A stretch of DNA of 64,000 nucleotides from Mobula hypostoma. Taxonomy: Eukaryota. The stretch spans positions 25,670,001 through 25,734,000 of the forward strand of contig NC_086097.1 of the NCBI RefSeq assembly GCF_963921235.1, written 5' to 3'. Within the stretch, counting starts at the first letter, position 1. Every line of letters starts with the position of its first letter. Below the pieces are notes generated by a model. That model worked only from the letters and a program-made list of their open reading frames with translations, searched no databases and had not been told where the DNA came from. The position numbers were made by a program, and so were the translations under genes. Positions 1-64,000 of this stretch are shown here, in pieces.

Positions 1-640
1 CTGTTTGTGGACTACAGGAGGAATGGAGACAGGCTAGCCCCTATTGACATCAATGGATCTGGGGTTGAGAGAGTGAACACCTTTAAATTCCTCGGCATAC
101 ACATCACTGGGAATCTCACATGGTCTGTACATACCAGCTGTGTGGTAAAAAAAAACAGCGCCTCTTTCACCTCAGACGGTTGAAGAAGTTTGGTATGGGC
201 CCCCAGATCCTAAGAACTTTCTACAGGGGCACAATTGAGGACATCCTGACTGGCTGCATCACTGCCTGGTATGGGAACTGTACTTCTCTAAACCGCAGGA
301 CCTTGCAGAGAGTGGTGCGGACAGCCCAGCGCATCTGTAGATGTGAACTTCCCACGATTCAGGACATTTACAAAGACAGGTGTGTAAAAAAGGCCTGAAC
401 GATCGTTGGGGACCCGAGCCACCCCAACCACAAACTGTTCCAGCTGCTACCATCCGGGAAATGGTACCGCAGCATAATTCATGCTGACACAACTGTATTT
501 CTATGTTATATTGTTGCACATACTGTTTATTATAAGTTACTATAAATTGCACATTGCACATTTAGATAGAGACATAACGTAAAGATTTTTACTCCTCATG
601 TATATGAAGGAGCAAGTAATAAAGTCAACTCAATTCAATA
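1..640 (+). mobile_element. Rex1/Babar LINE 3' fragment
   Basis: RT C-terminus (QRLFHLRRLKKF...ILTGCITAWYGNC) followed by an AATAAA+(TCAAT)-like tail. Confidence 0.8.
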
Positions 641-1359
641 AAGAGTAAAAGAGAGGTGAGTATTGATATTGGACCACTGGAAAATTATGCTGGAGAGGAA
701 GGAATAGGGGACAAGGAAGGACATTATACTGTTGCATATTTAACTATATGTCATATATGCACTTTATGTTATTTGTGCATCTACAGAATATTTTTAAATT
801 ATCTGTTAATTATTATTATGTTAATTTTATTTTATGTGCTGTCTGAGATATACCAGTACTGTGCTTTGCACGTTGGTCCCAGAGGAACACAGTTTCGTTT
901 AGTGATACACGTGTATGTGAGTGACAATAAACTTGAACTTAATTTCTTCTCACTTCAGTCCCAAATGGCAATTTTTTTTTATTTTGAGACTGTTCTAGGC
1001 ATTGCACCTGCCATCCAACCTGTTATCTCCAGTATCATGAACCTTCACTGTGTTTCATCAACTGCTTCATCCCAAAGTCTTTAATTTTCAAATAAAACAC
1101 TGAACAAAACACACTGGCTGAACAGCACCAGATCAGAAACCATTAGTATGGCTTTCTGGGGAGAACACAGCGATGGGTGAAATTGGAACTGCTCTGCTGC
1201 ATGCCACATTTTAAATTAGGTCAATTTTTAATTTTGAATTTTACATGCATACATTTTTGCTAACCAAATTTGTTAAGGGTTCTGGGGCAAAAAGCAGGTA
1301 TATGCAGTTAGGTCAAATATCATGTGTGATCCTGTTAATAGTTTAACAATAACTGTCAA

Positions 1360-1960
1360 TATCTCTGGGGACCGAACCTGGACAACCATATTGATGCAGG
1401 TATAAAGAAGGCAAGACAGCAGCTATATTTCATTAGGACTTTGAGAAGATTTGGTTTGTCACCTAAAACATTCGAAAACTTCTACAAATGTACTGTGAAG
1501 ATCACTCTGACTGGCTGCATCACTGTCTAGTAAGGCAAGTTACAGAAAGTTGTAAAATTAGTCGGCTTCATCATGGGTATTAGTCCCCATAGATCCTCAG
1601 GGAGCAGTGTCTCAGAAAGGTAGCATCCATTATTAAGGACCTACACCACCCAGGACATGCCCTCTTCTCATTGTTATCATCAGAAAGGAGGTACAGAAAC
1701 CTGAAGGAACTCAGCAATTCTAGAACAGCTTCTTCCCCTCTGCCATCCAATTTCTAAATGGGCATTGAACCTATGAACTCACTACTTTTTTTTATTTCTG
1801 TTTTTGCACTACTTATTTTAGCGTAACTAGTTATTATACATAGACACACTTACTGTAATTCGGTTATTTTCTATATTTATCATGTATTGCATTGCACTGA
1901 TGCTGCAAAGTTAACAAATTTCATGACATATGCTGGAGATATTAAACTTGATTCTAAATG
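1360..1960 (+). mobile_element. Rex1/Babar LINE 3' fragment
   Basis: Similar to the 3' part of the 6760-9810 copy; ends in aaacttgattc. Confidence 0.75.
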
Positions 1961-2159
1961 ACTCACATTTCTTGCTTTAAGGGTCAGTTCAAAGAGACAG
2001 TGGGCAATAATTCAGCAACAGTCCACCACTAACACATTTACATGGAGTGCTGACACAAGAAAGCAACACCCACCACCTAGGCCATACTCCCTTTGAGCAG
2101 CAGGTACAGGAGCCTTAGGTCCCACACCACCAGGTTCAGGAAAAGTTATTACCCTACAC

Positions 2160-4114
2160 CAGACAACCCCCAATAGGCGGACCGCGGGCCAGGTCCAGAC
2201 CACGAGAACCAAATGTCTGGACCACACCGACCCATTGGCACTTCTTGAACGCCCTGTCATAACACATAAATAAAGTGCGCACTGCTCTAATTTATTTTAA
2301 CCTCATCCCACACCGCACACTTGACTTACGCCTCCGTAGAGCGCGCAATGCCAAGTTGATTAAAACGTGAGCAATTGATATGGTTGGCGAAGTTTTAAGT
2401 CATGATGAGAAAACCAAGAAAACGGTTGCAGAGGTACTAAAGACGGTGCCATTGGCAGCCAACACGGCAACAAGAAGAGAAGAAATTTTAGCGGAGGAGT
2501 GTTTTTCCAATCTACTTACCGATTTGGAGAAAGCAGAAGCCATATCACTAGCCATAGACTCGTCCTGTGACCGAACCGATATGGAAGAGCTATCTGTGTT
2601 CGCAAGATTTTTTGATGGGAAGACTTTTCGGGAAGAGATACTTCGTTTGCTTCCTCTGCCTGGGCGCACAACTGGGGAAATAATTTTTAATGAATTGACA
2701 CAGTTCTTTGAGAAGAATGGCTTGGATATGAGCAAAATTGTGTCCGTTGTCACCGATGGGGCTCCGTCGATGGTGGGACAACACAAAGGCTTGGTAAGCA
2801 GGTTTGCCGCTGTTAACCCAGCACTCTTGGCATTTCATTGCATTATTCACAAATCAGTGTAGTGCGCTAAACTGTGTGGAGAAATGAAAGAGGCGTTGGA
2901 TACTGTGATGAGACTGGTAAATTTTGTTTGTGAGAGTTCTAGTCTGCAACATCACCTTTTCAGAGCATTGCTGGAGGAAATGTCAGCAGAACACAAAGAT
3001 CCTTTGCTGCAGAATGATGTTCGCTGGCTGAGCAAAGGCTGTGTATTGGAGAGGGTGTGCAACCTGCGCGATGAGCTTATGTCATTTTTATCCAGCCTGC
3101 AGAGCCAAAAAGCCCAAGGATTTAAGAGGTTTCTAGATGACAACAAGGTAATGGCACATGTTCTTTTTTTTGTGTAACATCATGTCTCATCTAAATCAAC
3201 TTAATCTGCAATTACAAGGCAACAACCACAATGTTGCAGACATGTACGAGGTGATTGAAGCTTTCCCGTCAAAGCTGAACCTTTTGGAGAGAGACATTCA
3301 CAGGAGAAAGTTGCACTTTCCATGTCTGCGGGAGCATTGCAAGAAGAACGAAGTGCAAGAGGATCCAGTGATGAAGGATTTCGTAACGAGCCTGGCAAAA
3401 AACTTCAGGGAACGATTTGAAAGCTCCCCTAAACTCTCAGGTGACATCCTCCTCTTCCTGAGACAGCCATTCTCCATTTCGGCTGATGGCCAGTGGACTG
3501 CAGAGGCCAAAAGGCTGGTGCCTTCCACAGATGAGGCAACTCTTCAGATGGAGGTCTTGGAAATGGGAACATCTGATTTGCTCAAAGCACAACACAAGGA
3601 TGTTGGGGTGAGTGACTTTTGGATCAACGTGGTTCCCCAAGCTCAATTCAAAAACACGAGAGCTATTGCAATGGTCCTACTCACACTGTTCCCCTCCACA
3701 TACATATGTGAGTCATCATTTTCTTCAATAAACTCTATCAAGAACCAGGACAGAAACAGACTCTCCAATGCACATGTCGGCCAGTGCCTCAGGATTGCCA
3801 CAACAGAATACAGGCCCGACATCAGAAAGATTGCCTTATCCCATCACTGTCACTTCTCTCACTGATTGGTGAGTGAATCAATTTATTCTTGCCCATTTGT
3901 CAATCTTATTGTGGTATAATAATACTACAACAACAATAATACTGATAATTTCATTTATAGTTACACTTCATACTTCAAATGCTACATAGATTAATTAAAA
4001 ATAACAAATAGATTAAATGAGAGAACAGAAACAGTGGAAAAGGCAGTACTACTAAAACTCTGTGGAAGAAAAGTGGTGAAGACTACCATGTTGAGTGAGT
4101 GAGTGAGTGAGTGA

Positions 4115-4150
<36 letters not shown>

Positions 4151-4491
4151 TTTAAGTCCCAGATGAGTTCTCAATGTGACAGCTGACAGTTCTGATAGCT
4201 ACAGTCATAATTAAATGGTTGGTTTTGGACTTATTTTGTTTCAAGAGTGCATTTTTTTTTCTTGTGTGACCCACAACACAGGCTTTGAGAATCGCAGGCC
4301 TAAATTATTACTACTACCACTACTACTACTAATAATAATAATAATAATAATAATAATAGTAACAGCAGCAACAACATCTGTCCATAAAGCAACTTACTGG
4401 CGTAATGAAAAAAATCCCTGGACGTTTTGGCCCTTGGCTTGGCATGCTTGACATAATTTGGCCCTTGTGGAAAACTAATTGGGGAACCCTG
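2160..4491 (+). mobile_element. hAT (Charlie/Buster-type) DNA transposon with 5'-deleted, disrupted transposase at 2380-3865
   Basis: 8-bp TSD ccctacac at 2152-2159 and 4492-4499; imperfect TIRs (cag...ccccaa / ttggggaaccctg). Motifs SLAIDSS, VTDGAPSM, FHCIIH, VRWLS, STYICESSFS; stop and frameshift present. Splits a Rex1 tail. Confidence 0.9.
4092..4148. repeat. Compound (GAGT)n(GT)n microsatellite; (ACT)n(AAT)n nearby at 4305-4358
   Basis: Directly visible. Confidence 0.95.
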
Positions 4492-6244
4492 CCCTACACC
4501 CATCAGACTCCTGAACAAGCATTGATAATTTCACTCACCACAACCCTGAACTGATTCCACAACCTCATTTTCAAAGACTTTACAGCTTACATTCTCAGTA
4601 TAGATTTTTTTTAAATTTGCACATTTTGTCTTCTTTTCAGAATCAGTTAATATCAGTAACATGTTGTGAAATTTATTCTTTTGCACATTGGTTGTTTGTC
4701 AGTCTTCATTTATGCACAGTTTTTCATAAAATTCTATATTTTTCTTTATTTTCCTGCAAATGTCTGCAAGAAAATGAATCTCAAGCTAGTATATGGTACT
4801 TAAATACTGTAATAAATTTACTTTGACTGAATAGTCAGAAACAGCATAAGTAATGAAGTAGAAAGAGCAACAGATCAGAAGACTCAGCAAAGGCAATTTA
4901 ATCCTTTTCACGTGACAGGAAGCAAGCTCACTTAGTCATTCATGCCTTTGCCAAATACAAGGTTCAAGTATTCCAATACTCTTCAGGCCAAGCTCCCAAA
5001 GTATTGACTGTAAACTTCTCATCATTTTGCCCAATTCAAATAACAAAATTCCAACTAGTCCACCAATACTTTCTAGAATCAAGCTTTTTTTTCCCCCTTT
5101 TCTGAACTGCCATCCTCAGAAATTCCTCCACTCCTTTACTTATAGCCTCAGCACTCCCAACTTGCATTAGCCCAACCCTACAATGCTTTTTAAATCTTAC
5201 CAAAAAATTGAATTGTGATGGAAAGGTATGACTTCATAATAAGACCCATCATTACTGCTATAATGTTATTCTAATTTCATTACTTAAAATTATAAATTAC
5301 TCTTCCAACCACAGATTAAAAAAAGCACTTACTAAAATATACTGCACCTGGAATTTTTATACTTACAGTTGTGTTAAAGGTTTATAGCAGAATTAATATT
5401 CCATTCTACGCAGCAAAAACATTAAATAAGCTATTGAACAAGTCTCTGCTGAATAACTAATGCTCTGGAATTGCATGCGAGGCTGCATAATGGTGAATAA
5501 CGGCATATTTTAATAAACTACACACTATTGTAAAAAATTTATCACAGCAGCATTGGGGATTCAGTTCAGTACTTAAAAGGAATTTTGCAATTTTCTTCAG
5601 AAGACATTGTATTTAATATCATACATATTTGAAGTGCATTCTGCACTGTCACAAGCTTTCATAAAGTTTTTTGTCAGTTTATAAAGTATTCCCACAGTTG
5701 CTTAAAGACTGATTAGATGAAATGCACAAAATGAATTTTATTTTGGTGCATTAAGATGCTGGAATAAATCACCAGAAATCTAAGAGCTATTATCATCAAT
5801 GAAGAAAAACTGACCCCTGGTGGTTACTCAATGTAGAAGCAACTAGTTCAACAAAACACAAATCCTAAAAACTAATTCAGATGAAAGATACTGAGCAAAA
5901 CAGTTAACATAAAACATAAAGCCAATCTTAATAAAAACTGAACACCAATCTTAGTAAAAACTGATGAGACGGTCAGGAGATACTTGCCACAAAGTTTCCA
6001 CATGCTGCATCAATTAGAATAAAATTGACACAATGATCAAAGATTAAAAACTTTTTGAAAAGCAATGAGCCACAAATGCTGTAAATATGAAGTAAAACGT
6101 AAAGGCACTGAAGAGGGAGAACCGGCAGCAACATCAGAATGAGAAATCAATTTAACACTTCTAGTTAAAGAACTTCCTTCAGAATTTATTTTACTGATAT
6201 TTTGTGATAATAGTTTCATAACTACCTAATGATTATCAGGAATT

Positions 6245-6757
6245 CAGCTGGAAAAGAGCACTGAGGAATGGCAAAAGGAGTTTAATTCTGATAAATGCAC
6301 GGTATTTCATTTTAGGAATTCAAATGAGAGTAGGACTTTTAGTGAACAGTAGGGCCCTAGAGAGTGTTGTTGATCAGAGATGCCTAGGAGTACTAGTACA
6401 TGGTTCTCTGAAAGTGGTAGGTAAGGCAACAAGGAAGGCTTTGGCATTTATTAGTCAGAGCATCGTGTATAGAAGTTGGGATGTTATGCTGCAGTTGTAC
6501 AAGTCATTAGTGAGACTCAGTTATGGTCACCCTACTATAGGAAAGATGTCATTAAACTGGAAAAAGTGCAGAAGAGAATTACAAGGAATTGATGGGACTT
6601 CAAAGTTCAAAGTACAATTTATTATCAGAGTGCATACATGTCACCACATACAACCCTGAGATTCTTTTTCCTGCGGGCATACCCAGCTATGAGAGGCATA
6701 GATAGGGTGCATTCGCAGAGTCTTTTTCCCAGGGTTGGAAACCAAGAACAGGAGGTC
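6245..6757 (+). mobile_element. Decayed CR1 LINE 3' fragment, interrupted; continues after ~9820
   Basis: LAFISQSIVYRSWDVMLQLYKSLVR; MRGIDRV...LFPRVG. Confidence 0.7.
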
Positions 6758-6759
6758 AT

Positions 6760-9700
6760 TTTCTCAGTGAATACGATTAAATATTCCAGTTTCAGCCTGT
6801 TACAGCTAAAATGCACAACTGCTTCTAAGGTCAGTACAGTCAACAAAGATGTCTTAATGCGTATAAACGAACTATCGCCGCTTAAAACTGACGGAAACAA
6901 CACCATCTGTGGTCGGAAGTGCCCACGGAGGACACTTCGGAGGAAGCGTGGGCGAAGATCAGGGTTACAAGTGTGATTAAGAAAACGGGGTTTTAAAATC
7001 CCTATGCCGACTATCTTGCTGGCGAACGTGCAATCTCTGGTGAATAAAATCGATGATCTCAGAGCCAGGGTGCTGAATCAGAGGGACATTAGGACCATGT
7101 GTGTCCTTTGTTTCATGGAATCCTGGTTAACCCCTTCCGTACCGGATGCAGCGATTCAGATCAACGGGTTTACTACACACCATCAGGATAGATTTATAGA
7201 GTCTCTCAAAAGCAGAGGTGGAGGAGTATGCCTCATGATCAACTCTTCTTGGTGCACAAATATATCAGTGCTGTCCCAATTCTGCTCACCAGACCTGGAA
7301 TATCTAGCAGTAAAGTGTCATCCTTTTAACCTACCATGGGAGTTCTCTAGGGTCATTCTGGTAGCAGTTTACATTCCACCTCAGGCCAATGTCAATTAGG
7401 CTTCAGATGATCTGAGCAATGAGATCAACATGCACGAAACAGTGCACCCTAACGCCTTCACCATCGTTTTGGGAGATTTTAACCAGGCCAGTCTGGAAAA
7501 AAATCACTAAGCAATTACCATCAACAGATCACTTGCAATACCAGAGGAAACAACACACTGAACCATTGCTACACCACCATCAAGAATGCTATTCCACGCC
7601 CTCACTTCGGGAAATCTGATCACCTGGCTGAACTCCTACTCCTTGAGTATAGACAGAGACTGAAGACTACAGCACCAGTAGTGTGGACCAAGGAGGTTTG
7701 GACAAGGAGAGCACAGGAGCACCTACAGGACTGCTTTGAATCGATGGATTGGACCGTATTCAGGGATTCATCTTTAAATCTGGATGAGTAAACTGCAATT
7801 GTTACCAACTTCATTAAAATCTGTGTGGATGAGTGTGTGCCTACAAAGACTTACTATACATTCCCAAACCAAAAGCCGTGTCAGAACCAGGAGGTACGTC
7901 GCCTGCTGAAGGCTAGATCTGTGGCATTCAAATCTGGCAACCCAGGCCTGTACCAGAAAACCAGGTATGATTTGCGGAGGACTATTTCAAGGGTGAAGAG
8001 ACAATTTCGAATGAGGTTGGAGGTGATATCAGATGCACGGCAACTCTGACAGGGTCTGCAAGACATCACTTCCTACAAAGCAAAACCCAATAGTATGAAT
8101 GGCGCGATGCTTCAGTACCAGATGAACTGAAGGCCTTCTATGCATGCTTTGAAAGGGAGAACACAACTACAGCTGTGAAGATCCCTGCTGCACCTGAGGA
8201 CTCTGTGACCTCCGTCTCAGAGGCCAATGTTAAACTGTTTTTAAAGAGAGTGAACCCTCGCAAGGCAGAAGGTCCTGAAAGGCTCTGAAAATCTGTGCCA
8301 ACCAACTAGCAGGAGTATTCAAGAACATTTTTAACCTCTCACTGCTACGGGCAGAAGATCCCACTTGTTCAAAAAGGCAACAATTATACCAGTGCCTAAG
8401 AAGAATAATGTGGTCTGCCTTTATGACTATTGCCTGATAGCACTCACATTGACAGTGATGAAATGCTTTGAGACGTTAGTTATGACTAGACTGAATTCCT
8501 GCCTCAGCAAGGACCTGGACCCATTGCAATTTGCCTATCGCCACAATAGGTCAATGGCAGATGCAATCTCAATGGCTCTCCACACGGCTTTGAACCACCT
8601 GGACAATACGAACACCTATGTCAGGATGCTGTTCATCGACTATAGCTCAGCATCTAATACCATCATTCCCACAATCCTGTTTGAGAAATTGCAGAACCTG
8701 GGCCTCTGTACCTCCCTCTGCAATTGGATCCTCGACTTCTTAACCGGAAGACCACAGTCTGGGCAGATTGGTGATAACATATCCTCCTCGCTGATGATCA
8801 ACATTGGTACACCTCAAGGGTGTGTACTTAGCCCACTGCTCTATTCCCTGTATACACATGACTGTGTGGCTAGGCATAGTTCAAATACCACCTATAAATT
8901 TGCTGACGATACAGCCATTGTTGATAGAATCTCAGGTGGTGACGAGAGGGTGTACAAGAGTGAGATATGCCAACTAGTGGAATGGTGCTGCAGCAACAAC
9001 CTGGCACTCAATGTTAGTAAGACAAAAGAGTTGATAGTGGACTTCAGGAAGGGCAAGACGAAGGAGCACATACCAATCCCCATAGAGGGATCAGAAGTGG
9101 AGAGAGTGAGCAGCTTCAAGTTCCTGGGTGTCAAGATCTCTGAGGATCTAACCTGGTCCCAACATATCGATGTAGTTATAAAGAAGGCAAAACAGCGGCT
9201 ATACTTTATTAGGAGTTTGAAGAGATTTGATATGTCAACAAATACACTCAAAAACTTCTATAGTTGTATCGTGGAGAGCATTCTGACAGGCTGCATCACT
9301 GTCTGGTATGGAGGGGGGACTACTGCACGGGACCGAAAGAAACTGCAGAAGGTTGTAAATCTAGTCAGCTCCATCTTGGGCACTAGCCTACAAAGTACCC
9401 AGGATATCTTTAGGGAGCAGTGTCTTAGAAAGGCAGCATCCATTATTAAGGACCTCCAGCACCCAGGGCATGACCTTTTCTCACTGTTACCATCAGGTAG
9501 GAGATACAGAATCTCAAGGCACACACTCAGCAATTCAGGAACAGCTTCTTCCCCTCTGCCATCCGATTCCTGAATGGACATTGAATCTTTGGACACTACC
9601 TCACTTTTTTTAATATACAGTATTTCTGTTTTTGCACTTGTTAAAAAATCTATTCAATATATATAATTGATATACTTGGTTATTTATTATTATGTTTTAT

Positions 9701-9810
9701 TTTATTTATTTTGTCCTGTCTCTGCTAGATTATGTATTGCATTGAACTGCTGCTGCTATGTTAACAAATTTCACATCACATGCCGATGATAATAAACCTG
9801 ATTCTGATTC
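6760..9810 (+). mobile_element. Near full-length Rex1/Babar LINE (APE endonuclease + RT), frameshifted
   Basis: ILLANVQSL...CFMESWL (APE); [29 protein letters not shown] (RT, ORF 8365-9573); tail aataaacctgattctgattc. Confidence 0.9.
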
Positions 9811-9999
9811 TTATTTGCAGGCTTAAGGGTGAGAGGGGAAAAGACTGAAAAGGAAACTGAGGAGAGCTTTTACACCAAAGGATGGTCAGTATAAGGATGT
9901 GCTGCCAGAGTTGAGACAGGTACATTAACAACATTCAAAAGGAATTTAAGCAGGTTCATGTATAGGAATGATTTAAGAGAAATATGGGCCAAGCGAGAT

Positions 10000-10960
10000 C
10001 ATTTGACACAATAGAATCAATGAAAAACCACGCAGGACAGAGACAGGACAACCAGTGTGCAAAAAACAACAAACTTTGCAAGTACTAAAAGAAATTGATG
10101 ATGATAATGATGATGATGATGATTGATGATGAAAATAATAATAATAATAAATAAGCCATTAATATCAAGAACACGAGTTGTTGACTCCCAAAAAGTGAGT
10201 CCATGGGTATGGAATCAGTTCAATATTGGGTTGAATGAAGTTATCCCCTCGGGTTCAAGAGCCTGATGGTTGAGGGGTAAAAGTTGTTTCTAACCTGGCG
10301 GTATGGGTCTTGAGACTCACGTACCTACTTCCTGATGGCAGCAGTGAGAAGAGAGTGTGACCTGGGTGCTTGAGGATGGATGCTGCTTTCCTGCAACAGC
10401 ACTCCCTGTAAATCTGCTCAGTGGTGGGGAGGGCTTTACCTGTGATGGACTGGGCCATATCCACTACTTTTTAATCGGCTTTTACATACAAGGGAATTGG
10501 TGCACCCATACCAGGCCATGATGCAACTAGTCAGTACACTCTCCACCATGAATCTATAGAAGTTTGTCAAAGTTTTAGATAATAATGTAATCTGCATAAA
10601 TCTCTACAAAAATAGAGGCACTGCCATGTCTTCTTTGTAATGGCAGTTACAAGCTGGACCCAGGACAGATCCCCAGAAATGATACACCAAGGGATTTAAA
10701 GTTGCTGACACTCCCTACCTCTGATTCCCTGATGAGGACTAGCTCATAGACCTCTGGTTTCCTCCTCCTGTAGTCAATAATCAGCTCTTTGGTTTTGCTG
10801 ACATTGAGTGAAACATTGTTGTGGCACAATGCAGCCAGATTCTCAATCTCCATCCTGTATGCTGATTTGTCACCATCTTTCATTTGGCCCACAGTAGTGG
10901 TGTCATCAGCAAACTTGAAAATAGCATTGCAGCTGTGCTTCACCTCACAGTCATAATTTG
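10000..10960 (-). mobile_element. Rex1/Babar LINE 3' fragment
   Basis: [36 protein letters not shown]. Confidence 0.8.
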
Positions 10961-11559
10961 TTTATTTTACTTGGTGTATTTAGAGATACAGTGTGGACCA
11001 GGCCCTTCAGGCCGTTTGTGCCACACTGTCCAGCAACCCACCAATTTAACCCTAGTCTAATCACGGGAAAATTTACAATGACGAATTAACTTACTAACCA
11101 GTACGTTTCTGTACTGTGGGAAGAAACCGAAGTACTCAGAGGCACACACTAGAAGGCAAGTACAAACTTGCTTAGAGGATGTCAGAATTGAACTCTGAAT
11201 TCTGCGCCCGCCACCCCGAGTAGTAACGAGTTGTGCTAACCACTGGGCTACCATCACAGCCCAAGTATAAACAAGTAGAGCGGGGGACTAAGCACACATC
11301 TGTGGTGCATTTGTGCTGATGGTGATTGTGGAGGAGGTGTTGTTGCCAATCCCAACTGACTGGGGTCTGCAAGTGAGGAAATCGTAGATTCAGTTGCACA
11401 AGAAAGTATTGATGCCGGGTCTTGGAGCTTATTGATTAGTTTTGTGAGAATGATAGTGTTGAATGCAGAGCTGGAATCAATGAAGAGACTCCTGATGTAT
11501 CTTCACTATCCAGATGTTTCAGGTGTTTGCAGCTAATAATTAGGTGTTTGCATCTAATA

Positions 11560-13415
11560 ACTGCAAATACCTCCTCCTCTGTAATACGTATAGGGACAAT
11601 GACCTCAAGGGGGCTTTGCCTCACTTCTATAGACTCTGTGTCTGTCTCCTGAGTTAGTACAGATACAAAAAAAGATCCATTTCTCTCCCTTCTCTTTTGG
11701 CTCCACGCATAGGTTACCATCCTGATCTTCCAGAGGACCAAATTTGTCCAATGCAATCCTTTTGCTCTTAACATATCTATAGAATCCCTTTGGATTCTCC
11801 TTCACTTTGTCTGCAAGGACAACCTCATGCCTTCTTTCAGCCCTCCTGATTTCTTTCTTAAGTGTTCTCTTGGAGGAGGTGGTGTTTGCTGTCTTGAGGC
11901 AAATTAGGGTGGATAAATCGACAAGACCTGACACGGTTACTTAAATCATCCTTGGCGACAGGTAGGGTACCGGAGGATTGGAGAATAGCTAATATTGTTC
12001 TGCTGTTTAAGAAAGGCACTAAAAATAAACCAGGAAATTATAGGCCAGTGAACCTGATATCAATAATGGGAAAGCTAATGGTAGGTATTCTAAGGGACTG
12101 GATATATGAGTATTTGGATCAGCAGGGACTGATTAGAGATAGTCAAGATAGCTTTGTGTGTGGTGGGTCATGTTTAACCAACATTATTGAGTTTTTCAAG
12201 GATGTTACCAGGAAAGTTGATGAAGGCAAAGCAGTGGATGTTGTCTACATGGACTTCAGCAAGGCATTTGACAAGGTCCCACATGGGAGAATGGTCAAGA
12301 AGGTTCAATTACGTGGTGTTCAAGATGAGCAGTAAATTGGATTAGACATTGGCTTTGTTGGAGAAGCCAGAGAGTGGCAGTAGATGGTTGCCTCTCTGAC
12401 TGGAGACCTGTGACTAGTGGAGTGCCACAGGGGTAGGTGCTGGGTCCATTGTTGTTTGTGATCTATATCATCAATCTGGATGATAATGTGGTTAACTGGA
12501 TCATCAAATTTGCGACTGACACCAAGACTGGGGTGTAGTGGACAGCAAGGAAGACTATCAGAGCTTGCAGCGGGATCTGGACAAATGGGCTGAAAAATGG
12601 CAGATGAAATTTAATGCAAACAATTGCGAGATGTAGCACTTCAGTAAACCAACCAGGGTAGGTCTTACACAGTGAACGGTAAGGCAATAAAGGAATGTGG
12701 TAGAACAAAGGGATCGAGGAATACAGCTCCATAATGCATTGAAAGTGGTGGCATAGGTAGATAAGGTCGTAAAGAAAACTTGTGGCACATTGCCATTCAT
12801 CAATCAAAGTATGGAGTACAGGAGTTTGAATGTTATGTTGAAGTTGTACAAGACATTGGTGACGCCTGACTTAGAGTGGAGTATTACCTGCAGTTTTGGT
12901 CACCTACCTACAGGAAAGATACAAATAGGATTGAAAGAGTACAGAGAAAATTTGCAAGGATGTTGCTGGGACTGGAGGACCCAAGTTACAAGGAAAGATT
13001 GATTGGGTTAGGACTTCATTTCTTTGAATGTAAAAGATTGAGGGGAGGTATACAAAATTATGAGGGGTACAGATAGGGTAAATGCAAGCACACTTTTTCC
13101 ACTGAGGTTGGATAGGACCACGACTAGAGGTCATGGGTTAAGGCTGAAAGGTGAAATGTTTTAAGGGGAACATGAGGGGAAGTATCTTTAGTTGGAAGGT
13201 TGTGAGAGCAAGGAACTAGCTGCCGACTTAACTGGCGCATCCAAGCTTGATTTCAATGGTTAAGATACGTTTGAATAGGTACCTGGATGGGAAGGGTATG
13301 GAGTGCTATAGTACGGATGCAGGTCGATGGGAGTTGGCAGTTTAAAAGGTTCAACATAGATTAGATGTGCCAAAGGGCCTGTTTCTGCACTGTACTTTTC
13401 AATGACTCTATATAC
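11560..13415 (+). mobile_element. 5'-truncated CR1 LINE with inverted 5' segment (~11560-11870 on minus)
   Basis: VPEDWRIANIV, PGNYRPV, YMDFSKAFDKVPH on plus; the upstream segment KENPKGFYRYVK is on minus. Confidence 0.85.
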
Positions 13416-14074
13416 TGACCACCCTTTCAATGAAAAAGCTGCCTTCAGCTTTCCTTTCAACAGATTAAAAATTTAAGTTGTTCCACAATACTAAATGGCA
13501 GAAGTTGTTCCTCACACCAAATACAGTATATGATGCAGTGTCTAAATCACTAATAGTTTTAAACTTTTCTGTCAAATGGGTTTAGTAAATCTCTTGAAGA
13601 TTTTGCTCTGGGATTGTTCCTCAAGTTTTACACTTTTACAAATGTCTACTCCCCTAATGCAAACAAACCATCAATTCCCCCTACTCTTTTCAGGAAAATG
13701 AATATAATGTGCAAATGACATGTGTAACACATCATGTTATAATCATACTGCTACCTGTTTTAAGAAAATTGATTAATTAGAAATACTCTTTTAATTTCAT
13801 TGGCTATCCCTTTAGAATAACCACAGCAAGATATCCACATTATAGAGCCATGGAGCACATAAACGGACCCTTCAGCCCATCATATTAACGTTGGCCTTTT
13901 TGCCCATCTACCCACATCAGAACCATATCCTTGCAGAAAATAATAGAAGCATTTACCTCCAATTACCTAGATGCGGAGGTTTTTGACTTTCAATTACCAG
14001 TCACTTTCACTTGATAGCAAAAAGCTTATGCCACCCAATACAACCTCTCCAAGAGTAAAATTAGTAAATAAAAA

Positions 14075-14400
14075 CAAAAGTCAAAGACTTGGATTGACAT
14101 AACATCTTTCATATCCTCTTCAGTACACTTCAGAGTATTTTACAGCCAGTGGAGTATTTCTAAAGTGAATCAAATTGAGATTCATTTTATTTATCATATG
14201 TACAGTACATCAAAGCATACAGTGCAATATGTCATCTGTGTTAACAACTAACACAACCTATGCACCAACCCTATGAACCTGAAAAAAACAATTAAATCTA
14301 AGCCACATCCTTAACGGAGACTGCAGCATGGCGCCATCTTGTCAGTTGCAAATTTGGCAGCTAATTTGCACACAGCAGAATTTGCAGAAACAGCAATATT
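14075..14400 (-). mobile_element. Old DeuSINE-like (SacSINE1/AmnSINE1-type) 3' remnant, interrupted
   Basis: ttacagccagtggagtatttctaaagtg and ggcagctaatttgcacacagcag resemble the recalled reverse complement of the DeuSINE 3' region. Confidence 0.55.
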
Positions 14401-17073
14401 CATCCACTTTGCCAAAATAAACAGAACAGTATTCATTAAAATGGAGATTTAATGACATCAATGTACATAAGGAGCTGGAAGTCCTTACGCAGGAGTCACT
14501 GAAATTTAACATGTAGCAGCAACAAGCAATGAGGATGACATACAGTACGTTGTACTCAAATCTTCTTACAAGAACAGCCAAGAGGAGAGATGGTGAAACC
14601 ACATCTAGAATATTGTGTATAGGTCTCCCTGCCCAAAGGAAGATAGAGAGAGTGCAGCAAAGATCTCCATTGGGCACACCTACAAAGAGCATTGCCAATA
14701 GAAAGCAGAATCCATCATCAAAAACCCCCACCAGCCAGGCCATGCTCTCTTCTTGTTGCTACCATCGGGAAAGAGGTACAAACAAAATTCTGGAGGAACT
14801 CAGCAAGACAGGCAACATCTATAGAAAAGAATAAGCAGTCAATGTTTTGGGCAGAGATCCTCTTCGGGTCTGAGACGGAAGGGGGAAGATGCCAGAATAA
14901 AAAGGTGGAGGGGGGAGGGGAAACACAGTAGCTTCCCCTTCATTCTCAGTCCTGAAGAAAGGTCTTAGTCCGAAACTTCAACTGTTTCTTTTCCAAAAAT
15001 GTTGCCTGACCTACAGAGGTTCTCCAGCATTTTGTGTGATGCTTTGGATTTCCAGCATCTGCAGACTTTCTGTTATTTAGGAAGGAGGTACAGGAGCCTT
15101 AGATCCCACACCACTGGATTCAGGAACAGTTATTATCCTTCAACCATCAGGCTCCTTAACCAACACGGATAACTTCACCTACCTCACATTGAACTGATAC
15201 CACAACCTATGGACTCACTACAACTCATGTTCTCAATATTATTTACTATATTTTTTTTTGTATTTGCACAATTTGTCTTCAATTGCACATAGGCTGTCTG
15301 TCTTTGTGTGAAGTTTTTCATTGATTCCATTGTATCTACTGTGAATGCCCGCAAGAAAATGAATTTCAGGGTAGTATATAGTGACCTAAACATACTTTGA
15401 TAATAAATTACTTTAAACTTTGACTGATTCTGGGATGTTGGATATTGTTACACAAAGAAAGTTTAAGCTAACTAGGCCAAAACTCCAGCAATTTTTGTAC
15501 CTCCTGCAAACTTACTAATCAGTCCACTTGCATTTTTGTCCAAATCATTTATATATCGCAAACAATAGAGGTCTTAGAACTGACCCCCACCACTGGCCAC
15601 AAGCCTCCACCACTGCCCTGTCTTCTATGACCAAGACAATGTCCAATCCAATCTACAAAGTCGATATGGATCCTATGTGTCATAATCATCTGGGCCAGCC
15701 TACCACAAGGGACCGTGTTCCATGTAAACAACATCCACTGCCCTACCCTTATCACCTCCTCAAAACAGTTTATTATTTATTTTATTGAGATACAGCATGG
15801 AACAGGCCTTTCCAGCCCTTCAAGCCATGCCACCTAGCAACCCCCAATTTAATCTTAGCCTAATCATGGGGCAACTTACAATGACCAATTCACCTATTAA
15901 CCAGTACGTCTTTGGACTGTGGGAGGAAACTAGAGCACCTAGAGGAAACCCATACATTCCACAGGTACACGTATAGACTCATTTCAGATGACATTGGATT
16001 TCAGAGTTCAATTCCAACTCTAACGTAGTAGCATCGCGCAAACGGCTACACTGACCTATCCAGCACAAAACCATGGTGACTATCCCAAATATGTTTATGT
16101 TTTCCCAATTGTGTGTAAATCCTATCCCCAATGATTTCCCTACCACTGATGTAGGCTCACTGGCCTATAATTTTCCTAGTTCATCCCTCATGTCCTTCTT
16201 AACTAATGGAACAGCATTAGCTCTTCTCCAGTCTTCTGAGACCTCACTAGTGGCTAAAGCAGTTCTGAAGACTTCTGTCAGAAACCTCCAGAAATCTGCC
16301 AGATGGTCTGCCAGAAATCTACTCTCTTGCCTCTGGAAAAAAAAAACCTGAGATAGATCCTGTCAAATCCCAAGGAATTGCCCACTTTAATGTTCTTCAA
16401 AAGAACATTATGTTCCTCAAGGACCCAAAGCCAACTCCTTCCTGGTATCAGCATGCATTTCAGCACAAAACGGGATATTATGACAACACAGAATAACAGG
16501 ATAACATAGAAAATAAATTGTCACTTCTTGTAAAAACAAGACATCACATTAAGGTTTTTCTGCCTATTTCTCTCAATTTCGCATCTTTAGAGAATGATAC
16601 CTGGAACCAATCTACAAAAGGGAAATATAATGCAGGGAAATAAAATAATGCAGAACAGTATAGGCCCTTCAACCTATGATGCTGTACTAGTCTTTCAACT
16701 ACTCTAAGATCATTCTAACCCTTCCCTCCTGCATAACCCTCAATTTTTCTTTCATGTATGAGCCTATCAAAGAGTTTCTTTAAAGTTCCCAAAGTTTCTG
16801 CCTCTACTACCACTCTGGCAGGACATTCCAAACACCTACCACTTTGTGTAAAAACCTACCTCTGATACTTCCCCTAAACTTTTCTCTAAACACCCTCAAA
16901 ATTGTACCCGGTTATAGTAGCTAGTTCTGCCCGAAGAAAAAGTCTTCGGCTGTCCAATATCTCTACACACCTCTATCATTTCACTTCTCATCCTCCTCTC
17001 CATAGAGAAAAGCCCTGCCTTATTTACCCTATCCTCATAAGATATGCTCTCTAATCCAGGCAGCACATTGTAT

Positions 17074-17571
17074 TGTTAAGGCTTAATCTTTGGGCTTGTC
17101 AAATGCCTTCACTACCACTGCGGCCTTGAGCACATCAGAACTAGCTGCTGAAGCTTTGATTACTACTGTGAGAATACTATACAGCAACAATGAGAATGCA
17201 AGATTATGGAATACACTAGTGAGAACATGAAAGTTGGGTGAACACTGGGGTGGGACTCATGAACAGTGGTGACAAATGATGACTGGTTCCAGTTCAGTGG
17301 TTTGAGCTAGTGCTAACATATTGGTCCAGTTACTACGGTGAAGCGAGAACAAATATAAAGTATTGGGGGGGGGGAGAAATCTCAAGAGCAGTTCTTCAAG
17401 GCCTCACCGAGGGGCTGATCACAAACAGCGTTGCGGATCACAGAATGGGAGGCATGCGGCAGTGAGGGAGTACCCATGCATATTTTAATGCTTGCTCTGT
17501 TCTGTTCTAATAAACATAATTATAAGTAGATAATTGGGGTTTGTGTCTTTCTGCCTATCTGGACCTAATTC
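17074..17571 (+). mobile_element. Candidate solo LTR; last ~15 nt possibly displaced to 22431-22445 by a CR1 insertion
   Basis: Starts TGTTA; contains TATAAA and AATAAA; a TAACA end lies beyond the CR1. No clear TSD. Confidence 0.4.
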
Positions 17572-18767
17572 ATAAGACCATAAGACAAAGGAGCAGAAGT
17601 CGGCCATTTGACCCATCGAGTCTGCTCCGCCATTTTATCATGAGCTGATCCATTCTCCCATTTAGTCCCACACCCCCGCCTTCTCACCATAACCTTTGAT
17701 GCCCTGGCTACTTAGATACCTATCAATCTCTGCCTTAAATACACCCAATGACTTGGCCTCCACTGCTGCCCATGGCAACAAATTCCATAGATTCACCACC
17801 CTCTGACTAAAAAAATGTCTTCGCATTTCTGATCTGAATGGGTGCCCTTCAATCCTTAAGTCATGCCCTCTTGTACTAGACTCCCCCATCATGGGAAACA
17901 ACTTTGCCACATCCACTCTGTCCATACCTTTCAACATTCGAAATGTTTCTGTGAGATCTCCCCTCATTCTTGTAAGCTCCAAGGAATACAGTCCAAGAGC
18001 AGACAAACATTGCTCATATGTTAACCCTCTCATTCCCGGAATCATTTTAGTGAATCTTCTCTGTACTCTCTCCAACGTCAGCACATCCTTTCTTAAATAA
18101 GGAGACCAAAACTGCCCACAGTACTCCAAGTCAGGTCTCACCAGCACTTTATAGAGCCTCAACATCACATCCCTGCTCCTATACTCTATTCCTCTAGAAA
18201 TGAATGCCAACATTGCATTCGCCTTCTTCACCACCGACTCAACCTGGAGGTTAACCTTAAGGGTATCCCATATGAGGACTCCCAAGTCCCATTGCATCTC
18301 AAAACTTTGAATTCTTTCCCCATTTAAATAATAGTCTGCCCGTTTATTTCTTCTGCCAAAGTGCATAACCATACACTTTCCAACATTGTATTTCATTTGC
18401 CACTTCTTTGCCCATTCTTCCAATCTATCCAAGTCTCTCTGCAGACTCTCCATTTCCTCAGCACTACCGGCCCCTCCACCTGTCTTCATATCGTCAGCAA
18501 ACTTAGCCACAAAGCCATCTATTCCATAATCCAAATCGTTGATGCACAATGTAAAAAGAAGTGGCCCCAACACTGACCCCTGTGGAACACCACTGGTAAC
18601 CGGCAGCCAACCAGAATAGGATCCCTTTATTCCCACTCTTTGTTTCCTGCCAATCAGCCAACACTCTATCTACATATGTAACTTTCCCATAATTCCATGA
18701 GCTCTTATCTTGTGGTATGTGTGGCACCTTGTCAAAGGCCTTCTGAAAATCCAAATATACAACATCC

Positions 18768-19142
18768 TCTCTCACTCTCCTTTTTCTCCCTCTGTCCCTC
18801 TGAATATACCTCTTGCCCATCCTCTGGGTCACCCCCCCCCGTCTTTCTTCCCGGACCTCCTGTCCCATGATCCTCTCGTATCCCCTTCTGCCTATCACCT
18901 GTCCAGCTCTCGGCCCTATCCCTCCCCCTCCTGTCTTCTCCTATCATTTTGCATCTCCCTCTCCCCCTCCAGCTTTCAAATCCCTTACTCACTCTTCCTT
19001 CAGTTAGTCCTGACGAAGGGTCTCAGCCTGAAACGTCGACTGCGCCTCTTCCTATAGATGCTGCTTGGCCTGCTGCGTTCACCAGCAACTTTGATGTGTG
19101 TTGCTTGAATTTCCAGCATCTGCAGAATTCCTGTTGTTTGTG
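18768..19142 (+). mobile_element. Penelope-derived short insertion with hammerhead motif
   Basis: 12-bp TSD tatacaacatcc at 18756-18767 and 19143-19154, inside the CR1 RT. Confidence 0.85.
19006..19041 (+). ncRNA. Minimal type I hammerhead ribozyme motif
   Basis: agtc-CTGACGA-a-gggtctcagcct-GAAA-cg-TC-gact; helix I agtc/gact; palindromic ACGT helix III. Confidence 0.75.
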
Positions 19143-20952
19143 TATACAACATCCACTTCATCTCCCTTGTCTAGCCTACTTGTAATTTCCTCAAAAAATT
19201 GTAATAGGTTTGTCAGGCAGGATTTTCCTTTAAGGAATCCATGCTGAGTTCTGCCTATCTTATCATATGCCTCCAGGTACTCTGTAACTTCATCCTTGAC
19301 AATCGACTCCCCAACAACTTCCCAACCACCGATGTCAAGCTGACAGGTCTATAATTTCCTTTTTGCTTCCTTGCCCCCTTCTTAAATAGCGGAGTGACAT
19401 TTGCAATCTTCCAGTCCTCCAGAACCATGCCAGGATCTATCGACTTTTGAAAGATCATCGCTAATGCCTCCGCAATCTCCACAGCTATTTCCTTCAGAAC
19501 ACGAGGGTGCATTCCATCTGGTCCAGGAGATTTATCTACCTTTAGACTATTCAGCTTCCTGAGTACTTTCTCTGTCGTAATTGTGACTGCGCACACTTCT
19601 CTTCCCTGTCACCCTTGAGTATCCGATATACTGCTGATGTCTTCCTCAGTGAAGACTGATGCAAAATACTCGTTCAGTTCCTCTGCCAACTCCTTATCGC
19701 CCATTACAATTTCTCCAGCATCATTTTCTATCAGTCCTATGTCTACTCTCACCTGTCTTTTGCTCTTTATATACTTGAAAAAGCTTTTAGTATCCTCTTT
19801 GATATTATCTGCTAGCTTCCTTTCATAGTTAATCTTTTCCCTCTTAATGACCTTCTTAGGTTCCTTTCGTAAGCTTTTAAAAACTTCCCAATCCTCTGTC
19901 TTCCCACTAATTTTTGCTTCCTTGTATGCCCTCTCCTTTGCTTTAATTTTGGCTTTGACTTCTCTTGTCAACCATGGTTGCATCCTTTTCCATTCGAAAA
20001 TTTCTTTTTTTGGAATATACCTGTCTTGCACCGTCCTCACTTCTCGCATAAACTCCAGCCACTGCTGCTCTGCCATCTTTCCCGCCAATGTCCCTTTCCA
20101 GTCAACTTTGGCCAGTTCCTCTCTCATGCCACTGTAATTTCCTTTACTCCACTGAAATGCCAACACATCAGATTTTGGCTTCTCTTTTTCAAATTTCACA
20201 GTGAACTCAATCATGTTATGATCACTGTCTCCTAAGGGTTCCTTCACCTCAATCTCTCTAATCACCTCTGGTTCATTACACAATACACAATCCAGTACAG
20301 CCGATCCCCTAGTGGGCTCAACAACAAGCTGTTCTAAAAAGCCATCTCGCAGACATTCTACAAATTCTCTCTCTTGAGATCCAGTGCCAACCTGATTTTC
20401 CCAATCCACTCGCATTTTAAAACCCCCACAATTATCATAACACTGCCCTTTTGACAAGACTTTTCTATTTCCTCTTGTAATTTGTAGTCCACATCAATGC
20501 AGCTGTTTGGAGGCCTATAAATAACTGCCATCAGGGTTCTTTTACCCCTGCAATTTCTTAGCTCAACCCATAAAGATTCTGCACCTTCTGATCCTATATC
20601 ACCTCTTTCTAATGATTTAATATCATTTCTTACCAGTAAAGCCACGCCTCCCCCTCTGCCTACCTTCCTATCCTTGCGATACACTGTGTATCCTTGGACG
20701 TTCAGCTCCCAGAGACATGCATCCTTTAGCCACGTCTCAGTGATGGCCACAATATCATACCTGCCAATCTGTAGCTGTATGACAAGATCATCCACTTTAT
20801 TCCTTATGCTGCGTGCATTTAAGTATAACACCTTAAGACCAGTATTTGCTACTTTTCGCTTTGATTTCACTGCAACTTTATTGCACTGCAACTCATCCCA
20901 ACGGCTACAAATTTGCCCCATCACCTGCCTGTCTTTCCTGACATCTTTACTG

Positions 20953-21455
20953 TCATAGTCATACTTTATTGATCCCGGGGGAAATTGGTTTTCGTTACAG
21001 TTGCATCATAAATAATAAATAGTAATAGAATCATAAATAGTTAAATAGTAATATGTAAATTATGCCAGTAAATTATGAAATAAGTCCAGGACCAGCCTAT
21101 CGGCTCAGGGTGTCTGACCCTCCAAGGGAGGAGTTGTAAAGTTTGATGGCCACAGGCAGGAATGACTTCCTATGATGCTCTGTGCTGCATCTCGGTGGAA
21201 TGAGTCTCTGGCTGAATGTACTCTTGTGCCCACCCAGTACATTATGTAGTGGATGGGAGACACTGACCAAGACGGCATGCAACTTAGACAGCATCCTCTT
21301 TTCAGACACCACCGTGAGAGAGTCCAGTTCCATCCCCACAACATCACTGGCCTTACGGATGAGTTTGTTGATTCTGTTGGTGTCTGCCACCCTCAGCCTG
21401 CTGCCCCAGCACACAACAGCAAACATGATAGCACTGGCCACCACAGACTCATAGA
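20953..21455 (-). mobile_element. Rex1/Babar 3' fragment inserted in CR1
   Basis: ORF 21097-21459 (FYESVVASAI...SHPLH); tactg duplicated at both sides. Confidence 0.8.
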
Positions 21456-22755
21456 ACACTATCTTAGTAGAACACTACTGCTCACTATCTTAGATTTATT
21501 TCTGTCTTCCCCTTCCTCCACTCTATCATTCCAGTTCCCATCCCCCTGCCAAATTAGTTTAAACCCTCTCTAACAGCTCTATTAAACTTTCCCGCCAGGA
21601 TATTGGTCCCCTTAGGGTTCAGATGTAACCTGTCCTTTTTGAATAGGTCATACTTCCCCCAGAAGAGATCCCAATTATCCAAGAATCTGAAGCCCTGCCC
21701 CCTGCACCAGTCTCTCAGCCACACATTCATCTGCCTGATCCTGCTATTCTTGCCCTCGCTAGCACATGGCACAGGTAGCAATCCCGAGATTACTACCCTG
21801 GAGGTCCTGCTTCTCAGCTTCCTTCCTAACTCCCAGAAATCTCTCTTCAGGACCTCCTCCTTTGTCCTATCTATGTCACTGGTACCAACACGTACCAAGA
21901 CAACTGGCTGCTCACCCTCCCCCTTTAGAATATTCAGGACCCGATCCGAGACATCCCATACCCTGGCACCTGGCAGGCAACACACCATGCGGATATCTCT
22001 ATCAGGCTCACAGAATCTCCTGTCCGTTCCCCTGACTATGGAATCCCCTACGACTACCGCATTCCTCTTCTCCCTCCTTCTCTCCTGCACAACAGTGCCA
22101 GGCTCAGTGCCAGAGACCCGGTCACCGTGGGCGTCCCCAGTCAGGTCATCCCCCTCAACAGCATCTAGAACAAGTTATTTGTTGCTGAGGGGGACAGCCA
22201 CAGGTGTGCTCTCCACTATCTGGGCATTTCCCTTCCCTCTGTTGACAGTGACCCAGTTTTCTGACCCCTGTAGCCTAAGGATAACTACCTCCCTGTAGCT
22301 CCTGTCGATCACCTCTTCACTTTCCCTGATAAGCAGTAGATCATCAAGCTGCAGCTCCAGATCCCTAACACTGTCTCTGAGGAGCTGCATCTCGATGCAC
22401 CTGGCACAGGTGTGGCCATCAGGGACCTTTTGGTAAAAAGTAACATTCTCTCTAAAGCTTCCATATCCTTCTGATAATGAGGTAACCAGAACTGAACGCA
22501 ATATTCCAAATGTGGTCTAACCAGAGCTCTATGAAGCTGCAACATTACCTTGTGGCTCTTGAATTCAATCTCCCGACTAATGAAGGCCAACATATCATAC
22601 ACCTTCTTAACCACCCTATCAACTAGCATTTTTCTTTTATCTATATGCCTAACCAAGAGTCTCTTACATCTTTGAGGAAACTATTGACGTGAACCTCAAG
22701 ATCCCCCTGCTCCGTCATAGTTAAGAATATTGCCATTAACCCTGCATTATGCCTT

Positions 22756-22988
22756 TTGTGGGAACGTGGCCAAGTGGTTAAGGCGTTCGTCTAGTGATCT
22801 CAAGGTTGCTAGTTTAAGCCTCAACTGTGGCAGCGTGTTTGTGTCCTTGAGCAAGGCACTTAATCACACATTGGTCTAGTGTCTGTGCGAGGAGTGGCGC
22901 CCCACACAGACTTCAATCTGCACCTTGTAAGGCATGAAAATGCCCAACGCAGGCCTCCCATGGTCTGAGTCGACGTTCCCTCCCTCTC
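22756..22988 (+). mobile_element. tRNA-derived SINE with CORE-like segment
   Basis: A box tggccaagtgg; degenerate B box gtttaagcc; gtgtccttgagcaaggcacttaa; near-TSD tatgccttt/tataccttt. Confidence 0.75.
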
Positions 22989-23384
22989 TATACCTTTAAG
23001 TTCAACTTTCCAAAATGAATCATTTCACATCTTTCTGGCTGGAAGGTTGGCAACCCAATCTTCTTGTCCATAAAGCCAATGGAATGAAAAGCAGGTGCTG
23101 TGCAAAATAGGTGACATATTCAGGAACACCAGATTTATCACTGTCAAAATATCATCATCAGCTGTTTAAGTGATTTTTTAAATCACTTAATATACAACTA
23201 CAAACATGCAGAGTGAAAAGATTCATTCTTATCCCTTATTATACACATTCAATCTTTGAATTTCTCCCCCATCCCCCGAGTATTGCAGAGAAAATACTAA
23301 ATTTTTCAAGAAATCAAAGTAATTAGCAGGTCTTTCAATACAAGCTTCAAGTTACCATAAACACATTGGAAATGTACACCTCAC

Positions 23385-23501
23385 CTCCTGCAGTTGCACT
23401 GCTATCTGCCCTAGCTGATCCTGGCGTTGTTCTGTTAATTGTCGCTCAGTTCTCATTTCCTTTTCAATTTCTTGAAGGCGCCTCTCAACCCTTTCTGACA
23501 C
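23385..23501 (-). CDS. CEP128: CEP128 coding exon: VSERVERRLQEIEKEMRTERQLTEQRQDQLGQIAVQLQE
   Basis: Acceptor gtttaatag| and donor |gtgagg; 117 nt, phase 0 to 0. Resembles human VSDRVERRLQELEREMRTERELVERRQDQLG. Confidence 0.93.
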
Positions 23502-24564
23502 CTATTAAACACAAGACCAAGAAAGTTTGTTGCTAGGAAAGGGAAGTTTATTAGATTTAATATGCTGGCAACACTTACAGAGCAATGCCTCCTCTAATAA
23601 ATAAAATAATTAATATTCATTGGGTCTGGAGGCACCTGTAAAAATTGACACAGGTTTAACATTTCAGGTCCAAGACCTTCAATCAGATGCCTGTTTATTA
23701 ATTTCCCTTCACCAGTCAAACTGCTGGAATGAAAACATTTGTCATTTGCAACACGGCTGAGTTGCAAATGACACAGGTTAAGATGAAAGGAGAGATGTTT
23801 AAGGGGAATCATGAGGGGAAGCTTCTTCACTCAGAGGGTGGTGAGGATGTGAAACAAACTGCTAGCAGAAGCAGTGGATAGGGGTTTGATTTAAGAGAAA
23901 TTGGATAGTTACATGGATGGGAGGGGTACAGAGCTCTACGGTCCGGGTGCAGGGCGATGGGACTAGGCAGGATAATAATTCAGCACAGACTGGAAGGGCC
24001 AAAAGGCATGTTCTATGAGAGTATGATAGTTCAAAGTTCAAAGCAAATGTATTACCAAAATATGGATATGTCACCACACTATCTTAAATTTGTTTTCTTA
24101 CAGGCATTTACAGTAGAACAGAGAAATACAAAAAAAAATCGATGAAAAATTACTCGAAGACAAACAACCAATGTTCAAAAGAAAAACTGCAAATATACAG
24201 ACAGATAAATAGACGAATGAATGGATAAAAAGATAGATTACTAACACTGTTAACATGAGTTAGGAGTACTTGAAAATGGTGAGTCCATAGTTTTTGGAAT
24301 CACTTCAGAGTTGAGATGAGTGAAGTTATCCATGCTGGTTCAGGAGCCTGATGGTTGAAGGATAATAACTGTTCTCAACAAAATCCAAAACACAAATTGC
24401 TTTTACACTAAAGCAGCATAGTGGGGGAGAAACATCCTTTAATGAACAGCTACTGTTCTAGAAGCAAAAGTTATCACAGCATGGTGTAAATATAGTTAAA
24501 ATTAATAGCAAGAAAAAGTGGAAATTAGCAATCTCAATCAACAGCTAGTCCGAGGTAGCTAGAG

Positions 24565-24830
24565 GCAACACAGTACTATAGCAGCGCAACGCTTACAGTA
24601 TCAGCTGTGAGATCAGGGTTCAATTCCCATTACTGTCAGTAAGGAGTTTGTTCTTCCCATGACCACGTGGGTTTCCACCAGGTGCTCCAGTTTCCTCCCA
24701 CATTCCAAGATGTAGGTTAGGATTAGTGAGTTGTGGGCGTGTTCCCAGCACGATTCTTGCTGATTTGATTTGCCACAAGATGATGCACTCCACTGTATGT
24801 TTCGATGTACATGTGAAAAATAGAGCCAAT
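24565..24830 (+). mobile_element. V-SINE (HE1-like); related copies at ~10985-11260(-), 15790-16050(-), 49160-49350(-), 57650-57960(+), 61400-61657(+)
   Basis: B box ggttcaattccc followed by V-domain-like ggagtttg...gggtttccaccaggtgctccagtttcctcccaca. Confidence 0.7.
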
Positions 24831-25150
24831 CTTTTTCTCAGGATAGCATATGGTGACATATACATATACACTTTGATAATAAAGTTACTTCAAATTTGAA
24901 CTTTAATAATGTAGTACTGTTTTCCCCAAGAGAGGGGGCCAAAGAGCAACACAAATCCTGCTGAACACTATTCAAATTTTTAAAAATGCCAAAGCAGAAA
25001 TCCGTTCCACAAACTTTAAACAGTCAGGACTAATGCTAAAAATGAAAGGGTACATTCAAGAATCAATGCAGTAACATGTATTTGAAATACAGTAGGACAA
25101 GCTGTTGCTGGTGGAAAAACAAACAAGATTTATATGCATTGTGGAACATA

Positions 25151-28100
25151 AGGAAAGATTACCAAGGTTGTCAAGCCGAGGGGTGGTGGTGGGGACAAGC
25201 TCCCACTACCTAAAAGTGCTCCTCACTGCATGCGCCTCAAGTAGCCTTTGACAACTAAGTCCAGCTCCTGGCCTTCTCGTGTGGCTTAGCCTCTAAGACC
25301 GGCAGAACTGTTTCTACTGACAGGAGAAGGGGCAAAGGCAGGTCCTGGCGCCTTAAACCCAGTGCTTCGGGTAGATGGAGCTCATCAGCCTGGGAAGGCA
25401 GTCCATCTAACAGAGAGAAACCCTGATTTCAAACCTCCGCTGCCTTGCGGCCATACCCACTGATGGGAAAGGCTTCCGGAGTAAACCCTGAGGACAAATC
25501 CGGAGCTGGAGTTCCTAAGGCAGTCTGATATTGCCTTCAACCTCGTTCTGATAATTCCTGCGACGACACCGGTGCCAAGCTGTATCGGCCTTTGCCCTTC
25601 CCTTGGACAACATCGGTGTCGTGGAGAGGGGAGACTTGCAGCATGGGCAACTGCCAGTCTTCCATACAATCTTGCCCAGGCCTGCGCCCTGGAGAGTGAA
25701 GACTTCAGCGTCGCCTCACCGCGACAGCACAACACAGAAAGCAGCAGTCTACCAGTTATAAACCTGCGCTCGACTGGCATAGAGCAAGGCGCCAGGGGTT
25801 GCTTTCGACAGAGGGAGAGACCATCGCGTCTCACTGGACAGCTACCGGCCGCCTCAAGCTGGGCAGCCCCCCAACAATTAGGGGCTGTCCCTCCCCAGTC
25901 CGCCCGCTCCACTGGGTGCGTGGGGCTTAGGGATACAAGTAGCCCAAACTGCGGACTGTAAACGCTGCACCAAGCACAACTAGAAGACAAAGAAAGAAGC
26001 CAGCACTCAGACTAGGATGCTGGAATATACAGACCATGACAACTGGTATATCAGATGACCTTCGGGAGATCAGCGACACACGCAAGGCAGCAGTGATTAA
26101 CAATGAACTGTCGAGACTCCAAGTGGACATTGCAATGCTCCAATAGACACGTCTCGCAGAATCGGGTACCCTATGTGAAAGAGACTATACCTCCTTCTGG
26201 CAGGGGAAGGGCTTAGACGAGACCAGAGAGCATGGTGTCGGCTTTGCCGTGAAGAACTCGCTGCTGAAGATGGTAGAGCCTATCGAGAAAAAGACAGAGC
26301 GGATTTTCTCACTTCGACTCCACACATCCGATGGGCCTGTCAACCTTGTCAGCATCTATGCCCCAACCCTCTACTCTACACAAGACACAAAGGACAAGTT
26401 CTACGACCAGCTCTCAATGATGATACAGGAGATCCCAAGTCAGGAACAGTTGCTGCTACTTGGTGACACTGAACGCCAGAGTGGGCGCCAACCATGACTC
26501 CTGGCCAAGCTGCCTGGGGCGGTATGGGATTGGCAGCATGAATGACAACGGGCAACGACTGCTCGAGCTTTGCATGCTCCACAAAATGTGTGTCACCAAC
26601 ACCTACTTCCAGACCAAAGCTCAGCGCAAAGTGTCTTGGCAGCATCCCCACTCCAAATACTGGCACTAGTTAGATCTGATAATCACAAGATGCCGTCACC
26701 TGAGAAACGTGCTCATGACTCACCCCTTTCAGAGTGCCGACTGCGACACAGATCACTCTCTGGTTTGCTGCAAGATCAGACTTCGGCCGAAGAAGATGCA
26801 CTGCGCCAAGCCTCTAGGCAAGCAGCACATCGATGCCAGTAAGACACAGCACCCAGACATAGCTGCAGAGTTCATCAGGTCATTGGATGATGCTCTCCTT
26901 GCAGACCCACCAGAAGGAGATGCTCAGCAGAGACCAGATTCTCTCAGGGACACTATCCACAGCACCGCACCCAAGGCCTTTGGGAAGAAACGGGGCAAGA
27001 TACAGGACTGGTTTGAAGCGAGCTCAAGTAAGCTCACCCCTGTCATCGAGGTGAGTGTGTTGCACTACTAGAGCACAAACGCCACCCCACCCAGGCAACA
27101 CTGCAAGCACTAAGGACAGCAAGAAGCAAGGCCCAGGAAACAGCCAGACGCTGTGCAAATGACTACTGGCTACAACTATGCGAAAGCATTCAGTCACCAT
27201 TTGACACAGGCAACATCCGTGGAGTGTACGAGGGGATCAAGAAAGCCATTGGACCAACCCAGAGCGAGACAGCACCATTGAAAACTGTAACAGGCGAGAC
27301 CATCAATGACAAAGGCAAACAGATGGAGAGATGGGTGGTGCATTACTCTGAACTCTTCTCCAGAGAAAACAGCATCTCGGACAGCGCGCTAGACGCTGTG
27401 GAATGCCTGCCTGTCATGGAGAACTTGATGCATTGCCGACTGCCGAAGAGTTGAGTAAAGCCATCGACAGCCTGCCCACTGGGAAGGCACCAGGATTGGA
27501 TGGCATTCCACCACAGGCCATCAAATGTGCAAAGGGCATCCTGCTAAACCACCTGCATGAACTACTGTGCCAGTGCTGGACAGAGGGAACAGTGCCGCAA
27601 GACATGAGAGACTGCAAGATTGTCACCATATATAAGAACAAACAGGACAGAAGCAACTGTAACGGCTACAGGGGAGTCTCCTTGCTGAGCATCGTTGGGA
27701 AGGTCTTCACCCACGTGGTCCTGAACAGACTGCAGAAAATAGCTGAAAGGGTATATCCCAAGTCTCAGTGCAGTTTCAGGTCGGAACGCTCCACAATCGA
27801 CATGATCTTCTCCCTTTGACAGCTACAAGAGAAATGCAGAGAGCAAGGACAACCACTCTGCGTCGCTTTCACTGACCTTATGAAGGCCTTCGACCTTGTG
27901 AGCAGAGACGGCCTGTTCAAAATCCTCGCCAGGATTGGTTGTCCCCCGAGGCTCCTCAGGATAGTTCAGTCATTCCACACAGACATGAAGGGCGTCGTTC
28001 AGTTCGACGGCTCTTCTTCGGAAGCCTTCAACATCTGCAGCGGTGTGAGGCAGGGCTGTGTGCTTGCCCCCACCCCTGTTTGGCATCTTCTTCGCAGTCA

Positions 28101-29221
28101 TGCTGAAGCACACCTTTGGAACATCAACTGATGGTGTCTACCTCCACACCAGATCAGACAGGAGGCTGTTCAGTCTGTCCCTGCTGAGGGCAAAAACCAA
28201 GGTTCGTGAAGTACTGATCAGGGACATGTTGTTTGCAGACACTGGCAACACACTCTGAAGAGCAACTGCAACGCCTCATGGACAGCTTCTCAAGAGCCTG
28301 CCAGGACTTCAGCTTGACCATCAGCCTGAAGAAAACCAACGTGTTGGGCCAAGGCCTTGAGCACCCCCCTGCCATCACCATCAACAACTACGAGCTGGAG
28401 GTAGTTCACGAGTTTACATATCTTGGCTCCACTATCACGGACAGCCTCTCCCTAGACTCCGAGATCAATAGACGGATCGGACGAGCAGCCTCAACGTTTG
28501 CCAGGCTGGCAAAGAGAGTCTGGGAGAATAGAATGCTGACAACGCACACCAGAGTTGCAGTCTACAGGGCCTGCATCCTCAACACACTGCTTTACGGCAG
28601 CGAGACCTGGAGCCTCTACTACAGACAAGAGCGGCGTCTCAGCGCCTTCCACCTTCGCAGCCTGAGACGCATCCTGGACATCATGTGGACTGACCGAGTC
28701 ACCAACAATGAGGTCCTGGCCTGCGCCAAGATACCCAGCCTCTTCACCCTGCTCCAACAACACCATCTCCGCTGGCTAGGCCACATACACCGCATGTCAG
28801 AAGGGAGGATCCCGAAAGACCTGCTGTATGGGGAACTGGCCTCTGGCAAGAGAGCACAAGGGCGGCCCCATCTTCGTTTCAAAGACGTTTGCAAGAGAGA
28901 CATGAAGTCACTGAAAATGAACGTCGAGAGGTGGGAGGATATCACAAGCGATCGCTCTCACTGGAGGCTGGAACTACGCAGAGGTCTAAAAAGAGGAGAA
29001 GAGAAGCTGAGGCTTGCTGCTGAAGAAAAGTGCACTCGTTGGAAAAACAGCACCAGGACAACACTGGAGGACAGCGCCTTCAAGTGCAGTCGCTGCAGCC
29101 AAGACTGTCACTCCCATGTGGGACTCTACAGCTACAACAGACGCTGCTCTGACACAGACTGAAGCAAGACTTTCCAGGCGCAGATCCATGGTCTCGCGAG
29201 ACTAACGGATGCCACCAGTAA
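25151..29221 (+). mobile_element. Near full-length RTE-clade LINE (5'UTR, APE, RT, C-terminal zinc finger), frameshifted
   Basis: VSIYAPTL, LLLGD, DCDTDH, KAPGLDGIP, KAFD, QGCVLAP, LLYGSETW, FKCSRC; possible TSD tggaacata at 25142 and 29222. Confidence 0.9.
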
Positions 29222-29934
29222 TGGAACATAGAACAATATAGCACAACACAGAACCTTCATCTCAGCATCTTGTGCCAACCTTTAAACCTATTCCAAGATT
29301 AACTTAACACTTCCCTCCCACATAGAAACATAGAAAACCTACAGCACAATACAGGCCCACAATGCTTGTGCCAAACAACAGGCCTACATAACCATCCACT
29401 TTATCTATCATTCATGTGTCTATCTAAGTCTCTTAAATCTCCCTAATGTATCTGCCTTTACCACCAGCCCTGACAGTGCATTCCACACACCTACCACTCT
29501 CTGTGTAAACATCTCTTGACATCCTCCCCCCATACTTTCCTCCCAACACCTTAAAATTAGGAATAAGATTATGCTAAACATGTATAAGTATCACTTAAGT
29601 CATACAGCATTGAAACATGCTCCTCAGCCTAATTCTAGCATGCCCCTCAGACCAACTAAGTTGCTGAACTGAACTAGTCTCACTTGCCTTCATTTGGCCC
29701 ATACCCCTCTAAACCTTCACTACCTATGCAACCCCAACCAAATGCTTTTTTGATTTTCATAATTGTACCCACCTCTACCACTTCCTCTGGAAGCTCAGCC
29801 CATATACTCACCATGCTGTGTGGAAAAAGTTGCCCTCCAGGTGCCATTTAAATCTTAACCCCCTCACTTCAAACCTATGCCCTCTAGTTTTAGACTCCCC
29901 TATCTTTGGGAAATAACTTTAGCTATTCACATAG

Positions 29935-31105
29935 ACAGCAAAATCTGCAGATGCTGGAAATCCAAACAACAAACACAAAATGCTGGAGGAACTCAGCAGG
30001 TCAGGCAGCATCTATGGGAGAGAGTAAACAGTCGATATTTCTGGCCAAGACCCTTCATCAGGACTCGGAAAAAGAAGATGAGTAGTGCAAGAAGGTGGGG
30101 TGAGGGGAGTAAGAAGTACAAGGTGGCAGGCGGGAAGTGGGAGGGGTAAAGTAAAGAGCTGGGAAGCTGATAGGTGAAAGAGACAAAAGGTTGGAGAAGG
30201 GGGAGGCTGGTAGGAGAGGGTAGAAGACCATGGGAGAAAGGGAAAGGAGATGAGCACCAAAGGGAGGTGATGGGCAGGTGAGGGGAGAGGAGGGGAGAGG
30301 AGGGGAGAGGAGAGGGGAGAGGGGAGAGAGGAGAGAAAGAAAAAAAAACAGGAATGGAAATGGTGAGGTGGGGGGGCAATTACCGGAAGTTCTAGAAATC
30401 AATGTTCATGCCATCAGGTTGGAGGTTACCCAGGAGGAACATAGATGTTACTCCTCCAACCTGAGTGTGGCCCAATTGCAACTCTAGAGGAGGCCATGGA
30501 TTGACATGTCGGAATGGGAATGTAGAATTGGGAATGAGAATTGAAGTGTGTGGCCACCGGGAGATCCTGCTTTTTCTGGCGAATGGAGCACAGGTGTGTA
30601 GCAATGCAGTCTCCCACTCATCAGGTCTCACCAATAAAGGCAGCCATACTGGGAACACTGGATACAGTAGATGATAGCAACAGACTGACAGGTCACCTCA
30701 CTTGGAAGGACTGCTTGGGGCCCTGAATGGTAGCGAGGGAGGTGGTGTAGGGGCAGATATGGCACTTGTTCATAAACATCACTCATTACCCACTTCAGTT
30801 CTACTTCCCATTCCAGCATGTCAGTCCATGGCCTCCGCTACTGCCACGATGAGGCTACACTCAGGCTGGAGGAACAACACCCTACATTCCATCTGGGTAG
30901 CCTCCAACCTGATGGCATGAACATTGATTTCTCTAACTTCCGGAAATTGATCGCCCCTCCCCCTTTCACTTCACCATTCCCATTTCACTCTCTCACCTTG
31001 TCGCTTTGCCTGCCCATCACCTCCCTCTGGTGCTCTTCCCCCTACCCTTTCTTCCATGGTCTTCTACCCTCTCCTATCAGACTCCCCATTCCCCAACCTG
31101 CAGTT
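29935..31105. mobile_element. Penelope-like element remnant with inverted arms and GIY-YIG fragment
   Basis: Minus arm TCQSVAIIYCIQCSQYGCLY and LPVATHFNS; plus arm RLEEQH..FHLGSLQPDGMNIDFSNF; hammerhead motif at ~30027-30064 (-). Confidence 0.8.
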
Positions 31106-31245
31106 GCTTGAAGTCCAGAGCAACACATAAAACTGCAGGAGGAACTCAACAGGTCACACAGCATCTATGGACGGAAATAAACAATTAACAATTTGCGCCA
31201 AGACTCTTCATCAGTGCTGCAAAAGAAGAGGGAAGAAACCAGAAT

Positions 31246-32065
31246 ACTTTATACTTTATTGTCGCCAAACAATTGATACTAGGACGTACAATCATCACAG
31301 CGATATTTGATTCTGCGCTTCCCGCTCCCTGGATTACAAATATTAAATACTAAAAGTATTTAAAATAGTAAAAATTAGTAAATATTAAAAATTTAAATTA
31401 TAAATCATAAATAGAAAATAGAAAAATAGAAAGTAAGGTAGTGCAAAAAAACCGAGAGGCAGGTCCGGATATTTGGAGGGTACGGCCCAGATCCAGGTCA
31501 GGATCCGTTCAGCAGTCTTATCACAGTTGGAAAGAAGCTGTTCCCAAATCTGACCATACGAGTCTTCAAGCTCCTGAGCCTTCTCCCAGAGGGAAGAGGG
31601 ATGAAAAGTGTGTTGGCTGGGTGGGTCGTGTCCTTGATTATCCTGGCAGCACTGCTCCAACAGCGTGCGGTGTAAAGTGAGTCCAAGGACGGAAGACTGG
31701 TTTGTGTGATGTGCTGCGCCGTGTTCACAATCTTCTGCAGCTTCTTTCAGTCTTGGACAGGACAACTTCCATATGGTGCATCTATAAAAATTAGTGAGGA
31801 TTTTAGGGGACAGGACAAATTTCTTTCGTTTTCTCAGGAAGTAAAGGCGCTGGTGGGCCTTCTTGGCAATGAACTCTGCTCGGTTGGACCAAGTCAGGCC
31901 ACTTGTGATATTGACCCTGAGGAACTTAAAGCTTTTGACCTGTTCCACCTGCGCACCACCGATGTAAATTGGGTCGTGCGGTCCGCTACTCCTTCTGAAG
32001 TCAACAACCAATTCCTTCGTCTTGCTGACATTGAGGGATAGGTTATTGTCTTCGCACCATGCCAC
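31246..32065 (-). mobile_element. Rex1/Babar 3' fragment inserted in a further Penelope arm (31110-31245 and 32066-32525)
   Basis: [30 protein letters not shown]. Confidence 0.85.
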
Positions 32066-32964
32066 CATAAGAAGGTGGAGGGAGGGAAAGAAGTACAATT
32101 TGGCAAGTGGTAGGTGAAACCAGGTGAGGGGGAGGCAGGTGGGTTGGTAGGGGAGGGGTGAAATAGGAAGCTGGGAGGTGAAGGGTTGAAGAAGGAATCT
32201 GATGGGAGAGAGGACACTGGACCATGGAAGAAAGGCAAGGAGGAGAGGCACCAGAGAGTGGTGATAGGTAGGCGAGAAGAGAAGAGATAGAGGGAAGAGA
32301 GGAGCTAGAATGGGGACTGAAAATAAAAATAGAGAAGTGGGAGAGAAATGACCAGAAGTTAGAGAAATTGATGTTGATGGCATCAGATTGGAAACTACTC
32401 AGATGAAATAAGACGTTGCTCTTCCAATCAAAATGTGAACTCATCATAGCAGTAGAGGCAGCCAGGGACCAACATGTTGGAAAGGGAATGGGAAGTCAAA
32501 TTAAAATGGGTGGTCACCGGGAAATCATACTCCACTTTAATTATATAAAAAAACAATGGCAGATCAGCCAGATCTGTACACCATTGGTGGAGAGATTTTG
32601 CTTGTGGTATACTGGGCTAAATCCATAACTTCCTGGAGATTTTTCCTGAGCATTCCTATACCCATGCTAAGTCATGATACAACCAGTTAGGATATTACAT
32701 AATACCGTGAACTTGCCTATATGTCTCCATAAAGGGATATTCGGCAAGGACTGGGAGGGCTGGAGGACTATGCTATGATACTCTATGACTCTATAGCAAT
32801 GGATAGAGGGTAGTCAGATCTACCGGTTTAGGATTTCCAGAAAGCATTTACTAAGATACCATATAATGAACCACCCTTGAAACAGTGTGTAAAGCTTTAG
32901 GTTTCCTTACAGCATTGGAACTAATTTATTCTTGGAATTGCAACTTTCTTAATGTGTAAGTTGT

Positions 32965-33270
32965 CAGATCAGATCAGAATCAGGTTTATTATCACCGGCA
33001 TGTGACGTGAAATTTGTTAACTTAGCAGCAGCAGTTCAATGCAATACATAATATAGGATCAAAAAATTAAAAAATAATAATAAATAAATTACAGTATACA
33101 TATATTGAATAGAAAAACATGCAAAAAATCAGAAATACTGTATATTTTAAAAAGTGAGGTGGTGTCCAAGGGTTCAATGTCCACCGAGGAATCAGATGGC
33201 AGAGGGGAAGAAGCTGTTCTTGAATCGCTGAGTGTGTGCCTTCAGGATTCTGTACCTCCTACCTGATGGA
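32965..33270 (-). mobile_element. Rex1/Babar 3' tail
   Basis: Reverse complement of the 9480-9810 tail. Confidence 0.8.
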
Positions 33271-34510
33271 ATTTACAAAGAGGAGAAGTGATCTTATTGA
33301 AACAACAGCTTCTGCCAAAAGACAGTCCTATCTGGTAGAGAACCTAGAGCTAGGGTGGCAGTTTTAAAAGGGACTGCTCGGTTAAAATAAAGATGAGACA
33401 GTACTTATTTTTTCCCAGGGCCATGAATCTTTGGAATATCCTGTTGTAGTGAAAAGTAAATCCAATTCAAAGTAATACAATGATGAAACAGAATGACACA
33501 TCCAAAATGCCAGAGGAATGCAGCAAGTTGGGCAGCATCTATGGAAAGGAATAAACAGTCAAATGTTTCAGGTCAAAACCTTTATCCAAATTGGAAAGGA
33601 AGGGGGAAAGAGGCCAGTATAAGGTAGTGGAGGCGAGGGAGGGGGAAGGAGTACAAGATGGCAGGTGATACATGAAGTCAGGTGAGGGGGAAAGTGATAA
33701 GTGGAAAAGGTAAAAGGCTAAAGGAGAAGGAATCTATTAGGAGATGAAAATGACCATGGGAGAAAGGGAAGGAGGAAGCGCACCAGATGGTGGTGATAGA
33801 CAAGTAAGGAGAAGAGGTAAGAGGGGAGCCACAGTGGGGAATGGAAGAAGAGGGAAGGGAAAGCGGGGGGAAACTGATTTGATGAAACAGATGTTTTTTT
33901 TTTGTTTTCACTTTGCTCTGTCATAAGTAAGTAGAAGAGTAAAGCCAAAGTTATGGTTATATACAATGTCAGAACCAGGTCGAACGGCATAATGACCAAC
34001 TCCTGCTCCTATTTATGTGGGTTCTAGGACCAAATAGTTTTAAGATACATAACGGAATTGTATAACAGGCTTGAATGTCTTTCTTTTTCTATGTTTCTTG
34101 TGCATTCTCCAGGCAAGCAATCAGATCTCTCAACGTTTGATTGAGAGATAAAGCTCTTAACAAACCATTTCAGCAGGCAAAGTTTTCAGTCATCTCATGT
34201 CCTCACTGGGGGAATCAGAGGTGGAGGAAGTCAACAATGTTTAATTCCTCGCTGTCATCATTACAAGCTACATTAATTTTGACCAACATGAAAAAGCTCC
34301 ATTTAGATTCTAATTAGTATCTACAACATTTAATGAAGAACAGAAATTCTTGGTTTATTTTCCCCTAGTATGGACACTTAAAAATTGAACTGCAAACAAC
34401 ATTCAACCTGACAGCACCCTTGAACTCAAACAGCCTGAGATTCACAGCAACACACATAAAATGCTGGGGGGAGGGGAGAGATCAGTGAATCAAACAGGAA
34501 TAAACAATCA

Positions 34511-34730
34511 ACACACATCAAAGTTGCTGGTGAACGCAGCAGGCCAGACAGCATCTATAGGAAGAGGCGCAGTCGACGTTTCAGGCCGAGACCCTTCGTC
34601 CTGACGAAGGGTCTCGGCCTGAAACGTCGACTGCGCCTCTTCCTATAGATGCTGTCTGGCCTGCTGCGTTCACCAGCAACTTTGATGTGTGTTGCTTGAA
34701 TTTCCAGCATCTGCAGAATTCCTGTTGTTT
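34511..34730 (+). mobile_element. Fold-back Penelope-derived mini element with hammerhead motif (core 34601-34628)
   Basis: Perfect ~90-bp inverted arms around a 2-nt spacer (34601-34602); TSD aggaataaacaatca(aca) at 34496 and 34731. Confidence 0.88.
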
Positions 34731-34939
34731 AGGAATAAACAATCAACATTTTGGACCGAGTTCCTTCATTCACTATGCACAAGTGTGAAGGGAATGGCTG
34801 TTTACAGTGGCAAATGGGCTGCTAATCAAATGGGCTAACTTGTTCTGCATGGAACTGAGCTCAACAGTTATTGGATCTGAATTTCATCTAGTCAAATGCA
34901 AGTATTCTGTCATGCTTCTAGACTTCTGATAGAAAGACT

Positions 34940-37455
34940 TGGTTATCCTGTCCCTTTCTTTAACAACTATATCAATTAAGTTTTGTAGTTCTTCCTCTGT
35001 ACTTGCAACTAACACAGTGTCATCTGCATATCTGAAATTATTGATGTTTTCACCGCCAATTTTGATTCCCAAGATGTCTCTTATTTTTTGTAATATTGTT
35101 TCACGGTACACATTAAATAAATCAGGGGAGAAAACACACCATTGATATAGTTGTTGAAGAAAGTGCAAAAATGGGTCTATCTATCAATTGCAAAAAGACA
35201 GAATGTATGGTGATACAGGTGTCCCCCGCTTTTCGAACGTTCGCTTTACAAAACCTCACTGTTATTAGTACCCTGTTTTCGCTTTCAGAAGGTGTTTCCA
35301 CTATTATGAAGAAAGGCAGCGCGCTATAAAAAATCAGCGCGCGCCCCGAGCAGCCGCTCTCCCCAGATTCGGAACTACATTCTCGCTGGCATGGCTTAAA
35401 CACGTGCCTGTGAGCAGGCGTTAGCAAGATGAGTTCTGAGGTATTGGAAAAGCCTAAAAGAGCTCGTAAGGGTGTTACACTTAGCGTAAAACAAGACATA
35501 ATTCAGCGTTTCGATCGTGGTGAGCGAAGCAAGGACAAAGTGAGTTTGGCTTGTGGAAGCTGACGAAGGTGATGTTGAAGAGGTTTTGGCATCCCATGAC
35601 CAAGAACTGATAGATGAAGAGCTGATGCAATTGGAAGAGGAAAGGATAACAATCGAAACCGAATGCAGTAGCGAAAATGAAGCAACTACGTGAGATTTTC
35701 GCTGCAATGATAAAGTACGACTTTAATTTTGAAAGGGTACGTAGGTTTAGGGGATATTTGCAGGATGGTTTGAGTGCTTACAAAGAACTGTATGATAGAA
35801 AAATGTGCGAGGCTCAGCAGTCAAGCAAGCCTTCCACATCAGCCACAGCAGACAACGAACTTCGACCTTCGACATCGAGGCGGGCAGTCATAGGAGAAGA
35901 TGAGCTGCCTGCCCTGATCGACGATGAGATGACACCCCCGTGTCCCACCACCCCAACCCCCGGGCCCCGGACAGACACTGTACCAATTCGCAGAGAATGC
36001 AGCAGTAGCCGGGAGGCACACAGCACATCTTTAAGAAAAAAGCCGAAATAAACATGCTAATTAATTAGGTGCCACCTAGCACATAATTGTCGGCCCAGAT
36101 CAGAGGTGATGCAATCGGCAATCGCCTCTGATCTGCGCCGACATTTACATGCTGGGCAGCACCTAATTAATTAGCATGTTTATTTCGGCTTTTTTCTTAA
36201 AGATGTGCTGTGTGCCTCCCGGCAACAACTGTGTTCTTCGCGGAAATGTATTGCTCGGCGGCCCAGAGGGTTGGGGCCACTGCACCACCCCAACCTGCGA
36301 CAACTCAGTCTAACACATCATCATCAGTGTGCTCAGCGCTGTTTTCCCAATTCTGGTAAGCGATACTACACTGTACATACACTATTTCTACTTTATATTG
36401 GCTGTGTATTTTTACATGTTATTGGGTAGATTTGGCAGCTTTATAGTTTAAAGGTTACTGGAGAGCATATTTATGCCAATAGCGCTTGTGTGAGATTTTC
36501 TGCCGAGAGCGCTTGCATGAGATTTTTGCTACGGAGATCTGTGCAGGCAATCGTTGCAGAGAAGTATTTCTACTTTATATAGGCTGTGTATTTATCATAT
36601 CATTCCTGCTTTTACTATATGTTACTGTTATTTTAGGTTTTATGTGTTATTTTGCATGATTTGGTAGGTTATTTTTGGGTCTGCGAACGCTCACAAAATT
36701 TTCCCATAGAAGTAAATGGTAATTGCTTCTTCGCTTTACGACATTCTGGCTTACGAACCGTTTCACAGGAACGCTCTACCTTCGGATAGCGGGGGAAACC
36801 TGTATTCAAAAAGAAGGAGAATCTGATCTGTAGGCTGAGAATAAACGGGAAAGACATAAAACAAGTACAGAACTTTTGCTACTTGGGAAGCTGGGAGACA
36901 TCAGATGGCAGGTGCGACATGGACATCAAAAGAAGAATAGGGATGGCAAAGGACACCTTTACGAGAATGAAGAGTACACTGACCAATACTAAACTAGGCA
37001 TGACAACCCACCTCAGAGTACTGAAATGTTACTTTATCCAGTAATATGGCTCAGAATGCTGGACAATATCTAGTAACATGAGGAAACGAATTGTAGCAGC
37101 AGAGATGTGGTTTTTGAGGAGGATACAAAGAATATCATGGACGAAACGAATATCTAACGAGGATGTCATGAACACAGCAAACACAAAAAGAGAAATAATG
37201 TATGAGATCATGAAAAGGCAACATAACTTCTTTGGACATGTGATTAGGAAAGAGGAGTTAGAATGTACGGTAATTAAGGGAAAGATTGAAGGGAAGAAAG
37301 CAAGAGGAAGACAAAGACAAATGATGATGGAGACAGCAGCCAGAGAACTGGAAATGAATACCAATGAATTGATCCACTTGACCCGAAACAGGAGTGTGTG
37401 GGCCATGGCAGTCAAAGCTCAAACTGGGCACGGCACCTGATGACGATGATGATGG
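34940..37455 (+). mobile_element. 5'-truncated RTE-clade LINE with inverted 5' piece (34940-35142), split by a Tigger-like element
   Basis: NNFRYADDTVL on minus; YGSECWT, AAEMWFLRR, FFGHVIR on plus; (GAT)n tail. Confidence 0.85.
35216..36802 (+). mobile_element. Internally deleted Tigger/pogo-like DNA transposon
   Basis: TA TSDs; TIRs caggtgtcccccgct / agcgggggaaacctg; N-terminal KRARKGVTLSVKQDIIQRFDRGE joined to an acidic C-terminal remnant; no DDD domain seen. Confidence 0.82.
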
Positions 37456-37789
37456 TGATCCTGCCCTTACTTTGCAGAGGGCTTGTCTGAAGAAGAAATT
37501 GCTGTCTTGTAGCAAGTTTTCATAAAGACCTCATTTGAGTCTTTTAACAAGGACTCCAAAGAAAGTAAATTGTAATCCTTATTCCATCTGTAGTTGTCCT
37601 ATAGCCGAGTTTGATTATCATAAGGCTAAGGTGAGGACTGAATCTGTGTATTGGTCACACACTGTAAACCACCTGTGAAGCTCAATCAGCTGTTACTACA
37701 GATTTTCATAACAAAAACAGCACTAGCTTTCTTCTATGTCCTGATGAAAGGTCCCAGTCAAAAACATAGCATGTTTATTTCTTGCCTGA

Positions 37790-39630
37790 CCATAGAAGCC
37801 ATAGAAAAACTACAGCACAGAATCAGGCCTTTTGGCCCTTCTTGGCTGTGCTGAACCATTTTCTGCCTAGTCCCACTGACCTGCACACGGACCATATCCC
37901 TCCAAACACCTCCCATCCATGTCTGTCCAATTTATTCTTAAATGTTAAAAAAGAACCCGCATTTACCACCTAGTCTGGCAGCTCATTCCACATTCCCACC
38001 ACTCTCTGTGTGAAGAAGCCCCCCACTAATGTGCCCTTTAAACTTTTCCCCCCTCACCCTTAACCCATGTCCTCTGGTTTTTTTCTCCCCTTGCCTCAGT
38101 GGAAAAAGCCTGCTTGCATTCACTCTATCTATACCCATCATAATTTTATATACCTCTATCAAATCTCCCCTCATTCTTCTACGCTCCAGGGAATAAAGTC
38201 CTAACCTATTCAACCTTTCTCTGTAACTGAGTTTCTTAAGTCCCGGCAACATCCTTGTAAACCTTCTCTGCACTCTTTCAACCTTATTAATATCCTTCCT
38301 GTAATTTGGTGACCAAAACTGAACACAATACTCCAGATTCGGCCTCATCAATGCCTTATACAACCTCATCATAACATTCCAACTCTTATACTCAATACTT
38401 TGATTAATAAAGGCCAATGTACCAAAAGCTCTCTTTACGACCCTATCTACCTGTGACGCCACTTTTAGGGAATTTTGTATCTGTATTCCCAAATCCCTCT
38501 GTTCTACTGCTCTCCTCAGTGCCTTACCATTTACCCTATATGTTCTACCTTGGTTTGTCCTTCCAAAGTGCAATACCTCACACTTGTCTGTATTAAACTC
38601 CATTTGCCATTTTTCAGCCCATTTTTCCAGCTGGTCCAAGTCCCTCTGCAAGCTTTGAAAACCTTCCTCACTGTCCACTACATCTCCTATCTTTGTATCA
38701 TCAGCAAATTTGCTGATCCAATTTACCACATTATCATCCAGATCATTGATGTAGATGACAAATAACAATGGACCCAGCACTGATCCCTGTGGCACACCAC
38801 TAGTCACAGGCCTCCACTCGGAGAAGCAATTCTCTACTACCACTCTTTGGCTTCTTCCATCGAGCCAATGTCTAATCCAATTTACCACCTCTCCATGTAT
38901 ACCTAGCGACTGAATTTTCCTAACTAACCTCCCATGCGGGACGTTGTCAAAGGCCTTACTGAAGTCCATGTAGACAACATCCACTGCCTTCCCTTCATCC
39001 ACTTTCCTGGTAACCTCCTCGAAAAACTCCAATAGATTGGTCAAACATGACCTACCACGCACAAAGCCATGTTGACTCTCCCTAATAAGTCCCTACCTAT
39101 CCAAATGCTTGTAGATTCTGTCTCTTAGTACTCCCTCCAATAACTTACCCACTACCGACGTCAAACTTACCGGCCTATAATTTCCCGGTTTACTTTTCAA
39201 TCCTTTTTTAAACAACAGAACAACATGAGCCATTCTCCAATCCTCCGGCACCTCACCCGTTGACACCGACATTTTAAATACATCTGCCAGGGCCCCTGCA
39301 ATTTCAACAATAGTCTCCTTCAAGGTCCGAGGGAATACCCTGTCAGGTCCTGGGAATTTATCCACCTTAATTTGCCTCAAGATAGCAAGCACCTCCTCCT
39401 TTTCAATCCGTACAGTTCCATGATCTCACTACTTGTTTCCCTTAATTCCATAGACTTCATGCCAGTTTCCCTAGTAAATACAGATGCAAAACAACCCATT
39501 TAAGATCTCCCCCATTTCTTTTGGTTCCGCACATAGCCGACCACTTTGATCTTCAAGAGGACCAATTTTATCCCTTACAATTCTTTTACTCTTAATATAT
39601 CTGTAAAAACTCTTTGGGTTTTTCTTGGAT
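37790..39630 (-). mobile_element. 5'-truncated, well-preserved CR1 LINE
   Basis: ORF 37983-39062 RT (SCLTNLLEFFE, YMDFSKAFD, KFADD); (CTATGG)-type tail. Confidence 0.92.
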
Positions 39631-39926
39631 GACCTACTGAGCTTCCCCAGCAGTTTGCACATGCTGCTTAAGATTTCCAACATCTGCAGAATCTCTTGTG
39701 TTTATGAGCCAGAGTCTCCCAACTGATCTGGTTTTTCATTCACCCTGCAAGGACACACTAGAGTCCACCTGCCTATCATTCCTATGCAATACTTTAATTA
39801 TTTTTAAAAATAGGGATCGAAATTCTTCAACAATAATACCAAGATGATAGATTAATAATCAATTTCAGTTGAATATACCCAAAATGAAAATTAATTGAAC
39901 CAATAGAAAGCTATTCCTGAGTAATA

Positions 39927-40404
39927 CGAGGGGTGATTGCTCAGTTCGTGGCCTAAGGTAGAAGGAGTCAATTTTAGAAAACCTAGCACATTTATTTTTC
40001 AACATTGTTCCCTCCTACATTTGCACACTTAGTCCAGCGGTCGTGGAGCATACGGATCTTGGACCTCCAGAAAGTGTCCATAGCAGGGGTGATTGATAAG
40101 TTCGTGGCCTAGGATAGAAGGAAATGAGTTACTAACTTCAAACTTTCTGCATAATTACTCAAAGAGTGGAACTGCACGTGCATGTAATGACAGCTGTATA
40201 ACTCATCTCCTTCTACCTTAGGTCACGATCTTATCAATCACCCCTGCTGTGGACACTTTCTGGAGGTCCAAGATCCGTATGCTCCATGACCACTGGGCTA
40301 AGTGTGTAAATGTAGGAGGGAACTATGTTGAAAAATAAATGTGCTAGGTTTTCTAAAAATTGACTCCTTCTACCTTAGACCACGAACTTATCAATCACCC
40401 CTCG
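39927..40404. mobile_element. Mariner-derived palindromic MITE
   Basis: TA TSDs; cgagggg...cccctcg termini; ~205-bp inverted arms; retains transposase end WAKCVNVGGNYVEK*. Confidence 0.9.
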
Positions 40405-40462
40405 TAGATTAAGCAATTGACCCGTCATGCAGTGGAATACACTTCTACCGAACAACACTCAC

Positions 40463-40535
40463 AGTCTCTTTTCTGGAAGCTTCTTGCACTCTCTCTGACA
40501 ATGAATTGATAGCAGTCCTCATTTCCTTATCAGCC
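40463..40535 (-). CDS. CEP128: CEP128 coding exon: (R)ADKEMRTAINSLSERVQEASRKET
   Basis: Acceptor ttttttcttcctattgacag| and donor |gtgagt; 73 nt, phase 2 to 0, which restores the frame. Positionally equivalent to human SDAETKRALEELTEKLNEAQKQEV. Confidence 0.87.
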
Positions 40536-41129
40536 CTGTCAATAGGAAGAAAAAATTTGGATAGCATCTACTTGAAAATAAATAACAATCACAATATCAA
40601 ATTCCTCTTCTCACCCTACACATTCAAAAGTGATTTAGCGTTTCTCAATACAAAGTTAATGAACCTTTCCTGTTGTAGTTTTGTCAGAACAAAGCAAAGC
40701 TGCTGAAAGATCCACCACGTCATCGACATACACGACCAATAAGATCAATCCGACCCTTCCCTCATACATAGCCCTCCATTTTACTGTCATCCATGTGCCT
40801 ACCTAAGAGTGTCTTAAATAACCCTAATGGGTCTGCCTTTAGTTGGCAGGGCATTCAATGCACCCACCACACTCTGTTAAAAAAAAATATATTTTGACAT
40901 CCACCCCCCTAAACTTTCCTCCAATCAACTTAAAATTATGCCCTGTAGTATAAGCCATTTCCACTCCGGGAAAAAGTATTTTGCTGTCCATTTGATCTAT
41001 GCCTTTTAGCATCTTGTAAACCTCTATCAAGTCACCCCTCAACCTCCTTCCCTCCAAAGAGGAGAACATTATTTTATATCAATGAACTCATGAATGCTTC
41101 TGAGATTTGGACTACTTAGATTTGGCATG

Positions 41130-41785
41130 ACATGTAAAACCTTGACACAAACTTCTATAGATGTGCAAAGGAGAGTATATTGACTGGCTACATCACACCA
41201 ATGCCTTTGAATGGAAAATCCAACAAAAAGCAGTGGATACAGCCCAGTTCAACACAGGGAAAGCCCTCCCCATATTCAGCATATCCACACGCAGCATTGT
41301 TGCAGGGCAGTAGCATCCATCATCAGGGACAACACCCCCCCCCCACCCCAGGTCATGCTCTCTTCTCACTGCTGCCATCAGGAAGAAGGTATAGGAGCCT
41401 CAGGACTCACACCACCAGATTAAGGAACAGTTATCATCCCTCAACTGTCAGTTTTGAATCAAAGGGGATTACTTCACTCACCAAATCATTGAAATATTCC
41501 TGCAACTAATGAACTCACTTTTAAGGACTTTTCATTTCAAATTCTCTATGTTTATTGCTTATGTATTATTTTTATTTCTTTCTTTTTGTATTTGCGCAGT
41601 TTGTTGGCTTTTGCACACTATTTTAAACCCCAAGTCTGTGCGGTCTTTCATTAATTCTATTATGGTTATTATTTTATTATGGATTTATTGATTATGCCTG
41701 CAAGAAAAGGGAAATGAATCTCAGGGTTGTATACTAGTAATATATATGTACTTAAATAATAAACTTACTTTGAATTTTTAACTTT
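41130..41785 (+). mobile_element. Rex1/Babar 3' fragment
   Basis: [18 protein letters not shown] plus tail. Confidence 0.75.
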
Positions 41786-41974
41786 TAAAGCAGCCATTCA
41801 AAATGCTGTAAATATCACCCAAGCTCTCTCAGTATATCCTCCCAATTCACTGTCGGGATATCAACTCATGAACGTTTTTTTATTTCGTAATTTACAGTAG
41901 CTTTATGTCTTGCAGTCTGCTGCTACCACACAAAAAATTTTATGTGATAATAAACCTGATTTCAACAGGCTTCA

Positions 41975-43357
41975 GTGAGAACAGGCGGGGTCAAGGTAAG
42001 TAGACAAATTCATTCCTTATTTCTTTTATTTAAAAACTTAACTCTTAAGAAAATAGGGGGTAGGTCAACAGGGCCAGTGGTCTCTTCTGGGGAAGAGTGG
42101 AAGATATCGGAGATGCGCGAAATAGAAATCTTCTGGGTGATAGATGTAGGATTTCCAGGATACTACCAGCCTCCCCATTGGCCACATCTGCTCCAGGTGC
42201 ATCAAGATGGAGCTCCTTAGAGACCATGTGTTAAGGAACTGGAGCTGCAACTCAATAATCTTCGGCTTGCTAGGGAAAGTGGGGTGATAGACAGGAGCTA
42301 CAGAGAGGTAGCCACCCCAAAGTTAGAGGAGACAAATGTAAACCCTTTCAACCCTGGAATCATCCTTGTGAACCTTGTCTGGACTCCCTCTAATAACACA
42401 TCCCTCCTGGGATATGGGGCCCAAAACTGAAGACAATACTCCAAGTGCAGCCTGACTAGTGTATTATAAAGGCTCAGCATTATCTCCTTGCTTTTATATT
42501 CTACTCCCCTTGGAAATAAATGCCAACATTGCATTTGCCTTCTTTACCTCAGACTAAACCTGCAAATTAACCTTCTGGGAGTCTTGCACGAGGACTCCTA
42601 AGTCCCTCTGCACCTCTGATGTTTGAACCTTCTCCCCATTTAGTAAATAGTCCACACTATTGTTTCTTTTACCAAAATGCATTATCATACATTTCCCAAC
42701 ACTGTATTCCATCTGACACTTTTTTGCCCATTCTTCCAATTTGTCTAAGTCCTGCTGGGATAGCTTTGCTTCCTCAGCACTACCTACCCCTCCAGCTATC
42801 TTCATATCATTCGCAAAGTTTTCCACAAAGCCAACAATTCCATAATCCAAATCACTGACAATGTGAAAGGTAGCGGTCTCAATACTGACCCCTGAGGAAT
42901 ACCACTGGTCACCAGTAACCAACAAGAAAAGACCCTTTTTATTCCCACTCACTGCCTCCAACCTGTCAGCCATTCCTGAATCCATGCCAGTATCTTTCCT
43001 GTAACTCTATAGGATCTTATCATGTTAAGCAGCCTCATACGTAGCTGCTTAACAGAATGCAGGGCGATCTCATTGAAACCTACCAAATGCTGAAAGGACT
43101 AGATAGGGTGGTTGTGGAGAGGATGTTTCCTATGGTGGGATATCCAGAACTAGAGGGCACAGCCTCAAAATTGAGGGGCAACCTTTTAAAACATAGGTAA
43201 GGAGAATTTTTTTTAGCCAGAGAGTAGTGAATCTGTGGAATACTCTGCCACAGACTGAGGTACAGGCCAAGTCCATGAGTATATTTAAAGTTGAAGTTGA
43301 TAGTTTCCTGATTGGTTAGGACATGAAAGGATATGGCGAGAAGGCAGGTATATGGGT
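41975..43357. mobile_element. Cluster of CR1 fragments: ORF1 piece (+), RT piece 42335-43010 (-), 3' end 43050-43357 (+) continuing at ~48760-48865
   Basis: Peptides and DNA similar to the 17572-22428 copy. Confidence 0.75.
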
Positions 43358-44343
43358 AACACACACAAAATGCCAGAGGAACTCAGCAGGCCAGGCAGCA
43401 TCTATGGGAAAAAGAGTACAGTCAACATTTTGGGCCGAGATTCTTCAGCAGGGCTGGAGGAAAAAAGATGAGGAGTCAGAGTAAAAGGGTGGGGGAGGGG
43501 AGGGAGAAACACAAGGTGATAGGTGAAACCTGGGCGGGGGGGAGGAAATGGAGTGGTGAAGTAAAGAGTTGGGAAGTTGATTAGTGAAAGAGATACAGGG
43601 CTGGAGAAGGGGAAAATCTAACAGGAGAGGACAGAAAGCCACGGAAGACAGAAAAAGAGGGAAGAGCACAAGAGGGAAGCAATCGGCAGGCAAGGAGAGG
43701 AGGTGAGAGGGGGAAATGGGAATGGAGAATAGAAAAAAAGAGGAGGGCATTACTGGAAACTCGAGAAGTCGATGTTCAAGTCATCAGGTTGGAAGCTGCC
43801 CAGACGGAGCACAAGGAGTTGCTTCTCCAAACTGAGTGTGGCCTCATTGCAACAGTAGAGGAGGCCATGGACTGACATGTCAGAATGGGAATGGGAAGTG
43901 GAATTAAAATGGGTGGCTACTGGGTGTTCCCTCTTTTTCTTGCGGACAGAACGCAGGTGCTCGGCGAAGCAGTCCTACACCTACACCTCTACCCTCACTA
44001 CCATTCAGGGCCCCAAACAGTCCTTCCAGGTGAGGCAACACTTCACCTGTAAGTCTGTTGGAGTCATCTATTGTATCCGGTGCTCCTGCTGTGGCCTCTT
44101 GTACATCAGTGGGACCCGACATAGATTGGGAAACCGCTTCGCTGAGCACCTATGCTCCATCCACTAGAAAAAGAAGGATCTCCCAGTGTCCACCCATATT
44201 AATTCCATTTCCCAGTCCCACTCCTCTACTGTCACAAAGAGGCCATACTCAGGTTGGAGGACGAACAACTTGTATTCCGTCTGGGTAGCCTCCAACCTGA
44301 TGGCATGAACATTGACTTCTCGAACTTCCATGAATGTCTCTTC

Positions 44344-47300
44344 TTTTCTCTACCCTCAGGGTCCTCCGAGAGGGAGGGAGAATGATGGACCCAATCGGAC
44401 GGATGCAGTTAATTACAGGGAACGACTACGACCAAGAGCTAGGATAAGAGGCTCTGAGTGTCCAGTGTCTTGGTGTGGGAGAGCGTTTTCCAGCATTAAA
44501 GGTGTACGAATCCACCAAGCAGAGTTTAGGTGCTATTCCATTCCAGTGGATGAAGATGAGATTACTTCACCAAGCACAAATGATGTGGTCTTTTCAACCA
44601 CTGATTCACAAGCCACAGCGATTCGCTCTGGAGATAGGCATCATACTCCAGGTCAGACGAGAGATAACCCAGGTCAGGTTTCAGACCACAGTACCCAGGT
44701 AGATCCTTCGCATGATGGCAGTGGTGAGGAGGTAGAGAAGAAGAGGAAGGTCAAGTGGCCAGCAATGGCAGATGAGAAGGTTTGGCATGTGTTTGATGAG
44801 GATATCAGTATGATGTTGGAGAACACTCTCAGGGGAACATCAAAGAGAAAGTTGGAAGTGATAGGCGATATGATTTACAATGTTGGAAAGTACAGTTTTG
44901 ATTTGGTTGAGTTGAAGAAAGCAAAGCCTACACAGCAACCAAGCAGGCGCCAGAAGGAGATTAGTAGGTTGAGGAGAGAGCTTAGATCATTGAAACAGAG
45001 GTGGAAGGTAGCAAGTGAGGGTGACAAGCCAGGGCTTACTGATCTCCGAGAGCATTTTCGAATAAAGTTAGCATCACTCCGTTGTGCAAAGTCACAACGT
45101 AAAAAGAGAAGGAGAGAGAAGGCAAGAAATTCATTCTTTGAGAACCCTCACGAGTTCACAAAGAAACTGTTTGAACAAAGTAAGAGCGGGCAGCTTAACA
45201 TCTCTCAACAAGAACTTGAGGATCACCTGGCAAGCACTTACTCTAACGAACAGCGGAAAGCTCCTTTGATTGATATTTCAGGGCTTGTGAAGCCTACCAA
45301 ACCAGGAGTAAAGTTCGATCTGTCAGAACCCAAATTGGCAGAAGTCGAACGGTTCATCAGAAAGGCAAGGTCAGGGTCAGTGCCAGGACCTAATGGAGTG
45401 CCGTATAAGGAGTTCAAGAAATGTGAAGAGCTGAGGAAATACTTGTGGAGGTTGTTAAAGGTGGTGTGGAGACAAGGTGTTGTTCCTTTGTCACGGAGTG
45501 AGGCTGAAGGAGTATACATCCCGAAGGAAGAGAATTCTTCTACATTGAATCAGTTCCAACCAATTTCACTCCTGAATGTAGAGGGGAAGATTATGTTTGG
45601 CATTCTGGCAGAAAGAATATCTTCATTTGTGATAGAGAATGGATTAGTAGATACATCTGTGCAGAAGGCAGGAATACCAGGCTTCCCAGGCTGCCTTGAA
45701 CATTCTAGTATGATATGGCATACCATCCAGGAGTCAAAAAGGTTCAGAAGAAATCTGGCTGTAGTTTGGCTTGATCTGGCAAATGCGTATGGTTCTGTTC
45801 CCCATGTCCAGATTGAGTTTGCGATGGAATTCCTATGGATTCCTGCTAAGGTGAGGAACTTTCCGTCATGCAGTACTACAACAATTTCCGGATGAGGTTT
45901 TCCACTCAGCAGTTTACAACTAGGTGGTAGAGCTTGGATGTTGGAATCCCAATGGGATGTGCAATTTCACCCATCCTTTTTGTGTTAGCCATGGAGGTCA
46001 TTGGGAGGGCTGCAGAATCAGTGGGACCAGGTGTCGCACTTGATGGCAGAGGGGAGTTACCATCAATAAGAGCGTTCATGGACGATCTCACCCTTTTGGG
46101 TCCCAGCACGGAGGCAGTGGAAAATGAACTATCTAGACTCGAGGAGCTAATGGATTGGGGAAGAATGAAGTTCAAGACCAAGAAGTCAAGGAGCCTTGTT
46201 CTTAGGAGAGGAAAGCTGGCTGACTTTCATTTCACCCTTTGTGGAGAAGGGATTCCATCCATTCAGGACCAACCAGTTAAGAGCCTCAGGCGATGGTACA
46301 CAGAGAAGCTAAGAGACACCAAGAGGGTTCAAGAGACAGGAGAACAGATCAGCAGAGGTCTGATGTCTGTTGACAAGTGTGACTTACCTGGCAAGTTGAA
46401 GTTGTGGTGCTTGCAGTACGGACTGATGCCACAGATAACGTGGCCACTAACTGTCTGTGAAGTGGCAATGTCTCATGTTGAGGCAATGGAACGGAAGATC
46501 AACAAGTATGTGAAGAAGTGGCTTGGAGTACCGAGCAGCCTCACCAATGTTGCAATCCACAGTAGCCAGACAAAGCTTACCATCCCAGTGCAATCCCTTG
46601 TTGAAGAGGTCAAGGTTGCCAAGGTAAGATCATTCTTGATGCTTCGAGACTCAAAAGACCCTGTCATCAAGAACACCCACCCGGATGTGAGATCAGGAAG
46701 GAAGGGGTCAGCCCGTGTAGCAGTTGATGAGGCAGAGTCTAGATTGAAGCACAAGGAGATGGTTGGGGCTATCCAGCTAGGTCACCAGGGACTTGGGTGG
46801 ACAACCCACAAGTGGTGGTCATCTTCTACAGGTAAGGAGCACCGCAAGCTTGTAACACAAGAAGTACGAGAGGTAGAAGAGGAGAAGGGGTTAGCTAAAA
46901 CAGCTGGCCTGGCCAAACAAGGGGCTTGGACCCGGTGGGAAAGTGTTGAACAACGACATCTATCTTGGAATGTTCTGCAGCAGATGGAACCGCTCCACAT
47001 TTCTTTTCTATGCAGAGCAGCGTACAATCTGCTCCCAACACCTGCCAACCTCAGCACTTGGTGTGAAGATAAGACAGACAGGTGTGCTGCTTGTGGCGAG
47101 AAGGGAACACTTCAACATACTTTGAGTGCATGCAGAGTCAATCTTTCCAGCGTCATGTACACTTGGAGACATAACAATGTTCTCAAAGTCATGACAGAAG
47201 CAGTTGAGCAGAGAGTACTGCAGCACAACTTATCTCATGCCCATGCTGCACAGAACATCGTACATCATTTGTGAAAGAAGGCTCCAAGTCAAGGGTGTAC

Positions 47301-48001
47301 AGCGCAGGCTCACGATCAAGCCAATGATTGGTGTGTCAAGGCCGACCTGGACGGGAAAGGCAGTTTCCCAGAGCAAATAGCTTTCACCACATTGCGTCCA
47401 GATATAATCGTATGGTCTGACACCAGTAGAGAAGTGGTTATTGGTGAACTCACAGTCCCCTGGGTAGACAACATCGATGAAGCCCATGAGCGCAAGTTAA
47501 CCAAGTATGCAGAATTAAGATCAGAGTGCAGAGACAGAGGGTGGAAGGTCTCATGCTATCCATTTGAAGTAGGCTGCCGTGGGTTTATTGTGTTCACTTT
47601 CCAGACATGGCTGCGTGACCTTGGCTTCACTAGAAGAGAGATCAAGTCAACCAGCAGGGCTGTATCTGAGGCAGCAGAGACAGGATCAGCATGGGTGTGG
47701 ACCAAGTATGTCCAGAGGGGCAGATAGTCAGACAGTGTATACATATCTTGCAAACCCTTCAGTAGTTGCATAGACACCTGAAGAGCAGACTATCTGTTGG
47801 ATGGAAGTGACTGATAGAGGCAGATGCCAAGTTTTTAAGCTCACCAGTGGGAAGTGGTGCTTTAGCACTGCTGGCCCACCACCTCGAGGGAGTCTTGATC
47901 ATAGGCGGGCTGAAACTCCTGAAGACAGGTGGCAGATCAACTGATGATCCCACTGGTGATAGCACAGGACAGTTAACATCTTAGTCCAAGTGTATTTTTA
48001 A
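44344..48001 (+). mobile_element. HERO-like (R2-superfamily, RLE) non-LTR retrotransposon, near full-length, disrupted
   Basis: N-terminal zinc finger CPVSWC...H...C; RT PGPNG, WLDLANAYGSVPH, GCAISP, AFMDD; CCHC CAAC...H...C; RLE RPDIIV...ELTVP...KLTKY. At least two frameshifts and a stop; possible TSD ctcttc. Confidence 0.9.
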
Positions 48002-48250
48002 CTCTTCCCCATTCCCATTTCCCTCTCTCACCTCATCTCCTTGACTGCCCATCACCTCCTTCTAGTGTTCCTACCCCCTTTTCTCTCTTCCATGGACTTC
48101 TGTCTTCTCCTATAAGATTCCCCCTTTTCCAGCCCTGTATCTCTTTCACCAATCAACTTCCCAGCTAGAGGGCTACAGGTAAGCCCAGTAATTTCTAAGG
48201 TAGGGACATGTTCGGCACAACTTTGTGGGCCAAAGGGCCTGTATTGTGCT

Positions 48251-48481
48251 AACAAGAGGAATTCTGCAGATGCTGGAAATTCAAGCAACACACATCAAAG
48301 TTGCTGGTGAACGCAGCAGGCCAGGCAGCATCTCTAGGAAGAGGTACAGTTGACGTTTCAGGCCGAGACCCTTCGTCAGGGTGCAGTCCTGACGAAGGGT
48401 CTCGGCCTGAAACGTCGACTGTACCTCTTCCTAGAGATGTTGCCTGGCTTGCTGCGTTCACCAGCAACTTTGATGTGTGTT
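48251..48481. mobile_element. Fold-back Penelope-derived mini element with head-to-head hammerhead cores
   Basis: ~95-bp inverted arms with a 7-nt spacer; TSD gcctgtattgtgct at 48237-48250 and 48482-48495. Confidence 0.88.
48383..48422 (+). ncRNA. Minimal type I hammerhead ribozyme motif
   Basis: gcagtc-CTGACGA-a-gggtctcggcct-GAAA-cg-TC-gactgt; 6-bp helix I. Confidence 0.78.
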
Positions 48482-50143
48482 GCCTGTATTGTGCTGTAAG
48501 TTTTCTATGTTTCTATGTTTCCCAGCTCTTTACTTCATCTCTATCCCTCTCATTTTCACCTTTTTTGTGTTTTTCTCTCTCTCCTCCCCCCACCTTTTAA
48601 ATTTACTCATCTTTTTTTTCCTCCAGTCCTGCCGAAGGGTCTAGGTCAACTGTTTATTCATTTCCATAGATGCTGCCTGGCTTGCTGAGTTTCTCCAGCA
48701 TTTTGTGTGTGTTACTTGGATTTCCAGCATCTTCAGACTTTCTCTTGTTTACAGCAGATGCACAAGGTTGAATGGGATTCGGGATCAGCCATAATGGAAG
48801 TACAGAGCAGACTCGATGGGCTGAATAGCCTAATTCTGCTCCTATGTCTTATGGCTCTAATTATGAGTCAGGTAGATTTTTCTCTCATTGAGTCATACAG
48901 CATAAAAACAGGCCCTTCGGTCTATCACATCTACATCATCATTAAGCACAAATCTGCACTAAAACCATTTGATAAGTACAACTAATAAAGGCCAACACCC
49001 TTCAACATCAATTAGTTTGTATTTTGAAAGGTTTCCACTTACAAGGTCCAATCCCCAGATACCTGACTTGGCATGGCCATTCACTACCTACCTTTATTGT
49101 GTGGTGCTGATCCAGTGTGGGCATCGAATAAGGGCTCATTATGCTCCTCCAGCCTAAACAGCCCATGCTGATCAGTTACACCGATGTGACCAATTACCTA
49201 TTAATCCATACATCTTTGGAATGTGGGAGGAAAACAGAGCTTGCAGAATAAAGCCACATGGTCACAGGGAAAATGTACTCCTTACAAACAGCAGCAGAAA
49301 TGAACCCAGTCATGGGCACTATAATAGCGTTACATTATGCTACTGGTTTACTACTTATCAGCAGCAAATAAAACAAAGCATACAACTAAATGCTTTATTA
49401 ATAACACTTTTTCCTAGTCAAATTTATGGTAAACGATCACCGCAAAGAATGGAGAGGCGGTCGGAGGCAAGGAAGAGTTGAGGGTCAAAGCGAGCGATGA
49501 CAAGGCTGTCGAAGATCAAAGCAAGCAGGTGCGAGGCAAAATCAAGGTGAGGTCAAGGCAGATTCAAGGCAAACGGAGGTGAAGCAAACTCAGGGCAAGC
49601 AGAGACAAGGAAGAGTTGAGGCCTATTCATCTAAACCAAGGGTGAGGTTTGATTGAACTAAACGCCAGACTGATTTGCAAAGTATTGGAGCAACAATGCC
49701 CAGATCCTAGAGCCAGGAATGACCCGTTGGTTGGACAATTTAAACGCAACGCCAGATTGAAAAGGGAAGATGTTGGGACCAGAGGCGAGGGTCAGGCCAG
49801 TTCTGCTCGCTATTCCACGACGTTTACTCAGCTCAGCGGTGAACTGAGGCTGAGGCCTGCCCTGGGCTTTGTGTCTGTGGACTCACTTTCATTCTGAATG
49901 CTTTTTGTTTACTTTCATTGCTTGCGCAATTTGTTTTTTGCATCTTTTTCCTCTCTACATTGGGTGTTTGATAGTCTTCTTATTTTTATGGGTTCTTTTG
50001 TGGCTGCCTGTAAGGAGATGAATCTCAAGGTTGTATAATACATACATACATACATACTTCAGTAATAAATGTACTTTGTACTGCTCAATAGTTAACAATC
50101 TAACTAAATTAAATATTCAAAATAAAATCTCTTGGACCTTGTA

Positions 50144-52288
50144 CAGTGCCTATAAAAAGTATTCAACCCCCTTGGAAGTTTCCTTGTTTTATTATTTTAC
50201 AACATTGAATCACAGTGGATTTAATTTGGCTTTTTTGACACTGATCAACAGAAAAAGACTCGTGTCAAAGTGAAAACAGATCTCTACTAAGTGATACAAA
50301 TTAATAACAAATACAAAACACAAAATAATTAATTGCATAATATTCACCCCATTTAACATGACACACCAAACCAAATCATTACTGGTGAAGCCAACTGGTT
50401 TTAGAAGTCACATAATTAGTTAAATGGAGATCACCGTGTGCAGTCAAGGTGTTTCAATTGATTGTAGTAAAAATACACCTGTATCTGGAAGGTCCAACCA
50501 CTGGTGAGTCAGTATCCTGTCAAAAACTACACCACGAAGACAAAAGAATACTCCAAGCAACTCTGCAGAAAGGTTATTAAAAAGCACAATTCAGGAGATG
50601 GGTACAAGAAAATTTCCAAGGCACTGAATATCCCTTGGAGTACAGTTAAGTCAATCATCAAGAAATGGAAATAACATGGCACAGCTATAAATCTGCCGAG
50701 AGCAGGCCGTCCTCAAAAACTGAGTGACCGTGCGAGTGAGGGAGGCCACCAAGAGACCCATGTCAACTCTCGAGGAGCTACAAGCTTCAGTGGCTGAGAT
50801 GTAAAAGATTGCACATACAACAACTGTTACCCTGGTTCTTCACCAATCACAGCTTTATGGAAGTGTGGCAAAGAGAAAGCCACTGTTGAAAAAAAAAACT
50901 CACATGAAATCTTGGCTAGAGTTTGCAAGAAGGCATGTAGGAGACTCTGAAGAATATTCTACAGTCTGATGAAACCAAAATTGAGTTTTTTGGCCATCAG
51001 ACTAAACACCATGTCTGGCATAAGCCAAATACCGCACATCATCAAAAACACACCACCAATGAAGCATGGTGGTGGCTGCATCAGGCCCTGGAAGGCTTGT
51101 GAAAGTAGAGGGTAAAATGAATACAGCAAATTACAGGGAAATCCTGGAGGAAAACCTGATGAAGTCTGCAAGAGGACTGCAACTTGGGACAAAATTTGTT
51201 TTCTAGCAAGACAATAACCCCAAGCATAAAGCCAAAGTTACACACGAATGGCTAAAAAAACAACAAAATTAATGTTCTGAAGTGGCCAAATCAGAGTGCA
51301 CACCTCAATCCAATTGAGAATTTGTGGCTAGACTTGAAAAGGGCTGTTCATTCATGATCCCCATGCAATCTGACAGAGCTTGAGCAGTTTTGTAAAGAAT
51401 GGGGAAAAATTGCAGTGCCCAGATGTGCAAAGCTGGAAGAGACCTAGCTACACAGATTCAAGGCTGTAATTGCTGCCAAAGATACTGTTACGGTCCTGGC
51501 TGTTTATTCCTCATGTTCTTTTAATCCCCTTTTCCCGTGTTCTCCCGGTGTTCCTGATTGCGGCACACCTGAATCTCATCTAACCTGCAGCATAAATACC
51601 TAGGCTTCCCATCCACTCATGGCCAGATCATTGCTTCAGGCAGTGTGGTTGTTCATGTTCTAGGCCGCTTAGAATTGTGTATTCTAAGTTTTGTTTCCAT
51701 GCTGTTTGCCAGTGTTAACTCTGTCTCTCCGTGTTAATAGGAGCATTGCATGCCGCCTGTCTTCCCGTTCATCCTCCCGCCTGCTGTTCTCCTCAAGCCA
51801 CGCTTGCACCCTTGTCTGCATCCCTGCTCTGCCTCGTTCTGCCGCCCGCCTACACTCTCTGTTGGCTCGGTGATTAAACGCCGCACTCCCACTGCAGCAA
51901 CCCGGTCAAGCCTCACTCACTCCTCAGCTTTCCTCTGCCTAATCCTCACTCCCGGCCTTCCCTGCAACTGTTAATAAACACCCTTTAGATTACTCTACTT
52001 CCATATCTGTATCCTGCGTTTGGGTTCACCTGTTCTCTGCAACAGATACATCTACTAAATTCTGACCTGAAAAGGGTGAATACTTATTCAATCAATTATT
52101 TTCTGTTTTATATTTGTAATTAATTTAGAACATTTGCAGAGATCTCTTTTCACTTTGCCATGAAAAATTCTTTTTCTGCTGATCAGTGTCACGAAAAGCC
52201 AAATTAAATCTACTATGATTCAATGTTGCAAAAAAAATAAAACATGAAAACTTCCGGGGGGGGGGGTGAATACTTTTTATAGGCACTG
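50144..52288 (+). mobile_element. Tc1 transposon (long IR/DR-type TIRs) with decayed transposase
   Basis: ta|cagtgcctataaaaagtattc...gaatactttttataggcactg; SGDGYKKISKALNIP, SDETK, QDNNPKH, LNPIENLW. Confidence 0.92.
51486..52044 (+). mobile_element. Solo LTR (Gypsy-like) inserted in Tc1
   Basis: TGTT...AACA termini; perfect 5-bp TSD gatac; cataaata and AATAAA signals; 559 bp. Confidence 0.88.
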
Positions 52289-52448
52289 CAAGTGGAAACC
52301 TTTTAAAATACACACTAGATTGGCAAACCTAATGCTGACTGATTTGATAATGTCATGATTTTATGGAGCTAGCTAAATCTAATTCCTTAAGCATACTTGT
52401 TACTTCAGGTTATACAATAAAACTGAGCCAAATAGAAACATTTTATAC

Positions 52449-52540
52449 CTATTTCTCCTAGCTATTTCCTGGTCAACTTCTTCTCCAAGCCGTAGCTGAT
52501 CACTGCTGAGGTCCCTTAGTGACTGATGCAAGGAGTGCAC
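52449..52540 (-). CDS. CEP128: CEP128 coding exon: VHSLHQSLRDLSSDQLRLGEEVDQEIARRN(R)
   Basis: Acceptor ctttctacag| and donor |gtataa; 92 nt, phase 0 to 2. Resembles human HQSLRDLSSEQIRLG. Confidence 0.93.
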
Positions 52541-52649
52541 CTGTAGAAAGACAAGATTTCAGCAGACTGAAGTTACAAGTTAACTGCTTCATACTTTCAT
52601 GTTCAGTAATGCAAGAAGGACTTGTAACTGTACTGTATCTCTGAATAAA

Positions 52650-53960
52650 TAAAGTCAAGGATCCAGTTGCAAAAGGAGGTGCTGAATTCTAGATTTAGGA
52701 GTTTGGAGATGAGTAAGTGCCTTTACTGTCCAGATGCTCCAGAGGTGAGTGTAGGACTAGGGAGATGGCATCCGCTGTAGACCTGTTTCAGCAGTAGGTG
52801 AATTGCAGTGGGTAGAGGTTATACGGGAGGCTGGAATTGATGAGTGCCATGACCAGCCTCTCAAAACGCTTCATAATGGTGGACATCAGCACCACCACAT
52901 GGCAGTTGTTAAAAAGCTTTACCTTGTTTTCCTTAGATATTGGAATGATAGTGGTCTTCTTAAGCTAAGTGGAAACCTCAGATTGAAATGGGGTTAAATA
53001 TGTCCACAAGTGCCCCTGCCACCTAATCTGCATGAGATCTTGGGACTCCATCCAAACCAGATTTGCTTTCCACAGGCTCACTCTCTGGAAGATTGACATT
53101 ACATCTGCATTGGTGAGTGTGCGTACAGGTGCATGGGAGATTATCAGGGTGAGCGATGCCATTCCGATCCCCTTCCATTCAAAACATGCATAGAATACAT
53201 TAAGCTCATCAGGAAGGGATGCACAGTTGTCAGCAATGCTGTCTGACTTCATTTTGTAGCCCATTATAGCTTGTGAGTTATGCTGCAACTAATCTTTATG
53301 AAAAATGGAATCGTTATTATTATTATTATAATAACTGATGGCTGGTCTGGTGTTGTCTCTTGGCATCCCTGATAGCTTTACGAAGGTTATACCAAGGTTT
53401 TACGAAGGTTAAGTATAAAGTTTATCTCAATTTTTTGTAAAGCTCAAGGTCACCTGATTTGAATGCCCAGACCTAGGCTTCAATAGGGTAGTGGATCTCC
53501 TGTTTCATCCATTTTTTCTGGTTTGGAAACACCCGGATTGTCCTCTTTGGTACACAGACCTCATAATACTTACTGATAAAACCCATGATGGTAGTGACAT
53601 ACACATCTAGGCAGAGTGTTGTGTTTGAACATGGAGCAGTCTATCAGCTCAGAGCAATCACGTAGAAGCTCATCTGTTTCCTCAGAGCAGCACCATGCGA
53701 CTTTCTGTACTAGTCCTCACATTTCAGCTTCTGTTTGAATCCAGGGAGAAGGAGCATAGCCCGATGATCTAATTTACCAAACTGTGGGCAGGGGGTGGCT
53801 CCGTAAGCAACTCTGATAGTTGTGTAGCAATGTCAAGGGATAGAAGACATGCTGATAGTATTTTGGTAAAGCACTCTCGAAGTTGACCTGGTTAAAGTTA
53901 CTGGCAATGATGCAGATGGCCTCAGGGTGTCCTATTTCAAGGCTGTTGTCCAAAGGGTAT
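52650..53960 (-). mobile_element. Decayed Rex1/Babar fragment
   Basis: ASLPDELNVFYACFE; ASNFNQVNF. Confidence 0.7.
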
Positions 53961-54519
53961 AGTTCATTGAGCACAGGTCTTGGGTTGGGTGCAGATTGTC
54001 ATCAGGATAGCTGAAGTGAACTCCCGTAACAGGTAGTTCACTGTTAGATACTCCAGGCTGGGTGAGCAGGAATTTGCCAAGACCATCGTACCCAAGCACA
54101 GCAAGGTGTTGATTAGAAAGCCCTGTGCCTTTAACTTTTCCCAATAATGGCATATGGTCCATCTGGTGAATTAAGAAGCCATATAATTATAGTAAAACTA
54201 TCAATACCAACTTGAAATGGAGCACTTTAACACCTTCAGATACAACTGGCATAACCTAGATGGTGGGTATACAGTATTAACCAGGTGCAGAGCAGTCACA
54301 TTACCTCTAGTCTGAACTGAAACAGCAGGAAGTCCATTCAAAAGCTGAATTTTAACAAAGGCAAAGAGCCAATGCAAATCAGCTTTTGAATTGTATTTTA
54401 TTGCTACTTTCTACAGTCATCTTTGTGCCCCAGCTATCAATCCTTATTTCTTTGTATGCTCTGTTCATTCTTTTCATCCCTCTTCTTTCAGGTCTGTACA
54501 TATCCCAGGTCTGACTTGC

Positions 54520-56310
54520 GGAGGGCTACTTCTAGAGTTAAGAAACAACTCTGAGCAAGGTTGGAGGCAACATCGGATGCACATAAACTCAGGCAGGGTT
54601 TGAAAGACATTATTTTTTACAAAGTGAAACCCAATAGCATGAATGGCAGCAATGCTTAACTATCAGATGAGCTCAACGCCTTCTATGCCCAATTTGAAGG
54701 GGAGAAACTAACTACAGCTGTGAAGATCCCTGTTGCACCTGGTAACCCTCTGATCTCTGTCTCAGAGGAATACCTTAGGCTGTCCCTAAGGGTTGTGAAC
54801 CTCACAAGGAGGCGGGCCCTGATGAAGTACCTGGAAAGGCTCTGAAAACTTGTGCTAACTGGTGAAAGTATTCAAGGACATTTTCAACCTCTCACTAGTA
54901 CAGTTGGAAGTTCCCACCTGCAACAAATATTGCAGTACCCAAGAAGAGTAGTGCAAGCTGCTTTAATGACTATTGCCCAGTAGCACTCACATCTACAGTG
55001 ATGAAATGCTTTGAGAGATTGGTCATGGCTAGAATGAACTCCTGCCTCAGCAAAGAGCTGGACCCACTGCAATTTGCCTATTGCCACAACAGGTCTAGGG
55101 CAGACTCAATCTCAATGGCTCCTCACACGGCCTTAGATCACCTGGACAATACAAAAAACCTACATATGTCAGGATGCTGTTCATTACTATAGTTCAGCAT
55201 TTAACACCATCATTCCCACAGTCCTGATCAATAAACTACAGAAACTAGGCCTCTGTACCTCCCTTTGCAATTGGATCCTCGACTCCCTAACCAGATGACA
55301 ATCTATGCGGAGTGGTGATAATATCTCCTCTTCACTGATGATCAACACTGACGCACCTCAGGAGTGTAGCCCATTGCTCTATCCGCTCTATACCCATGAC
55401 TGTGCGGCTAGGTATAGCTCAAATATCATCTATAAATTTGCTGATGATACAATCATTGCTGGTAGAATCTCAGATGGAGATGACAGGGCATAGAGGAGCA
55501 AGATATACCATCTAGTTGAGTCGTGTTGCAGCAATGACCTCGCACTCAATGTCAATAAGATGAAAGAGCTAATCATGAACTTCAGGAAGGGTGAAATAAG
55601 GGAACTCGAACCAATCCTTAGAGGGATCAGAAGTGGAGAGAAAGAGCACTTTCAAGTTCCCGAGTGTCAAGATCTCTGAGGATCTAACCTGGTCCCAACA
55701 TATTGATGTAGCTATAAAGTAGGCAAGATAATGGCTACATATCATGAGGAGTTTGAAGAGATTTGGTTCGTCACCTAAAACACTCAAATACTCCTACCAT
55801 GGAGAGCATTCTAACAGGCTGCATCACTGTCTGTATTGGGGGGGGGGGCAACTGCACAAGATCAAAAGAAATAAAAGAAATTTATAAAATTAGTCAGCTC
55901 CATCTTGGGTATTAGTCTCCGTAGTATCCCAGACATCTTCAAGGAGCGGTGCCTCAGAAAGGCAATGTCCATTCACCCAGGGCATGCCCTCTTCTCATTG
56001 TTACCATCACGAAGGAGGTACAGAAGCCTGAAGGCACACATTCAGTGATTCAGGAACAGCTTCTTCCTTTCTGCCATATAATTCCTAAACGGACTTTGAA
56101 CCCATAGACACTACCTCACTTTTTTAAAAAAATATATATTACTTCTGTTTTTGCACTATTTTTAATCTATTTAATATACAAATATATACTTATTGCAATT
56201 GTTTTACTTATTCTTTTCTTTCTATATTCTCATGTATTGCATTGTACTACTGCTGCTAAGATTATAAATTTCACAATACATGCCCGATGATGATAAACCT
56301 GATTCTGATT
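54520..56310 (+). mobile_element. Rex1/Babar LINE RT and 3' portion, decayed
   Basis: [21 protein letters not shown]; same tail as the 6760-9810 copy. Confidence 0.85.
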
Positions 56311-56582
56311 TAAGTTGCTAATATATCCAACAGTTCTTTTGTCTCTTTTACCACGTAAACAATTTTTGAGATCAATGTACTGTATATGTTCATGTACGTA
56401 TTAAACAGCTAAGATAATCACAATGGGAAACAAACTGACAATTTTGAGATTAGGTAATTAAACTAAATCAATGAAATTATAAAATGGTAAGTCAGGAATA
56501 AAGAGAGGCAAACAGGTTCCAGATCTCCAAGTTTCTAAACACAATGGGCATTAGCAGAATGACATTTGGTGTTTTTACATAC

Positions 56583-56701
56583 ATGATTCAGTGGCTCAGT
56601 CTCATCTACAAATCTCACAGAGGCAGATCTAGACCTTCTGAGACTTGATTTTGCGTAACTTCCAGGGTCCCTGAGGGGCGAGGTAGGGCGGTATCGATGA
56701 C
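56583..56701 (-). CDS. CEP128: CEP128 coding exon: (G)HRYRPTSPLRDPGSYAKSSLRRSRSASVRFVDETEPLNH
   Basis: Acceptor ttttcagtag| and donor |gtatgt; 119 nt, phase 1 to 0, in frame with neighbours. Resembles human PTSPLKD...RSRTGVRFVQET. Confidence 0.92.
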
Positions 56702-58389
56702 CTACTGAAAACACAAAATTAGTTAAATTCACTTTACATTAAATAAGGGACATCAGAAACGAAAGTTCATAAATTGTTCAAAGACTTAAGAAGTGGATTT
56801 TAATAAAAGAGGCAAAGGAAATGTTAGGCATATTTGCAATATAAAGAACAGGAATAAAAAGAATGAAAACAGCATTAGAAATAAGGTTAATACTCGGAGA
56901 ACAAAGATGGTTATGGAAAGCAGAAAGAAATATAAAACTGAGTTTGTGAAAAATAACAGCATATTAATTTGCCTACAAAGCAGACCACAGAGAATCAGCA
57001 TCAAACCGGGGAATTGAAGACAGTAATTAAAATGGAGACCACAATGATTATGGAAACATGGGATTGACAATTAAATTCTGCACTACATAGAAATGTTAGA
57101 AAACAAGAAATGATGGGCAGGGTTATAGTGTAAATTAGAACTATGGCAGTTACAAGAATGCATGCAGCTAAAAGGGCTGAAAGAATCCATGTGAATTGAG
57201 ATAAAAGGCAAAGAACAGATTGTACTAGTTGGGATATTCTAGGGGCCAAATAAAGGAAGAAGATGGAGAAAAAAAATGTAAAACTGAAGCATTATAACAT
57301 GAAGACAACAGGTTTAATAACCTACTTATAATGACAAGAAGTGTGAATAAACGAGAAAGGATGAACAACATTTTCACTGTGGAACTTTCTGAACTTGTAT
57401 GCAGGAATCCCAACAAAGAACAAAATGCCACCAAAGCTGATAATAGAAAATAATCTGAAGCTAATAGCACAAATATAGGAACCCAAGTAACTGTGATTGC
57501 AATACCTTATAAAGTAATTAAAGATAAAGAGAGAACAAAATAGCATTAGAAGAGTGAGATTAGAGGGAATCAGAAAGGAGTATCAACAGACGTAAGTAAA
57601 TTAACAACAGGGTTTTAATTTAAAAAAGTTCAGAAATATATAGGTGCACTACTAACAGCACAGCAGTGTAGGGAATCTATCACAAACTTCTGTGCTCTCT
57701 GTTGCTGCATGCCGATGTGTCAGGAACCCTGCCCTCTGCAGGTGACCATCACCAGACCAAGGAGAACCATGACTGCAAGAGTGCTCCAGATTCCTCCCAC
57801 ATTCCAAAAAAGGCATACAGTTAGGGTCAATGAATTGTTGGCATGTTATGTTGGCACCAGAAGCGCATTGACACTTGTGAGCTGACCAGCCCAATCCTCA
57901 CTGACTTTATTTGACTCCAACGATGTATGGCTTGATGAACATATGATAAATAAAGGTAATCTTCCTCTTGTAAAACTGTGCAGCCAAACAAAGAGGGGAG
58001 TTTCCATTGCATCCAAGAGGAGGTGATGAGAGAAACTGCAAGACCCGAGTGAGCCATCAACACATGCAGCAGATCCTGCCTGTATTACTAATGTGATTAC
58101 TCAAGTGGAGTATGATGCTAAGGGTTGTCTATTGCTGGGTCCTCAAGTGGTTGTAAAGGCTTCACATCTCAGCATCAAGTAGCTGCAGCACACAATCACC
58201 TCCTCGAAACCAGTCCTCACAGGCAGACCCTCAGCCAAAGGCATCACAGGACAGGGGAGAGTATAAGGTACCCAATGGGGAGAAGTAGTAACAGCGGAGT
58301 TCTCAGTACGGTAGTCCATACCCCCAGCAGATTTATTTTTAAGTTCATACTCATCAGTGTTCAGACCAAATGACTAAGAGTACAAAGCT

Positions 58390-58925
58390 TGAACTTAGGG
58401 CCCTTTTATCTAAGGAAGGACATTCTAGCATTGGAGACAGTCCAGAGGAGGTTCCAAGAAAATTATCTCTAGAATGAAAGGGTTAACAGTTGAGGAGTGT
58501 TTGATGCCTCTAGGCCTGTATTCACTGAATTTTAGAAGAATGGGGGGGGGGGGAGAATCTCATTGAAACCTATCAAATATTGAAAGACCAACATAGAGTG
58601 AACATGGAGAGAACATTTCCTGTAGTGGGTGAGTCTAGTACCAGAAGGCACAGCCTCAGAATAGAAGGATGTCCCTTTAGAACAGAAATGAGGAGGAATT
58701 TCTTCAGCCAGAGGCTGCTGAAACTGTGGAATTCACTGCCACAGATGGCTGTAGAGGCCAAGTCATTGGATATATTTAAAATAGAGGTTGATAGTTTCTT
58801 GATTAGTAAAATAGGGAGGAGGCAGCGAAATGGGGTTGAGAGGGAAAATAAATCAGCTAAGATGGAATGATGTTGCAGACTCAATGGATCTAATTCTGCA
58901 CCTATGCCTTATGGCCTTATGGAAA
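58390..58925 (+). mobile_element. CR1 3' fragment
   Basis: FPVVGESSTRRHSLRIEGCPFRTEMRRNFFSQR. Confidence 0.8.
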
Positions 58926-61659
58926 GGATGCAGAAATATTCACAAGGAGTTTACAAGGACTAGAATACTTAAGTTATAAAGAGAAACTAGTAAAATGGGG
59001 CTATTCCCAAGCAAGAGAAAATCTGCAGATGCTGGAAATCCGAACAATACCCGAAACTTCAACTGTACTTTTTTCCTATATGCTGCCTGTCCTGCCGAGT
59101 TCCTCCAGCATTTTTGTGAGTTCTGCTAAGATGGGGCTATTTTCCTTAAGATGAAGGAGACTGGGGGATGACCCAATAGAGGTCTATAAAACCCATGAGG
59201 GACAGTGTGAAGGTTACAGTGTTTCTCCCTTGTGGTAGTGGAGTCCAAAACTTCAGGGCATAGCTTTAAGATGAGAGGGGAAGATTTTCCCCTCCCACAC
59301 ACACTCACAAAAGGTGGTGAATATATGAAATGAGCTGCCAGAGGAAGTGGTAGAGACAGATAGAATTATAACATTTAAAAGACATTCAGACAGACAGGTA
59401 CATCAATAGGAAAGGTTAGAGGGCCAAGCTCAAGCAAATAGGACACGCTCAGGTAAACAACGTTGTTTGTTTTTGTGCTTTATAACCCTCTGACACTACT
59501 AGAATGAATCGACACTCAGTAGGGGAGCTCAAAAAAGGATATCAGTGGAATATTAGTGGAAGTGACAACAAACATAATTAGGAAGCCAAAGAGGAATTAA
59601 ATTAAAATATCAAAAGAACGAAGTATTCCACTGGCACCCACATGTCAAAAAGAAATAAAGATGAAACAGGCATAATAAATAATGAGCAAATTAAATGATT
59701 TAAATGGGAATTACAAAAGATTCTGTGGTCCTTTCTAAACAGAGTGCAACTGACAACAGTTTAAACTAAGGACTGAACTTTTTTCTGGTTCAGAAAGAAA
59801 ATATTATACAACTCAAAACAAGTCAAATTTAAGGATAACAGAAATTAGAAAAACAAAAAGGTGCCAGACAACTGGAGTTTAGCAAATGTACCTACTATTT
59901 TAAGTCGCCAATTAATCAAGGGAACACAAGAGCTCTTTTAGGTACGATAAACACTGGAGTCCATGCAAGAATATGAACAAAACATCCAAGGAGGTTCAAT
60001 ATAATGAAGTCAACAGAGCTCAGAAAGGAAAAGCATTTTCAGGCAACATTGAATATTTGTAATAGGAACATAAAGTATAGACAAATACAACACATATGAC
60101 AAGTGGCCTTTTGTAAGAGACAAACTTTAAAAAAGTATATTAGGGTTGACTTGCCAACATCAAATGACAGTATAGTCAGATTAACAGACTGTTCAGCCCA
60201 TTGAGTCCATGCCAACAATCAACCGCCATTTACAATAATCCTACATTCATCTTGTTTTTTCATTCTCCCCACATTCTCATCAATGGCCCCAATTCCTACC
60301 ACTCACCTACATAGCAGCACCAATTCACAGTGGACAACTAACTTTACAACTCAGCAGTTACAGGGAGAATGTGCCTGCAACTGAATGTGCCACATTGGTG
60401 CTCAGAGTTTAACTTGGGTATCTCGCATTACAAGACAAGGGCTCTATTAGGTGTGGCAATAAACTTTCTACAAATTTACAACCGAAGATTGAGAAGCAGG
60501 TTCTGATTTAGCATGGATAAACAATAAATTATGTGAATTGTGGATAGAACATCAGTGTCAGCTCTGATATCCCAAAATATCATCTGGCCAGTTAGAGTCC
60601 AGAACACTGCCACTGTGAGTGATAAATGGCAGAGGGAAAAACTGACACTAAACAAACTAAATTATAAACGAGAAACTCAAAGAAAAAGTCATGATGGGGA
60701 AAAAATTCTAACTAATGTACCATCAATGAAGTTGCTGACAGTGGAGTATTGATAAGAAGTCTATCGCTAGGAAAAGCATTGATAAATGCAGAATCTGGTT
60801 AAGGTTTTGTTTGGAAATATGAGAATGAGCAGGGGTCAGGCAAATAACTACTTAATATTCAATATTATGGCAGATTCTTCCACTTATCATCAACCATTTT
60901 CACCATTTGATCACCATTAACCCATTCCCTTAATGTCCAAATACCTATTGAACCCAGTTTTGAATAGTCTCAATGACTGACCAAACACAACTTAAGTACA
61001 ACAAATTTACAACCCCCCATGTAATTTCTCCATATTTCATTCCCAGTTTGCCAATCCCTCATCCTGTGACTGTACCCTAAACTCTAGATCCTACAACTAA
61101 AATTTGGAGGGTAGTACAACTACTATCCTCCAAATCTCTCTTTGAATCTGTGTACCTCAACGAATTTACCTTGGGTGTTCTTAAAATTCAGTGAATATGG
61201 GTCAACGCAAACACGAGGAAATCTGCAGATGCTGAAAATTCAAGCAACACAGGGTCTCAGCCTGAAACGTCGACTGTGCTTCTTCCTATGGATGCTGCCT
61301 GGCCTGCTGTGTTCCACCAGCATTTTGAATATGGGTCAATACTACTTGATCTCTTAAAGACAAGTGCTACATTTCAATGCTGCACCAAAATATCTCTTGA
61401 GGGCAGCACAGTTGCATAGCAGTTATCGTAATGCTTTACACCACCAGCAATCACAATCAAGGTTCAATTCCCACCGCTGTCTGTATGGGTTTCTACCAGG
61501 TCCTCTGATTTCGCCTACATTCCAGATGTTGTACAGGTTATCGTTAGTAAAGTTCTGGGAATGCTACACTGATACTAGAAGCATAGCTGCCCCCAGCACA
61601 TCCTCAGTCTGTGTCGGTCACTGGTGCAAGTAGCACATTTCACTGTGTGTTTCAATGTA

Positions 61660-63251
61660 CAAACCCCATTTCCAGAAAAGTTGGGATATTTTCCAAAATG
61701 CAATAAAAACAAAAATCTGTGATATGTAAATTCACGTGAACCTTTATTTAACTGACAAAAGTACAAAGAAAAGATTTTCAATAGTTTTACCGACCAACTT
61801 AATTGTAGTTTGTAAACATACACAAATTTAGAATTTGATGGCTGCAACACACTCAACAAAAGTTGGGGCAGAGGCATGTTTACCATTGTGTTACATCGCC
61901 TTTCCTTTTAATAACACTTTTTAATCCTTTTGGAACTGAGGATACTAATTGTAGTAGATTTGCAATTGGAAATTTTGTCCATTCTTGCTTGATATAAGAC
62001 TTCAGCTGCTCAACAGTCCGTGGTCTCCATTGTCTGATTCTCCTCTTCATGATGCGCCATACATTTTCAATAGGAGATAGATCTGGACTTGCAGCAGGCC
62101 AGTCAAGCACACGCACTCTGTGTCTACAAAGTCACGCTGTTGTAGCCCGTGCAGAATGTGGTCTGGCATTGTCCTGCTGAAATAAGCATGGACGTCCCGG
62201 GAAGAGACGTCGCCTTGATGGCAACATATGTCTCTCTAAAATCCTCAGAGTCAATGGTACCTTCACATACATGCAACTCACCCACGCTGTGGGCACTGAT
62301 GCACCCCCATACCATCACAGATGCTGGCTTTTGCACCTTTCGCTGATAACAATCTGGATGGTCGTTTTCATCTTTGGCACGGAGAACTCGACGTCTGGTT
62401 TTTCCGAAAACTAGCTGAAATGTGGACTCATCTGACCACAGCACACTGTTCCACAGTCTTTTGGTCCATCTGAGATGAGCTCAGGCCCAGAGAACTCGCC
62501 GGCGTTTCTGCATAGAGTTGATGTATGGCTTCCTCCTTGCGTAATACAGTTTCAAGTTGCATTTCTGGATGCAGCGACCGACTGTGTTGAGTGACAATGG
62601 TTTTCCGAAGTACTCCCGAGCCCAGGTGGCTATAATTGTCACAGTAGCATGACGTTTTTTCAGGCAGTGCCGCCTGAGGGCTCGAAGATCACGCGCATTC
62701 AACAGTGGTTTCCGACCTTGCCCTTTACGCACTGAGATGTCTCTGAATTCTCTGAACCTTTCAAAATATTATGTACTGTAGATGTTAAAAGACCTAAATT
62801 CTCTGCAATCTTGCGTTGAGAAATGTTCCTCTTGAACTGACTAACAATTCTCTCAAGAATTTTGGCACAAAGGGGTGAGCCACGACCCATCCTTGCTTGC
62901 AAAGACTGAGCCTTTGATGGATGCTACTTTTATACCCAGTCAGGATACCTCACCTGCTACCAATTAGCCTGCTTAATGTGGAGTCTTCCAAACCGGTGTT
63001 ACTTGAATATCCTGTGCACTTTTCAATCTTATTTTAACTCTGTCCCAACTTTTGTTGAGTGTGTTGCAGCCATCAAATTCTAAATTTCTGTATGTTTACA
63101 AAATACAATTAAGTTGGTCAGTAAAACTATTGAAAATCTTTTCTTTGTACTTTTGCCAGTTAAATAAAGGTTTACGTGAATTAACACATCACAGATTTTT
63201 GTTTTTATTGCATTTTGGAAAATATCCCAACTTTTCTGGAAATGGGGTTTG
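61660..63251 (-). mobile_element. Full-length DD34E Tc1 transposon; transposase pseudogene at 61880-62890
   Basis: TA TSDs; ~210-bp TIRs caaaccccatttccagaaaagttggga; WSDES, QDN-(34 residues)-E in SPDLSPIE; stops and frameshifts. Confidence 0.93.
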
Positions 63252-63350
63252 TATATGTGACAAATAAAGGTAACCTTTATCATCTTTGATTACATTGAGA
63301 TCTGAAGAAAAACACAGCATTTTATGGCCTAACCATAACATCTCCTTTAC

Positions 63351-63462
63351 CTGCAGCTGAGTCACTTTGCAGATCACTTGCACGAAGAGGAGCTATTCCA
63401 GCATTTCTGCTCAATCGCTGGCTTCGCAGTTCATCAATGGATTGTTCTAAATTATCTCGCAG
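63351..63462 (-). CDS. CEP128: CEP128 coding exon (first in window): LRDNLEQSIDELRSQRLSRNAGIAPLRASDLQSDSAA+G
   Basis: Acceptor ttttttttgaag| and donor |gtaaag; 112 nt, phase 0 to 1. Resembles human CEP128 LKESLEQSIDQLRSQRLLRN...SASDL as recalled. Confidence 0.92.
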
Positions 63463-63509
63463 CTTCAAAAAAAATATGGTAGAATTGTATTATGTTGCTG
63501 TTTCAATAT

Positions 63510-64000
63510 ATCATTTCAATTTTGATAATAAGGACGGTTCAAGACAAATTCTCCATAAATCATACTGTAGGAGGAGTATTAGGCCATTTGGCTCAACCAG
63601 TCTGTTCTGCTATTTTCATCATGGCTGATTTATTAACTCTCTCAACCCCATTCTCTTACCTTCTCCCCATAACCTTTGTTGCTCTCACTAATCAAGAACC
63701 TAGCAACCTCCTCTTTAAATGCACCAAATGACTTCACCTCCAGAACCATATGTGGCAATGAATTCCTCAGATTCACCACGATTTGGCTAAAGAAATTCCT
63801 CCCTATCTCTGTTCTAAAGGGTCATCCTTCTTTTCTGAAGCTGTGCCCTCTGGTCCTAGACCTCCCCACCATTGGAAGCATCCTCTCCACATCCACTCTA
63901 GGCCTTTCAATATTCAACAGATTTCAATGAGATCCTTCCTCATTCTTCTTAAGTCCAGTGTATACAGGCCCAGAGCCATCAAACTCTCTTGGTACATTAA
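63510..64000 (-). mobile_element. CR1 3' fragment
   Basis: Reverse complement of the CR1 3' end seen at 58390-58925. Confidence 0.8.

What the first reader, a model, noticed from the sequence alone, without database searches (positions are those of the whole stretch)
34496..34748. Fold-back mini-retroelement made almost entirely of a hammerhead ribozyme and its mirror image
Seen: a ~220-bp insertion with a 15-18 bp TSD and two perfectly complementary ~90-bp arms. The symmetry axis falls on the first two bases of a CTGACGA...GAAA-cg-TC core. Both arms share a variant (ccagacagc/gctgtctgg) absent from the 48251 copy, so one arm appears copied from the other. Known: Penelope-like elements carry minimal type I hammerheads in their pseudo-LTRs and often insert with an inverted terminal repeat. 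Inference: a non-coding, ribozyme-centred mobile hairpin, or a stereotyped insertion product whose fold-back point is set by the ribozyme structure. I do not know of a description of this in elasmobranchs.
Basis: partly seen in the sequence, partly recalled or inferred. Interest (0 to 1): 0.78.

Follow-up and report, generated by a model that had tools for sequence, protein, structure and literature searches.

The report
Head-to-head Penelope-like retroelement insertion stub
The hairpin is a short, dead insertion left by a very abundant Penelope-like retrotransposon, made of two back-to-back DNA copies of the element's ribozyme-bearing end, and it is an ordinary product of how these elements insert.

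Summary
An 18-bp target duplication flanks a 217-bp insert with two 87-nt arms that are 100% complementary. The axis lies on the C-T of a CTGACGA...GAAA-CG-TC minimal hammerhead motif, and the right arm carries a 41-nt extra tail.

It is not a self-propagating hairpin element. The parent is a Penelope-like element (PLE): a ~900-aa RT plus GIY-YIG ORF, a CT-rich UTR, the hammerhead and a tail. A 26-mer of it occurs 67,900 times in this 3.48-Gb genome.

In a position-ordered sample, 32 head-to-head pairs stood beside 63 unpaired arms. Of the pairs, 29 of 32 join one arm with the tail to one arm without it, and none is tail-to-tail. Arm lengths are often very unequal. Subfamily variants are mirrored in both arms.

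This fits two cDNAs primed on the two target strands from the two adjacent PLE start sites (Frangieh 2024). Inverted 5'-truncated copies and a one-sided 30-40-bp tail are textbook PLE features (Craig 2021).

The fold-back point is not fixed. It is enriched at -7..+3 relative to CTGACGA: 20 of 64 fold-back arms against 5 of 63 unpaired arms. The exact junction of this copy occurs at 471 loci. Why the stop sits at the ribozyme's 5' edge is unresolved. A fixed RNA 5' end at -4 found no support in 5 full-length copies. Low to moderate interest.

The parts
34496..34513 (.). Left copy of the 18-bp target-site duplication (AT-rich)
   Evidence: Exact direct repeat with 34731-34748. Twenty-nine of 30 sister copies have their own, different duplication of 10-18 bp, median 14, 67% A+T (the 30th, L010, was mis-called by my script).
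34514..34600 (-). Inverted arm: a copy of element positions about +2 to +88 (C of CTGACGA = 0). It starts at the proximal start site and lacks the tail (P-type arm).
   Evidence: 0 mismatches in 87 nt against the reverse complement of 34603-34689. BLAST to the parent reference gives +97..-6. The outer end lies at ..GTGTG(TTGC), as in the other fold-backs.
34601..34689 (+). Primary arm in sense orientation, from the C of CTGACGA to the proximal start-site region
   Evidence: reference -6..+129 together with the tail.
34598..34633 (+). Minimal type I hammerhead motif. Remnant of helix I 5' strand GTC (34598-34600); CTGACGA (34601-34607); extra A plus helix II/loop GGGTCTCGGCCT (34608-34620); GAAA (34621-34624); CG-T-C with the predicted cleavage after C34628; helix I 3' strand GACTG (34629-33).
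   Evidence: Read directly. It matches the min-HHR features listed in PMC4209133 (passages read). No Rfam hammerhead model matched.
34690..34730 (+). Tail: 41 nt present on one arm only, lying between the proximal and the distal reverse-transcription start sites
   Evidence: In the sample, 3' ends cluster at +84..+114 (62 arms) or +122..+148 (60 arms). The tail concept comes from PMC8557442 and PMC11167929.
34731..34748 (.). Right copy of the target-site duplication
48251..48483 (-). Second, older fold-back of the same family. The tail-bearing arm is on the left. The two 95-nt arms differ at 3 positions. A 9-nt spacer GGTGCAGTC lies at 48380-48388. The 12-bp duplication CTGTATTGTGCT lies at 48239-48250 and 48484-48495.
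18756..19143 (+). Simple 5'-truncated copy (not a fold-back) of the same family: CT-rich UTR, hammerhead motif, tail. It shows the parental sequence cagttagtc upstream of CTGACGA.
   Evidence: reference -262..+133, 94% identity.

Best explanation
The insert is a dead-on-arrival product of target-primed reverse transcription by an abundant Penelope-like element (PLE).

Proposed sequence of events:
1. The element's GIY-YIG endonuclease cut both strands of an AT-rich target about 18 bp apart.
2. One target strand primed a cDNA at the distal start site. This gave the arm with the 41-nt tail, 34601-34730.
3. The other strand primed a cDNA at the proximal start site about 40 nt upstream. This gave the tail-less inverted arm, 34514-34600.
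4. Both cDNAs were copied from the same RNA, or from RNAs of one source copy. Each ran only about 90-130 nt, through the hammerhead motif, and stopped within 3 nt upstream of CUGACGA.
5. Their 3' ends were joined head to head. The parental mini-palindrome GUC-CU-GAC offers 3 nt of self-complementarity there.
6. Fill-in and repair produced the perfect palindrome and the target duplication.

The product has no ORF. In a transcript its ribozyme motif would be locked in an 86-bp duplex. It does not propagate as a hairpin.

Shown here: the family, the parent, the pairing rule, the mirrored variants, the variable junctions and the hot spot.
Inferred: priming on both strands, use of one RNA, microhomology joining, and the reason for the stop.
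For: Family and parent.
- All 40 scored genome hits (of 887 candidates) to the 217-bp insert are full-length at 98-100% identity.
- The exact 24-nt junction occurs at 236+235 = 471 loci.
- A 26-mer of the arm occurs 34,024+33,876 times.
- Longer copies continue upstream into a CT-rich UTR and an ORF. The ORF has a YIDD polymerase motif, a Cys/His cluster and LYIGET..R..EH. Pfam gives RVT_1 E 5.7e-6 and GIY-YIG E 1e-3.
- Many copies keep open frames of about 900 aa.

Pairing rule. The sample is the first 100 anchor places.
- There are 32 head-to-head pairs.
- 29 are tail arm plus tail-less arm, 3 are tail arm plus a short arm, 0 tail+tail and 0 tail-less+tail-less.
- There are 0 tail-to-tail pairs.
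- 49 of 50 fold-backs have a tail on exactly one side.

Independent cDNAs. Inner ends of the two arms often differ widely, for example -775/+85, -878/-30 and -2/-319.

Same source. At four subfamily-diagnostic sites the minor allele is in both arms versus one arm in 12/6, 20/3, 26/3 and 19/1 copies. Arm-versus-arm divergence is 5.45% within copies and 10.5% between copies.

Independent insertions. Twenty-nine of 30 sister copies have different 10-18-bp duplications, 67% A+T, and variable 3' ends (..GTTGT to ..TTTGCGTT).

Published mechanism.
- Recombinant anole PLE protein cleaves and extends both target strands. It starts reverse transcription at two adjacent internal sites. The tail is the stretch between them. 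Hammerhead mutants do not change insertion (PMC11167929, main text read).
- An inverted 5'-truncated copy and a one-sided 30-40-bp tail are standard PLE features (PMC8557442, passages).
Against: - Nothing here shows directly that two strands primed. For this perfectly symmetric copy, a single cDNA that snapped back on itself gives the same sequence.
- Both Pfam hits are below the curated cut-offs: 26.6 against 29.6 bits, and 19.8 against 22.6 bits.
- No PDB relative was found for the RT part.
- The reason for the stop at -3 is not explained by this model alone.
- A fixed RNA 5' end at -4 found no support. In 5 full-length copies the upstream repeat begins at -74, -113, -172 and beyond -454 (twice).
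- The samples rest on exact 17-26-mers and on the first 3.8 to 31 Mb of one contig. They favour young copies and one region.
Confidence: 0.78

Rival explanations
1. Snap-back. A single cDNA primed at the distal site reached the region just upstream of CUGACGA. It folded back on its own GTC..GAC mini-palindrome and copied itself until blocked near the proximal site.
For: - This copy is perfectly symmetric: 0 mismatches in 87 nt.
- The parent carries GTC-CT-GAC exactly at the axis.
- In the unbiased sample, 6 of 32 head-to-head pairs are symmetric (both inner ends equal).
- The junctions mostly show 1-5 nt of overlap.
Against: - Many fold-backs have arms of very different length, which self-copying cannot give.
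- Self-copying predicts that the second arm runs on into the tail and the target. Instead the second arm ends at the proximal site in 29 of 32 pairs.
- In vitro both strands are extended (PMC11167929).
Confidence: 0.12
2. A self-propagating non-coding hairpin element. The whole fold-back is transcribed and retrotransposed as a unit, mobilised in trans by the PLE, with the ribozyme at its centre.
For: - 471 loci share the exact junction.
- 40 of 40 scored hits are full length at 98-100% identity.
- Two copies (L014, L020) share one unmirrored C>T change in the right arm.
Against: - Three subfamily markers are mirrored in both arms of the copies that carry them. Unit copying would need paired mutations each time.
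- The same subfamilies occur in non-fold-back copies.
- Left arms end at the proximal start site flush with each copy's own duplication, not in a shared source flank.
- The junction class is about a tenth of the fold-backs of similar size: 471 against 4,608. It comes with the loop in both orientations relative to the tail.
- In a hairpin transcript the ribozyme is buried in a -193 kcal/mol stem.
Confidence: 0.05
3. The stop is not set by microhomology or chance. The arm ends cluster there because the folded hammerhead, or the protein bound to it, halts the telomerase-related reverse transcriptase, so the ribozyme sets the fold-back point.
For: - Inner ends in -7..+3: 23 of 122 arms, 2.1 per nt. 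This compares with about 0.5 per nt at +4..+36 and about 1 per nt at -30..-8. The binomial p is 7e-5 within -30..+36.
- 20 of 64 fold-back arms against 5 of 63 unpaired arms, Fisher p 0.0014.
- In the 6 fold-backs of 144-145 nt whose long arm could have ended anywhere, it ends at -1 or -2 in 6 of 6.
- Simple insertions with their duplication flush at -3 or -4 exist (L136, L154, L035).
Against: - Ends are spread from -30 to +3 and beyond, not at one base.
- One copy with the same junction (L051) has CTGACTA, a changed G8, in both arms. If its source carried that change, catalysis is not needed.
- In the anole PLE, hammerhead mutants did not change insertion products (PMC11167929).
- By the time the enzyme reaches -3 it has already unwound the motif.
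- The GTC/GAC self-complementarity gives a simpler reason for the exact axis.
Confidence: 0.2
4. A DNA-transposon-type miniature inverted-repeat element, or an assembly artefact.
For: Long terminal inverted repeats and a flanking direct repeat.
Against: - Duplication length varies from 10 to 18 bp between copies.
- One end carries a 41-nt non-inverted tail.
- The arms are the 3' end of an RT-encoding element.
- Hundreds of loci on many contigs have different flanks.
- Contigs of four public runs carry opposite-strand joints in the same element.
Confidence: 0.01

Closest known systems
Penelope-like elements (EN+ PLEs: Penelope/Poseidon-type organisation) and their usual insertion forms
   Same: - A single ORF of about 900 aa with reverse transcriptase followed by a C-terminal GIY-YIG nuclease.
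- Repeated UTR (pseudo-LTR) carrying a minimal hammerhead.
- Heavy 5' truncation.
- An inverted 5'-truncated copy abutting the insertion.
- A 30-40-bp tail at one end only.
- Variable target duplications in AT-rich DNA.
Sources; PMC8557442 passages.
   Different: Nothing in kind. Here both copies are extremely short (about 90 and 130 nt), so the product looks like a free-standing hairpin. Clade assignment by RT phylogeny was not done.
PAc (Poseidon of Anolis carolinensis) in vitro insertion (Frangieh et al. 2024, PMC11167929)
   Same: - Two adjacent internal reverse-transcription start sites with the tail between them.
- Both target strands cleaved and extended.
- AT-rich targets.
- The hammerhead lies just upstream of the start sites, near the ORF start. 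In a full-length copy here the long frame opens at about +88.
   Different: - That work was done in vitro with a reptile element. The main text I read does not describe head-to-head genomic hairpins or a stop at the hammerhead's 5' edge.
- Here the predicted cut site lies about 60 nt upstream of the ATG rather than 26 nt inside the ORF.
Minimal PLE hammerheads (Cervera and de la Pena 2014, PMC4209133)
   Same: - CUGANGA and GAAA boxes.
- No helix III, only the palindromic C15.2-G16.2 (ACGU).
- A short helix I of 4-5 bp.
- An extra nucleotide after A9.
   Different: - Helix II is short here: about 4 pairs, two of them G.U in the commoner variant. The schistosome families have 7-8 bp.
- 10.1-11.1 is G.U in the 39,897-copy variant and G-C in the 6,207-copy variant.
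- Self-cleavage is untested.
L1 5' inversions by twin priming
   Same: The second target strand primes internally on the RNA and gives an inverted 5' segment joined to the 3' segment by microhomology.
   Different: - In L1 the inverted part comes from upstream of the direct part and the internal priming site is not fixed. Here both arms cover the same stretch and the second start site is fixed.
Animal non-LTR retrozymes (tandem hammerhead repeats; bioRxiv 10.64898/2026.07.22.740005, abstract and passages read)
   Same: Non-coding, hammerhead-bearing derivatives of PLE pseudo-LTRs. They are reported in one cartilaginous fish genome among 31 vertebrates.
   Different: Retrozymes are head-to-tail tandem arrays thought to spread through circular RNA. 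This is a single head-to-head pair with a target duplication. No tandem array was seen here.

Membership tests
Penelope-like element (EN+) | One ORF with reverse transcriptase followed by a C-terminal GIY-YIG endonuclease | tested here: met
   The L031 380-aa frame holds YIDD, then a Cys/His cluster, then LYIGET..R..EH. RVT_1 scores E 5.7e-6 (26.6 bits) and GIY-YIG E 1e-3 (19.8 bits), both under Pfam's curated cut-offs. Open frames of about 900 aa occur in many copies. Atlas neighbours carry HTH_animal, GIY-YIG and RVT_1 (a lead only).
Penelope-like element (EN+) | Pseudo-LTR: a partial upstream copy of the 3' region in front of full-length ORFs | tested here: met
   Upstream partial copies start at -74, -113, -172 and beyond -454 (twice) in 5 of the 11 full-length candidates examined. 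Two more have an inverted copy there. Four gave no match at the expected place.
Penelope-like element (EN+) | Inverted 5'-truncated copy abutting the insertion, and a 30-40-bp tail at one end only | tested here: met
   32 head-to-head pairs against 0 tail-to-tail pairs. 29 of 32 pair a tail arm with a tail-less arm. The two classes of 3' end lie about 30-45 nt apart.
Penelope-like element (EN+) | RT groups with PLE/telomerase RTs in a phylogeny | not tested
   No tree was built and no named homologues were fetched. The PDB sequence search found nothing at E<=1.
Hammerhead ribozyme, minimal type I (PLE type) | Conserved core CUGANGA ... GAAA ... N-U-H in type I order | tested here: met
   CTGACGA at 34601-07, GAAA at 34621-24 and GTC at 34626-28. 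The 31-nt core is exact at 39,897 places, plus 6,207 for the C11.1 variant.
Hammerhead ribozyme, minimal type I (PLE type) | Helices I and II supported by pairing and covariation | tested here: inconclusive
   Helix I in the parent is AGUC(U)/GACU(G), 4-5 pairs. Only GUC/GAC remains in the fold-back. Helix II has about 4 pairs. The only subfamily change seen, U/C at 11.1, keeps a pair with G10.1. It is one-sided and lies at a CpG.
Hammerhead ribozyme, minimal type I (PLE type) | Match to a curated covariance model | tested here: not met
   There was no Rfam hammerhead hit at gathering score in the window. There was none at E<=10 around the fold-back or around the simple copy. This is expected for motifs without helix III, but it is a miss.
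Hammerhead ribozyme, minimal type I (PLE type) | Self-cleavage after H17 | not testable with these tools
   No excess of arm ends at the predicted cut: ends at +25..+36 are 5 of 122.
Self-mobilising fold-back / hairpin retroelement | Hairpin inherited as a unit, seen as arm-specific differences shared between copies | tested here: not met
   Subfamily sites are mirrored in both arms. Only one shared unmirrored site that is not at a CpG was seen, in 2 of 30 copies.

The most novel reading that the evidence does not exclude
The excess of cDNA ends within a few bases 5' of CUGACGA, seen mainly in head-to-head pairs, would mean that the hammerhead with its bound protein acts as a template-boundary-like stop for this telomerase-related reverse transcriptase. 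It would bring the two nascent cDNA ends of a dimeric particle together. On this reading the ribozyme fold, not its cleavage, shapes PLE insertion products in vivo.
Probability: 0.15. Interest if true: 0.6.

Novelty: new member of a known kind. Interest (0 to 1): 0.27.

Why it matters
By itself the locus is ordinary repeat debris. Its value is as a footprint.

This genome holds thousands of such hairpins. There are 4,608 fold-backs within one 31-nt size class alone. About one insertion event in three is a head-to-head pair in the sample (32 pairs against 63 unpaired arms).

They obey a strict rule of one arm with the tail and one arm without. That is the in vivo pattern expected if PLEs prime on both target strands from two start sites, as seen in vitro for a reptile element.

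The hot spot at the ribozyme's 5' edge gives PLE workers a concrete, testable feature.

Perfect 87-bp palindromes are also candidate sources of double-stranded RNA. Penelope inverted copies give siRNAs in Drosophila (PMC3681739, passages read). They are also a known difficulty for assembly and repeat annotation.

Tried and rejected
- Rfam. There was no hammerhead or other ribozyme hit. The only hit was a sub-threshold mir-3926 match (52 against 82 bits), caused by the hairpin.
I repeated it with 17-mers.
- RNA evidence. No RNA holder was listed. The four runs laid are contigs only, so they cannot show RNA starts, ends or strand. They did show loose ends and joints at L031 position 2993 (= -4) and opposite-strand joints. 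I treat these as presence only.
- Idea: short copies end at a transcription start at -4 (TTAGTCC resembles an initiator, from my recall). Rejected as a general explanation. In 5 full-length copies the upstream repeat begins at -74, -113, -172 and beyond -454 (twice), never at -4.
- Idea: a 3' splice site at the CT-rich tract/TTAG. Simple copies ending at -3/-4 abut their target duplication directly, with no shared upstream exon.
- Idea: ends at the predicted ribozyme cut (+29). No peak there.
- The PDB sequence search of the RT part found nothing.
- Earlier-findings look-up: nothing near.
- The TSD script mis-called L010 (42 nt). That row was dropped from the length range.
Smaller stretches were fetched instead. 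Of the 11 full-length candidates looked at, 4 gave no match at the expected place, probably because my offset estimate was off or the copy lacks the upstream repeat.
Full report
**1. What is there**

Window 34496-34748 holds an exact 18-bp direct repeat (34496-34513 and 34731-34748). It flanks a 217-bp insert.

The insert has three parts:
- an 87-nt arm (34514-34600);
- a CT dinucleotide (34601-34602);
- the perfect reverse complement of the arm (34603-34689, 0 mismatches in 87), followed by 41 nt with no inverted counterpart (34690-34730).

The repeat finder's 96-nt arms include 9 nt of the target duplication with one mismatch at 34508. That is chance similarity between target and element.

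The CT is the start of CTGACGA. It is followed by AGGGTCTCGGCCT, GAAA and CGTC.

As RNA the insert folds into an 86-bp stem: -192.9 kcal/mol, z -26.5.

**2. It is one of a very large family**

The assembly is held: 3.48 Gb in 200 contigs.
- The 217-bp insert finds 40 of 40 scored hits (887 candidates) that are full length and 98-100% identical, on many contigs.
- Twenty-nine of 30 fetched copies have their own target duplication of 10-18 bp (median 14, 67% A+T). The 30th, L010, was mis-called by my script.
- Their 3' ends vary from ..GTTGT to ..GTTTGCGTT, and the outer end of the left arm varies by a few bases around GCAAC.
- The exact 24-nt junction occurs at 236+235 = 471 loci.
- A 26-mer from the arm occurs 34,024+33,876 times.
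- The 31-nt hammerhead core occurs 39,897 times, and a one-base variant (CCCGAAAC) 6,207 times.

Different flanks at hundreds of loci rule out an assembly artefact or a segmental duplication.

**3. The parent is a Penelope-like element**

Longer copies continue upstream of CTGACGA through about 300 nt of CT-rich sequence into an ORF. The ORF ends ..NIDFSNFR and contains YIDD, a Cys/His cluster and LYIGET..R..EH.

Pfam gives RVT_1 (E 5.7e-6) and GIY-YIG (E 1e-3). Both are below the curated cut-offs.

Many copies keep open frames of about 900 aa.

Of 11 full-length candidates examined:
- in 5, a partial upstream copy of the 3' region precedes the ORF, starting at -74, -113, -172 or beyond -454 (twice);
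- 2 have an inverted copy there;
- 4 gave no match at the expected place.

In one full-length copy the long frame opens inside the module, with an ATG at about +88 relative to the C of CTGACGA. So the hammerhead and the two 3'-end sites sit just before and at the start of the ORF. This is as described for the anole element PAc (PMC11167929, main text read).

RT plus C-terminal GIY-YIG, pseudo-LTRs and a hammerhead in the repeat are the defining organisation of EN+ PLEs (PMC8557442, passages).

**4. Fold-backs are a regular product and follow a rule**

I took the first 100 places of the 26-mer (the first 3.84 Mb of contig C1) as a sample not chosen by junction. I fetched all of them and aligned them to a 1.1-kb parental reference in which C of CTGACGA = 0.

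Arms and their 3' ends:
- The sample holds 122 arms.
- Their 3' ends fall into two classes: +84..+114 (62 arms, "P") and +122..+148 (60 arms, "T", with the tail).

Pairing:
- There are 32 head-to-head pairs and 63 unpaired arms.
- Of the pairs, 29 are P+T and 3 are T plus a short or degraded arm. None is T+T and none is P+P.
- There are no tail-to-tail pairs.

Of 50 fold-backs taken from a genome-wide pattern search (4,608 loci with total length 141-171 nt), 49 have a tail on exactly one side.

Arm lengths are often very unequal, for example -775/+85, -878/-30 and -2/-319. So the second arm is not simply a copy of the first.

The window itself holds further examples:
- 48251-48483;
- 59008-59116 and 61204-61328, whose tail arm is little more than the tail.

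**5. Both arms come from one source**

At the four subfamily-diagnostic sites in the 50-copy set, the minor allele is in both arms versus one arm in 12/6, 20/3, 26/3 and 19/1 copies. Rare changes are almost always in one arm only.

| Set | Arm vs arm within copies | Arm vs arm between copies |
|---|---|---|
| 50-copy set | 5.45% | 10.5% |
| 28 usable of the 30 near-identical sister copies | 0.77% | 1.39% |

The window copy's variant ccagacagc/gctgtctgg is one more mirrored variant. The hairpin is therefore regenerated at each insertion from a single-sense template. It is not inherited as a hairpin.

**6. Mechanism**

The published in vitro behaviour of a PLE protein fits these footprints:
- it cleaves and extends both target strands;
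- it starts reverse transcription at two adjacent internal sites;
- the tail is the stretch between the two sites;
- the protein is predicted to be a dimer (PMC11167929).

I therefore read 34601-34730 as the cDNA started at the distal site on one strand. I read 34514-34600 as the cDNA started at the proximal site on the other strand. Both were copied from one RNA, or from RNAs of one source copy. Both ended within 3 nt upstream of CUGACGA and were joined head to head.

The parent reads ..GTC CT GAC.. at that place. So 3 nt of self-complementarity are available, and the true switch point is ambiguous over about 8 nt.

A single-cDNA snap-back cannot be excluded for this symmetric copy. It does not explain the P+T rule or the asymmetric pairs.

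**7. Is the fold-back point set by the ribozyme?**

It is not uniquely set.
- In the 50-copy set, total lengths run from 143 to 171 with modes at 144 (5 copies), 158 (6) and 162 (7).
- Only 3 copies have this copy's junction with the CT loop on the tail side, and 2 have the same palindrome with the loop the other way.
- Many junctions carry 1-5 nt of overlap or a few filler bases.
- In the unbiased sample, fold-backs occur from +85 to beyond -900.

There is nevertheless a real hot spot.
- 23 of 122 arm ends lie in -7..+3, or 2.1 per nt. The rate is about 1 per nt at -30..-8, about 0.5 per nt at +4..+36, and 0.03 per nt beyond -100. The binomial p is 7e-5 within -30..+36.
- The excess is carried by fold-back arms: 20 of 64, against 5 of 63 unpaired arms, Fisher p 0.0014.
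- In the 6 fold-backs of 144-145 nt whose long arm could have ended anywhere, it ends at -1 or -2 in all 6.
- Simple insertions whose duplication abuts -3 or -4 also exist.

I tested two explanations and found no support for either.
- A fixed RNA 5' end at -4: the upstream repeats of the 5 full-length copies start well upstream of it.
- Ribozyme cleavage: there is no peak at +29.

One copy with this junction has CTGACTA in both arms (L051). In the anole element, hammerhead mutants did not change insertion. Catalysis is therefore unlikely to matter.

A structural or protein-bound stop at the motif remains possible but is untested.

**8. The ribozyme motif**

The motif has CUGANGA, GAAA and GUC in type I order. 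It has no helix III beyond the palindromic ACGU, a helix I of 4-5 pairs in the parent, and an extra A after A9. These are the traits listed for minimal PLE hammerheads (PMC4209133, passages).

Helix II is short. No Rfam model matched. The only subfamily change in a helix is one-sided and lies at a CpG. Activity is untested.

In the fold-back, only the plus strand keeps the core. A transcript of it would be locked in the long stem.

**9. Verdict**

"Mobile ribozyme hairpin" is not supported. "Insertion by-product of a PLE" is supported.

The architecture is already described for PLEs. The one preprint I found that covers cartilaginous fish concerns tandem retrozymes, not hairpins. My three literature searches turned up no description of a stop at the hammerhead's 5' edge. 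Supplements of these papers were not read and may bear on this.

The surroundings are repeat-rich. Other PLE pieces and LINE-type RT fragments lie on both strands within 3 kb. Nothing suggests a host function for this copy.

Noticed in passing
window 48380-48388 (inside the fold-back 48251-48483): The 9-nt spacer GGTGCAGTC differs from the usual parental cagttagtc. It would pair over 9 positions with GACTGTACC just after the predicted cleavage site, giving a much longer helix I than in ordinary copies. Its origin is unknown. It could be a subfamily variant or a templated patch from the other strand.
   Followed up: partly
window 59008-59116 and 61204-61328; also loci L102, L143, L155, L157: These are head-to-head pairs in which the tail-bearing arm is only about 40-70 nt, little more than the tail, and stops near the proximal start site. 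This looks like a second stopping place for the distal cDNA. It would explain tails seen at the 'wrong' end of PLE copies.
   Followed up: partly
whole genome: Many copies of the parent keep open frames of roughly 900 aa at 96-97% identity to each other, and 125,599 first-look candidates were reported. The family looks recently active and very large.
   Followed up: no
L161 positions 520-800: In a full-length copy the long ORF frame opens inside the hammerhead-tail module (ATG at about +88, present only in the GTATGT subfamily). The tail therefore encodes the first codons of the protein.
   Followed up: partly
L031 2669-2993: Contigs of three of the four laid runs (X1, X5, X19) join the end of the ORF directly to -4, skipping the whole CT-rich UTR (about 310-330 nt). 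Similarity between subfamilies also resumes at -4. This may be a UTR-less variant or a related family.
   Followed up: no
window 31385-32531 and 34884-35180, minus strand: There are old PLE ORF remnants (..ININFSNFW) and LINE-type reverse-transcriptase fragments (YADD motif) within 3 kb of the finding. The neighbourhood is nested repeats.
   Followed up: no
L075 and L040: These junctions have short stutters, for example GACGAAGGG copied once and then the arm restarted at TCCTGACGAAGGG. This suggests repeated template switching at the same spot.
   Followed up: no

What the first reader, a model, noticed from the sequence alone, without database searches (positions are those of the whole stretch)
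48237..48495. Second independent palindromic ribozyme insertion, with two head-to-head hammerhead cores
Seen: 231-bp insertion, 13-14 bp TSD, ~95-bp arms, 7-nt spacer. Each strand carries CTGACGA...GAAAcgTC, but only the plus copy keeps helix I (gcagtc/gactgt). The short arm stops at the same position (...gatgtgtgttg) as in the 34.5-kb copy, although the site, orientation and diagnostic bases differ (tctctagg/gtac versus tctatagg/gcgc, each mirrored in both arms). Inference: a reproducible priming or template-switch mechanism generates these structures.
Basis: partly seen in the sequence, partly recalled or inferred. Interest (0 to 1): 0.72.

Follow-up and report, generated by a model that had tools for sequence, protein, structure and literature searches.

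The report
Twin-primed Penelope retroelement hairpin stub
This mirror-image insert is one of more than 8,000 similar stubs of a Penelope-like jumping gene in this genome; the shape is already described for this class, but the near-invariant pairing of one long end with one short end likely records both cut DNA strands starting to copy the element's RNA at two set sites.

Summary
Observation confirmed: 231-bp insert, 14-bp TSD, 94-bp arms (91/94 matched), a hammerhead core on each strand. It is not a ribozyme element of its own: both arms are 5'-truncated ends of the pLTR of an endonuclease-bearing Penelope-like element (PLE) with intact 1,043-codon RT/GIY-YIG frames in this genome. At least 8,271 such palindromes exist. 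In one size class 4,020 have the ~36-nt 'tail' on one arm and only 22 on both. The short arm ends in a zone (+91 to +96 in 49 of 72), not at one base. Inverted pLTR, one-sided tail and TSD are published PLE features (PMC3846280, PMC8557442); two RT start sites and extension of both strands were shown in vitro (PMC11167929). Symmetric centres (35:39:5), some arms from different subfamilies and non-overlapping arms favour twin target-priming plus end-joining over the published self-priming idea. The ribozymes are likely passengers. This scan has reported the same thing many times, in this genome and others. A known kind of insertion carrying a testable mechanistic rule.

The parts
48237..48250 (+). 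Left target-site duplication (14 bp); the target is itself the end of a multi-copy repeat
   Evidence: uninterrupted paralogues continue past a single copy of the 14-mer in hundreds of contigs of all four runs laid (loose ends at 48250 and 48482)
48251..48286 (-). PLE 'tail', +94 to +129 of the pLTR, present on this arm only
   Evidence: in intact elements this stretch runs on into the start of the long frame
48287..48380 (-). Long (tailed) arm, palindromic part, pLTR positions 0 to +93; hammerhead core 48379-48352 without helix I and with a G>A change at +29
   Evidence: 123 of 130 identical to the pLTR of intact element L152, up to 126 of 130 to L161
48381..48384 (+). 4-nt junction insert GTGC, likely a short templated copy of arm sequence (+31 to +37 antisense, one mismatch)
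   Evidence: inserts of 5-20 nt in 18 other palindromes match the element better than shuffles (mean 6.8 vs 4.9, max 5.6); for this 4-mer alone not significant
48385..48481 (+). Short (tail-less) arm, pLTR positions -3 to +93 (+95 with the 2-nt overlap into the TSD); minimal type-I hammerhead core 48389-48416, putative cut 48416/48417
   Evidence: predicted to fold into a non-hammerhead hairpin as a monomer
48482..48495 (+). Right target-site duplication (14 bp)
34496..34748 (.). Independent palindrome of another subfamily in opposite orientation; centre joined through a 3-nt overlap; TSD 13-18 bp
61193..61340 (.). Same-family head-to-head insertion whose arms do not overlap at all (tailed arm +90 to +130, short arm +8 to +78), 14-bp TSD

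Best explanation
The insert is two 5'-truncated copies of the end of a Penelope-like retrotransposon, set head to head inside one 14-bp target duplication, likely made in one event when both 3' ends of a staggered cut primed reverse transcription of the element's RNA, one at the tail end and one about 36 nt further in. Shown: parentage, intact RT/GIY-YIG partners, TSD of 13-15 bp, exactly one tail per palindrome, de novo junctions. Inferred: the GIY-YIG endonuclease cuts both strands ~14 nt apart; two RTs (probably a dimer) start at about +130 and about +93; both cDNAs usually stop near the front of the hammerhead (-10 to +10); host end-joining with microhomology or short templated inserts links the two cDNA ends; the template is usually one RNA or one source element. 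The hammerhead cores ride along and are predicted not to cleave at this locus.
For: Parent: 16 of 20 fetched candidate loci hold an open frame of 1,043 codons or more between or beside pLTRs 94-99% like the window's copy; frame has DKG, YIDD, CX4CxxC and GIY-YIG motifs, Pfam RVT_1 E 5e-5, below its curated cut-off. Pairing rule: 3,819 palindromes (inner motif on both arms), 4,020 with tail on one arm, 22 with tail on both, same size class; in 79 sampled without asking for a tail, 77 align to +123..+139 on one arm, the other two show tail letters just outside the alignment, and no short arm passes +102. Both ends are true start sites: single-armed copies end at the tail in 7 and at +88..+102 in 13 of 20 (10 of 49 groups at locus edges left out). 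Against fold-back: the arm reaching further 5' at the centre is the tailed one in 35, the short one in 39, equal in 5; the same microhomology joint occurs both ways round (4:2 and 2:3); arms that do not or hardly overlap occur (14 of 50 in the shortest class; window 61.2 kb); L191 has arms of two subfamilies differing at 5 of 5 diagnostic sites. Same source mostly: 70 of 79 concordant at two non-CpG sites vs 21.6 by permutation, max 38. Centre joints: 32 microhomology, 8 blunt, 39 inserts. In vitro a PLE cuts and extends both strands from two start sites flanking the tail and is predicted to dimerise (PMC11167929, main text read).
Against: No pile-up of tailed-arm 5' ends at +80..+96 as a collision on one RNA would give (estimated 16 and 9 loci per nt vs 21-26 at +55..+79; n = 50 + 30), so one RNA versus two is open. 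In vitro no difference in start site between strands was seen (PMC11167929), unlike the strict pairing here. Central deletions after insertion could erase a fold-back asymmetry, and ectopic conversion could make discordant arms; neither was excluded. Microhomology at the target junctions (mean 1.2 and 1.4 nt vs 0.5) was tested only against a one-sided control and is inconclusive. Samples come from the first listed matches on contig C1, binned by size, not from the whole genome. No biochemistry.
Confidence: 0.7

Rival explanations
1. Fold-back self-priming: one target-primed cDNA (or an antisense RNA) snaps back and copies itself up to about +93; the centre is later trimmed.
For: Proposed for PLE inverted junctions in PMC3846280 (passage read). 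Arms share diagnostic bases in 70 of 79 and 17 shared minor variants vs 4 expected. Recurrent joints such as -2/+3 look like snap-back on a 3-nt match.
Against: Centre asymmetry is even (35:39:5) and the same joints occur both ways round; non-overlapping arms; arms of two subfamilies (L191, L210); +93 is also the end of single-armed copies, so it needs no second explanation as a stop site.
Confidence: 0.17
2. A non-autonomous palindromic mini-element (MITE- or retrozyme-like) that transposes as a fixed unit using its two hammerheads.
For: Stereotyped size and thousands of copies; a few centre joints recur (6 and 5 of 79).
Against: 68 of 79 centres are distinct; recurrent joints sit in different subfamilies and orientations; sizes form a continuum up to kb-long arms; both arms keep the helix-I strand in only 21 of 79; no pile-up of 5' ends at the cut site +29; no Rfam match at gathering score.
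Confidence: 0.04
3. Two independent insertions side by side, a segmental duplication, or an assembly artefact.
For: Very high family density (85,845 exact motif hits); the 22 two-tailed cases look like this: none of 9 analysed has a TSD.
Against: One TSD encloses both arms in 72 of 79; flanks of the two window loci are unrelated; arms carry 3 differences, so not a read fold-back artefact; strict one-tail rule.
Confidence: 0.03

Closest known systems
Canonical EN+ PLE insertion: inverted 5'-truncated pLTR, one-sided 30-40-nt tail, TSD (Adineta Pen2a_Av, PMC3846280, passages; Craig et al. Fig. 2 legend, PMC8557442, passages)
   Same: Head-to-head inverted pLTR, tail on one end only, one TSD around the whole unit.
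   Different: Here the unit is cut down to ~230 bp, occurs in >8,000 copies, TSD is 13-15 bp (8-10 bp in Adineta), and the one-tail rule can be counted (22 exceptions vs 4,020); the tail is called 'optional' or 'often' in those papers.
Poseidon from Anolis carolinensis (PAc) in vitro (PMC11167929, main text read, supplements not read)
   Same: Two RT start sites bounding the tail, cutting and extension of both target strands, minimal hammerhead not needed for insertion, predicted dimer.
   Different: Other clade (this element has the CX4CxxC linker of Neptune/Nematis); in vitro the start sites were not strand-specific and the inverted product was not explained.
Minimal type-I hammerheads of metazoan PLEs (PMC4209133, results and discussion read)
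   Same: Core with palindromic ACGT in place of helix III, 4-5-bp helix I, in the pLTR; that paper notes dual motifs 100-700 bp apart on opposite strands in Schistosoma.
   Different: Pair next to the core in helix II is G-U or A-U here rather than the conserved G-C; opposite-strand cores cannot form the same-sense dimer.
L1 twin priming
   Same: Both target ends prime cDNA; head-to-head inversion inside one TSD.
   Different: In L1 the second primer anneals at variable internal sites and the arms do not overlap; here the second start is fixed ~36 nt from the first, so the arms overlap and form a palindrome.
Non-LTR retrozymes (bioRxiv 10.64898/2026.07.22.740005, abstract, introduction and part of methods read)
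   Same: PLE-pLTR-derived, hammerhead-bearing, non-coding.
   Different: Retrozymes are head-to-tail tandem units with same-sense ribozymes; this is head-to-head and rebuilt at each insertion.

Membership tests
EN+ Penelope-like element insertion | Parent with single ORF, RT plus C-terminal GIY-YIG, between pLTRs | tested here: met
   (RT by Pfam weakly; GIY-YIG by motif in the translation, no Pfam hit)
EN+ Penelope-like element insertion | Inverted 5'-truncated pLTR at the 5' end | tested here: met
EN+ Penelope-like element insertion | 30-40-nt tail on one end | tested here: met
   36-nt tail at 48251-48286
EN+ Penelope-like element insertion | TSD around the whole unit | tested here: met
   14 bp here; 72 of 79 sampled, 59 of 72 at 13-15 bp
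EN+ Penelope-like element insertion | Partial-tandem organisation of full copies | tested here: met
   period ~3.5 kb in L146, L147, L163, L164
Neptune/Nematis clade | CX2-5CxxC linker before GIY-YIG (PMC8557442 passage) | tested here: met
   CKRNKCYTC in the frame
Neptune/Nematis clade | RT phylogeny placing it in Neptune | not tested
   no reference PLE set on hand
Active hammerhead ribozyme | Conserved core CUGANGA...GAAA..UH | tested here: met
   both strands
Active hammerhead ribozyme | Helix I closes on both strands | tested here: not met
   plus 10 bp, minus none next to the core
Active hammerhead ribozyme | Hammerhead fold favoured / helix III or same-sense dimer partner | tested here: not met
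   monomer folds into a long hairpin that pairs the core; partner core is antisense; no Rfam match
Active hammerhead ribozyme | Self-cleavage | not testable with these tools
   needs an assay
Non-LTR retrozyme / self-propagating MITE-like unit | Fixed unit copied as a whole; same-sense tandem ribozymes | tested here: not met
   68 of 79 distinct centres, size continuum, head-to-head

The most novel reading that the evidence does not exclude
PLEs of this family integrate by obligately asymmetric twin priming: an RT-endonuclease dimer makes a ~14-nt staggered cut and assigns one 3' end to the tail start and the other to the inner start of the element's RNA, so the class's inverted pLTR and one-sided tail are one and the same footprint, and the host's end-joining, not a second-strand step of the element, finishes the insertion.
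Probability: 0.55. Interest if true: 0.55.

Novelty: new member of a known kind. Interest (0 to 1): 0.33.

Why it matters
How PLEs make their inverted ends and tail is stated to be undefined in PMC8557442 (passages read), and the in vitro work leaves the late steps open (PMC11167929). A family with >8,000 short, countable products gives a sharp rule (one tailed, one tail-less arm in about 99%) and discriminating data against self-priming, with intact 1,043-codon elements to test it. The locus itself is an ordinary transposon stub; the ribozyme angle adds little.

Tried and rejected
Rfam scan of the window at gathering score: 0 matches. PDB sequence search with the intact frame: 0 matches at E 0.01. 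First BLAST-ranked 30 loci suggested a fixed centre, but were biased by using the palindrome as query; left out of all tallies. Idea that the centre marks the hammerhead cut (+29): no pile-up there. Idea that the tailed RT collides with the inner primer on one RNA: no pile-up at +80..+96 (small n). Target-junction microhomology: control one-sided, inconclusive. Empty orthologous site: contigs of four runs were swamped by paralogues; one contig in X9 joins 48242 to 48487 (side 28 nt), but the target is itself a repeat, so this does not show polymorphism at this locus. L227 dropped as a duplicate of L226; L078, L095, L097 dropped as overlaps; L136 gave no row. Literature searches for a twin-priming account of PLE inversions found none by title or abstract start; subscription papers and supplements were not seen, so absence from print is not established.

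Full report
Observation. The window reads TSD (48237-48250) - 231-bp insert - TSD (48482-48495), the two 14-mers identical. The insert is an antisense arm (48251-48380), four extra bases, and a sense arm (48385-48481). Numbering from C3 of the hammerhead as +1, the left arm covers 0 to +129 and the right arm -3 to +93 (+95 with a 2-nt overlap into the TSD). The 94 bp common to both differ at 3 positions. The target is itself the end of a multi-copy repeat, and uninterrupted paralogues carry the 14-mer once (loose ends), which supports the TSD. The 34.5-kb copy has unrelated flanks, so the two are separate events.

Parentage. The arm sequence is extremely common: a 26-nt motif occurs 85,845 times in the 3.48-Gb genome, its reversed control never. 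One BLAST hit (L009) ran on beyond the tail into an open frame; searching with it gave 151 scored matches, many in long frames. Of 20 such places fetched, 16 hold a stop-to-stop frame of 1,043 codons or more next to pLTRs 94-99% like the window's 19-kb copy, several in partial tandems of ~3.5 kb. The frame has the DKG and YIDD motifs, a CX4CxxC linker and a GIY-YIG motif; Pfam gives RVT_1 at E 5e-5, under its curated cut-off. The linker is the mark of Neptune/Nematis PLEs in PMC8557442 (passages); no tree was made. The long arm of the finding is 123 of 130 identical to L152 and 126 of 130 to L161; none of the intact copies fetched carries exactly this locus's diagnostic bases.

Genome-wide layout. 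Exact two-motif patterns count 3,463, 3,819 and 989 palindromes with inner gaps of 81-110, 111-140 and 141-170 nt, and 801 and 1,468 smaller ones; all are lower bounds, and this locus itself is missed because of one mismatch. In the finding's size class, tail-on-one-arm gives 4,020 and tail-on-both 22; none of 9 two-tailed loci analysed has a TSD. Among 79 palindromes sampled without requiring a tail (first listed matches on contig C1: 50, 15 and 14 from the three bins), 77 align to +123..+139 on one arm, the other two show tail letters just outside the alignment, and no short arm passes +102; 72 have a TSD, 59 of them 13-15 bp; TSD-anchored short ends run +79 to +97, with 49 of 72 at +91 to +96. 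In a sample unbiased for geometry (window, 37 random 10-kb stretches, 27 single-motif loci) 49 groups were found: 10 at locus edges were set aside, 19 are head-to-head and 20 single-armed; the single-armed ones end at the tail in 7 and at +88..+102 in 13. Both ends are thus used on their own, and independent choice would give many tail/tail and short/short pairs; they are almost absent.

Mechanism. A staggered cut leaves two 3' ends; antisense cDNA grown from each gives exactly TSD-antisense arm-sense arm-TSD (inference from geometry). PMC11167929 (main text read) showed a PLE cutting and extending both strands from two start sites that bound the tail, with a predicted dimer and no need for hammerhead cleavage. 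PMC3846280 (passages) describes the same layout and reads it as self-priming. Fold-back predicts that the tailed arm always reaches further 5' at the centre, that the arms overlap and that they are identical at birth. Found: 35 tailed-longer, 39 short-longer, 5 equal; the two commonest joints occur both ways round; 14 of 50 in the smallest class hardly or do not overlap, as at window 61.2 kb; L191 and L210 have arms of different subfamilies. Arms agree at two non-CpG sites in 70 of 79 against 21.6 by permutation, so one RNA or one source is the rule. Centres show microhomology in 32, blunt joints in 8 and inserts in 39, and inserts of 5-20 nt copy nearby element sequence better than shuffles, as expected of end-joining (established knowledge, recalled). 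Against: no pile-up where the tailed RT would meet the inner primer; junction microhomology inconclusive; later central deletion or conversion not excluded.

Where the arms stop. Counts fall about fourfold once both arms extend upstream of the hammerhead (989 vs 3,819), and there is no pile-up at the cut site +29. The sequence just upstream is a pyrimidine tract ending in CAG/TTAG, which looks like a splice acceptor or an initiator (inference); PMC4209133 notes that the D. virilis intron ends at the 5' strand of helix I. An RNA 5' end there is plausible but untested, and many copies run far past it.

Ribozymes. The cores are minimal type-I hammerheads of the kind described for PLEs, thought to need a same-sense dimer and weak in vitro; that paper already mentions pairs on opposite strands. 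The plus core has a 10-bp helix I only because the junction insert extends the parent's 5 bp; the minus core has none. As a monomer the plus core is predicted to fold into a hairpin that pairs the core; a read-through transcript would pair the two arms. Both arms keep the helix-I strand in 21 of 79 palindromes. The ribozymes are likely passengers.

Novelty. The architecture is published (PMC3846280, PMC8557442 Fig. 2 legend). I found no paper giving the strict pairing rule or twin priming for PLEs in four searches (listings only, open-access library, supplements not seen). This scan has reached the same reading many times, in this genome and in at least 11 genomes; I looked only after forming and testing it, and those notes are not independent support. 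They call the host a cartilaginous fish; I did not test that. Verdict: new member of a known kind, interest 0.33.

Noticed in passing
window 61193-61340 and 59009-59116: Head-to-head insertions whose arms do not overlap (tail-only arm plus inner arm); the 61.2-kb one has a 14-bp TSD, the 59-kb one is an older subfamily.
   Followed up: partly
window 48574-48750: Older relative of the same pLTR (about 75% identity) right beside the finding; its upstream reads CTCCAG/TCC with a long pyrimidine tract, a splice-acceptor-like motif shared with the young family.
   Followed up: no
window 18768-19139: Single-armed young copy (-241 to +130, 98% identical to an intact element) with a 12-bp TSD inside a CR1-like RT frame on the minus strand.
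   Followed up: partly
L140 (G000:C5:223910929-223911154): Two-tailed palindrome whose flanks are also mirror images, i.e. a larger inverted duplication centred on the element.
   Followed up: no
L162 (G000:C58:11273786-11293217): Array of at least five element copies with a 489-codon frame at about 4.6-5.1 kb spacing, longer than the 3.5-kb unit.
   Followed up: no
L246, L248, L256, L257, L265, L300, L301 and mirror cases L258, L262, L298: A recurrent centre joint (+33/+45, 8-nt overlap) in 10 of 50 small palindromes, both ways round: a microhomology hotspot.
   Followed up: partly
window 44309-47274 (+): Two long frames (528 and 447 codons) that read like the RT and zinc-knuckle/REL end of a non-LTR element; label from recall, not searched.
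   Followed up: no
pLTR position +20, several loci (L168, L170, L184, L209, L235): A T>C variant in both arms restores the G-C pair next to the hammerhead core; the youngest intact elements carry T.
   Followed up: no
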